A stretch of DNA of 64,000 nucleotides from Leidyana gryllorum EB-2025a (Eukaryota > Protista > Apicomplexa), in the NCBI GenBank assembly GCA_048772705.1, contig JBLWGC010000036.1:1-64000 (forward strand). Direction: 5' to 3'. The notes under the pieces were generated by a model that was not told the origin of the DNA, did no database searches, and saw only the letters and a program-made list of their open reading frames with translations. Positions 1-64,000 of the stretch are shown piece after piece (the first letter of the stretch is position 1; every line of letters begins with the position of its first letter). The translations under genes and the position numbers were made by a program.

Positions 1-27
1 CAACCCCGTTGGTGCCAACTTGATCCA

Positions 28-696
28 TCATGGCCTCGACAGGGCCTTGAGTAATCTACCAATGTGGGTCATAGTTTGAGACATGTTGCTCGCGGCTGGA
101 GTGTTTACCCTCTGGAAGATGAGCATCATACGTTCGAGAGCTTCCTCGTGTTCGAGTGTGGTGGCGAGCTCCCATAAGGGCACCAGCACTGCACTGACGA
201 TTTGCAGGGGCGGATCCAATATGACCCATTCGGCTACTCGCCATTCGGGAGGGAACTGTCTGGTGACCAATGCAGCTTGAATCACTTTGATAGATCGGAT
301 GACGTGTTCATCTATGGTTGCACCTCGACCACTACTAACGAGTATTCGTAATCCATTGCAGGTTGCCACAAGATCATTCACAAACTCATTCTTCAAAACT
401 AACAAGGCGGCCGCTGCTCGTTCAGCCTCGGCTTGATCCTCCTGCTGCTGTTGTCGTTGTTGATTCGCGTTCCCTTCCGTAGTCTCGTCTTGTTCTTCCT
501 CCTCTTCTTCTTCGGCCATATCTTGATCGCCATTTGACGATCTGTGTTCACTCCTGCCCGGTGGCGAGTCGTCGCCATCTTCGTCGTCTTCGACCAGTCT
601 CTGGCCGCCGACGGAGGGCGCAGGACTGGGAGCACCGCCACTACTACTGTTGACTGGACTCTCGCCATCAGAATCATCAAAAAGCCCAGGACACAT
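28..696 (-). CDS. Hypothetical protein with acidic/Gln-rich disordered N-half and helical C-half
   Basis: Open frame 28..804; first ATG at 696 (MCPGLFDD); no family recognised. Confidence 0.5.
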   Translation of the reverse strand: MCPGLFDDSDGESPVNSSSGGAPSPAPSVGGQRLVEDDEDGDDSPPGRSEHRSSNGDQDMAEEEEEEEQDETTEGNANQQRQQQQEDQAEAERAAAALLVLKNEFVNDLVATCNGLRILVSSGRGATIDEHVIRSIKVIQAALVTRQFPPEWRVAEWVILDPPLQIVSAVLVPLWELATTLEHEEALERMMLIFQRVNTPAASNMSQTMTHIGRLLKALSRP

Positions 697-807
697 TACA
701 CTACTGCTTCTCGAATCCAGAAGTGAAGGCTCGACAGCTATTCTTGGCGCTGTCGCCTCGACGAGAACGATTGGACGGTGTCTCGACCGGCAGTCGATAA
801 GCACAGC

Positions 808-3254
808 TCATCTAAACACAGTTTCATCGTCAACACTTTTTCCACTCACCACAGGACTGCCATCGAGAGTTGATGGCCGGAATATATCGACCCTTTCCCT
901 ATCGTCGCTTAGCTTATTCGCCTTGCCCCATTTACTCAGCGCAAGCAGAGCAGCCTGCTGTACCGCGGGAGAGGTGGAACGACAGTAGACGCGCAACGAA
1001 TGCTGTCTCCAAGTGTCCGGAAACTGAGCTTTCCATTTATACGGCAGCTTCAATCGTGCCGCGTCAATGTCATTGGGTTCGTAGAACTGTACACTCTCCC
1101 AGGGAGAGTGTTCGTCGGTACCATAGTCATGGTGAGACACTGCGTCAGTAGTCAGTTAGTCGATTTGAGATTGAGCCCCCTACCATTGATTATCAGATCG
1201 TCAGCATTCAATTTACAGTGCTCAGCTCGCGCGGCAATCTGCTGTGCAATATCTTTCTGCTTTATCGTCGCGAGTTCTTCTTCGGTCTGCGCAACGTATT
1301 CTCCCACAAAGTGATAGAGCGTTCTGTGATCTAATCGGTCCATTATACGTTTGGCTCTGCGTATGAGAGATGAATGGAAACGTCTGCCGGGAGGAAAGAG
1401 ACATACCGCTGCAGTCGGGACCAGTTGTCGTGACCCAATACTGTTTCCTCAGCATCACCGTGTGTTCTATGTAAACACTTAATCCACTGAGCGCAAAGGG
1501 CAATCTGCCTTATCAAAGACATCCAGCGAGCGGAAACGTACACTCAACAGTCTGTCATCGAGGGTGATGTACTCCTCGACATCGTCGAGAGCCTCTCTCA
1601 TCCGGAAGATGGGCTGGACTTCGTCAAGGATATCGCCAACCTGAGAGGACGAGACTCTGTTTGAGAGGTCACAGCCTCCCCCCTCCTCACCATGTAGTTG
1701 ACAGCATCTGTCTTGCGATGGCGATATACTTTGCCAAACATTGTATATCGAGCGTGATAAAATTGGAAAACTTCAGCGTGCTCCTTGAACGAGAAGACTA
1801 TGCTGCCCCCGACTACATTGGAAAAGTCCATCATACGACTCGGGTCGAATTGGGGGAGCCCCTGTGCAATAGCAGCATCTCTCCGCAGATAGTCGAACCG
1901 ATCGACATCACATCCACATTGCTTATTTGCTGTCAGAGACTGTAAGAGGGCGCGAAGCGATGCTAGAATTCACTCACCAACGATTTGGGTGGCTATCGAT
2001 TCGAGCTGTGCGTAGGCGTCATTTTGCCAATCAAAAGATTTAGCATACACCCGATCATTCCACTGCGAGCCGACCATCGCGGCTTTGATCAATTCAGCTG
2101 TTCCCAGCTCATCCATCAAAATCCCCAGACGGCTTCCGCTCGCATCCAGCATATAATCAAAGAGTTTGAGTGACATGCTTTCATGACACCACTTGGGGTC
2201 TGGACACGGAGGATGAGCAACATAAACTGTTATGCTCACCAATCTTGCGAGCAAAGTGACTCTCAAATGTATGACTAAACGGACCGTGTCCAAGATCGTG
2301 ACACAGTCCAGCAATGCATATGGATTGGCTCAACGCTTGAGTATACCGATGGTTCAGATTCACACCGATCTTCCTATCAAGTCGTGCGCGTCCGCGGTGG
2401 TGAGCCCTTTTTGCGCCAGCGACTTACCCAGCCAGACTCTCGAACCAGGCTTTCGCCAAGTGACCCACTCCAAGACTGTGCTCGAACCGGGTGTGTTGGG
2501 CATTGGGAAAGACATAGTGAGAGAGACCCAATTGTTTGAGATCTGACGAGCGCGGAAGAGTCTTTGCATCGAGAACGGGAAGAAAAGCTTCCCAAGCCTG
2601 CCTCACCCCGTAAACGTTGCATCGGCTTTTGATCAATGACTGCCTCATACACTGGTCGGGGGAACAATAAGATCCCGTGAATCTGGGAGGAGAGCATCGC
2701 TAAGTTGGAGAGGGCCAGCAGCGGAGGCATACCTTATCCGCGCATCTTCGCATTTCTTTATCGGTTCTGAACTTCCGCTGACTGCACACACGCGTGTTGG
2801 CAACAACAGATTGGAGGGACAATCTGTCTTGGAGCCGAAGGTGTCCGAGGGGGCCCTCCGAATTGCGGGACAAGGCGAATTCCAAGTCCGGGAGATCCTC
2901 AATGCCAAGCGACTCCAATATCGGGAAGAGGTGGGACACCCCCGCTTCAGCCATAGCCTCCTCGAAGGGATTGTTTGATGCCACCTTTTTAGTTAGTCGT
3001 TGACGATCAATCACGGATAACTGGCATGGGCCCGGCGAAGAGTGGGAGAAATCAACTCCCGATAGGATATGTCGTGACCGGAGAGGTCCCTTCAGCAATA
3101 CTTGCAATGGAGGAGTCTGGCTTCACGTAAGATGGCACATGTACTTACTTTGGGACTTGTTCAGCGGAGAGAGTCCATCCCCGATCAAAGTATACTGCCA
3201 TTCTGGCTGGAGTCTCTCCCTGACACCACCGAAAGTCAGACGCTGGTCACTCAT
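808..3254 (-). CDS. SAMHD1-like HD-domain dNTP triphosphohydrolase with a putative N-terminal SAM-like segment (multi-exon)
   Basis: Spliced exons give DKIHG..IDQKPMQRLRDLKQLG..VFPNAQHTRFEHSLGVGHLA, IAGLCHDLGHGPFSHTFE, WCHESMS, NKQCGCDVDRFDYLRRD, HARYTMFGKVYRH, DYG..SPWESVQFY..LRVYCR, collinear with SAMHD1-family motifs; GT-AG introns restore the frame. Confidence 0.9.
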
Positions 3255-3278
3255 AGACAAAAAAAGTTGACAAGTGCC

Positions 3279-6200
3279 ATGTCTGAGCTGGAGGATGGTC
3301 AGCAGTCTAAGCGAAGGAGGTCCGAAGCTGACGACTTGAGCGCTTTCCTGCCCAGCAATATTCCCGAGGAACAGCCGGCGGGAGCCAGTGTGACTGGCCC
3401 GTCGGAGGGTCCTCCAACTAGTCTTAGCCACGTGGCAGCAGGTGTATCTCTGAGCACGACCACTCTGAACTTAGAGTCTGAGGTTCTTGAGCTGCGGAGA
3501 GTATTGATAAGTCGCGATTCCGAGCTTCGTGAGTCACAATGGGCCCGAGAGCAAGCCGAAGGCGCCGCTCGAAGGTGTCAACAAGAGTTGCACGGTCTCC
3601 AAGCGAAAGACCAACGGCAGACAGAAGAGATAAATTCATTGCGGACACAATTGGGTCAGCGTGAAGAGCAACGCCGCTCTGAGGCTCAGCGAAGAGAGGA
3701 GTTGGAGTCGCAACTCAACCTCGAGCGCGATACCAACGCAACTCGCATGAGTGCCTTTCGGAATGAAATCGAAGCCTTGCAGGAGGAAGTTTCTCGACAA
3801 GCGGCCCAATTTGCCCGAGAATCTGCCTCAGTGGTCAGTGACATGGCCATGGCGGAGAAGAAATTCATGAGTCTCCAATTTGCCCACACTCAATTGAAGG
3901 CAGCCTATGACGAAACACTGGAACAAAATCAAGCATTGCTGAAACAAGTCACCGAGCTACGAGCAAATGTTGCAGACCGCGAAACCGCCCTCCAGACTCA
4001 GATCGCTGCCTTGACGCAGGCCAAAGGAGAATGCTCCCGTCTACAAGAAAAGGTCGAGCAGCTTCAAATGGAGCTAAACAATCTCAAGCGCGAAACACAA
4101 CCATATTCCCGAAGAAGCGTCCTTCTGTCTGATGCCCTCCGTACAGCTGAATCAAGTCGCTCGGAGATGCAGTCTCTCCGCGAACGCTGTGAGTATCTCG
4201 AAGCGCAGAACGAAGCATTCCGACAACGGTACCGTCATGCCTCCACCAATGATGAACAATTGGTAAGTCAGCGGGAAGGGATGATGTGTCATCATTTGTG
4301 CCAACACAGTTAACCGAGGTGGAGGAGGCGCGGACGCGCATTGTGTCTCTCGAGAGGTCCCTGGCTGTGAGCAACAAGGCGGTGGAGGCTCTTGAGGAGC
4401 GGGCAAAGGCACTCGAGGGCGAGCTGACACAGTCCAAGCATGAAGCAGCTCGCTTCAAGCGCTTCAAAGAGACCCTTGAGGACCAAGCGACTGGCTTGTT
4501 GCGGAACGCTCAAGGCTTAGGTGGCAGGAATCCTCGAGACCTCTTACAGGAATTAGTGTAAGTTCCATTATCGCTGCTATCTATGTACACCACGTCCGTC
4601 GCTGCTTCCAGAGAGATGAAAGAGGCTTTGAGAGTGACCGAAGAGAGGTCAACTTTGGCCTTGGAAAAACAAGGCCGCGAGCTGACCGAAAAGATGAAAG
4701 AGATGGAGGAGACCGTTGCCGAGCACAATAGCCACAAAACGGCCATTATTCAACAGCTTTCTGAACAACAAGCCGTGCTGCGAACTCGATGGTAGGCAAA
4801 GGAGGCAGAGACAACTATCCACTCAACCCCTCTCCCCCCCGTCAGTGAGGAGTATATGCAACGAATCGGCGCTCTGGAAGCGGATTTGGCGCGTCAATCG
4901 GCATCCGAGAGACGTGTCACCACCGAGCTGCAAAACGCCCAGGAGGAACGAAACCGCCTGCAGCAGAGGGTAAGTCGAAGAGTGTTTGCCGCACAGCGCT
5001 GTCCACAACCGCTTTTCCATTCTCCAGTTGGAGTCGGCGAGTAATCAGGTGAAGCAGTCCCACGCAGCGACTCAAGAGGCACAGTCGGAGAAGTTACAAC
5101 TGGCAATGGTCGTTGCAATGAAGGACTCACAGATCAGCTTCCTTCAATCTCAGTACGACAAGGAGGCCGAGAGGTCGTCTCGTTTACTCAAGGAGATGGA
5201 AGAACTCACGGCCGGACGACAGAGTGTGCAGATGGAGTTAGCTGAGACTCGCAGACAGATTCAAGAGGCTATAAGTCGCCGCGAGGCAGTGGAGGTTGAG
5301 CTCACACAAAAGAAGACAGAGCTGAATCAACTTGAGTCCGCCAAGAGCTTCGTTGAACAGGAAGCTCGAGCTCTCCGGGAGGAGTTGGTCTCGGAAGGGA
5401 AGCGCTATAATGAAGGCCGACGTGTGCTGGACGAACAAGCGGTCAAACTGGAGGGATGGCTGCGTCAGACGCAGGGCGAGAATGCCACTCTGCGAGAGAC
5501 ATTGAAGGAGAGAGACATGGACTTGAACCGCCGCAACGAGACTCTGCAATTGCGTGAAATGGAGTTGCACAAGGCAACACAGACCTTAGAGGTGCTCAAG
5601 AATGAGCTCCAAGCAGCTCAAGCGAAACGCACAGAGTTGGAAAGGGACTTCTCCGTCCTTCAGGCCGAGACGCAGGAGAAGGAACGACAAATGCTCAATC
5701 TGCGCAAAGATTTCCACAGCTTATATGAACTGAGTAATATTGCCAACAATTCGGGCAACAATACTCCCCGGACGTCTGAAGCTGGCTTAACACCCGCCTC
5801 GTCGAAACGCCCATCATTGGCACCTATTTCGACGATTATAGATCCTGTGAATCCGGCCACAGCTGCAACGGCAGGCCAGAAACTCATTGAGTCTCTCCGG
5901 TAAGTCTTGCGACCCTCTCTCTCACCTCATTTCCCCCTCCCTCTCTCTCAACAGCGACCAAATCGACGATCGGGATCGGCGCATCAAACAGCTGGAAGAT
6001 GCCTATAAAGAGTTGGAGAACGAGGCTGAACAAGTCTTGAAACCACAGATCGATCGACTAAAGGAGGAGCTCGAGACTGCTGAGAAGAAGCTCGAAGTTG
6101 CCCACGGCTCTGTGGCCGAACTCGAGAGACAGTTGCAGCAGGAGGTAAGACTGAGGTGCAAATCTGTCTGTCTCGCACACGCGTGTCTTTAGGGCAAGAA

Positions 6201-7778
6201 TAGCCACGCGTTACGCGCTCGCGTCGAAGAGGTCGAGGAACTCAAGACAGCCGCCGAGACGCGGGTACTCGAAGTGGCCAGTAAACTACAAGAAGCCCAT
6301 CAGAAACTCGAGGAGATTGCCAACAATACACGTCGTACCGAAGAGGAACTTGAAACCGCCAGAAACAGCTATAGAGCTGTTGTGCAAGCGCACGCTGCCG
6401 ATATGCAACAAGTTGAATCCACCAATACCGAGAGAGCCCGTTTGCTGGAGTCTATCGAAGAGGCCCGTAAGGATGTCGACAACATCAACAGAGAAAGAGC
6501 CAAAGAAAGGTGAGGACTCAATCAAGTTGGCCTCCATCCAACTCTGACTACCACACACTTCAGAGCGGAGTTTGAGAGGTTTATGTCCAAAGCTCGATCT
6601 GACCACTCTGCCCTTCAAAAGGCCTACGATGACCTTCAGCAGGAGTTCAATACTTTGGCTCCCAAGTTGCTAATGTAAGACCCACATCGCGTACCCCTCC
6701 ATCTCCCACTCTCTCTCTCACAGGGCCGAACAGTCAACAGAGTCGAACACCACTGAGACTGTGCTGCAAATTCAGTGCAGTCAGGCGATCAGACAACGAG
6801 ACTCGCTGGCGGTAAGTACCCTATTTGAGACAGTGCCTTACAAAACCTTCCGAATACTTGCAGACGGAGGTGGAGGCGCTGAAAATTGATGCAGCGCAAC
6901 TGAGAGCCCGCAACAGTGCCGTTGAAGCCACTCTGGAGCAGCTGAGGGGACAGCTGAACGAGTCTAACAAGAAGATGGGAGAGGTGAGTCATTGATTGCC
7001 CAACTGTGACATTTGACGGCACACCTTCTGCAGTTACGCCGCAAGATGGCCGCCCAAGCCTCTATTTACGCCCCGGAGGTGCTGTTGGAACGCGCGACTC
7101 TCCAAAAACAGGTGGAGGAGGTGGAAGCTGAGAAGGTGGCCCTCGAAGAAAAGTATTCGAAACTATTAGCCGACCTGAGTGAGGAGAGAGCCGCACAGAA
7201 ACCGATCCGAACAGAGTAAGCGTTTCTCTCTCTCTCTTCTGAACACGAATGTGCACAGATTGACCCAGAAGGAGTCAGAACTGAAAATCATGAAGGTTCA
7301 GGTTCTCAAACTTCAGAAGGGAATGGATATGCTGAACGAGCAATACCAAATTGCTTTGGCTTCACACAAATTGCCGGCTGCTCCTCCGGAGAAACTCAAA
7401 ATACCGGATCAAGCTGTAAAGGATCTAACGACCATTCTGCGACAAAGTATTCGATATGCGCTATTGGGCAGCTTGATGATCCGAGTACGACCAGGCGCTC
7501 TGGAGAAAGGCGCTCCTTCCATCTTGGCCCCATCAGTATGCGACGCGAGTCGCAAGCGGCCCCGTAGCAGCGATGACGACTCTGATCTGCTTAACCCAAC
7601 GCCCAAGCAACTGGTCAGACGGCCAGACCTCCCACATACGGGAGGCGACTCGAACACCGCCTCAGACCGATCGCGACTTCAAACGCCGTCTCCCCCCAAA
7701 GATGGCGCAACGTCGGGAGGGGTGGGCTCCCAAACCGTGGCAGCTCCACTTCAAGGGGCCTCTCATTCAAGTGCCTAA
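3279..7778 (+). CDS. Long coiled-coil protein, probable Tpr/Mlp1-type nuclear basket nucleoporin (multi-exon)
   Basis: Over 1000 aa of heptad-rich sequence across about 11 exons; ARNSYRAVVQAHAADMQQV (~6358-6415) resembles Tpr AQNKYERELMLHAADVEAL; disordered C-tail with RKRPR NLS-like motif. Confidence 0.6.
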
Positions 7779-7862
7779 ATCTTGGTGTGAGTCAGTGATC
7801 TTTCATCGCGAATGTTGCGTCTCCACGATGAGATTGTGTGGAGCACGGAGACAGAGGAACGA

Positions 7863-7888
7863 ACACACACACAGACACACACACACAC
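7863..7888. repeat. Interrupted (CA)n microsatellite between convergent genes
   Basis: acacacacacagacacacacacacac. Confidence 0.85.
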
Positions 7889-7992
7889 CGCCACCACCCC
7901 AGCACGAGAAGTGACAGCGTCCACCCCTGCTGCCGTGAGGTCGAGTCTTGCCTCCTTTGCCGCCTCCACGAGAGCTCGCCGCCGCTACTCAA

Positions 7993-10900
7993 CTATTTCC
8001 CGCCTTTGCCCTTTCGTTTCTGTTCCCGATCTATCTTATCTTGCTTGGCTTTGCGCTTGTTGTCCATGGCCCTGGCGAAAGAGAAGACGTCCTTAACAAA
8101 TTTGGCTGGTTTGAGCTTGGCAACGGACTGATCAGTCTCGCCGAACAACTTGGCGACTGTGACGAACAGGTCTTTGACGTTCTTGATTGCTTCCCGCAAC
8201 TGAGGAATCTCGTTCGCTTTATCTCGCATGAAATCTCCTATGATCCGCTCTAAAGGATCTTTGTCAGCCGATGATGCGTTCGTTTTCGACGCTGTGTCCT
8301 GTGCCTGCTTCAATCTGGTCATCCCCGCTTCCAAGGCATTGATATTCGTATCTATCGCATCAACATCGACCTTGTCGTCCACCGCTTCACATGCCACCAT
8401 TTCCTCCCGCGCCTTCAAACACTCTCGATCATGATCCCACAGAAGCTAAAACACCAATAAACCGAAACCACGATATACACACACACAACCTACATCGATC
8501 ATGTAATCCGTGAAGGTGCGAATGGGAGGGGTGGTGGTTTTGATCGTATCAAGCTTCTCCAGGACATTCAACTTGAACCCTGGAATATCCGATTGATTCA
8601 GAGTATTGCCAACTTTGAGAATAGCTAGTAGTAGTGATCGGAACTTCTCTGAGTCTCTAATTGACTTCAATGCAGCCGTCAATCGATCCGTCGGCATTTG
8701 TATGTCCACCACCGCCGAGTCAAAAGCAGCAATGTATTGAGCAGCCGCCAAACGCTGCCGCATCAAGGGTACACCAAGCATAGCCGCCACAAACTGCTCT
8801 GGAATATCAATCTTTGTCAAGTCACCCCCGGCCTTGATGTATTCCTGCACCGCCACCTCATCCTCTTTCTCTGGCAGAATCTTCTCCAAGACACCCATAT
8901 CCTCAACACTAAGTTTCTGCAAACCCACTTGTCCCCATCTGCTGCCCACACGCTACACTCACAGTCGTATCCAAATCCAAGACTGCATCCCTCAGTTCCA
9001 AGAAAGTCATCTTCTTGAACTTATTCAAAGCAATGTTCATATTGTAGTGACGCTTGCCATCAGGGATAACACGGATAGCCTGAAACACACACACACAATT
9101 CTACTCGTCCTGTGCAAGTCTCCCAACCTACCGTTACTTTTGCTGCCTTCTTCTTCGCCTGGTCTCCATCTTCAGCCTTTTTGGGCTGAACGACAAATGT
9201 CTCCTGGATATCAGACAATGGTAAGTTCGAGAAGTACTCATGGAAAGCATTCTGGAACACTGTCCCCGAAGGGTCATCAATCGGATCCCAAGCCAATCTC
9301 TTCGGCTTCGCCTTCACCGGTGCCCCTCCTCCCTTCGATGCCCCCTTCTTGGGTGGTGGTCCTTTCTTCGGGGGAGGTGGCTTGCCTCCAGGACCTTTGC
9401 CGGGGGGCCCGGGTTTCTTCCCTGGTGCCCCAGGGGCGCCCGCTTTGGGAGGAGGAGGCTTCGCTCCTGGAGCGGCTACCGCCTTAGCTGCTCCTGTGCC
9501 AGCTGCTGGAGCTATGCTGGCTTTCACGCCGAAACTCATTGGCGCATTCTTCTCTTCAATCTCGAGTGTCACGTCGTCGTCCACCATGTCAGAGGCGGCT
9601 AACTGAGTAAGGACATCCGGGTGCAGCAGTTCCATCACGCCACTGCCAAGCAGTGTTTGCACATCTGAATACTCGAGATTCTACCGCATCGTCTTGCCAG
9701 GGCCTACCACTATCAGACAATTTCCCACCGGCTATACCGGGAGGCATGCTCACAGCGACAGCTCCAGAGGCAGTTTGTGTCAACTTAGGGCCACCAGCCG
9801 GTCCTTGAGCGTTCGCAGGCGCTCCGGGAGGCCCACCACCTCCTCCGGTATCGCCACCCGGCAAATGAAAGGCGATTGGTTGATTCGCTACCATCGGTAA
9901 CCCTCCATATGTTGTTGTGCCTTCTGAGGCTTCCGGGACTGGGGGTGGGGGGGGAGGCTGGCTTCCGCCTTGAGCACCAAGCATGTTCAGCCCTCCACCT
10001 GGCATACCACCGCCCATCATTCCTCCACCTAACATACCGCCGCCCCCCATCATCCCTCCACCTGGCATACCGCCACCCCCCATCATCCCTCCGCCCAGCA
10101 TACCGCCACCCCCCATCATTCCGCCCCCCATCATTCCTCCACCTGGCATACCGCCACCCGGCATACCACCGCCCCCCATCATTCCTCGACCTCCCATACC
10201 CCCGCCCATTCCAGGGCCACCTCGACCCCCCGCGGCTCCAAAACCCGCGCCCATTCCACCAAAGCCGGTCGGTCCAGTGTCGTTCAAGTATGGCAACCAA
10301 ATTCCTACGTCCTGCGCTGACAGTGTCGGAAGACCCACCTGGCCTGGACCGGCCCCTCGCCCTCCAGTTCCTTGTATTGACATTTGTGGAACGAACGACC
10401 CACCAACTTGAGGCATCTGGCCAAGTGGACCTCCACCAAAGGCATGAGTCTGGGCAAATTGCTGACCCTGGTTCAGGGCGCCGCTCAGTGTTGGGATAGC
10501 CTGATTCATTGCTGGGATAGGAGGTGCTTGCTGATTGATCTGAGGTTGCGGAAATGGAAAAGGCTACTAAACAGGGCTCGGAGGCACGTGGTTAATAGCA
10601 TGCAAACACAGGGAAGCGAAAAGTGGTAGAGAGCCGGAGGGCAGCAAAAGCATGGCTGGCCTCGGCTAAGTTTGTGTGCCGCACACAAGGTGGGCACGCC
10701 GCACACTTGGTGGGCCATTTGGGAAGGTCTTGGGACTGGGAAAGGGGTGTCTACGGTGTGTATGAGCCGTCCAGGCGACATGACGAGGCAGAGGGACCCT
10801 ACCGTGCGTAGACTCTTTTTGGTAGACCATAGACCATAAACGATATAGCTGGACTGACTAACGCCGTTTCACCTCATTCCCCCCTCAATGGGATCTTACA

Positions 10901-13900
10901 TCTCAGTGTACAGTGTGTATCCGGGACTTGGGAAACATGATTTGGGGCGGCAATCCTAATGGTGTGTGAGTCCCATAGCAGAGAGAGTGAAGACTGAGGT
11001 GCCTGACCTCCTCCCTTAGCCGGTGACCCTTTCGGGGGCGGGCCTTTCGGAGGCATCCCTTTGGGACCCCCCTTCGAAGGACCTTTCGGTGGTGGCGGTT
11101 TCCCTGGCGGCGCCGACAAATGCACTCCCACTTGCAACCATCTCAAGCGTTCCTTGCGATCCTCGAAAAGCTTCACATCGGGAAGCACAGTGGTGTTCCC
11201 GAGAGTCATCGCCGTGATCTTCTGCCCAGCTATGATTCACTTCAAGTCATCTTAGTGTTTCTCGCACCCCGCACCATCTTGAAGGTCCCATGTGATCTAT
11301 CAGGTTTACGTCGTTCCCACCGGAACCGCTAGGGATCATGTTAGCACTCCAATTCCCCTCCTCGACCAACCCCCACAGCTACCCCCCGGCACCGGCACTC
11401 AGCGGGGCGGTCGACTGCTGCGCACCAGGTAGGAAACCCTCCCAGAAGTCTGTAGCCTGTTGGCCGGAGCCAATCCGGCGAATTGTGTGTCTCGACCCGG
11501 GCCGGCCGGCGGAGACACGGGGAGACACGGGAAGACACACGTGTGTACTTACCTTTTCGTTGCGTGCCGCGAACCAGAAATACCGTTGTGACCAACTATG
11601 CGTCCACTGGCTGTAAGCCCCGGTAGGGGGAATGCGGCGGCTGCGTAGGTCCATTTTTGGTTCTGTTCTAAGTTCAGTTGTGTTCCATCTTTGTTTGTAG
11701 CTACTGTCATGCACTCTCGAGAAACCTATGCTTTTTGTGTGTCCCACACGTGTTTGGCTCTTCTGCTTAGCCTGCTACACTGGCTGTTCCATGGCCTTCT
11801 TAGCTTCCGCAGTCATCTTGCTCATGGCGTCGGCTTCCTTGGCTGCATTAGCCGCCGCCACGGCCGCAGGCGGTGGTCCTAAGCCGCCTTGAACTCCTCC
11901 GCCAGTCCCCTTGGTGGGCTGGTACACTTTGCCTTTGCCCATTGCACTTTGTGCCGCAAACCCATGTTCTCCGGTCGTAGGGAGAGCTGTGAAGACAGTT
12001 CCAGAAATACCGAAGGGGGCACCGAGACTGAGTAGACCGTCTCCTGGTCCGGTTTCTGAGGGAGCTGCATCTTTTCCTATCTTTGTACCAGTAGCGTCAG
12101 ATGACCCATGCGATGCGCTGCTGGCTTTGAGGGCCTGGAAGGTCTGCAAGTGTTGCATCAGCTGCAGCATCTCGGGCGCAGTGAAGGTTGCGCGCAGGAA
12201 AGGCAGGATCGCAGTCGATGGCACATCCAAGCCCCGGATGTCGTCCGCGTACATGCAATGCAATCGAGACACCCCAGCGGAGTTAACCGACTCGAACCCT
12301 CTTGATGCATCACGTGAGGTGGCAGCGCACAGTCGTCTATATGCAGTCAAGGTGGGACTGATACTTTCGTTCCACAGTAAGGGTTTCAGCGAGCTATCCT
12401 TTCGAGGCATGGGATCAATGACTGATGTTCCGAGGCCGCCATCCAGGGAAGACCCCAAAGCCTTCGAATCGCCCACAGTGGCTGCCATGACGTCTTCCTG
12501 TAAAGCTTCGAGTAGTTGTTGAATTTTCATAGCCGCCGGGCTGTGTCGGCCATGAAAGCGAAGGGCACTTTCGAAACACTCTCTGTAAAGTTCCAGTGCC
12601 CTGCGATATTGACCGAATTGGTGACAAAGAATGGCAATGGACAGCAGACTCCTTTGAACGCCTTCTGAACCACGCACCCGCCCCCCTGACAGCCGCATCT
12701 GAAGATCGAGGCCAGCCAACAGACTGGCCAAAGACTGTTGGGGAAATCCGAGCAGCCTGTACAAGACGCCACAATTGGTATATGCATCAGCGACCAAATG
12801 ATTCGGTTCGAGAGCATCCACATCTCCAAAAAGCTGTCTCCTTATAGTCAAACACTGCTCAGCATATCGTCGGGCTTGAAGGAATTTCCGCTGCTTGAAG
12901 AAATGACCAGCAGTATCATTTGCAGCATCAGCCGTCAGGGGATGGGCAGGGCCATACACATACTCAGTGAAGAGAACATGCCTTCGTTAGGACAATTAGA
13001 GCAATATTTGAGTACGCACTTACTTCTCTAAGTATTGTTCAGCACTGGCGTCGTCGCCATAGGCGGAGCACAGCTCGGCCACCTCCCGTAACAGTGCTAA
13101 AAACGTAGCGGGCTCGGCTCGAATCAGTGGACCCACGACAGATCTTTCCTTGTCGCCCATCGTTTCCCATGCCTCACGAATGCGATCAGGGTCTTCGCGA
13201 TCGGACTTGGCAACCTCTTGTGCGATATAGCGGGCCGTATTTTGAACAAGATAGTCCAGAGATTCTTTAAACTGCTGCCCCTCGGCCAGGTTGCCAGTCT
13301 GTTTGCAAGTGCGGGCGATCAGCACCAGCTCGAACACCTATCGAAGTAGGGTCATGGGAAAGGTAGATCTGGTTTCGTACCATATCTGAGTGAAGAGCTG
13401 TCCCAGTGCGCTTGGTCAGATACTCCTTAGTAAGCTTGTAGGATCGTGTGGCATACAGCAATACATCAGAGTACTTCTGATGGAGGAAAGCGCTCAACGC
13501 GCAATGGCGTAGCTGCTCTCTCATCTTCGAGATCTCTTCGTGTGTGACGCCGAAGGAACCCGTGGAGGATTGTAAGCGCTCAAGCATCTGCAAGGAACCA
13601 GAAGTTTATCCCATCAGAAATGTTGCTCTTACTCTTGCGGACTTCATCATTGAATTTTGGATCGTGTCGACTGATCCCTGAAGCTGCTCGACTTGAAGAT
13701 AGAGGCCAGCATGTCCAAACCGATTTGCGAACTCCGACATTCTCTCATCAGCCAAAGTGAGATTCAATGGCCCTTCAACCGGTCCCTGAGACGCGCGTGG
13801 CCCATTTGGAGGCACCTCATTCGGGTTAGGCGGTGGCGCTTTAGCTGTACCCACGGCTGAGAGCAGATTGTGAACTTGCTCCCGCTCGGTCCCGGAGAGG

Positions 13901-13956
13901 GATTGAAGACTCTTGACTGCAGTCGGGTGTAGGGGATCTTTTTGAAGCTGGAGCAT
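7993..13956 (-). CDS. Formin with N-terminal TPR repeats, Pro/Lys-rich FH1-like segments and C-terminal FH2 (apicomplexan FRM1-like; multi-exon)
   Basis: FH2 motifs KPKRLAWDPI, KRHYNMNIALNKF, IPEQF, LLLAILKVGNTLN, GFKLNVLEKL, KLFGE..FVKDVFSF; TPR-like helices at 11775-13593; PPPPK repeats. Confidence 0.85.
9995..10215 (-). repeat. Coding (GGGM/GGGMP)n low-complexity repeat inside the formin
   Basis: Degenerate 15-18 bp units encoding GGGMPGGGMMGGGGMLGGG. Confidence 0.8.
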
Positions 13957-14287
13957 TGTTGAGAGGTCTCTGTCCGGTGCACCACACGGTGTAACACGTC
14001 TCCCGAGACACACACACGCACATCTTCAGTGATCCAAGTTTGCTGTATGCACACATGTGGTTCCGGCAGCCCGAATGTCGCAGGCAGCGCAAGATCTAGA
14101 CTTGGAAAGTGAAGGCAAGTAGGTTGAAGTCTGGCAAACAGCTTGCTTGGGTAGATGGCCGGTAGCAATATGCATCTAGGACAAGTTGAGCTTTACGATT
14201 CATAGTTCCTTCACCGTTAAGACTGAAAGACTCAGAAACATAAAAAATCCAACACAATCACAAAATGGGTTATCAACAGAGAGTAGC

Positions 14288-16810
14288 TCAGAGCTTATCC
14301 AAGAACTGGTCAGTCTTCTCGAAGAGTTCGTTCAAGCCCTTGCGCTTACGGATCTCCAGAACAGTTTCACGATGCTTGCCCTCCAGCTCGAAGGGAGAGC
14401 CACCGAGGACAGCCCAGTGATCGAAGACACACTGAGGGAAGGCTTTTCCTTGAGTCTTCTCACGAAGCATGGTGGTGAAGCCAAAGGACTCAGCGACCGG
14501 AAGATGAGCACGCATATCGTGGAGAGGAGTGCCAACGCGCACATCGTCGGCAATGACAACACCACGACGCTTGTTGAGCACAGCATAGACACCGGACATG
14601 TTCTCCTCAGGCACAGTAATTTGGACCAAGAAGATTGGCTCGACGAGACGAGGCTCACAGAGCAGGGAGACACCGAGGACGCCCTTACGGCAAGTAGGCA
14701 GGATCTGACCAGCGCCACGATGGATAGCATCAGTGTGCAGAGTACAGTCAACCAGGTTGAAGCGGCAGCCACGCATGTTCTCCTCGCAAAGAGCACCCTC
14801 ACGAGTAGCCCATTGGAAGGCGGAGTTGCAGTGATCCTTAATTTCACTAACGTACTGAAGACCGGCGGTAGTATCGACGAAGAGGTTGGGGCCCATGGTG
14901 TCGGGTCCGAAGCACCAGATCTTGTTGGCGTGGTTCTTGTCCCAGCCGTACTTGTCGGCGAGGATGTTGGTACGCTCCTTCACATCATCACGGTTGGTGA
15001 TTCTCTTGTTCTCGATGTCAAGAACGAGATCATCATCCAATGGTTCACCGGTGATGTAAAGCCTGTTGTGCTTGTTCTGCGACTTGGCCATACCGGGTTC
15101 GTCGTTCTTGGTAGTGATAGTCTCTTTGTAGGAAACAACCGGATCGGACACGATGATATCGATTTGGGCGAAGTCATCACGGAGATCCTTCAGACAAATT
15201 TCGACGTGCAGCTCACCACAGCCGGCAATGACATGCTGACCGTTCTCTTCGGATGTGCACACGACCAGGGGATCAGACTTGGACAAACGCTTCAGACCCT
15301 CGACCAGCTTGGGCAACTCCTTGTGGTCCTTGGGAGCAACAGCCACACGCACGACAGGTGACACGGAGTACTTCATGTCATTGAAGGTGTGAGCGCTTTC
15401 GCAGGTAGTCAGGGTACCAGACTTGAGAATGAATTGATCAACACCGACAAGAGCGACAGTGTTACCACAGGGGACATCCTGGACTTGCTCGACGTTTCTT
15501 CCCATCATAAGAACAGTACGCTGGATGTTCTTGATGTGAAGGTCCTCCTTGCCACCCGGTTGGTAGCCGGGTCCGAGAATGCGAACCTTCTGGCCGGTGG
15601 CGATGGTACCAGAGAAGACACGGCCGAAGGCGTAGAAACGGCCCTTGTCGTTGGTGGGAACCATTTTCGAGACGTACATCATGAGGGGTCCGGCGGGGTC
15701 ACAAGCCTTGATGGCCATGGCAGCCTCGTCATCTATAGGACCAGAGTAGAGGGTCTCAACACGGTACTTCTGGGCAGCCACAGGGGACGGGAGGTGAGTG
15801 ACAATCATAGACAGGAGAGTGTCACCAGCCGGGAGCCAGAGCTGCATGATACGCTTGAGCAACGGCTTGCCCATGAGGTCCTTGTCCTCTCCCTTAAGCT
15901 CAACACCGAGGGTTGTAAGCATCTTCTCGAGCTTTGCCTTGGATTCGGCGTTATCAGAGGTCATGACGCAGTCGAAGAGGTTGTAGATGGGCTTCAGGAT
16001 GAAGTAGCAGAAGCCACGGGTGCTGTCAGCATCCTCCTTGTCCTTGCTCTTGGTCCAGGTCTTCTTGTTGGGGTTGTAGAAGTTGTCACCCCAGAGACGA
16101 TCCATCATTTTCTTGGTGTCAACACCGAACTTCTTAGCGTAGAGCTTAGCGAAGCGCTCGACGGTGAAGGCCCAGCCGTGAAGACCGGAACCGAAGGAGA
16201 TGGTACCCTTCTCGGCGGCAACTTGGACATCGAAGCCAGAGTTGGCATCCTGGTAGGTGGCGATGATGACGTTGACGTTCTCGATGTTGGTACGGAAAGT
16301 CTCGTACATGGCCTCAGGGTCTTGCTTGAGCTCGAGAAGGCAACGATCAATCTTGTTCATGTGGAGAACGGGACGGACGCGCTCCGCAAGGGACTGACGG
16401 AGCACAGTCTCTGTCTGGACGCAGACACCCTCGACGGCATCGACAACGACCAGAGCGCCATCAGTGACACGAAGAGCGGCAGTAACCTCAGATGAGAAGT
16501 CAACGTGACCCGGAGAATCGATAAGGTTGATCAAGAAAGGCTGACGTCCTTTACCATCCTCGAGGTCGTGCTCGAAGTACATAGAGATACCAGTAGACTT
16601 AATGGTGATACATCTGTCTTGCTCATCCTGACGAGTATCAGTGAAACGAGCATCACCAGCTGCCTTGGCAGAGATGATACCGGCCTTGGAGACCAGGGAG
16701 TCGGTGAGGGTGGACTTGCCGTGATCGACGTGGGCGATGACGGACATGTTACGAATGTTGTTGGGACGACCCATGATCTCCCTCATTTCCTCAACCGTGA
16801 AGTTCACCAT
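14288..16810 (-). CDS. EEF2: Eukaryotic elongation factor 2 (intronless CDS)
   Basis: [36 protein letters not shown], diphthamide loop [13 protein letters not shown]; 840 aa. Confidence 0.99.
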
Positions 16811-17173
16811 CTTGCCAACTGTATCTCAAACTTCTAAGCAACAGGAGAGGGAACCAGGAGGATGGATCTTACTACAAAAAGTTTGAGTCGTGTCGCACAC
16901 AGCGTTTCCCGTCTTCGCACACAGAACTCCCAATAATGAATTACCCTCGTCTGAACCTAATTTTGCTTTTGTACGTGTGCAGTCGGCTGCATCGACGCCT
17001 TGAGACAATGGAGTGTTTGTATGATGCCCCTTCGGGACCGAAAGCACGAGGCATGTGACGTGTAGAGGTTATGATTGCGTTTACACTAGCGCTTGATGAG
17101 TAGCTCGCATTCGGAACTAGTCAGAATTAAAGTAAAGAGGTTCTCGTAAAAGGTATATTCTGACACTGAAAAT

Positions 17174-19336
17174 CTACTCCTTGTCGAACTTCTGTTTGAG
17201 AGCAGCAATGCCGCCAGCAGGGGCAGGACTAGCTGCGTTGATGTTGGTGACTTGAGTACGAGTGTCGCCGCCTTGGGCGGTGCCGACACCAGGGACAGCC
17301 GAGGCGCTGTCAACCGAGCCTCGCTCGCCAACAGGGTGTTGCGCCTGGACCTCCGCGATAGTGGGAGAGACTCCAGCTGCACCAGCTTGGCCAGCAGGGG
17401 CTGCGAGGCCAGGCTCAGTGCTGGTGGCTGCGGCACCGGTTGCCGGAAGCGCAGCACCCAAGTTGGCAGCCTGCTCTTCGGTGGGAGCAACGCCACCCTG
17501 TGCATTGACAGGGAGGTCACCTGCGAGAGGGGTACCCTCAGGCATGCCAGCAGCCGGGGAAGCACCAAGTCCGGCGCCAAGATCACCCGATCTGGCTTGA
17601 GGAGGAGAAGTGCGACCAGCAGCACCAGCGATTCCGCCGACGGCACCAGCACCGACGCCACCGGCGGCAGCTCCTGCACCGCCAAGACCGCTTTCAAGAT
17701 CAGCTGCTGCGGCCTGAGCACCAGGAGCGGGGGGAGCGTTCAGTTCGGACTCCTCGGGCTTGGTGGCAACACACTCGTAGATGAGGGCGATGATGGCGCA
17801 GAGGGCAGCCACACCGAGCACGATGATGAGTCCATGCCACCACTTGAACTTGCTGTCGTTGTATCCGCCAGCGGCTGCGGCACAGGCCTCGCTGAGGCTT
17901 TCAGGGAACTTCTCTTCAGCTTCATCCATGGACTTGACAACATGGAGTTGACCAGGAGCGATCTGCTCGAAGTCCTTCCAGTCTTCGTTGCTGGTGACAA
18001 CGAAGACCTGGGCGCCATGCTCCTTGATGAGGTCACGAACTTGAACGATGGACGGATAACCGGCCTTGATACAGTTAATCTTCTTCATGTTCTTAGGGAT
18101 TTTGTATTTGAGGTCAATGTTAGGATTGGTCGAGTTCGTGGGTTTGTCCTTGTCATCATCCTTATCCTTGTCATCATCCTTGTCATCACCTTTATCGTCG
18201 TCCTTGTCATCATCCTTATCCTTGTCATCATCCTTATCCTTGTCATCATCCTTATCCTTGTCATCATCCTTATCCTTGTCATCACCTTTATCGTCGTCCT
18301 TGTCATCATCCTTATCCTTGTCATCATCCTTGTCATCACCTTTATCGTCGTCTGTGTCATCACCTTTATCGTCGTCCTTGTCATCACCTTTATCGTCGTC
18401 TGTGTCATCACCGTCTGCAGCACCATCACCATCGCTACCCTCCTTCTTCTGAAGCTGACGCTTCTTAGCTTTCTCCGTAGACTTTGTCGACTCAGTGGCC
18501 TCGGTGGTTTCCTCGGTGGTTTCAGCCTCGGTAGTCTCGTCCTGGAGATGATCCAAGGGGCCCTCATTATTGTGCGTTTGAGGCAAGCTCTCAGTGAACA
18601 GGAATACCATCTTCGCGTCATGTTTCTTGAATGCGTTGCGCAGAGTGATGGCCAATGCGGACCAAGAGTCTTGCTTGTCGTCTCCCTTGGCTTGATCGGT
18701 CTCGAAGTCGCTGGCAACCATGTCGTTAATGGAGTTCTTGTTCAGAGGATAAAGTTGCTTGAAGCATTGATCCTCTTTGGTAATGCCAGTTTGCACTTTA
18801 TCGTTGAATTGAGCAACACCCCACTTCTTCTCGCCGGCCTCGTGGATACTGATAGGGGGGATGACCGATTCTTCTTCGGTGGATTCCTCATCGTCATCAT
18901 CACCTTCCTTATCCTTATCATCCTTATCCTTATCATCCTTATCATCCGTATCATCCTTATCATCCTTATCATCCGTATCATCCTTATCATCCTTATCATC
19001 CGTATCATCCTTATCATCCTTATCATCCGTATCATCCTTATCATCCTTCTTCTGAAGTCTGCGCTTCTTCTTGGTGGTGGTCGTCGTTCCCTCGGTGGTC
19101 TCCTCAGTTGTTTCGGCCTCCGTGGTCTCCTCATCGGCATCCGGTCCGCGGTTGTCCCAACCTTGGGCCAACGCGAACTCTCTGAGCTGAGTCAGATCTT
19201 TCATCTGACTGGCAGACACAGAGGAGTCCTGGAGTGCGTAGATGGAGAGTGCCCGTCCTTTGCATCGCGGGTCGAGCTCGAGCTCGTCGGCAAGGGGCCA
19301 TGCGAGGCCGAGAAGATAAAATAGATTAAGTTTCAT
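17174..19336 (-). CDS. Type I membrane protein with integrin-beta-like vWA (beta-I) domain and two acidic repeat inserts
   Basis: Signal peptide MKLNLFYLLGLAW; LSIYALQDSSVS (DxSxS), WGVAQFNDKV, FKQLYPL, MVFLFTES, GYPSIVQVRDLIKEHGAQVFVVTS are collinear with integrin beta-I motifs; TM WWHGLIIVLGVAALCAIIALIY; Ala/Gly-rich tail. Confidence 0.7.
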   Translation of the reverse strand: MKLNLFYLLGLAWPLADELELDPRCKGRALSIYALQDSSVSASQMKDLTQLREFALAQGWDNRGPDADEETTEAETTEETTEGTTTTTKKKRRLQKKDDKDDTDDKDDKDDTDDKDDKDDTDDKDDKDDTDDKDDKDKDDKDKEGDDDDEESTEEESVIPPISIHEAGEKKWGVAQFNDKVQTGITKEDQCFKQLYPLNKNSINDMVASDFETDQAKGDDKQDSWSALAITLRNAFKKHDAKMVFLFTESLPQTHNNEGPLDHLQDETTEAETTEETTEATESTKSTEKAKKRQLQKKEGSDGDGAADGDDTDDDKGDDKDDDKGDDTDDDKGDDKDDDKDKDDDKDDDKGDDKDKDDDKDKDDDKDKDDDKDKDDDKDDDKGDDKDDDKDKDDDKDKPTNSTNPNIDLKYKIPKNMKKINCIKAGYPSIVQVRDLIKEHGAQVFVVTSNEDWKDFEQIAPGQLHVVKSMDEAEEKFPESLSEACAAAAGGYNDSKFKWWHGLIIVLGVAALCAIIALIYECVATKPEESELNAPPAPGAQAAAADLESGLGGAGAAAGGVGAGAVGGIAGAAGRTSPPQARSGDLGAGLGASPAAGMPEGTPLAGDLPVNAQGGVAPTEEQAANLGAALPATGAAATSTEPGLAAPAGQAGAAGVSPTIAEVQAQHPVGERGSVDSASAVPGVGTAQGGDTRTQVTNINAASPAPAGGIAALKQKFDKE
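18146..18412 (-). repeat. Coding 12-18 bp tandem repeat (DDDKDK / DDDKGDDK)
   Basis: Repeated ccttgtcatcatccttat and atcacctttatcgtcgtc units on the + strand. Confidence 0.9.
18907..19047 (-). repeat. Coding 9/27 bp tandem repeat (DDKDDKDDT)n
   Basis: Repeated ccttatcatccttatcatccgtatcat units on the + strand. Confidence 0.9.
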
Positions 19337-19417
19337 AAGTGGCTTCACGTCCCACAAGTATAATCAGGTGCACGTTCAAAGTCAGCCCACACTTGGCATG
19401 CATAGAGCCCCACACTC

Positions 19418-22400
19418 CTAAGCTGAAAGACGTGTGCGGGTGGGGCTGTGTGGCCTTAACGATTCACTTCGTGGTGTCCGTTGACTACCTAAGCCTCCAT
19501 CAGCATACCGCAAAGTGTTGGCATTTCCCCATACAATCTCGTGCGTGCCCATCCGCATTGCCTCCCGCAGAGCATCGTACTAGCGACATAGAGAAGTTGA
19601 GACGAAACTCCATTTTGCTCACAGTTGCAGCTGTTGTCGTGCCATTGAAGGACACGTAAGTCCGAACCAGCAGCAGAAAGTGCTCGGCCAACTGATGCAT
19701 ACCCAAGATGTTGTCCGAAAAGAAAGCGGCCGACTCACAATAAACGCGAGAAGCTTGCTGCCCAACGGAATTACCCCCTCACCGAAAGGGATCAAAAAGA
19801 TGCATAGGGCCACATTCATTGGTGCTGCAACCACTCCGATCAGACTGATAATTTCATTGTACATGCTTAGACCATCAGGTGCCACATTCGGGAAAGCACG
19901 TCTTTGACAGAAGGTCAACTTGTAAGCATCCACCCGAATCTGACAGAGGTTCAGCTTGTCCGAGATTCGAGCGCCCCAGACACTCACCTCCAACAGATTC
20001 TGCACATATGCGAAGACGGGTACGATAGGGAGAGCGATCGAAAAGAAGACGACTGCGCAGTACTGTATGACAATTTCCATATAATCTTCCACGAGAAGTT
20101 GAGGGTTGTAAGGATTCTGATGACAGTGTGCGAAGATCTTACGTTACCCCTGCACGACTTTACCAGCAGGGACTGAATCTCCACAAAGTCGTGTGCGTCT
20201 TGAGAATTCAGTCTGTGTTTCCGGGCCCAGAAACCGGCCAATCTGGATTGCGGGTGGAGACGATGTGGTAAAAGCTTCTTTCACGTACGGGATTCCAATC
20301 TCCACCAAATTGAATGCATAGAAGAGAAGATACAGAATGAACATTTGTAGTTGGAAATATCCCATGCACCCTCCCTCCGTCTCGGGAGCACACGGTTCTA
20401 TGTAGTTCTGGGTGGAGATTCGGCTTCCAACGGGCATATTTCTCCACTCGGCTTACGCGGAAGAAAGCTATATACATTAACGCATAAAAGTTGTTTGTGA
20501 ATCTGAAGAGGAACATCTTGGAGATCACTGATCGTTGGTGATCTCGCTCATATCGGTGATTCTCGAAATCAGTCTGCCACTTCACCGTTGCACACCATAT
20601 CTGGAGGATGTTGGAATGGTCAGCCCTGTGTCTCTGCCGATTCCAGAGTGGCTCACGTAGTCCAACATGACAATTTGCAGCGCTTGGATGGAGGATATGA
20701 TGGTCGACTCGTGAGCAGACATCCATGCTACAAGCCCCAAAGGCTCGGTACCTTGGCGCATTGGGTTCTCAAGACTCGCACAGAGATAGTGCCCACCTTT
20801 TGCACGACTGGCGAAGAGACCACGGAGAGAGTATATGCCAACCACACACCCCACGATGACTCCCATGGACACCACTGTGATGCAAGCCGATATGATGGCG
20901 CGCATCTGGGATAGTGATGAATAGTTTGACGAGATAGACTGGGTACATACGGTGGTTTTGGACGACGGATAATACTTGGTGAATCTTCGAGGATTGAGCG
21001 GATCAACAACAAAGTAATCAAAGATATAGTTGGGCCGCTCGATCTTGTGGGCCAATCTTTCAGCATCCATACCCCATTTCAGTCGCCAAAAGCGCTGGGA
21101 GTCCACTGGCTTCGGGTTGAAGAAGTATATGAGCCCACCTCTTCAGTTTGCCATTTCACGGAAAATCGAGAACTCCACGCGGATATATAGATCGCCCAAG
21201 CCAAGGTCACAAAAATCACGCTGCAGATATCGTGATTCGATGTGACACGGGCGAAGAGGTGCTCACTATGGAGACTCTAGTCGACCAGAGGGGGCCAAAA
21301 GCCACTGACAAATGAATACTAAACATCCCAACAAGGACGGCCATTTGAGTGCATCAGTCAGGAATCCGGTCCACAAGAAGTAGAAGGCAATTTGTTCGCC
21401 TAAAGGGTGAAGATCGTCGCAATACTGTGAGCCGCCTTCTCACCAAAGTAGTCTCTTATCCGATTCAACGGCTGCTGAGTGGTATTCGTCAGGTAGAGGG
21501 AGGCCCAACTCTGGCGTAGTTCTTCTTGCACATGTCTCTTATGCAGAATGAAGTGGGACAATAAGATGGGGGGCATTACTACCGAACTCTGACCAGTGGG
21601 GGGTACCAAGGTCGCTTTTCCTCCGCGTATACGACATTTACTGGCTTTGCAGTCAAAAGGTGACGAAAGCACCGAGAAATCAAAATGAAAGTTCATAACA
21701 TAAGTCAGTAATCGGACGCGATCAACGTCGCTGAACTCCACAACGTGGGTGGATATCTCCAGGACGTGGTGGCTCACCGGAAAATACTGGCGTACTTGAG
21801 CGATATACCGTCGTATTCATGAATGTCGTCGATTGTCTCTTTGGCTCCTGCTTCTCCACGCGATAGGCGGGAGAATGGGAGTTTCAATTCTCGGTTGAGA
21901 CCATCATATCGACGCCATATTGCTCGACGTTGGCGAGCGGCGAAGAACCCATTCCTGGTGTCTTCTGCCAGTTCGTCAAAGGGCAGATATGGAGTACCGC
22001 CAGCTGTCAGTTGATTGCCGCTATGACAATTTGCGGAGCGAATCGTTCAATCCCAACGACCCTACCGCAAATACTCGTGTTCCACAGCGTTCTCGTCGGC
22101 ACTCAACACGTATTCGATGTGGTTTGCCACACGCCGAGCCGGTTTTTCGCGCATGCGAACCTTCACCATCAGATGACACCGATCGCAACTCAAAGACTCA
22201 GAGACATCAGCACCAGCTTTGCGCAAGCAACTGATGAAGAGCTCGCGGACCAAAAGAGTAAAGTCCAATGCAGTCATGGTGAACAACGGATCCGCGCCTG
22301 ACGGCCTCGTCAAACAGCAGAGGAAGAAAGGCCTTACGGTCTAACAATTGCAAGAAGTCCGCCATGCCGTAGAAGTTTGGTAATGTTGATGCTCCGGCCG

Positions 22401-23273
22401 AGGCATAATGGAAAGTGCTTTGAGAATCGAGATTATCGCGGACCAAAGCAAGGGGAGGTGACAAAAGGGCCTGGCCCTCATTCTCCCCTACTTGAGCCGA
22501 GGTCGTACCACCTCGGGGCGGGTTCTCCGGGACAGGTTGGTACGACTGCATCTCAATATGTGAACTGCGCTGTGAAGGCATTGGTTCCCTTCTAGCCGAG
22601 GCGAGCAAACTCCTTAACAGATCTCCCCACCGCGACTGCGAGAATAACGAGTGTGCTGCATCAGGACTGTGATGGACAGCCATAGAGAAGCTGGAAAAGT
22701 ACGTTTGAGCAGGCTGAGCATCCGTCTTCAGCGGGTTAGTACTCGGATCCATACTGTCCAAGTCTCGATAACAACAAACGCGCGCAAGGTAGTGTCGGAT
22801 CTCATCGCGCCCCAGAGTGATTGACTGCAAAAGCTGATGCTCCTCTGATAGACTAGTTGGATCTACGGCGTCTTCGCCAGGACGCTGAATGTCAGCGGGA
22901 TGGGCAGTGAAGACAAAGCAATAGTCAAAGTACTCTTCCGGCGTACCCAAAACGTCTGTGGAGTGCTTTATTGCAGACCACCATACGCACAACAAAGGTT
23001 ACCGGCATCATAGTCGTAATATCGATTGTTCGCTTCGGTTAACCGCCGTTCGTTGGTGACTCTTTCCCGGAAGCGATAAAGTGACTCCCGGAAGTCCTCG
23101 CCACTTCCTTGACGCGGATGATCGCCCTCGTCTAGAACCCCGCAATCCGAATGGGCGGGGGTGCTTACTCGCACCCTGTCAGAGCGGGCATTGATTAGCG
23201 CCAAATCAGGGGTGAGTTTGACTTGGACTTTACGTAGACCATCCAGGAATGCACGTGTTGGTTTGGTGGACAT
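19418..23273 (-). CDS. Anoctamin/TMEM16 family Ca2+-activated channel or scramblase (multi-exon)
   Basis: QPLNRIRDYFGEK, FENHR..SVISKMFLFRFTNNFYALMYIAF, EDYMEIVIQY..VFFS..P, EIRVDAYKL..RR, LAEH; 3' end inferred by splicing. Confidence 0.9.
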
Positions 23274-23295
23274 GTGGAGCGAGCAGCAAAAAGGG

Positions 23296-24413
23296 TCAGG
23301 ACTGGTTGTCCTGCTCCTCCAGTTCCTGCTCGCTGTAGTGTACCAGATGAACTATCTCCTCCAGAGCTATTCTTATTTCGTTATCGGTCTCCAATAGGTG
23401 CCAAGTTCTGATCACCTCATAACAATTCAGCTTCCGCGCCGCTTCCCTGCCCAACCAAATGTTCATCGTATCATCTCACTTTCCACCTACCGAGCCTCTT
23501 TGTGTCTGAAGAGCGCAGTGAAGCACTCTGCAACTAATCGGCGGGACAATAGATCTGATACAGGCCCAAAGCAGCCCTCCTGCCACACTACTTGGTGAAC
23601 GCCGCGGAGATCATCACTTACCGTTATTCCCGCACTAACAACCTGGTTGTTAGACTCATCTTGCCCATCTAAAATGGTCTTCTGCAGAGCCAACCGGGTT
23701 TCAGCCGTCGGGTATACTATGCGCCCTAAGGTCTCGAGTAAAGGCTTCTGCTGGAAGTCGAAGGCTGGCACTAACTCTGGATCACAGCACACATTCTTCA
23801 CTGCACGCAAAATGATGGGTCGTCGATGCATAAGCTTGGTCTGTAAGCTGAAGGTCTCCCAGAAAGTTCGGTCCAAATCCACCAGCCACCTCCGCCCTGC
23901 CTCAATAGTCGTTAGGTTCGTGAGGATGTGCCCGATGTGCTCGCATTTGTCTTTGTGCTCGGTTCGGGGCACCGCCTCGACCCGATCACCATAATAACCC
24001 AGAATTCTCCATAGGAACAGTTCTTTGCTCAACAGCGTTTTCAAGCCTGCTTCCTGCCGGGTTACATTCGCCAGAACCATATATAACAAGCGTTCGATTG
24101 TTGCTGGACCCAACAGATGCTTTTCGGAAAGCGCTTCACAGAGTGATCCGATGAATTTTGATGAGCCCATAGCCTCCGCTAGAGAATCAACAGCACTCAG
24201 GTTCACCAAACAGCTCAGACCGTTCCAAGCCGCTTCTTCCTCATCATTAATACCAATTGTCAATAGTGCTTCGCTCAATTCCTTGATGTGGTTCACTGCC
24301 ATAGCTTGGAAGGACTCGTCTACCGAAAGACCCAAGGTGATCTTAGCCGCCTCTTTGCGCACATCTCCACTGCCGGTGCGTAGAAAGGCGCATAAGTCTT
24401 CCAACTCTCCCAT
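23296..24413 (-). CDS. HGH1: HGH1-like ARM-repeat chaperone of eEF2 (2 exons)
   Basis: LSCLVNLS, MVLANVTR, EHIGHILTNLTTIEAGRRW, RR..ILRAVKNVC, and after a 44-nt intron EAREAARKLNCYEVIRTWHLLETD..LEEIVHLV, matching the Hgh1 (DUF383/384) pattern. Confidence 0.8.
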
Positions 24414-24440
24414 ATCTTGCAAAAAAATCAGCCAAGCGTG

Positions 24441-24828
24441 ATGGAGGATCCGACGCTCTACATGGTCATAGAAATGTGAGTCGGAAACAGGTGTTGCTTT
24501 ATTTCCCCTCAGTAGTCGAAAAGATGGTCAAGACCTTTATGGCATTAAGCAACGGATCGATGAGCTACTCTATCAATTCATCGGCGCGGTGGGCATGGCC
24601 TCCGTACTTTGTGAAGTGAAGGGCTACATAGCGGCTAAAGGCTTGGCACTACTTGCGGTCCAATTAAGGTATGACATGTCAAGGTATGCTTCCAATCCCT
24701 TGTTAAGGTCCGCTACATCCATCCAAGCTGCCCTGACCATGGCTACCCCAGACAGTGGACTTGGGCGGGTGACTGTACTGGAAACCAGCTTAATCTTGAC
24801 TGATTTGGCATCGTGGACATTTGTTTGA
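24441..24828 (+). CDS. Rpp14/Pop8/Pop5-like RNase P/MRP subunit (spliced; N-terminus absent from ORF track)
   Basis: MEDPTLYMVIEI|SRK..IKQRIDELLYQFIGAVGMASVLCEV..LALLAV..IQAALTM..GRVTVLETSLILTDLA fits the Rpp14/Pop5 pattern (LFG.vG, aALT, rV..S..L); intron gtgagt...cctcag at 24476-24511. Confidence 0.55.
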
Positions 24829-24908
24829 CAGTGCGTGCCGGAAGGAGACACGCGCTTTTGCAAACACGCATCACATTCAAGGAAGATTAATTCGAGTCCC
24901 ACACAATC

Positions 24909-26165
24909 ATGAAGTGCCTAGCCCCTTTCTTCTTGGCAGGTGTCATTGTGGGTGACTCGTACCACACCCATCATGCCCACCACCCCCACCACGGCCACTA
25001 CCACCACTATGCCCCGACCCCCATGGAGCGGACCCCACTGAAATGTGTTTGCCCATCGGGCTATGTCTTGAATGGCGACCGCTGTGAAAGAACATCCACC
25101 TTCCCGACCGAAGCCATATGTCCCCTTGGTTTTGCTCCTCTGGACACCCAAACCTGCATCAAGCAAACTTTCCCGGAGGAAAAATGCCCGTTCGGCTTCG
25201 CCCGCGTTGGAAATGAATGTGTTCGCCGGGACATCGTCATTCCAGAATTGACCTGTCCGGCAGGTTACGAATTCGAGTCCACTGCTTCTTTCAGTCCCTC
25301 ACCCAAGTTGGACGAGCTGATCTGTCTGAAGCGCGTCGCCGTGGAAACTGAGTTCGAGTGCCCTGACGGAACCACTTTCGATGGCCAGTGCACAACTCCC
25401 ATTCAAGTGGCGCCCAAGTGGCAATGTGCTCCTGGTTACTTACCAGGACCCGCCAACACCTGTACCCGCAGTGAACAAGTCGAGTGCGGACCCACTAGCT
25501 CCCACCCGCACACCCACTCCCACCCACACCCTCCTCATCTCCGTCGGCTTTCGGAGGAGCATGAAGAGCACCCAGCAGCTAAGGCACATGCTGCTGACAA
25601 GTGGAAGGTCTGGGGTCCCCTCAAGGAAGCTCACATCGCTCCGCAATCGAAAGTTCTCCGTGTGGAGCAAACCTGCACCGCTGACATTACCATTCCCGCC
25701 ACTCCTTACTGTGAACGCGGACAGCTTCGCGGCCAGGTTTGTGTGGAAATGGTCCCAGTGGAACCCGTCAGGGTATGCCCGGCCTTCGGAAACACCGCCG
25801 ACTGCTATGCATACGACCGTGTCAATCCTCGTTCCACTTGTCCTCTGGGCTTCCACGAGGAGTGTGCGGTGACTGAGAAACGTCACATGATCCACCGCGA
25901 GGTCGACTGCGAGTGTGTCAGAAGTTCCATGGAGTCAGTCCAACTGTTCTGTCCGGCTGGCGCTGAACTGGTTGACGGCCTTTGCACTCTCACTGCCAGA
26001 CCTTTTGTGGGTTGCCCAGTGGGCACCCATTTGATGGATGGGGCTTGTGAGCTCATTCAGTATGCCTCGCCCATCTGTACCTATCAAGTCGAGTTTGCCT
26101 GCCAAGGGGCAGGGTGTGACACTCCCGTGAAAGAAGGGTTAGGAAAGCATGCCATGAAGCATTAG
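24909..26165 (+). CDS. Oocyst-wall-protein-like secreted Cys-rich, His-rich protein (COWP type)
   Basis: Signal peptide, two His tracts, about 10 CPxG(Y/F)x5-7C repeats. Confidence 0.8.
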   Translation: MKCLAPFFLAGVIVGDSYHTHHAHHPHHGHYHHYAPTPMERTPLKCVCPSGYVLNGDRCERTSTFPTEAICPLGFAPLDTQTCIKQTFPEEKCPFGFARVGNECVRRDIVIPELTCPAGYEFESTASFSPSPKLDELICLKRVAVETEFECPDGTTFDGQCTTPIQVAPKWQCAPGYLPGPANTCTRSEQVECGPTSSHPHTHSHPHPPHLRRLSEEHEEHPAAKAHAADKWKVWGPLKEAHIAPQSKVLRVEQTCTADITIPATPYCERGQLRGQVCVEMVPVEPVRVCPAFGNTADCYAYDRVNPRSTCPLGFHEECAVTEKRHMIHREVDCECVRSSMESVQLFCPAGAELVDGLCTLTARPFVGCPVGTHLMDGACELIQYASPICTYQVEFACQGAGCDTPVKEGLGKHAMKH

Positions 26166-26272
26166 AGCTATTCAAGTTGAGCTTATCTTTGAAGTGTATT
26201 TTTTAGTGCTGTGCAATTAAGATCTCAACAGCATAAGCTGTTAATTAACATACTCTCACTCCTTTCTACGAA

Positions 26273-29742
<3,470 letters not shown>

Positions 29743-29804
29743 GGCGCACTCAGCAAAAAAGAGGATTTACTCAGGGACGGGACATTCACAGAGCACTATT
29801 CTCT

Positions 29805-32800
29805 CTACCCACGGCCTCTACCTCCCCGTCCACGACCGGAGAATGGTCGATCTCGGCTAAATTGACGATCTCGGCCGAACGAATTACTGCCTCCTCGGCC
29901 CCCATGCCCGAAAGACTGCTGCCCGCCGAAGGAGCGGCCGCCGCCCCGATTAAAGGAATTACCTCCGCCACCACGGCCTCGGCTGTTCCCACGGAACTCG
30001 CCTCTGCCTCTCGATGAGCCGAAAGTACGACCTTCGGTAGGAGAGGAGGAGTAACCGCCTGACGGTCGACCACGAAACCCACCCCCAAATTGCCCTCGTC
30101 CTGCGGTCTTGGTCACACTAGCACTGATGTCACCTGGACTCTTTTTGATGAAGAAGGACCCCGCTAGGTGGCCCAAATGCAGCTTAGCAGCGTCGAAGAA
30201 GGCTCTGTAATCTTCGGGGTACACGCGATACCCACGAACGTGCGACAGATACGCTTTTTGAGCCAGCGAGCTGAGTTGCATATCATCCTCTACTTGCATG
30301 GTGAATCGGCTCAGCAAATATGACACAGAATCCTGAAGATCACACAACACGTTTTCCAAAATCTCGGGAAGAGCGTTTCCACTCACCGAGGCGCGAAGAC
30401 CCTTCAAGAAAGATGGCAACAAAGATTGTACTTTGTTGTTCCGGGCTGTTTGGGGCTGGAACAGCTTCAACAAGGGCTCTTGCAGTGTTTGCTTGATCCC
30501 GTCAGGACAGGCACCTTTCTGTCTCAGCACTTCGACGTAACCTGCCTCATGCTCCAACAAGAAAAGTAGAGAGGTACCGGCTGATCCCATCCGAGCCGTC
30601 CGTCCAATTCGGTGGACGTAATCTGACACGTCGACAGGGGGGTCTACTTGAATCACTAAATCCACGTTAGGTAGATTCAACCCTCTGGCTGCGACGTCAG
30701 TGGTAAACAGTACTGCGGAGTCTTTGGTGCTGCTAAACTCAGCGATATTCCCCAACCTAAAAGCGATAGTCAAAGGATTCCTCTGAAAGCTGCTTACCGG
30801 TCCTCGGCACTCATGCTACCGTGCAGGCGGAATGACTGGAGTCCCGCTAGGACGTTCTCCTGACTGAAGAGTGAAGCGCTCGGGTCTCCGGCGTTGACCT
30901 CGGCTTCGTCATCACTCAGATTGAACAAGATATCGTCAACTTCGGTGACCATCTTGCGGGCTTTCTCTCGTACCTCGGCAGCATCTCTTTTGACGGCATT
31001 GGCTTGAGCTGTCACCCTTTTATTCAGATTCGTTGGTGGGTTTGGCCACTTGAGACCTTCGGCCAGGGCGTGAAGGTACTCCACCCCGTCGCAATCGTTC
31101 ATGAAAATCACAGTTTTCTTCTTCTGGGCCATTCGCATTTTGAGTAATCCGAATAGACACACCAGACGCAACTTGAGATTATCAATTCGCAGATACGCTT
31201 GTTTCAATGTAGCGGGTACTTCCCAGTTCCCGTTTCCATTGGGAGCTGCCGCTTTCGGCGTCTCCTCAACGGTTGACTGATCGCTAGTAGTAGACGACTC
31301 GCCCTCGTCAGCCGCCACTTGCTGTTTCTTGATGGGTGTAGCGCTGGTCTCAGTTCCAACCCACACTGCGGCAGGGCGCAATACAAAGTCGGCCAACTTT
31401 TCAATCGACGGGCTCAGCGTTGCAGACACGAGTATCGTCTGGAATGTATCAATCTCAGGCTCAAATTTCTCCATCTCCGCAGGACTCGGCATCGCATTGC
31501 CTCCTGACGCTTTCAGCTTCTTGGCAGCGGGCTCTCTCTCGTCACCACTGGACTCGTCACTATCAGAAGACGACTCTTCTATTCTTTCCTCCTCATCTCC
31601 TTTGTCTTCTTCTTGAGGGTTCACGACCTCCTCCAGAGAGACAGTTTTGACTGGTTCGGGTTTAATCGCGATACCAAAGTTGCACTCCACCTCGTCATCG
31701 TCGTCCGACAGAACGGTGGTCGTTCCCTTAACAACACTGGTGGCATTCCCCCCTTCGTTGTCAGTTTCTTCATCCGAAGACGACGACTCTTCCTCGGGCA
31801 CGCTGGAAGCGAAAGATACCCGCTTGCGTTTCTTTTGGGTCTCTTCGACAGGTGCGGGGGTCTCTGCGCTTTTTTGTTGCGGCCGCTTCTTAGCTCCCTT
31901 TTTCTCCTTGTCGAAACTCACTGTTCCTGCCTCGACCGGTGCCTCGTCGGCAGCTGCCGGTGCGCCCTTGGAGAGGGCCTTGAGCAGCTCCCGTTGAGCG
32001 GCGCGCTCAGCGGCAAGCATATCCTTACTCAGACCGGTTGAGCCTTTTTGAACCGCAGCGGACACTCCAGCGTCCGTCTCGAGGGAGGGGAGGGCCGTAG
32101 CTTTGTTCCTCAACTCGGTGACAATGCGTCGGAGTTTGCCCTCGAACCCGAGATCGAGCAGACGATCGACCTCGTCCATCACCAACACTTGGAGACGGCG
32201 AGAGGAGAACGACGCAGTCGAATCAAAGTGGTCAAGGATCCTTCCGGGAGTTGCGACGAGAATGACAGAACCCTTTCTCAGGGTGGCTTTCTCGGATTTT
32301 CTTTTGGTTCCTCCAACAATGACCGTCGAAGTGATCCAGGGGAGGGCTTGTGTAAGTTTCTGGGCAACAGTGTGAGTCTGAATAGCGAGTTCTCGGGTAG
32401 GAGAGATAATCATAACGCGAGTACCGCCTGATCGATCTATGACAAACTTGGACGGCTTGTAGCCAGCCTTAATCAAAGCTTCCCGTTTGAGAGTCTCCGT
32501 ATGCAACAGACGATTGAGTGCGGGGACCATAAAAGCGAGAGTTTTGCCGGAACCAGTGGAAGAGCGGATCATACCGTCTTTGGTGCCACACGAGAGAGCC
32601 GGGATAGCCGCCGCTTGGACTTTAGTCATGACATGAAATTTGAGGAATTCCAACTGTCGAACGAGACGTGGGTCCAAGCCTGAGGCATTCTTGAATTGCT
32701 CATTGGAGCTCAATGCGTTGTCTTCACTGAGTGCGGCGACTGGTAGTGAGGCTTTGGGTGCGGAGAGCTCTTCATGTTGAATTCGACTCGGCTTGGTAGG

Positions 32801-32962
32801 GGGAGGGATGGTTTCGACTTCACTGTCTGACTCTGAAACTTCAACTGACTGAACAGTTGGGCGTTTGGGCAGAACTTGTATGCGAGGTTTCTTCCCTTTA
32901 CCCTTGAGACCCAAACCACCACGGGCCACCGATTTTCCTCGGGCCGTCTTATTCGGCACCAT
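29805..32962 (-). CDS. DBP7: DEAD-box RNA helicase DBP7/DDX31 with RGG tail (2 exons)
   Basis: TGSGKT, PTRELA, GGTKRKSEKATLRKG, DEVD, SAT, DVAARGL, HRIGRTAR, LHLGHLAGSF. Confidence 0.92.
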
Positions 32963-33154
32963 TGGATTTTTATACCAAACAAAAAGCCTTAGGAACAGGT
33001 CATCTGGCCGGAACCGCCTTTGGACCCCTCTCCCCTCATTGTGGGATTGAGATTGCCTCTATTACTTTGAACGAACAGCTTAGTGAATGTGGGATGGGAT
33101 TGTAAGCACTTGCTTTCCGCTCCCCGTGAGTATGTGTAGCGACCTAATTTTCAC

Positions 33155-35484
33155 ATGTATTGGTTGGGGTTATTGACTGTGGTCACATTGACTCTCGCCT
33201 TTGACTCATATGACGAGCAGCCTGTGTTCGACTTTGGGTTGTCAGAGAGTGCTGTCGACTTTCTTGAGGAGCTTCATGGGGAGAGGGTGTGGGATGAGCT
33301 GCAAAGGGAGTATATGACCAATATAAATTGCACGCTCGGCCCCCCTAAGAAGCGCATTATCAACAATGAGGACGAAGGATGTGCCACCTTCAGTGTGAGT
33401 GCCCTTGCCGCTGCATGGCCGAGACCCTTTATCGCAGGATCTGTCAGCATATCTGGCAGCAAAGGCAAACTTCAATCGGCCGCCTTTGCCCACCACTGAG
33501 CAAATGAAGATGGGGATAGCCTTATCTCCCACCAAGATTCTCAAGTTCGACATTGAAACCCGCACTCTCAGTCTCTTTGTGAGGATTATGTTATATTGGG
33601 CCGATCCTCGACTCACTTATCGGGGCGATTTGTGGTTTCCCAACTGGCTGTCGAATACTCACTATGTGCCGATGAGTAGTGCCCTACGGGGCGAACAATT
33701 AATCTGGGTGAGACGCCTCCGGCCTCCTCCCAACAGTAATGTTGCTTGCAGCTCCCCAATCTGATAGCCCAGAGGAGCACAGAAGACAACTATCACGAGA
33801 AAACGAATGAGTTCATGAGATCTCGCGTGTACGACGAAGCTTTCCTTCGAGCCAAAGGGTATAATGTCGTATTCATCCGCACTGCGGAAATGAAGAGCGA
33901 ATGTAACGCCTTTCTCAAAGCGTTCCCATTTGATCAACAGGCGTGTACCCTTACCTTCCAAGACTTTACCCATCCCTTACATCTTTCGACTGTGGTTCGG
34001 GGCTATCCTCGCCACATCAGAGATCAATTCGCAATCAATCAGGAGTTTTACGCAATATCATCATTCGGGGTGTCATACAGCTATTTGGAGGGCAACGACC
34101 GCAACTACGCAGTAGATCGCTTTGCGTCGTCCTATGCCAAATACTTCTTCATGATTGAACGGAAGGCCCACTACTTTACTCTCAACTTTATTTGGCCGCT
34201 GATGCTTACGGTCAGTTTCGCTTACTTTTCATTTTGGTTACCCTTTGAGTGAGTGCTCCCGACCTCCCCGCCCCCTACCTACCGTCCTTTACTCCGCAGA
34301 TTTGACCGTGTGACACTGACTGTCACCATTCTGGTGGCAATCTTCGACATTGTATTCCTCATTATGGAGAATCGGCCACGCGTCGCCCATGAATCTTGGA
34401 TCGACACATTCCAAGCCAAGTGCATCGTATTGACCGCGATCCCTGCGATACAATCGATCATCCTTTCCCACTTTGTAGCTCTGCTAATCAACCGGTGAGC
34501 AGCTTTGTGATCGCTGTGTTGTGAGACCCCCAATGAAATTCAGCGCGGCGCGGCGTCGGCGGGCGGAGAAAGAGGTGCATAAATGGCTGAAGGAAGTGCA
34601 AGAGGCTGAGATCGAAAAGGTCCAGGGACTGTTAACCGAGCAACAGTTCTCCCACCTCATGACAGCCATTCTCGAAGAGAGAAACAGGGGATACGTTGTG
34701 GCCGATAACGAGTCGTCGGTTCACAATCTCACAGTTGCGCCGAGTCTCAAAACAGTCTCATTTAGAAGTTGCACCAGTGAAGAGATGCGCTCCTCTGGAC
34801 GGTTCACTCGACTTCAGTCGTGGTTCAAGAGACACAGGGAGGAAGGAGTGGTAAGAGGCACAGAGGCGTCTCATCTCTCATGAAAACTTTGGATCATTGC
34901 AGACTATTCTACGGCCTCGAAGTGTTGGATTCCGAACTGAGCCAATGCATGGCGCAGCTCGGGTGAAGAACAGCTTTGATTCTGCAGCTGTCTCCTCATC
35001 CGGGGGGTTCTTTGACAACCACTTCACCCGCACGATGTCTTCTCTGAGTGAGAGAAAGGCCACGGGTATGTGGCCCCCAACAGGGGTCTCGCCGACCTCC
35101 CAGGAGTCTTTCTGGCGTCTCCAAGAATCGAGTCGGGTGATATCCTCGTCCAGGTCCACAAACTCTAATCTCACCCCGAGTGCTCTTCCCCCCGAGATCC
35201 GGGAGAGTCTAATTCGCTTGGCTGAGCGCAACTTATTGCCGTCGAACGATGAAGAAGATGACCGTTCCTCCTTGGTGGGCTCAGATAGCCGCCCCGAGTC
35301 GGTGGAGTCTGGCGGGATCGATTACCGCTCATCGCCCCGACCAGATATCGCCATCACATTGCCCCAATACATAGATAGATTATTCCAAATCTGCTACCCT
35401 CCCGTGATGGTGGGGATGATGATGGCACATATCCATCCCATTATGGCCAATCGGGTGAGAGAGAGATTCAGTGTCGTACCTTAA
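33155..35484 (+). CDS. Pentameric ligand-gated ion channel (Cys-loop receptor) subunit (multi-exon)
   Basis: Signal peptide, WADPRL, IW|LPNL, C-x13-C loop CNAFLKAFPFDQQAC, pre-M1 ERKAHYF..IWP, M1-M3, long M3-M4 loop, M4 IDRLFQICYP. Confidence 0.92.
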
Positions 35485-35499
35485 CTTCACCAGCACGAG

Positions 35500-35787
35500 A
35501 TGAAGACCACCTTGCTGGGCGGAGAGTCAGTCACGTCCCGCATTCTGTTCGTATTTTGGATCCTGGCAGTTGGCGGGCTGTGGGTACTGTCAATGTTTGC
35601 CTATGTAAGTAGCCCCATACGGTCGGTGCTCCCACAAATATTGTCTCAGGCTGTCAACTACTGTGATGCCCATGGCTCGTTCACGGAACTGCTGACGCGA
35701 CGACGAGAGGAGCCCCCGGAGGATAAAAGTCGTCACGAAAGCCGCACAACCGAAAGGCATGCGGATCCTAACACACACTTAAAGTAG
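35500..35787 (+). CDS. Small single-TM hypothetical protein
   Basis: ATG ORF with hydrophobic ILFVFWILAVGGLWVLSMFAY; probable in-frame 45-nt intron (gtaagt...tctcag). Confidence 0.45.
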   Translation: MKTTLLGGESVTSRILFVFWILAVGGLWVLSMFAYVSSPIRSVLPQILSQAVNYCDAHGSFTELLTRRREEPPEDKSRHESRTTERHADPNTHLK

Positions 35788-35793
35788 CCGAAG

Positions 35794-37484
35794 ATGAGCT
35801 GCGGATGTCGTGTGCTCCAATGTGGTGATGTCATGACATTGATCATTGACTTCATCGGCGAATTACATAATCTGCAGGTAACACTAAGTTTGGGTGGTGT
35901 TATGGTATCTACACACTCGCTTTCCCTCCCTGTGCAGCACATCTGTCGAGACACCAGGAAGTTTGTAGAGAGGCAGTGGTTTCCGCAGTTTTTACGGTTA
36001 CGTATAGGGCTCAACGAGAATCGTGCGGTGTGTTTGGCCTCATCGAACGCATACTTGGCCGCACTCGTCAGAGACCCTATTCGATTGAGTCGCCTCAAAG
36101 GATTAGTCTTTGTGGAAGTTGAATCTCGAGATCTGCTCTCGGACGAGGTGAGTCTCACCTGGCAACATTTTGATCTGTCTCAGGTCGTTGACATGGCAAG
36201 ACTGTTGACAGAACGGAGACGAACATTAAAGCTACTCTTTTTCTACCCGAAGGTGGAGGAAAGAGTGCTGCAGCCGTACCTGGCCGAGACCAGGACGGCA
36301 ATTCTGGGCACATCAAGCGACGAACACCCCTCTGTGATGTAGTGAGTGGCAGGTGTTGAGAAGACGGAAAGTCACTCTCCTATCCTATCCTATCCTGTAG
36401 CTGTTCTGGTGCAGTGGGAATGCAGTGCACGGCTGATATACTGACAACGTGTGATCGAGCTCCGTTAGACAATTTGCAGGAAATGACATTGGATATGCGG
36501 ATGGGTGGATACTCTGGGTGAGCAGATTTGTGCGGCGGCTGGCGGGAAACTTTTTGCAGACGAGGTGTGATCTGGAAGGATTCATACCGGGGATTGTGTA
36601 CTGAGCTGAACGCAGACCGTTTTTCGGACCTCAGATCTCTCTGCTTGAAATGGGATAGTGTTGCGACGAAAGACTGGAGGAGCTCCACAGAGGTGGGCCT
36701 GTTTGTGAAGGCCCTCCCACGTTTGGAGCGAATGGACCTGGATTTCGGAACACAGGACTTTCCGGGCGAATGGCTACTTGAGTGGGCGGCTCATTTGCCT
36801 CCATACACATAGCGTCGTTACTCTCGCAGATGGATGACACCCAGTGGATACGATCCGGAGCTACAGATGGCACTGAAACGCTTTCCCGCCTTGCAACATC
36901 TCTTCATCAGCCAGGCGTCCTTCCTTCCTGGCAACTATCTGGCCTTCCTGTTGCGGTGTGGGATCTTTTGGATGTACAATAGAGCCATAAATGTGTGGAT
37001 CAAAAGAGTCCATCTGCACATAAGCGAGTTGGAGCAGTTTATAACTGGGCGGGATAGACGGGATTTGATTGCGTATGACGAGGCAACACATTTGAGTATA
37101 GACTTTGCTCCCAGAAGAGACAGTGGGAGTCCTTCGAGTGGCGGCGTCCTGTCGAATCCGGAACTCTGTGGTGTACAACACTTAACGATACTCAATTACG
37201 ACCCCTTGGACGACGCCTGTGCCGGCTTCCTGCGACGCGTCTCGTTTCCTCCCCAGCGACCCCCTCATCGGGATTTGATGGAGGCCCCGGTCAAAACGAG
37301 CAGTCTTGCTCGTTCGCGAGAAACCAGTCTCCAAGAGCTCATCATAGGCCCGACTGCGCGGTCGGGTTGGGAGACACGAGAATGGATATTACGGCGTCAA
37401 ATAACAGACAATCCGCAGCTGCGGAGATTCAGCCCCGAGGTCATCAGCGGTGGAGACGCGATCAAATTTAGCCGTGTCTGTTGA
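35794..37484 (+). CDS. Hypothetical multi-exon protein, possibly F-box/LRR-like
   Basis: N-terminal GDVMTLIIDFI..L..ICR..RKFV; recurrent LxxLxL/I motifs (LRSLCL, LPRLERMDL, FPALQHLFI, LQELII); GT-AG introns. Confidence 0.45.
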
Positions 37485-37579
37485 GCGGAGAAAGGTAGAA
37501 AGTGCCTTTGCAGTGGAGGAGACAACAAGTAATTGTCAAGTCGTCGTGTGGGATGAACTTTTGTTTTATTTCGTGACAA

Positions 37580-39169
37580 ATGGGCCACTCATTCATTCTG
37601 GCCGACAAGGTCCTCGTCAAATGGGACAACAATATTATCACTCATGTCATTGACAATCTGGATGTGAGAGCAATCCTCCAGACAACTGTAGATGGCTCTG
37701 TGGGCTCGCACAACAACCCTCCCATTACAGCCGCTTTATTCGCCCGCGCTCTGGAGCTGAGTTTGAACGACGATGAGCGAGGCCGAAACAAGTTACGCCG
37801 TCCACATCAAGTGGTCAGCGACAGCCCCAAAGCCCATCTGGCGTCCTCTCTGTGGTCGGGCAACGAGATTATCCCGGCCAAAATCACACCCTGCCCGCAC
37901 GTGAACTCCCACGGAAATGAGACCACTGTCGAGGACTCCGTCAAGGATAGTCGGACTATTGTGTCAGTCCGAGGCGCGGAACGCACCGATGTCGACACTC
38001 TCAGGTGGCTACTCGGCGACATCGAGAGCCCCACCACCACCTTCGCAACCATTTATGGCAAACACAAGTACTACATCGTCTGGGAGACTGGTGAGCACGC
38101 TCAGGAAGGAGACATGGAGGAGAAGCAAGTGCCCTCGCCTCTCGATTGTCCCTGGCAGGCAGCCATTCGTATCGCTTTGGCCTGCAAGAAGCGACAGGAA
38201 ATGCTCATGGCAATGCTCGAGGCATCCTGTACCACATGGCGGCTATGGTTCCCAGAGATTTTGAAATCGGGAGCAACACCAACTACCTCCTACGAATTTC
38301 CCAAGCTGAGCTTGGACCAACCGAAAGCCTCCGGTGGAGATCCGGTACTCATCTTGAACGCACAGGACGACAACCAATCAAACGATGAACTCCCCCCCAT
38401 GAGTTGGGAGGACTTCAAGGACATGGCTGTGAAGGCTCTCGTTGGACTGTACGAGGGCCCAGATCTCTCAGAGTACCGCCGCGAAGGGGAAACCTACGAC
38501 GTTATGCTGGAGCGATATGCTCAGGAAAAGCTGCAGCTCATTGTCTGGGGTACAGTGCCGCTAAACCTCGTAGCCCACATTGCCGACTTCCACAACGCCT
38601 TCAAAGCTGTGGCTTCCACGGCGATACGAATAGACATTGACAGTATGAAAGATGGCTATAAAACTAACGTCAAAGTCGCCAATTCTCTCGTCATCGATCC
38701 GAAAACCTGGAGCGCTCGTGAAGGCTGTCCAACACGCATTCTGCCTCCCGATGTGGAAACCCGCCGAACCCTCCTCTACTTGGCCGCTCTCAGTGGAGGC
38801 CAGATTGCCGACAGAAATGGGAACCTCCATCTATGGCCCCGCGAAGTGGCCATGTCGGACCCGACCTCTCTGGCCTGGACATCTCGAGATCAAGATGACT
38901 TGCGACGCTGGGTAGCAGGCTGTTTATTGGCCATGTTGCCGGTCAAGGTCGAGGCAGTGCGCTTGTCACCAATGATGGTCCCCCCCTGCTCGAATTTGCG
39001 CTTACTGTTAGATGTCAAAATCCCCCACTGGCCATCCGAAGAGGTCCCTGAGCACCCTGTGAGCATTTTCCCTACCTCCAGAGCTCACTGGTCCCTTCCA
39101 CACCCTGAGGAATCTAAAGTCGGCGACTCTGAGGCCATGCCGTCCACTCGTGCCAGCACTGTAGTATGA
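37580..39169 (+). CDS. Hypothetical intronless protein (529 aa)
   Basis: Long ATG-initiated ORF of globular composition; no family recognised. Confidence 0.7.
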   Translation: MGHSFILADKVLVKWDNNIITHVIDNLDVRAILQTTVDGSVGSHNNPPITAALFARALELSLNDDERGRNKLRRPHQVVSDSPKAHLASSLWSGNEIIPAKITPCPHVNSHGNETTVEDSVKDSRTIVSVRGAERTDVDTLRWLLGDIESPTTTFATIYGKHKYYIVWETGEHAQEGDMEEKQVPSPLDCPWQAAIRIALACKKRQEMLMAMLEASCTTWRLWFPEILKSGATPTTSYEFPKLSLDQPKASGGDPVLILNAQDDNQSNDELPPMSWEDFKDMAVKALVGLYEGPDLSEYRREGETYDVMLERYAQEKLQLIVWGTVPLNLVAHIADFHNAFKAVASTAIRIDIDSMKDGYKTNVKVANSLVIDPKTWSAREGCPTRILPPDVETRRTLLYLAALSGGQIADRNGNLHLWPREVAMSDPTSLAWTSRDQDDLRRWVAGCLLAMLPVKVEAVRLSPMMVPPCSNLRLLLDVKIPHWPSEEVPEHPVSIFPTSRAHWSLPHPEESKVGDSEAMPSTRASTVV

Positions 39170-39374
39170 ATGAAAGAACATTGGTTGAACGTTCCCGTGA
39201 TATTCGCTGAGAGGTAACGTTGAAGAAGAGCGTTGCGAGCTAGCAATCTTGTGTGTGCGATAAATCGATCCCCCGAAAACAATGAAGCTAAAAATAGATG
39301 TAAGGAAGTTGATAACCAATAAAAAGAGTTTAAACGGTACAAAGTTGAAAGTCAATTGGCTTGCTCTCCCTAAT

Positions 39375-41639
39375 CTAAGCAGCCAACCACCATGGGCCAC
39401 CGGCTGCGTTCGAGAATCTAGTAGCCAGCAAACTTCCGAAGACGAGAGATACGATTGCGGAAAGTTTGACAAGGATATTCAGAGCTGGCCCGGAAGTGTC
39501 CTTCAGGGGGTCTCCGATAGTGTCGCCAGTTACTGCATTCTTGTGCGTGGCTGAGCCCTTAGCGTGATCGGGGCCCAACGCACCGCTCTCAATGTACTTC
39601 TTAGCATTGTCCCAAGCACCTCCGGAGTTGCTCGCAGAGATTGCCAGTTGAACACCAGAGATGAGAGCGCCAGTCAGCAGACCGGCAGTGCAATTCTTTC
39701 CAAAGATGATTCCGGCAACGAGTGGTGAGCCAATGACAAGCGCTCCTGGCAGCACCATCTCGCGCAAAGCCGCAGTAGTAGCAATATTAATGCAACGAGC
39801 GTAGTTAGGTTCCATTCGATCATTCAGGATTTTGGGGAACTGCTCCAAACATTCTTCAACCATGTCGTTGGCAGCGACACCAACTGACTTCATGGTCATA
39901 GCAGAGAAAGCATACGGCATCATGGCGCCGAAGAAAAGTCCAGTGAATACCCAAGAGTTCAGGATGTCAACGATTTTAATGTCGGCGCGAACAGTATAGG
40001 CACCGAAAAGGGCGATAGACACCAGAGCGGCGGAGCCAATCGCGAAACCCTTTCCGATAGCAGCAGTAGTGTTACCCGCGGCGTCCAAAGCGTCAGTACG
40101 CTCTCTAACCTCTTCTCCCAGGCCCGACATTTCGGCGATGCCACCGGCGTTGTCCGAGATGGGTCCGTATGCGTCAATGGTCAGTCCCATGGTCAAAGTA
40201 CCAAGCATGCCCAAAGCAGCGAGTGCAACCCCGTACATTCCAGCAGTCAAGTGGGCGATGCAGACAGTGACGATAAGACACAGAATCGGTACCATGACGG
40301 ATAGGTAACCGAGAGCCAAACCGTAGATGACACCAGTAGCGGCCGAGACTTTCTGTGTGAGAGAGATCTCGCGCACTGGGGTGTAGCTGTGCGATGTATA
40401 GTATTCGGTAACGAAACCGATGAGAAGTCCAGACCACAGTCCCAGCCAGACAGACCAGACCACATTCTGCCGGGATGCAGGTCCGAAGTGGGCGAGGTTG
40501 AATTCAGCGGGAACAAGATAGCAGGCCAGAACCGGTACCACGAGGGTTTCTAAGAAGGTACTGATAATGAGGATTTGCTTCAGACTCTTTTCGATTTGAT
40601 GAAGTTTCTTGACCGGGAAGAAGGCGCGGACAGTAATCAGAGTGAGAATTCCACAAACAATCGATACTGAAGTTAGCATCACAGGGAAGATCAATCCACC
40701 CCAGTGATGAGCAATGCCAGGAATGCCGTTCACGGATGCGGTACTGGCTCCAGCGATGACCAGTGCAGCACAAGTAGACTCAGCCAGAGAACCGAACAGA
40801 TCTGCTCCCATTCCAGCCACATCGCCCACATTGTCACCGACGTTATCCGCAATGCAAGCGGGGTTACGAGGGTCGTCCTCGGGCATTCCGTATTCGTTCT
40901 TGCCACTGAGGTCAGCGCCAACGTCGGCAGCTTTGGTGAAGATACCGCCGCTAACACGACCGAACAGGGCAATTGAACTGCCACCCAAACCGTAGCCCGC
41001 GATGGCTTCGTACATACCCTTGGTATCGTTTCCGTAGATGGACGGGATGCGGTAGATGCCGATTAGAATCACCAGATTGATGATGCCCAGCGACACCAAA
41101 CACAATCCCATCACGCTGCCCGCGGAGACAGCGACATCGAACGCTTTGTCGAGCGACCGGTACGCTTCATGAGCAGTTCGCACATTAGCATAGGTTGCTA
41201 TTTGCATACCCAGCCAGCCGCACGCCATGGATGTCAAGCACCCCAGAATGAAAGCCCACATTGTCGCGTAGCCAACACATGGGCCGATAATAGCGCTAAA
41301 ACACAGCATATACACAATCATCCATTTGTATTCCTGATTCAAGAAAGCTACTGCACCTTCTGATATCAGGGTGGATATCTTGTGCATCGTTCGCAGAGTA
41401 TCACGGGGAATGCATCCGTCTTCTCCCATCGGCGATTCGACCAGTCGTTCGTTCAATTCTTTCCCATCGTCGCGGCTGCGGAACCCGTCCAGTTTTACAC
41501 TGGCAACCCGGCAAGCTTCGTAGCCAGCCCAGCAGATTCCCAGCAACGGGCATCCGATCAGAACACCGTTGATTACACAATTGGTTGTTTCATCGTTTCC
41601 GAACGCCGTAAGAAAGACTTCGTGTGCAAAGTGAGCCAT
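39375..41639 (-). CDS. Vacuolar-type H+-translocating pyrophosphatase, K+-dependent (VP1-type)
   Basis: GGIFTKAADVGADLSGK, EDDPRNPACIADNVGDNVGD, DAYGPISDNAGG, GNTTAA (Ala indicates the K+-dependent class), GDTIGDPLKD. Confidence 0.97.
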   Translation of the reverse strand: MAHFAHEVFLTAFGNDETTNCVINGVLIGCPLLGICWAGYEACRVASVKLDGFRSRDDGKELNERLVESPMGEDGCIPRDTLRTMHKISTLISEGAVAFLNQEYKWMIVYMLCFSAIIGPCVGYATMWAFILGCLTSMACGWLGMQIATYANVRTAHEAYRSLDKAFDVAVSAGSVMGLCLVSLGIINLVILIGIYRIPSIYGNDTKGMYEAIAGYGLGGSSIALFGRVSGGIFTKAADVGADLSGKNEYGMPEDDPRNPACIADNVGDNVGDVAGMGADLFGSLAESTCAALVIAGASTASVNGIPGIAHHWGGLIFPVMLTSVSIVCGILTLITVRAFFPVKKLHQIEKSLKQILIISTFLETLVVPVLACYLVPAEFNLAHFGPASRQNVVWSVWLGLWSGLLIGFVTEYYTSHSYTPVREISLTQKVSAATGVIYGLALGYLSVMVPILCLIVTVCIAHLTAGMYGVALAALGMLGTLTMGLTIDAYGPISDNAGGIAEMSGLGEEVRERTDALDAAGNTTAAIGKGFAIGSAALVSIALFGAYTVRADIKIVDILNSWVFTGLFFGAMMPYAFSAMTMKSVGVAANDMVEECLEQFPKILNDRMEPNYARCINIATTAALREMVLPGALVIGSPLVAGIIFGKNCTAGLLTGALISGVQLAISASNSGGAWDNAKKYIESGALGPDHAKGSATHKNAVTGDTIGDPLKDTSGPALNILVKLSAIVSLVFGSLLATRFSNAAGGPWWLAA

Positions 41640-41826
41640 AGATTGGTAGAGTAAGTTCAATTGATGACGGGTTTGAACAAAATCAAAGACCTATGGGACG
41701 CACGCACACACACAAGATTTTAAGAGACTGGCGGATGTCGACATTGTTCAGTTCAAAAAGTAGTGTAAGTTTTGTACCACTGTTTGGCTCGCCTTCATTC
41801 TCTCGTTTTGTGTGAAAGAAGTCAAG

Positions 41827-42576
41827 ATGGTGTACAAACTCGTCCTCCTTCGTCACGGTGAATCCACTTGGAACAAGGAGAACCGTTTCACTGGCTGGAC
41901 TGATGTTGACCTGTCTGCCACAGGGGAGTCCGAGGCTCTTGCCGCTGCTGAGGTGCTGAAGGAGAAAGGCTACAAGTTCGATGTCGCTTTCACCTCTGTG
42001 CTGAAGCGTGCCGTCCGTACCTGCTGGGCTGTGTTGGCCAACACTGACCAGTGTTTCGTCCCCGTGATCAACACCTGGAGGCTGAACGAGCGTCACTACG
42101 GTGCTCTCCAAGGTTTGAACAAGGCTGAGACCGCTGCTAAGCACGGTGACGAGCAAGTCAAGATCTGGCGTCGTTCTTATGATGTCTGCCCCCCTGCCTT
42201 GGAGACCAGCGACGAGCGGTTCCCGGGCAACCAGTCCATGTACGGCTATCTGGCCAAGGATGCTTGCCCTGCTACCGAGTCCCTGAAGACTTGCATTGAT
42301 CGCGTGCTTCCTTTCTGGTACGACCAGGTCGCCCCTGCCGTGTTGAGCGGAAAGAATGTGCTCATTGCCGCTCATGGCAACTCCCTCCGCGGGTTGGTGA
42401 AGCATCTGGACAGCATGACGGAGGAGGCCGTCCTGGAGCTGAACATCCCCACTGGTGTGCCTCTGGTCTACGAGCTCGATGAGAACCTGAAGCCCATCAA
42501 GCACTACTACTTGATGGACGAGGCCCAGCTCAAGGCTAAGATGGAGGCTGTTGCCAACCAAGGCAAAGCGAAGTAA
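41827..42576 (+). CDS. gpmA: 2,3-BPG-dependent phosphoglycerate mutase
   Basis: [45 protein letters not shown]. Confidence 0.98.
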
Positions 42577-42811
42577 ATGTTTTTCTATGCTAATTTGACC
42601 TTCCTCACAAGTGTTTTGATTGACTAACTGAATAATTGTGACATCTGGTCGGCGGTCCCTCTAAGCTATTCTCGGACTGACTGGGTATCGGAAGTTGTGC
42701 GGTATAGCTGCTGCGTTGGCGCTGCTGCTGAGTTCAACCGCCTTCGCCTCCCCCCGCCGCCCCTCCAATACATGGGAAGCAGCAGCGTTTCAGGTTGTGC
42801 CTAGATTTGTG

Positions 42812-43595
42812 CTACATAAAGTCCTCCTCCAGATCGCGGCACGAAGTGATCGTCCCGTCACCCTGAGACTGGTTGTTTATCTGAACCTCCTTCTGCAAGG
42901 CGGTGTAGTGTCGCAGTTGATATTCCTCGCGTTCTTTCTTCTCCTCTTCCTGTTGTTTCAGGAGCTGCAAAAACGTCAGGTCGCAATGGTCTCCTTGTGC
43001 TACCCTTACAGCGTCTTTCCGGTCGGCTTTGGCTTTCTGAAGTTCCTGTTGGTCGCGCTTCATCCGCACTTTTTCCAAATCCATCTTGACCGATGATCGC
43101 GACTGAGGATGGATAGGTGAAGAGGGGGTGAGAGAAAGTGTAGCCGTACCTTCTCCAGTCGGGTGAGCATTTCGCGGTTACGAGCCACATTACGGACCTT
43201 CACAACTTGTTTGAGGTCCTTGAAGCCGATGGTACCAGTGTCCATGGTGTTTTGGTCCTTGCGGAGGTTCGCCCATGGTGTGTAGATAATGTCCACAGCC
43301 GGTTTCTTGTGACCCTCAATTGAATTTCCTTTGGTCAGTTGGCAGCATTCGTCCAAGACGACTTGAGGAATGTTCTTCACCGCTGTTTACAGGACGAGGA
43401 ACTATAGCATTCGCCGCCACTCAAACACTTACTGTAGCCTTTAGGCAATCGAACGTAAACGTGGGCGCTAGAATAGTCATCAACGTGGAACCAGACGTCT
43501 TCTGGCCATCCCCAAGCAATCAGCTGTTCGTTCTCGAACTTGTCATCCCCCATATAAATGAAGAAATCGGGATGGCTGCTGGTGAAAGTGAGCAT
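42812..43595 (-). CDS. CCDC25: CCDC25/Jlp2 NFACT-R domain protein (3 exons)
   Basis: [57 protein letters not shown], terminal EEDFM. Confidence 0.93.
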
Positions 43596-43605
43596 TGGAA
43601 ATAAA

Positions 43606-44529
43606 TTAGACAATGGCTGAAGGCCACTTGTTACTGGCCATAAAGTCTATAAGTTGCCCTTCTTGGTTGGCCCCCCCTTCTGGGACGTAAAGAGCCGTCC
43701 CTCCTCCACCCTCGCCGCCCATGAAGTCATCCTCGCGCATATGGCGCACCTCCTCATCTTGATCGTCATCTTCATCTTTGAATATGTTCTCGTTGCTCGG
43801 CCCGCCCATGTGCCAGCTCGGTCGAGTTGAGGCACCACTGCTGCCTTTCCCTTTGGAGTGCGTCTTCGAAGAGGAGGAGGAGGGGGAGCTGTCGCGGTCC
43901 CAATCCTTTGAGAACGAGTTCTTGGGTGGGGCTGTAGTCGCGGGTCTGCTCGAACCTGGAATGGCCCCGCCTTGGCCGCCGCCCCCCGGGCCCGAGGGTA
44001 CAGCGGGTCGGTGGGAGGTTCCTACATCCCCCCAATTGACTCCTTCGTACTCATCTTCCATTCCAGTGTCTACGGCTGTGGTCAAGTCGCCAGGTAGTTT
44101 CTGAACCCCTTGATAGGCGGGCGGATCTGTTAAGGAACCGCCATGTTTCTCGGCATACGTGATATACGCGGCCGACAGGGGTCGTCCTGCACAGACTTCG
44201 TTCTCGGTCTTGTAGGCCAGTAACCGTGTCTTGGCAAGCTCGTGTTCCGGCAATCGGACGCGACGATGGACCTCCTGGGACGTAATCTATGGGGGGCAGA
44301 CAATGGGTATTAGTCTCGTGTAACTGGCAACCCTCACCGGAACTTGTACCCAACTCTTGGTTTTGCGGACATCCGGATTGCGGGGGATGCCGGTGGTCTC
44401 AGTGCGCGAGAGTAGTTTCCATTGGTGTCCTGGCTCTGGGTCACATCGGGGAGGTGCTACGATGAGACGGGAGGCTACAGGAAACAGGAAAGCGAGGAGC
44501 AGTGCTACTGGAAAGATTGACACGAACAT
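43606..44529 (-). CDS. Secreted hypothetical protein with Gly/Ser/acidic low-complexity C-half (2 exons)
   Basis: Signal peptide [20 protein letters not shown]; intron gtgagg...ctaat...ccatag joins it to the 43606..44253 frame. Confidence 0.65.
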
Positions 44530-44597
44530 GCTGCATGTAAGTCGCGCAGTCTGGTTACCATGGAGTATCGCTCTCTCCTTTGATTGCGCTCTCACTC

Positions 44598-44605
44598 TGC
44601 ATGCA
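44598..44605. promoter_or_regulatory. TGCATGCA palindrome (ApiAP2-type site) in a divergent promoter
   Basis: Exact palindrome in the 109-nt spacer between ATGs at 44529(-) and 44639(+); a known apicomplexan ApiAP2 motif. Confidence 0.4.
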
Positions 44606-44638
44606 TGATGTAGTAACACACTCAGCACATCTCAAGTA

Positions 44639-44998
44639 ATGGGTAACAAGTGTTGTCGCCGGACCGTCCCCAACGAAATTGAGCCCGAAGCGGCCCCACC
44701 GACGGTGGATAAGGCAGCTTTGGAGGCTGAAGAAGCATTGAAGAAGGCCGCTGACGAGAAGAAGGCTGAAGCTGACAAAATGAAGGCAGAAATGGAGAAG
44801 CAGAATGCTGCACTCAAAGGTGACATTAAGGATTTGGAAGAAGAAATCCAGGATCGCAAGGATCGCGGATTCGTTCGTGAAGGCAGTGGTGAGAAACTGG
44901 TTACGGATGCCAACACCAAGGCTGAGGAATCCGCAAAGGCACTAAACGCCAGCGACTCCTCATCCAGTGGACAAGAAGACGAAGAAGAGTCTGCGTAG
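44639..44998 (+). CDS. Small dually acylated (Gly2 myristoyl, Cys5/6 palmitoyl) coiled-coil protein
   Basis: MGNKCCRR N-terminus, E/K/A-rich helix, acidic tail. Confidence 0.75.
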   Translation: MGNKCCRRTVPNEIEPEAAPPTVDKAALEAEEALKKAADEKKAEADKMKAEMEKQNAALKGDIKDLEEEIQDRKDRGFVREGSGEKLVTDANTKAEESAKALNASDSSSSGQEDEEESA

Positions 44999-45064
44999 GC
45001 ACGGAGTCCCAACCGTGGCGGAAATATCGATCACACGTCGTGGCCCGATCCGTGAGGTGCCGCG

Positions 45065-46368
45065 ATGAAGGTGGTGTTTAGTTTTCCATTCGCGGCGCTG
45101 ACGCTATGGGAAGTCGTATTCTCTGCCAATGCGCCGCGTATAGTCTCCTTAACTTTACATGCCGAACATCTATTCGCGCGGAACTCCGCCTCTGAGCCCC
45201 TTGATGATGTAGACCCCGTTATTCTTGAACCTCTCCCCGACCTCCCTGATGCTTCCTCCGTCGAGGAATGGGATGCCTTGGAAGGCCTGCAAGCTCTGGA
45301 AGAGGACGATAACTTGATCGGGGCTGATGACGTAGCAGAGCCATCGCATACAACCCCTCCCCCCCCTCCACCAAGGAGGCGGAAGCACGGCAAAAGGCGC
45401 CGATACGAATTGGAGGACTGGGAACAAGAATTCCCCGCGCTCGATCCCAACATGGCTCATATGACGTCCAACGCAACCATCCGTACTGGTCAAACACTGG
45501 TCGTTCATCTGCCTGTGAGTCCAACTCCAGATCGCGAATATATCTGGAAGGTGAGAAATCTCCATTCCTGCCTGAGTCAGAGATCTTCTGATAGTTGAAT
45601 GCTACCTACGATCAATCAACTTTCATGGTGAATGAGGAAGACATTCACTCTCTGGACTTCCCCGCTACAGCTTCCCTCCAATTCATCATCACGAAATCTG
45701 GATATGTGGAGGCGAAGCCGGGCGAATCGAAAGCCCACCAGCAGTTTGTATTCCGGTGCATGAGACGAGGCACCACCGTACTCCCCTTTCTGTCGGTTAC
45801 ACACACATGAAACACGCTCCTGTCATTGTTGTTGTGTAGATACACGCGGCCCTGGTATAGCGACAAGCAGCCTGGGGGCGCTCGGTCTTTCATCTTAGTC
45901 CGTTGTGTTCCAAAGAAGAGCCTGAAAAACCTTGCCGCCTACACTCCAGTGACGCGCTCGACGCTCCACCTCGAAACTGGACAGCAACTCGACATCAAAC
46001 TGCAGAACAGTGCAGAAGCCAAATACCACATTTGGAAAGTGAGTTGGTTGATCGTCGTCAGCACACCACACAACGTGTGTTTGCAGCTACTGAGGGTGTT
46101 CGATGAGGCCACTGGACACATAAAGGAGGAGAATGGGAGAGAATCAATCGCTGAATTTGTGACCCGGAAGTCGGGGTATGTGCCACCCCACAACGAGACA
46201 AGCCACAATACCTCATCGCATGGGCATGGTGGCGGAGGTTATCAGAAGTTCGTGATTTACACGTTGCGGCCTGGCAACACCACCCTGCCCTTCTCCTTCC
46301 TGGGCCCGTGGTTGCCGGACCGCCAGTTTGATAGGACAGATGCTTTGATTAACCTAGTTGTGAGTTAG
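45065..46368 (+). CDS. Secreted tandem chagasin-fold (I42) cysteine protease inhibitor-like protein (multi-exon)
   Basis: Signal peptide; two copies of TGQ.L...L...Y.IWK ... KSGYV ... Q.FV...R.G.T.LPF..(RPW/GPW). Confidence 0.75.
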
Positions 46369-46508
46369 ACGTAGGGGTGGTTAGCCAGCCAGCCATCAGT
46401 AGCTAGCGGTTCTCTCCAATACTATGCAAACAGACTCGATGATTTGTTACACAAATAGAAGATGGGAGCGGGAAAGGCTTGATGTTGAGAGAAGGTTTGG
46501 GCAGCACA

Positions 46509-48626
46509 ATGCTGAATCGTCAGGAGGGGAGTGTATCCCCACGCTTCTGGAGCCCAGCATACGTTACACCCGTACTGGAGAGATTTCGTGCACGGCTGTC
46601 AGAGCACTCCCTCAGGTCCTGCTGCAGCCTCCCGTCCCTCTCCACGCCCCCTGTGAGCCCTGTGATCGACGCTGTTCCGTGGGTCAGGGGGCCACGCTTT
46701 CGACCCCGTGACTTCACCCCCTCATCGAACATGTCTAGCGCCGATTTTCCCCTCACCTGCCGTGAAGCGCCCATTTTTGACTTGGTCGACTGCCATGCAG
46801 CTCACCAGCCCTCCAGTCCCAATCTGTATCCTTCACCCCCACTGACATTGAGCGATCACTTTGTGGGAGCCTTGTCTCCTCTCACGGTCCCGGTCAGACG
46901 CTGGGGTTTATCTAACGGATCTTACTCACTATCTATACGGTCTGGTTTGCTAAAGTGGCTCGACAAGCGTTTGACGTTCCTGCCTCCCATGGACGTGCAG
47001 CGCACGAGTGCTTCACCCCTTCAGTTGGTGCGACAGATATATATTGACCTGGCTGCCGTGAGAATACCATCCTACGCAAGGCCCTGTAGCACTGAACTTC
47101 CTTCTCCAATATACAGGTCACCATACAAAAGGCTTGGAGAGGGTTCCAGGGACGTAAATTGGCAGAATGGTTACGCAGTGAGGTATTGATTCACACAGTA
47201 TCGGTCGTGTTTTCATTCATAGTGCTTTCGATCTATAGGAGTCATCCAAACAAATATTACACCAGGCGGCCACCAAGATTCAAGCTGCCTGGCGGGGCTT
47301 TCAGGGGCGCATGCACGCAGAGCTGCGAATACAAGTGAAGATGCACCTAGTCTGCCGTGATGTAGCGGCGGTAAGTGCCGTTTCACCTCTCAGACTCCAC
47401 CTGTTGTCGACCTAGAGACGTATACAACGCGCCTGGCGAAGCTGGCGCGCGCGGGAACAGAGTAAAATACTTCGAGTTGTGAGTTCAAGAGATAGATCAT
47501 TGCCCCGAACGATCAGTATCGCGCTGTCAGGCCGGAGTAGTGAGCCGAATGCGACATTTGTCTGCGGCACTGATACAACGAGTTTGGAGAGGATCGCGAG
47601 TGAGGAGGATCGTTGATGAGGAGTGGGACTACTGGGTAGTCAAGTGGATTTGGGACCCTCCTGGGAAGGTTGTAGAAGTAGTCGGTAACTTCACCGACGA
47701 ACCTTGGAATCAGCGAATCCGAATGCATTGGTGTCCACGTCGCCGATGTTACGTGGCGAAGCTACCCCGAAAACGGGGCAGATACGAGATGAAATATGCC
47801 GTCAACGGCAGATTTGTCTGTTGCGGAGCTGGTACTGTAGTTGAGGTGAGGCCAGACTCAAGGCCTGGTATCGCTACAAATTCACAGGACGGTCACGGCT
47901 ACTACAATAATGTGGTTGACGTGCTCGAAGTTCCAGCCGTATCCCCCTGTAAGTTGATTGTTGTGCTCAATCTGTGGTTGCTATATAAGACTGTGTCTGT
48001 TTTGAGGCCATCTGACTTGATTGCTATGTAGCAGAGTCGACATGGTGCTCTCGATAATGTGTGCTATCCTCAATGGTGTCTCCACAAAGTGTGCGGCGGC
48101 CCAGTGCCGTTCCCGCTTGTTCACTCAAATGGCTTTTCGCGCTTCTTGAGGACGATGACGTTAACTTTTGTGTCTCGCAGTTGTCCGCTGTCGCCAGATC
48201 GTCAATTCATTCCACAAACAACGGGCATTGGAATCTTCGACGAATGGTGAGTCCAGCGGCCCCAGCAAAGAGACTTCTGTGATGGAGAACGCTTCTGTTG
48301 GGACGACGGACGAGTACTACAATGGAAGAAATCGGCACAATGATCAAGACCCTCCCCCTTCTCTGAACACCATCTCCGATAATCGTCAAACCCTACCCCC
48401 TCTGCGTCATAAAGGGGTCGAAGAAGGATCGTCCACCCATCAGCCCTCGAGCCAAATTCGAACGCCTACTAGTGAGGAGGAAGATGAAGCGACCCCACCC
48501 CCACCTATACTTCGTCCGAGGTCTCCCAGTCGAACACCACGAAGGAAGCGCCGAAGAAAAAGGGTATTGAAGCCGCCGACAGGAAGGTCGACCGCGATAA
48601 TAACATCTTCCCCTTTGTGCATGTAG
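46509..48626 (+). CDS. IQ-motif protein with an AMPK-beta-like glycogen-binding CBM48 domain (multi-exon)
   Basis: IQAAWRG, IQRAWRS, IQRVWRG followed by VKWIW..GKVVEVVGNFT..W..GRYEMKYAVNG..G..NNVV. Confidence 0.75.
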
Positions 48627-48669
48627 TGCATCTCCAGTAAAATAAGAACACGCAAAATGTGCAACCCAA

Positions 48670-49339
48670 ATGAGTCGTGTCCGAGCTCCTGACTGGCCTT
48701 TGTGCCCCATCTGCCACAAGCAGATGTCTGCGGAATCACTCAAGTTCCATCGGCGTGCGTGCTCTCGAACGCATGGCTTGCGTTTGGTTCTGTGTCCAGC
48801 CTGCAAAGCAGAGGTCAGTACTCTTTGTCTTGGGAAAATGAGATCTTGTCTCAGTTGTTTCCGGTGGAACTGCAATCTCATCAACGATCGAAATGTCCCA
48901 ATAGACCCAAGTCACCGCCAGCCTTGGCTGGTGGTCCGTCTGCCCAGCCGCAAGCTGAGGAGTCGCCTTTAGAGTTATATAGGTGCGCCCACGTGTCTGA
49001 TGAGCAGCGAAAGCTTCCTTTGTTAGGGTACCATGTGCTTCTTGCGGGAGAAAGTTTGTGCCCGACCGTATCGCCAAGCATCAAGAGATTTGTTTTCGTA
49101 ACGCGAGCATAAAGAGACCCGTCTTTGACTCATTTTTACAGCGCGCTGCGTCTGGAGGATGCAGACGCAAGGAACAGGTCCCATTGTTGAAGGTTGATCC
49201 GAATAAATGGCGGCGAGAGAGTAGGCAGCTGAGGAGAGATATCAAAGCCGCCAAGGAGGCATACCTTGAGATTGAGCGACGCCCACGAGCCGCGAGTCGG
49301 CAGCGAGGGGCTCCGAGGAAGGCTACTGATCGAATCTGA
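48670..49339 (+). CDS. ZC2HC1-like C2HC zinc-finger protein (multi-exon)
   Basis: CPIC..H..C, CASCGRKFVPDRIAKHQEIC, KRPVFDS..QR, KWRRES..IKAAK. Confidence 0.8.
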
Positions 49340-50198
49340 AGCCAGCGAAGGATTCTTGTCTGGAGCGTCGGAAGACTGTTTCTTTGAAGAAACCTCCGGC
49401 GTCGCGCTGTCGCGAGAATTCCATATGTCGTAGGCTTGCGCCGTATGTGATCTTTCCCTGGAGGGTCATAGGTAAAGCTGCGTGTATTTTGTTCAGCAGG
49501 GCAACTCCTTTGAGTGCGGCGTCAAGATCGTCGGCATTCTTGGAGGAAAAGTCTCCGCCATTGGCCGCTGCTTGTTCAAAGAACTGAGGATTTGCTCGTT
49601 GCAGAGGATGGACGAGTTTGGAAGTGTCCCGATGAACGAATCCTGGCTGATATGGGAGTTGAAGAATTTCGAAGAAGACTCCCTCTTTTGCCACAATATC
49701 TCGGATGCGTTCGACGCACGCTTGTCGTCGGCGTTCGGCACACTCCAGGATCTTTTCCTGATTTTCGATTTCGTATTGCCGCAGATACTCTTGGCGTTGT
49801 TTTCTCAAACTCTCATCCGTAGACCAAATGAGATCGTGAATAATGTCTTCTCTCTCTTCTAAGAACTTGTTGTACTCGGGGCTCGTGACAAAGCTCGCTC
49901 TGTCGTAGTTCAAGACACTGGTGACCTTCCCGCGGATGGTGGTCTCTCTCTCCAAATCAGCGTCGTCCTCTCCACAGTCTCTCCAGCACTCTGTCCCCGC
50001 AGCCACCCCACATAGAGGGCAATATAACACCTGGTCCTTGTCTACCCAAGTGAGCGTTTTGGATTGACCCAGCTTGGCACCAGCGTATGTCACCATACAT
50101 CGACAGCATATCCAGTGTCCACAATTCTTTGATCGCAGCAGACGAACGTCAAATGTTCCCGCAAAGTTCTCATTACACTTGGGGCACACCCTTGACAT
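49323..50198 (-). CDS. MNAT1: CDK-activating kinase assembly factor MAT1 (RING)
   Basis: N-terminal [21 protein letters not shown]; [29 protein letters not shown]; AGGF. Confidence 0.88.
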
Positions 50199-50236
50199 AG
50201 GTGGGGAGGGCGGGTGGAGTGCCTAAAAAAATCAGT

Positions 50237-50719
50237 ATGGCCAAGCACCGTAAGTGAACCTACCTATTCGACTCGAAAAGCCACTCCTTTTCCCTCAGAC
50301 CCCGACCTCATCATGTGCCGTAAGCAGCCCGGCATTGCTGTCGGACGGCTGTGCGAGAAATGCGAGGATAAATGTCCTATATGCGACTCCTATGTGCGGC
50401 CCCACACGCTGGTCCGAATTTGCGATGAATGCAACTATGGCAGCTACCAGGTGAGGAGCGAGCGAGCGAGCGAATCAGTCAAACTCTAACTTTCCGTTAT
50501 TCTACAGGGGCGGTGCGTAGTGTGCGGAGGTCCGGGAATTTCGGACGCTTACTATTGCAAGGAGTGTGTGCAATGTGAGAAAGACGTAAGTGATACCAAA
50601 ACGCCTTGCACATATATACATGGCTGCAGCGAGATGGCTGTCCGAAGATCGTGAACTTAGGCAGTGCAAAGACAGACCTTTTCTATGAACGGAAACGATA
50701 CGGATTCAACCAACGATGA
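50237..50719 (+). CDS. PHF5A: PHF5A/Rds3 SF3b subunit (4 exons)
   Basis: MAKHH|[38 protein letters not shown]|[18 protein letters not shown]|[22 protein letters not shown]. Confidence 0.98.
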
Positions 50720-51169
50720 CACTGAGAACAAAGCTATACCCTCGGCGTCAGCCCGACTTAGTTGTTCCTCTTTAGATCAGTAGAGTGAGAGATACGAAGA
50801 GAGCAGACATTGATGAGAAGTTGTGCGTGCGATGTTCACTGTGCGACCAGAAGGCGAGGGATGCTAACCTCGTGGGAGATAGCGGCAGAGCTCACAGTGC
50901 CCTCATGTCTAGCAGGCTGCTTCTTCTGCAAGTGTGGACGCGAGCGAGCAGACAGTTTCGATCGCGGTAAGAGCTCCACTCCCGTCCAAAGTAGAGAGAA
51001 TCCGCGCCATTCACCCCCACCAATCGGGTCCAATACTCGCTTTCAATGGCACCGGCCCAGACACGCGAACCACTCCGTGTCTGCCAAACAACAGACTTTT
51101 TTGACACCGCTGCTCGGCCATCCCTGGACATCTGACTGAAAGAAACGGCACATACCCACTACGCCAACC

Positions 51170-52900
51170 TTCTTCCACGATGTATTGGATGGACTCTCCG
51201 AGACCGCCGTTTCCGAAAACTAATGTTCTCTTCAGGTCGGTAGAGGTGAGAGCTGGGCCGGGGCATGTGATTGGCTTGTGCGGTGTACCTCTATGGGTCA
51301 CTCCAAATTCCCAGTGCGGACAATCACTCTTTGTGAAAGAGATGGGAACGAAAATCTGGCCGATGTCGGCTGATAAAACTTGTATATCGCGTCTGCGCGC
51401 TCAGTAATCTGTTCGTGAACGCAGGGTATCGAATGAACCTTCTCTCCATAACCCTTCAGAGTGAGGTGAAGGGGGGAGGGAACTCGTTTACTCCTTCAGT
51501 TCTCCACGCCTGTTCCTCGCGAGCACCATTTGCGAGAGAGTCCTCGATTACTATTTCACTCAGTTGAGAATTTGGAACGCTAGCTTGTCTCTCTGCAGTC
51601 TGCTGGTTCTCTGTCTCCTCATTGCGCCCTTTACACCATTTGACGCCCCCCACGCAACACATTCTGAGCCGATAAGAGTGATCATCAATCCGCCCAACTC
51701 AACTCACATGATACAGAAATTGAGGAGGTACCCTACCGGGTGTAATGCTGTCCAATTCTCTGTATTTACGGGGCAACCATGAGATATCGTATAGCCGGAA
51801 GGATCTTCCATCCCCTTTCGATCGCCAAATTGTGCGGTAACAGCGTCTCAAAAATATCGTGCAGATGTGCGTCCACTACACAGTGTTCGGGGGGCAGCGG
51901 GGTGTACTCGCACCACGTTAGGTTCTGTGCCTGAAGAAAAGTAGTCCCTGAAGCCTCCCGGCGGAATGGGGTCTGCCAAGGTTTCCCTCTGTACGCACGG
52001 CAGCCCCCCCCCCCGGTGGTGGTTGCGGAGACGGCACCGCGGATAGGCACCAAATGGGCAGGCATAGGCGACGGCTTCTCTAGCAATCGGTATCCTCAGT
52101 TAACATCTCTGAGGTCGTGGAGCTTCGGACTTTTATGGAAACCACCTCTCCACTCATACGAGGGCAGCAAGAAGTGCCAGAAGGACGGCTCGGCGCCCAA
52201 AACTCCGATATTGTATGGTGATGGTTGTGCATAAGACTGATGGAGACGAAATGTGACAGACCTCGGGTTATAAAACTTGCGTTCCGCACCTGTGCGCCCA
52301 GTAGTCTGTACATGAGCGCAGTGTGTCAAGTGAACCTTCTCGCCATAGCCATTCCATAGTGAGGGGGACGGAAGGGGGGATTCGGTCACTCCTTCACTTC
52401 TCGGCTGCTCTCCGCTCGCTGTGCCGACGCCTTCTTCGCGAGCACAATTTGCGAGATTCGCATCAATACGATCGCTCAGTTGAGAGTTGCGGATGCTGTC
52501 CAGTCTCTCTGCATTCCGCCGGGTCTCGTTCCGGCTCTTGTTGCGCCTCCGATACGCTCTGACGCCGGCCAGAATTGCACAGATCGAGGTGGTACTAGCG
52601 GATTATTCACCCATGGCCACTAACCCCCAATGACAGCGGCCACAGGGATCTTCCAGCCTATGTCGATCAATTAGATTGGTACAAACGAACTCACCTCTGT
52701 GCCAAGTTCTCGCGTCTAAAAGTTGATCGCACACCACTCACTTCTCGAGGGGCAGTCTCCACACACTAAGTCCTGTCTCCTTATGGGAGAATGACCCTTA
52801 AAGCTGCCCGGCGGGATGGGGGCTGCCAAAGGTTTGAGGTTGCGCATAAAGGACGACCCCAGCCGGGAGGAGGGGCGGGTGGTCCGTGTACGGCACATAT
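51170..52900 (-). other. Diverged duplicated segments of unknown nature (small paralogues or relics)
   Basis: aagcctcccggcggaatggggtctgccaaggttt (~51951) vs aagctgcccggcgggatgggggctgccaaaggttt (~52801); ggatcttcca..tcgatc (~51801 vs ~52646). Confidence 0.45.
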
Positions 52901-53333
52901 ACAATTTGTGGTAGACGGCCAAACTCTGGTTGGGCGTCATTGGCCGGTTGGCACCGAGTGCACTCGGGTTGGGAGGAATCGGGCATCACACGCCTTGGCG
53001 AACGGAATTGGGGTGGGACTGCGAGAAGAGCTTCTTTCTTCTTCCCTCGAGCTCCCTCCCACATGAACAGCACAATAAGGCCCCATGCAATACCTCTGAG
53101 GTGTGAATGGCTGTTTTAATCACAGGCGAACCCACAAGAAAATAGCAAGAACTGCCAGAATAGCATTTGTGTTCAGCTCAACAAAGTCGTTGTAAAGGGG
53201 TTCTTCTTCGGTGGTAGTAAACATAATTTCGAATTTTCATGGTTCCATGCAAAGGGTTCGATGTCGACACACTGTGCTATAGATTGAAGGATATGTCACA
53301 TTTCGCTCTCGTGGTTGAATAAAACTAATTGGG

Positions 53334-53364
53334 TGGTTGGTTGGTTGGTTGGTTGGTTGGTTGG
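53334..53364. repeat. (TGGT)n tetranucleotide microsatellite
   Basis: About 8 perfect units just past the 53378 stop codon. Confidence 0.9.
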
Positions 53365-53377
53365 CTTTCTCTATCTA

Positions 53378-54343
53378 TCAATCTCGACGAGGTGATCGGC
53401 TTTCCATCACCAATAAGAGTTTGTTACCCCGTCTTTGGGCGATGCGGCGGATACTCCCATAGGGTATCCCGCGCCTGTACAATTCCGTGGCAATACTTTC
53501 ATCAGATTCATTCGTGGCATCCCAGTCCACCTTAATCGAGCGCAATCGCAAACTCGGACTCGCTTTCGATGGCCACGAGTCTCCGCCCTCGGAGCTGTCG
53601 CCTTCGTCGGATTCTTCCTCTTCGTCGCTGTCCCCAACAATCCATTCGGGTCTGAAGGGACCTTCGGGACCTCCCCCAATGACTGAAGAAGAGTCGCTTC
53701 CTGACCACTCGCCGCGAGAAGTATCGCTGCCTTCGAAAGGTCGAGGGCGACACCGCAGCATAATGTCTCCGGTGTCTCCCTCCCAGGATTGCACGACTTC
53801 GTACATTAGTTCCCCGCCGTCCTCTGTGTCGACCACGAAAGCTTTCGGTAGTGACAGATTCTGCTGAGATCGCGTGTCAACGGGACTTGTCGCCCGTGTG
53901 CTAGCATTGCGAAAGTTGCTCCGCTTTCTATGGTAGGGGTGGCGTGGTCGATCAGAGTGTCGCATTTCAACTTCGCGCTCTGAGGGGCACAAAGCCTCCA
54001 GATAACGGATTCTATGCTCCAATTGTTGTACATGCGCGTATAGAGTGTGCAGGTCCGACGCTGGGACAGCGTGCCCCTTGCGGTGATGACGCCTTCTGGG
54101 CGTGACTTCCGCGTACCCATCACCTCGTGATCCAGTAATTACGGATGGATGCCCCCTTTCGCGGCACCAATTGCGATGTGAGCCGCTGTGTCCTCCCATT
54201 GTGAAGTAAGATGATGAATCATCAGGGCGATCTTCACACTCGGAATCCGAGCCGTAAGTGGGAGGATAATGACTCAACCGTGAATCAATCCTGCTGAACG
54301 ATCGGATATAGCCTTTTGACTTTCCGCTCGCGTGGTGGTACAT
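53378..54343 (-). CDS. Hypothetical disordered protein with a short coiled coil
   Basis: 321-aa ATG ORF; LYAHVQQLEHRIRYLE helix; S/R/D/E-rich. Confidence 0.6.
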   Translation of the reverse strand: MYHHASGKSKGYIRSFSRIDSRLSHYPPTYGSDSECEDRPDDSSSYFTMGGHSGSHRNWCRERGHPSVITGSRGDGYAEVTPRRRHHRKGHAVPASDLHTLYAHVQQLEHRIRYLEALCPSEREVEMRHSDRPRHPYHRKRSNFRNASTRATSPVDTRSQQNLSLPKAFVVDTEDGGELMYEVVQSWEGDTGDIMLRCRPRPFEGSDTSRGEWSGSDSSSVIGGGPEGPFRPEWIVGDSDEEEESDEGDSSEGGDSWPSKASPSLRLRSIKVDWDATNESDESIATELYRRGIPYGSIRRIAQRRGNKLLLVMESRSPRRD

Positions 54344-54623
54344 TGGATTGCTTTGCGGATAAGGTAAATACTTCTTTTTGTAAGCGATATGCTAATGTGT
54401 GAATTACTGATGATGCGTCAGTCAGTCAGTCTGTTTTCTCGTAATTTCAGGGCAGTAACCGAGAGACTGTCTCACTATCAGTGTGTCTCCACGTGCAGAT
54501 TGATCACATCATAAGCAATCCACGTGCACCCCTCGCTTTTTTCTTAGCACCACCCACAGCCCACGTCTGGGTGGGATCTCAAAATCCCACATCCCACCAG
54601 GTGGAAAGCCTACCGAAACATCC

Positions 54624-56720
54624 TTAAGAAGCGAAAACAGCTATTGTGACAATGACGAAGAGCGCCTCCATCCTCGTAAATGTGCCAATGTACTTGGGAA
54701 AAGCAGCTTCAGGGTGGAGTTGAAGGACGACGTGTTGATACCATCCTCGGATGCCGTCATAAGGCAAACTCTCGGCTCCATAACGTTCAGAAACTAATCG
54801 CGCGAAAACTTGGCTAATGGTGTCCGGCACGGTGAATGTCATCTCGGGCCACTTGTCGACATCAATATACGAATCTGGATAGTATTGATATTCTTTCGAT
54901 TGCCAATTGTCAATGGACCACTCAAGCCTGAAGGGTCCCGGAATGCGGGTGTTCGTGAGGGGCTCTACTCTGATCCACAGCTTTCGTTCTTCGTGAACAA
55001 TACTCTGCAAATAGACGCGGAGACGCGCATCGCAACGTCGATCTGCTCCCACATCGACGTTTGTTGGGACCGGACGCTTGATGGACCCTCTATGCAGCGC
55101 AGCTTGTGCACGGACATATTGTTGAACAATTGTGTGATCGGGTATGTCATAATATGTGACATTCATTGCAATATTTGCGAGACTGGGATCCTCGGCAAGG
55201 CTGAGTGCGCTTGTGAGCACACGAAAAGTTCGGCAGGACATCAATTGGTCGCAAACATCCCCCTCCATCATAGAATCAGTCTTCTGCCAACATAATTTTG
55301 CTGGAGCTGGATCAGATCCGTTGTAGATGTAGTATATCCCCGCCGTCAATTTTGGGCAGGGAGATGGTGTTGCTAGATGCCTAGCTAATTGATCACCTGA
55401 CAGGTCGAAGGCGACCATTCCTGATCCTCGGTGGAATACATCATGTATTATGGAATTAGTCAATATGCCCTGAAAGTTCGATCCGACATCCTGATGATAC
55501 TGCACAGCATCACATCGTGATGACATGGCAATCTCAGCACGGCCTTCGCCCCAATCCTTGGCCAGAGCGAGCAGTGCGTGCGGATATAGACCGTGAATAG
55601 CACCCGTGTAATAAGTTGTCGATGAATCTGAGACTCCCCATTGCCAAAATCCATCAAACTCAGCCAATTCCTCATTCCGCCAATCCATCTTGGGCCACCA
55701 ATAGAGTCCTAAAGCACTCACCATACGCTTTGCACGAGGATATGCTGTCTTCCCAGCAATCACTGGGAGACCGTGCCACGCGTTGCCGTCGCGCTCCCAC
55801 AATACGGGGAGGTAAGAGAGAGTTTGGCTTTTTGTTTTCCAGCTCGACTTCGAGGGCCAGATCTCAATTAGGTTTATCTCTCCTTGTTGTCGACCGGACA
55901 CCAACAAGGCTTGACTGTTGGAACTTATCTGGTAGAGAGTTTCATCTTGCGCCTCGATGTAGCCGGTGGGGGCCAGGACAATATTCTCCTGGCTCTCAAA
56001 AGGCATTGGAATGATGGGCGAGATGATCAAGTCCACCTCAGCAGAGAATTGGTCCAGATCGATTCCAGACAAATCAGAGACGAGCACAACGAAGTCGGGT
56101 TGGACATCACGCTGGAGATCACGTATGCTCTCTAATAGAGATGTTTCGAGGGGTGCGAAGGTGAAGGCCTCCAGTCTTCCAGGCCGCACAGAGAGAGAAG
56201 GGGTGATCCGCCGGGCTCCAATGAAAGCAATAGTGTAGGTCTCCGACCCAACAGCTACTGTTTTGAGGTGGTGAGCGGCGAAGACCGTCCTGTTCAGGTA
56301 CAGTATGTTGGCTCCCAGCATCGTACCGAGTCCGGAGTGGGGCGGCTTGTCTTGGCCAAAGCCATATTCGAGCTCGCCCAGACCTACCAAAGTGATGTCT
56401 GTGCCGAGGATGCCTGCTGCCTCGAGAGCGGGCAGATCATCTCCAATCCAACTCTCGTATGACGTGGAGCCAACAGTGTTCCCAAAATTAACAACTACAC
56501 GATCATGACAGGACTGGAGGTCCTCATGGAAATCGAGGGTGGCTGCGAGCGCCACGAATCCAGTGTTGTTCCCAGTCACGAAAGCACTGGAGCCCAGAGG
56601 ACGGAAGCTGCCTCTCACATCGCCATAGGTATATATACATATAGGATTGGATGATACAGTGTCGGCCGCTGCGAAGAGTGGCGCAGAGCAACCGAAGTAA
56701 AGAAAAAGTCGTGAAAACAT
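54624..56720 (-). CDS. Secreted/GPI-type 5'-nucleotidase (CD73/apyrase)-fold protein with degenerate metal-binding motifs
   Basis: Signal peptide; YTYGDVRG, NFGNTVG, VGLGELEYG, LGANI, IAFIG, FVVLVSD, VDLII in 5'-nucleotidase order; C-domain G.LT..I.DVF..LSGDQL..L; short hydrophobic C-terminus. Confidence 0.7.
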   Translation of the reverse strand: MFSRLFLYFGCSAPLFAAADTVSSNPICIYTYGDVRGSFRPLGSSAFVTGNNTGFVALAATLDFHEDLQSCHDRVVVNFGNTVGSTSYESWIGDDLPALEAAGILGTDITLVGLGELEYGFGQDKPPHSGLGTMLGANILYLNRTVFAAHHLKTVAVGSETYTIAFIGARRITPSLSVRPGRLEAFTFAPLETSLLESIRDLQRDVQPDFVVLVSDLSGIDLDQFSAEVDLIISPIIPMPFESQENIVLAPTGYIEAQDETLYQISSNSQALLVSGRQQGEINLIEIWPSKSSWKTKSQTLSYLPVLWERDGNAWHGLPVIAGKTAYPRAKRMVSALGLYWWPKMDWRNEELAEFDGFWQWGVSDSSTTYYTGAIHGLYPHALLALAKDWGEGRAEIAMSSRCDAVQYHQDVGSNFQGILTNSIIHDVFHRGSGMVAFDLSGDQLARHLATPSPCPKLTAGIYYIYNGSDPAPAKLCWQKTDSMMEGDVCDQLMSCRTFRVLTSALSLAEDPSLANIAMNVTYYDIPDHTIVQQYVRAQAALHRGSIKRPVPTNVDVGADRRCDARLRVYLQSIVHEERKLWIRVEPLTNTRIPGPFRLEWSIDNWQSKEYQYYPDSYIDVDKWPEMTFTVPDTISQVFARLVSERYGAESLPYDGIRGWYQHVVLQLHPEAAFPKYIGTFTRMEALFVIVTIAVFAS

Positions 56721-56964
56721 ACTTCATGAACGACGTTTGATCAAAGTCACGAAAAGTTGGGCTGTGGGATCTCAGATTGAAGGAAATGGGAACGGTGACG
56801 GATACACATTTTGTCGGCGGAAGCCGATCAATTGTCAAGTTCAAGTGATGGTGTTCGAGTACAGCAAAAGAATGGATCGATCAGTCAGTTCCCTCGGAGA
56901 CTACAATATTCATCATTGACATTCAACATCGCTGTCACAAACAGCGTCCCACTCCTCCGCTTAG

Positions 56965-59241
56965 TCACCAGAAGGAGAATGATGGCGCTCGCTTGAGCGT
57001 TAGTTTGAGATTGTAATTCACATTCAATTCATCAATATACTCAGGGAGTGTGGTAGTCCACCTCCGTCTCCATCTCCTACTCAGAGAGTGCTCGGTCTCG
57101 TCCTCATCTTGCCCACGAGGTCTCTTGAACTCTGAACATTCCTTCGGGCATGTTCGACTCACCAGCCACACCCGGCGGCCTGGTGTCATCCAATGCCGGT
57201 GTTGGGCGACAATCCAAGCCAGAGCTTCATCTTCTTTGTGAGACAGGTCTCGATGGGCCATCTTGAGATGGCACATACGTCTTCTGAGCCATCCAGTGAA
57301 ACTGAGATCGAACATCTCGTCCCCAGAGCGCGAAATAACCACATAAGCAGCCCCCGAAGGCTGAATCGGCCCATCCAAACAGATTACAGCTTCCGTATAG
57401 TGGTTCGGAGGCATCATTTCCTTCATATCTGTCACTTTCTGCTCTGCTCCAAATCCTCGTCGACTTATCAACCTCGAGAAGAAGCTCGCCTTTGCAACCG
57501 GAACATCTCCATGCAGACGCTTCTCTTCTGTGAGAGCATTCTCAACATCCTCAAACCACGCACCCGCCTGTGGAGAAGGAGCTTCCACCGGCAGAGGATA
57601 GTCGTTCATGACCTCCAGCACACTGGAGCTTGTTTGATCCCCCCGTGGGCGAGCAATCGGATGTGAAGGTACTGCCGGCCTGTGAAGCGTCGAAATATGC
57701 ACTTGAGGAGCTTCGTCCCCAACTGACGAGCATGTCCATAGAGACGAGGTCACGGGTAGACTCTCCCTCTCCGCTGGGACGCCTGATCTCCAAGCTCCCA
57801 AGGTTGATCTTGGCACATTCGAGGTGGATGAAGGCAAACGGAATAGCCACATCTGGGAGCCATTCTCGCCAGCGGCCGCGGATGAGTCGTGGGCGGATAC
57901 GTCAACGCAAAGCCCGGCCCCCGTAGTTACAGACCGCCGATCTTCGGCCTCCGGTACCAGGCTCGATCCCCGCCCGGTTGTAGGTTTGAGGGAATCTGAG
58001 TCTGTGTAACCAGGTTTTGCCATGTGAGAGGTGGTGGTATCCATAGTCGGATCCTGAGCACCTGAGCTACTGAGCATACGTACCAAACTGTTTGAGACCG
58101 ACCGACATCTGGCCGACAATTGCTTTCGTCGGCTTATCGGCTTCTCAGCGGGACAGAAATCATCAAAGAGCTCTTCATCACGGCGGGAGACGGCGCTGGG
58201 ACTGGAGGGCGCAGTTCGTGGCCGAATGAGGGGACTGAATTCGTTTGGTGGCGGTAGGGACGGCAACGACGGGATAGCAGAGACGTCTGGAAGTGCTTGA
58301 CCGCATTGGACCGACTGACTGTCCGCCATAACTTGATTGATGGGCTCAAAAAGGAGATCCGAGTATATTGATCTCTTGGTGAAAGTTGGAACTCTCAACT
58401 CTCTCATCCAATCGACCGCCTCCACTCCCCTACTCTTAATCCGATCACCCTGCTCCGGCGGAAGATCCTCAGGTGCGTTGCTGTCGTCGGGCAGAGGATC
58501 GTCAACAGGACTGCTTTCGGCGCCGTTTACTGACAGACTGCTCTCGTGCTTGGTGGTTAAGGGCGCAGAGTCCGTCATTCCTCCCACACTGTCACTCCCC
58601 AGAGAGCTCTCCACTTCAGCTGCCTCAAACGGATCTCGATGGCTCCCGCGACCCGCTAGACACATCCTCGACTGGAGGCCCGCCTCCATAGCGTTCGGCT
58701 GGCTCAACTCCTCGTGGGCGAAAACATCGTTACCTCTGACTCTCCCTTCACTCCTCCATGAGCGAAGGGGTTCAGCGGTGCGTGGCCGAACCGGACGGTG
58801 CTGGAGCACATCATTCTCAGGGATCTCGCCTTCGGTCCATCGACCTCCGGGTTTGCAACTTGAAGGACGATACCACCATTGGCTTATCCCCTCATCCGAT
58901 CGGGCTTCCCACACGTCGGCATCGTCATCTCTTTCTCCCGACGGTTGCTTAACATGTTCCACTTTACCAGTGATAGTGTTGACATCATATGTATGGTGGA
59001 CGTCCTCATGATAGTCTTCGAGCTCGTTGTTGTTGTCGGCCGTTTCCGTAGCGAGACGACACTCGGGGAGGTTTTCTGATAGGTGTGAGTAGTCCTGACA
59101 TTGGTCATTTGCTCGGTCCCATGTTAGTGGCGTTGCGGCAGTATTTCCCAGTAGATATTGAATGCTCGTTTTAGCATCGACGTTCGCGGTTGGTACATCT
59201 GGACTCACAGCATAGGTCTCTGCTTGTCGCCAGCAGTTCAT
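56965..59241 (-). CDS. Hypothetical 758-aa protein, largely disordered with a small globular C-terminus
   Basis: Long ATG ORF; S/P/D/E-rich; no family recognised. Confidence 0.7.
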   Translation of the reverse strand: MNCWRQAETYAVSPDVPTANVDAKTSIQYLLGNTAATPLTWDRANDQCQDYSHLSENLPECRLATETADNNNELEDYHEDVHHTYDVNTITGKVEHVKQPSGERDDDADVWEARSDEGISQWWYRPSSCKPGGRWTEGEIPENDVLQHRPVRPRTAEPLRSWRSEGRVRGNDVFAHEELSQPNAMEAGLQSRMCLAGRGSHRDPFEAAEVESSLGSDSVGGMTDSAPLTTKHESSLSVNGAESSPVDDPLPDDSNAPEDLPPEQGDRIKSRGVEAVDWMRELRVPTFTKRSIYSDLLFEPINQVMADSQSVQCGQALPDVSAIPSLPSLPPPNEFSPLIRPRTAPSSPSAVSRRDEELFDDFCPAEKPISRRKQLSARCRSVSNSLVRMLSSSGAQDPTMDTTTSHMAKPGYTDSDSLKPTTGRGSSLVPEAEDRRSVTTGAGLCVDVSAHDSSAAAGENGSQMWLFRLPSSTSNVPRSTLGAWRSGVPAERESLPVTSSLWTCSSVGDEAPQVHISTLHRPAVPSHPIARPRGDQTSSSVLEVMNDYPLPVEAPSPQAGAWFEDVENALTEEKRLHGDVPVAKASFFSRLISRRGFGAEQKVTDMKEMMPPNHYTEAVICLDGPIQPSGAAYVVISRSGDEMFDLSFTGWLRRRMCHLKMAHRDLSHKEDEALAWIVAQHRHWMTPGRRVWLVSRTCPKECSEFKRPRGQDEDETEHSLSRRWRRRWTTTLPEYIDELNVNYNLKLTLKRAPSFSFW

Positions 59242-59401
59242 TCGACGGAATTCACACGAATTGGGGGATATTAGATCTAACTAACTATTCCTGCGCGGCA
59301 GGATAACGGACCTCTGAAAGGTGTGATTCGGGCACAAGCGAGGGGAGACAGATGTCTCCAGTCTCTGCTCGCTGGCGTCAAACGGTCCAGATCTTTTCTA
59401 G

Positions 59402-62400
59402 CTACTGTCGGCCTTGGCTTTGATACAACCGACTATTATAGGGCATGGTGGGTGGGCGACTGTGATTGATTTTAGGCTGTCCTCTGTTCTTGTAGCTCTT
59501 GTAAGCCGAGGTGGGGACGGGAACGACTTCGGTTCGGGCCGAATCGTCCAGATTCGAGTTTGGTGACTCATTTTCTTGGCCATCGCCAGAAAGATTTCGG
59601 GCAATCTCGCTTTTCGCCGACGAGTGTCCACGAGCAGCCATGGGTGCTGGAGATCCCGGTATCATCGATCTGTCCGGTAGATTGAGCGGGGGAACCGTTC
59701 CGGCCCGCGAGCAGCTCGAACTGGCCGAGAGGGGCTGAACAGTTGTTTTGAACTCCGACACTTTCTCTCGGATCACATGCGGCGATGGAGTGTACGCCGG
59801 AGGAGGGATCTCCGGCAAAGCCCCCGTCCCCCCTGTGGCTTTCTCGCTCTGTCGACTCCTCACTTTGGCCACTGCTTCTGATTTGTGCCGACTTCCCTCC
59901 CCGTTTCCACTCATTCGCTTCAATTCTTCCACGGCAAGCCAGCCGTCATACATCCGTCTCCCATGAGTTTGGCTCCGCGGTGTTAGTCTCAGAACCCCTC
60001 TCTCCGTCTCCTGACCGCGAGAGCGTGCCATGCAGAAGAGCACAAATTGAGATGCCCAGTCGGTGGTGTCGGACGACAGCAGCTCTGGGTGATTTGTAAT
60101 GCCTTCTTCCAAGAGACTCCGTAATCTCTGCATGAATACGAACTGCTTCTCCCGGATATTCGCGCCGGCCCACACTCTGAACTGTTCCTCTGATACCACT
60201 CGGCCATCACCGACTATTGCCTCCACCAACTTCAGATCGTTGATCATCTTCCGATATGTCCCTATCTCAGCAGGTTCCAGTCTATCCATTGGGGGCCGAG
60301 CTGCTTTGGTCAGGCCGAAGATAGCGTCTTCGAGAATGCGTCTCGACTCTTCGCTGTCGTAGGTGTCAGTGACCTTCTGCAGCGACTGCACGGTGGTGTC
60401 AACACGATGTTGGATCTCTGATGCACTATTCATGACATCCGACTTGATCTTCTCGTGCCCTTCCTCAAAATCAGTCATCTCTTTAATCGTCTCTTGTAGT
60501 TGGATGGGCAGCTCCTGGGTAGCCTTAGTGACAATCTCACTGGTTAACCGCCTATGCTTCTCAAAGGCGTCACTAAGTTCCGTGAAGGTCCGAGTCATCC
60601 GGGTTCCACCCTGAGCGGATATCTCATTCCGCTTATTGTCAAAGTGAAGGAATGTCTGAGCCGCTTCTGACTGCCGCGCTTTGAGAGCTGCGCTCAATTT
60701 CTCCTGCAGTCCGTCCAGCGAGGTCAACAATGAGCCGTTCTTCTCCACCTGTTCGGTGACATCCTGACGAAGCTGATTCAGGCCGGTGACATAGTGGCTC
60801 TCGCATTCCTTCAGGGCTGCAACGTAAGCGGTGACAATCTTCTTGTCCTCTGTGACAAACTCATTGAGCCGGTCGTCAACTCGGGATTCGACGTGCTGAG
60901 TCGAGATCATCACATTACTCTTAGCCTTCTCCAGTGACGTGCGGTCGTTACGCCGCTTCTGAGTACAGCTTTCCACAACATCACTGAAGCGTTTCGCGAA
61001 GTCTTGCGTCTGTGGACAGAATGAATTACTCACATACTCGCGAGCAAAAACCTACGAGAGCCTCCAACTGATTCGTCATGCGGTAATGCTCTTCCTCGGA
61101 CCGACTCGCGAGGGTCTCGATTTGTTCCTGCCCATCACATCACGTTTGACTCAACAGACTCAGGTCGCCACCCACCATTGCCGTACTCGTCTCGCGTCTG
61201 AGTGTCCGCAATTCATTCCGCAAAGATCGGATGAGATCGTCCTTCCTGATGGAGTCTCGTTGTAAATGTGTTTGACGCATCACATTAAAGGTTTCGATAT
61301 CCCCAATGAGACCATTGAGTGTAGAAGCGAATATATCAGTGAGTGCACTAAAGTTACGCTTCATAGACGACCTCAACTCTCCCAATTCTTTGGAGACAAT
61401 CCCCTCAACAACATTTATGAGGAATTGTCGCCACTGCTCATCTTCGACTTCTGTGAAAGCTGTTGCCGCTCCATCAATGTCCTTCAAGTACTCCTTCCAC
61501 GAGGTGACGCAGAGCGCATGGAGCCGCTCCTTCATCTGTTTAGCTTTGCTGTCTAAGACGGTGGCGTCATTCGCAAGAAGCTCGCGACTCTTCTCAACGT
61601 AGGTGGTGACAGCTCTCATCACATCGAGGGACCATCGCATGTTGAGATCCCGTCCGTCCCGAGTGGCATCGAGGATGGACTGGAGCAGCCGCCCGGTGAC
61701 TTCCTCTACCAGCGCAGACTGACAAGAAGTGAAGACTTCATGATGCGCATCGATGGAAGAGGAGATGTGGTTGGCCATTGCCTCCAAAGCTTCGATATAC
61801 ATAGCGTTGCTCTCCACATTCTTCTCCATCGCTCCAGCGATCTCATAAGCTTCCAGACTTCTCAAACCAACACACATGGACTCTTGGACAGCAGTGCGTT
61901 GTGTTCGAGCCAACGCTTGCTGCAGTTGCGTCGTCAGCTCGACTTGGCCGCTCAGTTGACTTTTGAGATCATCAGTGAGACGTTCTTGATTCGCCAGCTG
62001 CGTCGTCAAATCGGCGTTGGCCTCACGAATCTCGAACAGTTCACCAGTACACCGGGCGATCTCCTCCTGGAGGACTTTAAGCTCCCGGCCGCCATCATCG
62101 ATCTGGGATTGTATGACATCCCATCTTTCCGATGGCACAAAGACACCTCCAGCTTGGTTCCGGGCCCAGGCTAACTCCTGTTTCAGTCGCTCGATCTCCG
62201 CTGTCAATTCCCGGACGACAAACTTTTGTGTCATACGTTGATTCACTTCAGGGCGGTTGCGGATGTGTTTGGCCCGATGGGCATAGTCTGGGAAGAAGAG
62301 AAGGTGTCACAAGTGTTCGGTCCGGTTTCCACTTACCGAGAGTCGAGAGGGTTTCGTCGCAACTGATTGGACTGGGGGAGACAGTGGCAATGATGCATGT

Positions 62401-63599
62401 TTTGGTCCGTCCTCCCAGACTGTCCGACAGGAGACGTGTGAGCTTGGAGTCCCGATAGGGGATATAAGAGGAGTGCTCGACCAATGCGTTGATGACGCGA
62501 CCCAAAGTCAGCAGAGACTGGTTGATGATACCCGCTTCTTTGGTTCGATCCTTGAGATGGCTGGTCCCAGAGCGTTGGACGTTCTCGCTACCCGCCAAGT
62601 CGACCAAATTCATTTTCCCGATTCTGATTATATCCTCTCCGTCCAGATTGACTTCTTTCATTGTGATAATAACGGTGAAAATTGAGTGGGAACGCGAACT
62701 CTGACGATTCAACATTGTCTCCGCAGTACGACGGCGTCCGGCAGCCAGCGTAAGCAACTCTTTGACCTCAGGCAGATCGTGGACAGTTATCTCTTCCAGT
62801 TTGTCCACCGCTAACCCTTTGGTGACGATTCCGGCCCTCTCGGCCTGATCGCGATCGAATATTCGAAGTGGGAGGCGGTCTCCGTCCTGCAGGAGATCGT
62901 GCAGCTCTTCATTATATATCTCCAAGTAGGAGACTTTGACAGAGAACTCCACTGAGGAGTTAGTCAGACGCTCAAATATCAGAGCCAAGCAACGTGGAAT
63001 CACTCCAACTTCAGCGGGTAACTTGAACGCTATTTCGCGTCCGCTTTCGCCCCCTTCATTCAGGGGTGTGGCGGGCTCTGACTGTCCCCAAAATTAGACG
63101 TCACCACGCTACAACTCACTGTTAGATCTTTCGGCCACAAGCCCTCCATGGTGTATGTCTTGCCTGTGCCCGTTTGGCCATATGCGAATATGGTACAATT
63201 GAAACCGAGCAGGACTTCATCAACCAACGGAACGATGTAGTTGGTGAACAAGCTGTCTTGGCTCGTCATAGGCCCACATACGCCGTCAAAGAGATAGGTT
63301 TTGTCATTGTGTTCACCCCTCTTGACTTGTCGTACAATGAGTTCACGAGACGTTTCACGGCACTCCACGATAGAGTCGATGCCGGGACGTCCTTGCTCGT
63401 AGGCAGCAAGCGGACGACAGCGGATGATGACTTTGACATTGACCCCATTCTGGGTGTGGGAGCTGCTGGAGGATCCTTTGCGGCCGTCATCAGCATCAGG
63501 CAGCTTAGTGTTTGCAGCACGAGGTAGTCCTCGCACCTGATTATTATTGGAAGATCGGTTGGCACGGACCCCTCCGACGGTAGTGCTATTATGTCTCAT
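59402..63599 (-). CDS. Kinesin-5 (BimC/Eg5-type) motor (multi-exon)
   Basis: [67 protein letters not shown], neck [19 protein letters not shown]. Confidence 0.95.
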
Positions 63600-63622
63600 T
63601 GTGCAAGTGGAGGGAGTTAACT

Positions 63623-63643
63623 AAGAAGAAGAAGAAGAAGAAG
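63623..63643. repeat. (AAG)7 / (CTT)7 tract just upstream of the kinesin-5 ATG
   Basis: aagaagaagaagaagaagaag. Confidence 0.85.
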
Positions 63644-63664
63644 CTTCTGATCTTAAAGCGAAGA

Positions 63665-64000
63665 TCAGGGCTCAAATCTCCATTCAATAAGTTCGGGCAC
63701 CTTATCATGGACTTTCATCTCTTTGGGCACTTCCCACTGCTGAGCTTTAGATAACCACTGCTCTCCCTGACCAACTGGACTGATCTCAACGCGAATCAAA
63801 GGTAATCTTCTCATCGCTTTGAGTGTATTCTTGAGTTCATACCATACCACGTCGATTGTGCTTGAAAGGGTTTGAACTCTAGTTGCTGTGAGAGCCTCGG
63901 GTAGGTCTACAACTCCGGGAGGCAGTGTGGTCAAGTTGAAAGCACCCACTTCTTTGACCAAATTCTCTATAAGTTGACGGCCTATTGAGGAGTTGTGAGA
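63665..64000 (-). CDS. 3' end of a hypothetical protein truncated by the window edge
   Basis: Open frame ending at 63665, at least 98 aa. Confidence 0.5.
   Translation of the reverse strand, partial: SHNSSIGRQLIENLVKEVGAFNLTTLPPGVVDLPEALTATRVQTLSSTIDVVWYELKNTLKAMRRLPLIRVEISPVGQGEQWLSKAQQWEVPKEMKVHDKVPELIEWRFEP

Follow-up and report, generated by a model that had tools for sequence, protein, structure and literature searches.

The window analyzed here is a 64,000-nt stretch (contig C36:1-64000) of the Leidyana gryllorum assembly, which comprises 15,504,140 bases in 237 contigs (15.5 Mb); it is gene dense, with 52% GC and many introns of 37-49 nt. A SAMHD1-like gene on the minus strand and a gene for a Tpr-like coiled-coil protein on the plus strand stand head to head in it, and the spacer between their start codons (spacer 1, table 1) is so short that positions 3252-3281 hold it entire: CAT AGAC AAAAAAA GTTGACAAGTGCC ATG. 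Two other divergent pairs, HGH1 with an Rpp14-like gene and MAT1 with PHF5A, face each other across comparable spacers (spacers 2 and 3), each likewise with an A7 run. Runs of at least seven A occupy only four loci in the window, both strands taken together: three lie in spacers 1-3, and the fourth is an A8 upstream of RUVBL1. Patterns were counted over the whole assembly, each against its reversed-pattern control, and about 139 kb of the genome was inspected as individual sequence beyond these counts. In the database searches exons were queried one by one, those of the Rpp14-like gene being joined for local translation only. Coding-potential models (codon, Markov) were too weak to decide between gene models at spacer 1, a Viterbi segmentation gave usable results at strand level only, and an enumeration of divergent genes by ORF pairs was swamped by antisense ORFs.

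Table 1. Compact divergent spacers of the window, their flanking gene parts, and A:T tracts
Feature	Position	Strand	Description
Spacer 1	3255..3278		24-nt non-coding head-to-head intergenic spacer, AGAC-A7-GTTGACAAGTGCC
A7:T7 tract, conserved core of spacer 1	3259..3265		Conserved block CATAGAC(G)A7GTTGA; tract identical in L015
SAMHD1-like exon 1	3149..3254	-	ATG 3254-3252; peptide kept in P0002 at 70% identity
SAMHD1-like intron 1	3101-3148	-	48 nt, GTAAGT...CAAG; exon 2 begins at 3100
Tpr-like coiled-coil gene, first exon	3279..4313	+	ATG 3279; 71% identical to the relative's N-terminus
Spacer 2	24414..24440		27 nt; HGH1 (-, ATG 24413) / Rpp14-like (+, predicted ATG 24441); A7 24421-24427
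Spacer 3	50199..50236		38 nt; MAT1 (-, ATG 50198) / PHF5A (+, ATG 50237); A7 50225-50231
A8 tract	27177..27184	+	32 nt upstream of RUVBL1 ATG 27217; TIP49 domain from residue 25

The gene models on either side of spacer 1 find their support in a related species. An exhaustive HMMER search with the SAMHD1-like exon 2 ORF as query returned a protein (P0002) that is 67% identical and aligned from the first residue of exon 2, and its N-terminus (MNPLTFGGHRERLHPYWQYPLIGDGLS) matches the exon 1 peptide (MSDQRLTFGGVRERLQPEWQYTLIGDGLS), so that the in-frame splicing of the first exon through GTAAGT...CAAG, proposed in a sequence-only reading of this DNA, is supported. P0002 is encoded on L015, a 4,358-nt contig from the Logan assembly of ERR10900107, where the same two genes again lie head to head; the A7-bearing 24-nt spacer between divergent ATGs at 3254 and 3279, as that reading had described it, is thus borne out both by the sequence and by the same pair in the relative. 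The Tpr-like N-terminus (MSELEDGQQSKRRRS) is 71% identical to that of the relative (MAEEDGQQQSKRRRS), with the alignment running from residue 4-5. In Pfam the Tpr-like protein had coiled-coil-type matches only, and the SAMHD1-like and Rpp14-like exon pieces had none. Intron 1 of the SAMHD1-like gene ends in an unusual AAG acceptor. In L015 (398-997), the stretch corresponding to this intron is without an in-frame stop, and a prokaryote-style gene call (P0002) therefore reads straight through it.

Spacer 1 might nonetheless be an artifact of wrong gene models, the true starts being a SAMHD1-like MAEAG at ~2955, an alternative raised along with the sequence-only reading, or an upstream in-frame Tpr-like ATG at 3132. 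Both frames are open over 3132-3254, where codon and Markov statistics cannot separate them, and the intron after exon 1 needs the unusual acceptor. Yet P0002 keeps both the peptide of exon 1 and those residues of exon 2 that precede MAEAG, and L015 keeps both Met codons, so that the MAEAG start is rejected. Moreover, the two spacers differ by 7 nt, which is not a multiple of three; this breaks any plus-strand frame through the spacer, and spacer 1 is thus non-coding. We consider wrong models barely credible.

The L015 spacer measures 31 nt (AGACG-AAAAAAA-GTTGAAGTACGAGCGTGCA) and keeps the CATAGAC(G)AAAAAAAGTTGA of spacer 1: CATAGAC, A7, and GTTGA are identical except for one inserted G, and the 12-mer A7GTTGA is identical. 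The GTGC before the Tpr-like ATG is also kept, and the two spacers differ in length entirely through what separates GTTGA from GTGC. In L015 this A7 is the sole run of at least six A in the 4.4-kb contig. Neutral divergence between the window and L015 is large, with 27 of 80 fourfold sites identical (34%, where chance gives ~25-30%) and 88 of 189 third positions of identical codons; at 47% neutral identity, 12 consecutive identities have a probability of ~1e-4. CATAGAC(G)A7GTTGA is thus conserved above the neutral level, as a conserved non-coding element would be, at one locus. At this one orthologous locus, that is direct evidence of purifying selection on the A7 and its flanks and, since they were kept while neutral sites stand near chance, the tract is most likely the selected core of a shared promoter. 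For spacers 2 and 3, searches for orthologs found nothing close: for MAT1 only a relative at 29% was retrieved, whose upstream spacer measures 385 nt and whose neighbor is another gene, for HGH1 only an EukProt protein at 46% that lacks a recorded contig, a shorter HGH1 query had no match, and neither had two metagenome scans.

Homology at HGH1, MAT1, and PHF5A backs the limits predicted for spacers 2 and 3. In HGH1 homology sets in at residue 6, and the ORF has its first ATG at 24413; MAT1 and P0001 align from the first residue of each, with the RING of MAT1 beginning at residue 5; exon 2 of PHF5A begins at position 6-7 of the Pfam PHF5 profile, so that a 13-nt exon 1 (four codons, MAKH) supplies the start. 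Exon 1 of the Rpp14-like gene is predicted just from a strong 37-nt GTGAGT...CAG intron and frame continuity, and spacer 2 would at worst measure 48 nt, were the start the second in-frame ATG. Spacer 2 reads ATCTTGC A7 TCAGCCAAGCGTG, and spacer 3 consists of 26 G-rich nucleotides, A7, and TCAGT. Read in the sense direction of MAT1, the G-rich tract of spacer 3, GGTGGGGAGGGCGGGTGGAG (50199-50224), is a C-rich run that separates T7 from the ATG. An 11-mer common to spacers 2 and 3, AAAAAAATCAG, was considered as a motif and dismissed as coincidence, the genome holding 5 copies. That both of these pairs, too, carry exactly seven A's on the plus strand had been pointed out from the letters alone. 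The description is true of the sequence, but the number is meaningless as a rule, tracts of 7-11 being common among the genome-wide matches listed and A5-A6 occurring in comparable spacers too, and the shared plus strand is chance: genome-wide, forward matches number 257 and reverse ones 274.

The A8 upstream of RUVBL1 has a different setting. It lies within the open C-terminal frame of an upstream same-strand gene (Spc24-like; window 27124-27216), whose TAG stop stands just 4 nt before the RUVBL1 ATG, and it codes for His-Lys-Lys-Asn in the Spc24-like C-terminal tail. The putative promoter-proximal element of RUVBL1 would thus be embedded in coding sequence.

In number, A7 runs are at chance level: the window has 5 matches against 6.4 expected, and the genome has 789 exact runs against ~770 expected from base composition. 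Their placement departs from chance. Between start codons pointing outward, CAT-N0-30-A7-N0-30-ATG has 531 matches (control, 99) and the tighter CAT-N0-14-A7-N0-14-ATG has 228 (control, 23), about a quarter of the matches listed for the latter being one tRNA-array repeat, without which the excess is still ~7-fold. The stop-flanked negative control, TRA-N0-30-A7-N0-30-TYA, shows no excess genome-wide (633 matches; control, 739). The suspicion of the sequence-only reading that the tract recurs in short start-flanked spacers is thereby upheld, at 10-fold over the reversed control and with no excess in stop-flanked contexts, and long A:T tracts are accordingly specific to gene 5' ends. For exact A5 in the short start-flanked frame the excess is 2.4-fold (818 matches; control, 338) versus ~10-fold for A7, and thus grows with run length. 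Before a single ATG, both orientations are enriched alike (A7-N0-30-ATG, 884 matches, control 419; T7-N0-30-ATG, 1038, control 395), which argues for a role at the DNA rather than the RNA level. Enrichment in start-flanked contexts with no excess in stop-flanked ones is what would be expected of poly(dA:dT) promoter elements (perfect A:T homopolymers of at least 5 bp), and the placement of the tracts, including the near-equal forward and reverse counts given above, is independent of orientation.

Beyond placement the tracts have little in common. Among the genome-wide matches listed, tract and ATG are anywhere from 0 to 30 nt apart, no geometry being fixed, and neither a common sequence after the run nor a shared flanking motif was found. 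Run lengths in short spacers span 5-11 (7-11 among the matches listed, A5-A6 in the sampled sequence); in the sampled sequence A6 also occurs in an intron and in coding sequence. The tracts of spacers 1-3 stand in sequence that is not otherwise AT-rich. In the first 100 of the 789 exact A7 runs, the base on the 5' side is C in 61, G in 25, and T in 14, where ~34% C is expected among non-A bases; C is thus over-represented, and the preferred form is C-A7. A runs also occur in tRNA arrays (L012 on contig C3, at 5274-5279, 6570-6577, and 8050-8056), whose repeat CATACGATGTTGAGAACAAAAAAATGCGATG is found on many contigs. One A6 there lies 20 nt upstream of tRNA-Ala(AGC), between divergent tRNA-Pro and tRNA-Ala genes, and tRNA-Leu(CAA) genes are followed after 13-18 nt by an A7 and an A8, which are on the sense strand and hence are not T-run terminators; such runs possibly represent a Pol III upstream element, or else they are simply part of the array repeat unit. 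Longer intergenic regions have microsatellite-like (CA)n/(TG)n stretches (window 7780-7900; C2 21790-21830).

The A:T tract is not universal in short spacers. In the ~139-kb sample it is absent from two apparent 27-nt divergent spacers of contig C2 (29891-29917, which adjoins a gene that we take to be centrin-like, and 46907-46933), and no A run was found within 60 nt upstream of three candidates that, from their N-termini, are presumably EF-2, aldolase, and PGAM. Other divergent spacers of the sample measure ~190-300 nt and have A5/T5 runs only.

Upstream start codons bear on how long the leaders of these genes could be. In 9 short-spacer genes, whose start codons, like those of 19 other genes, were partly assigned by ORF logic, sense ATGs between -3 and -100 number 5 against 13.7 expected (P=0.007), and in the 19 others 16 against 28.9; between -101 and -200 neither group is depleted (13 vs 13.9 and 29 vs 29.4). 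Within the bin from -41 to -100, which lies in the partner CDS, 3 were observed against ~7 expected from a coding-antisense baseline of ~0.013 ATG per nt (P~0.08), which is only suggestive. Depletion as far as about -100 weakly favors leaders that would reach into the partner gene over leaderless mRNAs, and so leans toward the second option of the sequence-only reading, in which the 5' ends overlap the adjoining CDS; leaders of some tens of nucleotides, often extending into the partner, would fit the pattern. ATGs do stand at -50 and -56 for HGH1 and at -26 for the SAMHD1-like gene; if upstream ATGs are not tolerated, these would cap the respective leaders. The last of them stems from the Tpr-like start context, CCATGT, whose minus strand also contains an ATG, 26 nt ahead of the SAMHD1-like start codon (window 3254-3280). 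This upstream ATG opens a uORF of 9 codons whose TGA overlaps the main ATG (cTATGAgt), and it is absent in L015. From the end of the tract to the start codon the distance is 4-32 nt for the seven window start codons, an A/T element thus standing within ~30 nt of the ATG. No canonical TATA box (TATAWAWR ~25-35 bp upstream of the start site) was found in spacers 1-3, and a TATA-like role for the tract itself is excluded by geometry: it lies 4-13 nt from several ATGs, so that a start 25-30 bp beyond it would fall inside the CDS.

What, then, might the tract do? We think it probable, with moderate confidence, that the A7:T7 run is the selected, orientation-independent core, acting at the DNA level, of a promoter shared by both genes of a compact divergent pair. 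Such a tract would keep the start region free of nucleosomes and/or seed the initiation machinery, much like poly(dA:dT) and the degenerate A/T-rich core elements of yeast, Giardia, and microsporidia. Two initiation complexes do not fit into 24-38 bp, and the working promoter would therefore have to extend into both coding regions. Transcription would most likely begin no more than a few tens of nucleotides from the tract, on either strand, which would result in short leaders and, in many pairs, in mRNAs overlapping head to head over the partner's start region. Several observations count against this reading: 7 bp is short for intrinsic nucleosome exclusion, the tract has neither a fixed spacing to either ATG nor a shared flanking motif, and the 27-nt spacers of C2, as well as the EF-2, aldolase, and PGAM candidates, do without it.

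A tentative alternative, to which we give clearly less weight, takes the tract as an initiator of the Giardia and microsporidian type, Pol II starting on both strands at or next to it inside the spacer and producing near-leaderless mRNAs with leaders below ~20 nt. The closeness of the tract to the ATGs (0-30 nt) speaks for it, as does the fact that the first ATG after the tract is the start codon in 7/7 window cases; the -26 ATG of the SAMHD1-like gene and the -50/-56 ATGs of HGH1 would burden longer leaders, and the C found 5' of A7 in 61 of the first 100 runs provides a pyrimidine-purine step. There is also a precedent in E. cuniculi, where an AAATTT-like A/T-rich signal lies just upstream of start codons, 5'UTRs of <7 nt were found by RACE, and a head-to-head pair of ribosomal-protein genes has a 35-bp spacer holding the signal, which the authors propose to serve both genes (Peyretaillade et al. 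2009, PMC2803860). However, the depletion of upstream ATGs extends to about -100 in short-spacer genes as well as in other genes, the relative lacks the -26 ATG, and no conserved initiator-like sequence follows the run. Spacers of 8-11 nt among the matches listed would, if the gene pairs are real, leave no room for two internal start sites, and in C. parvum, the nearest studied compact relative, a preprint describes extensive UTR overlap between neighboring genes on either strand (bioRxiv 10.1101/2025.01.17.633476). Slightly more doubtful still is the full claim that the 24-38 bp of a spacer around one short A:T tract make up a complete bidirectional Pol II promoter, firing from inside and yielding two near-leaderless mRNAs; if true, this would be the first such case in Apicomplexa, convergent with microsporidia and Giardia, in a GC-balanced, intron-rich genome.

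The tract could instead work in RNA, as a poly(A) leader in one transcript and poly(U) in that of its partner, promoting the translation of short-leader mRNAs. Its position immediately upstream of start codons would suit such a role, but a strand-specific signal would prefer one orientation, and A and T are enriched about equally before the ATG, which makes this improbable. Still less likely, in our judgment, is that the tract has no function and is a slippage-prone homopolymer accumulating wherever coding constraint is absent. The count of exact A7 runs does equal the expectation from base composition, and A6 turns up in intron and coding sequence as well; against this, tract length and flanks are kept across species whose synonymous sites have diverged to near chance, stop-flanked contexts have no excess, enrichment rises with run length, and the rest of the spacers is not AT-rich. 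A DNA-level promoter core thus remains the reading that we prefer.

Comparable signals are known elsewhere, and the likening to microsporidia and Giardia put forward from the sequence alone proved apt (PMC2803860, PMC1885649). As in microsporidia, the genome is hyper-compact and the ATG is preceded, at a distance of a few to ~30 nt, by an A/T-rich signal, and the C-rich stretch between the T run of spacer 3 and the MAT1 ATG recalls the order of A/T signal followed by a CCC motif. In contrast, the predicted element here is a pure homopolymer (A5-A11) rather than AAATTT, no general CCC motif accompanies it (in E. cuniculi, CCC/GGG), the L. gryllorum genome is 52% GC and intron-rich, and the depletion of upstream ATGs hints at longer leaders than those shown by RACE in E. 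cuniculi. In Giardia lamblia, transcription runs both ways from degenerate A/T-rich core promoter elements (Teodorovic et al. 2007, PMC1885649). Giardia and L. gryllorum are alike in having short A/T-rich elements near the ATG and a compact protist genome that lacks canonical TATA spacing; however, the second direction there yields mostly sterile antisense RNA, whereas here both sides bear protein-coding genes, and bidirectional activity is experimental there while we infer it here from sequence.

A T5...A5 pair in the window (32963-32990, plus strand: CAT-tgga-TTTTT-ataccaaac-AAAAA), adjoining the start of a 722-codon minus-strand gene, resembles the T-tract/A-tract layout of yeast nucleosome-free regions. 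Poly(dA:dT) tracts reportedly lie in the nucleosome-depleted promoter regions of yeast type, where either orientation works and specificity rises with tract length. Both systems thus have homopolymeric A:T tracts that are enriched at promoters (here predicted ones), in both orientations and with greater specificity at greater length. In yeast, divergent promoters take up at least ~150 bp, and transcription starts where the nucleosome-free region ends, whereas the whole intergenic DNA here is 24-38 bp and the tract ~7 bp. To our knowledge, apicomplexan core promoters are poorly defined and those of gregarines unstudied. A gregarine genome paper contains no discussion of promoter or intergenic signals (PMC9250747). 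C. parvum, the closest well-studied compact relative, is alike in that UTR overlap is a likely consequence of such short spacers; a term search of the preprint found no mention of an A-rich element, a bidirectional promoter, or a head-to-head spacer (bioRxiv 10.1101/2025.01.17.633476). Given the microsporidian, Giardia, and yeast precedents, we would class the candidate element as one of a known kind, A/T promoter signals of this sort being already familiar, in a lineage where they were not previously described.

For L. gryllorum, the tract marks some 150 or more ultra-short head-to-head spacers and so offers a concrete and testable putative minimal promoter element. It is also a practical aid for calling start codons in a gene-dense, intron-rich genome, analogous signals having been used to re-annotate E. 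cuniculi. These pairs provide a natural system for asking how 24-38 bp initiates two genes, whether through overlapping 5' ends or through near-leaderless mRNAs, and would represent another independent case of promoter miniaturization under genome compaction.
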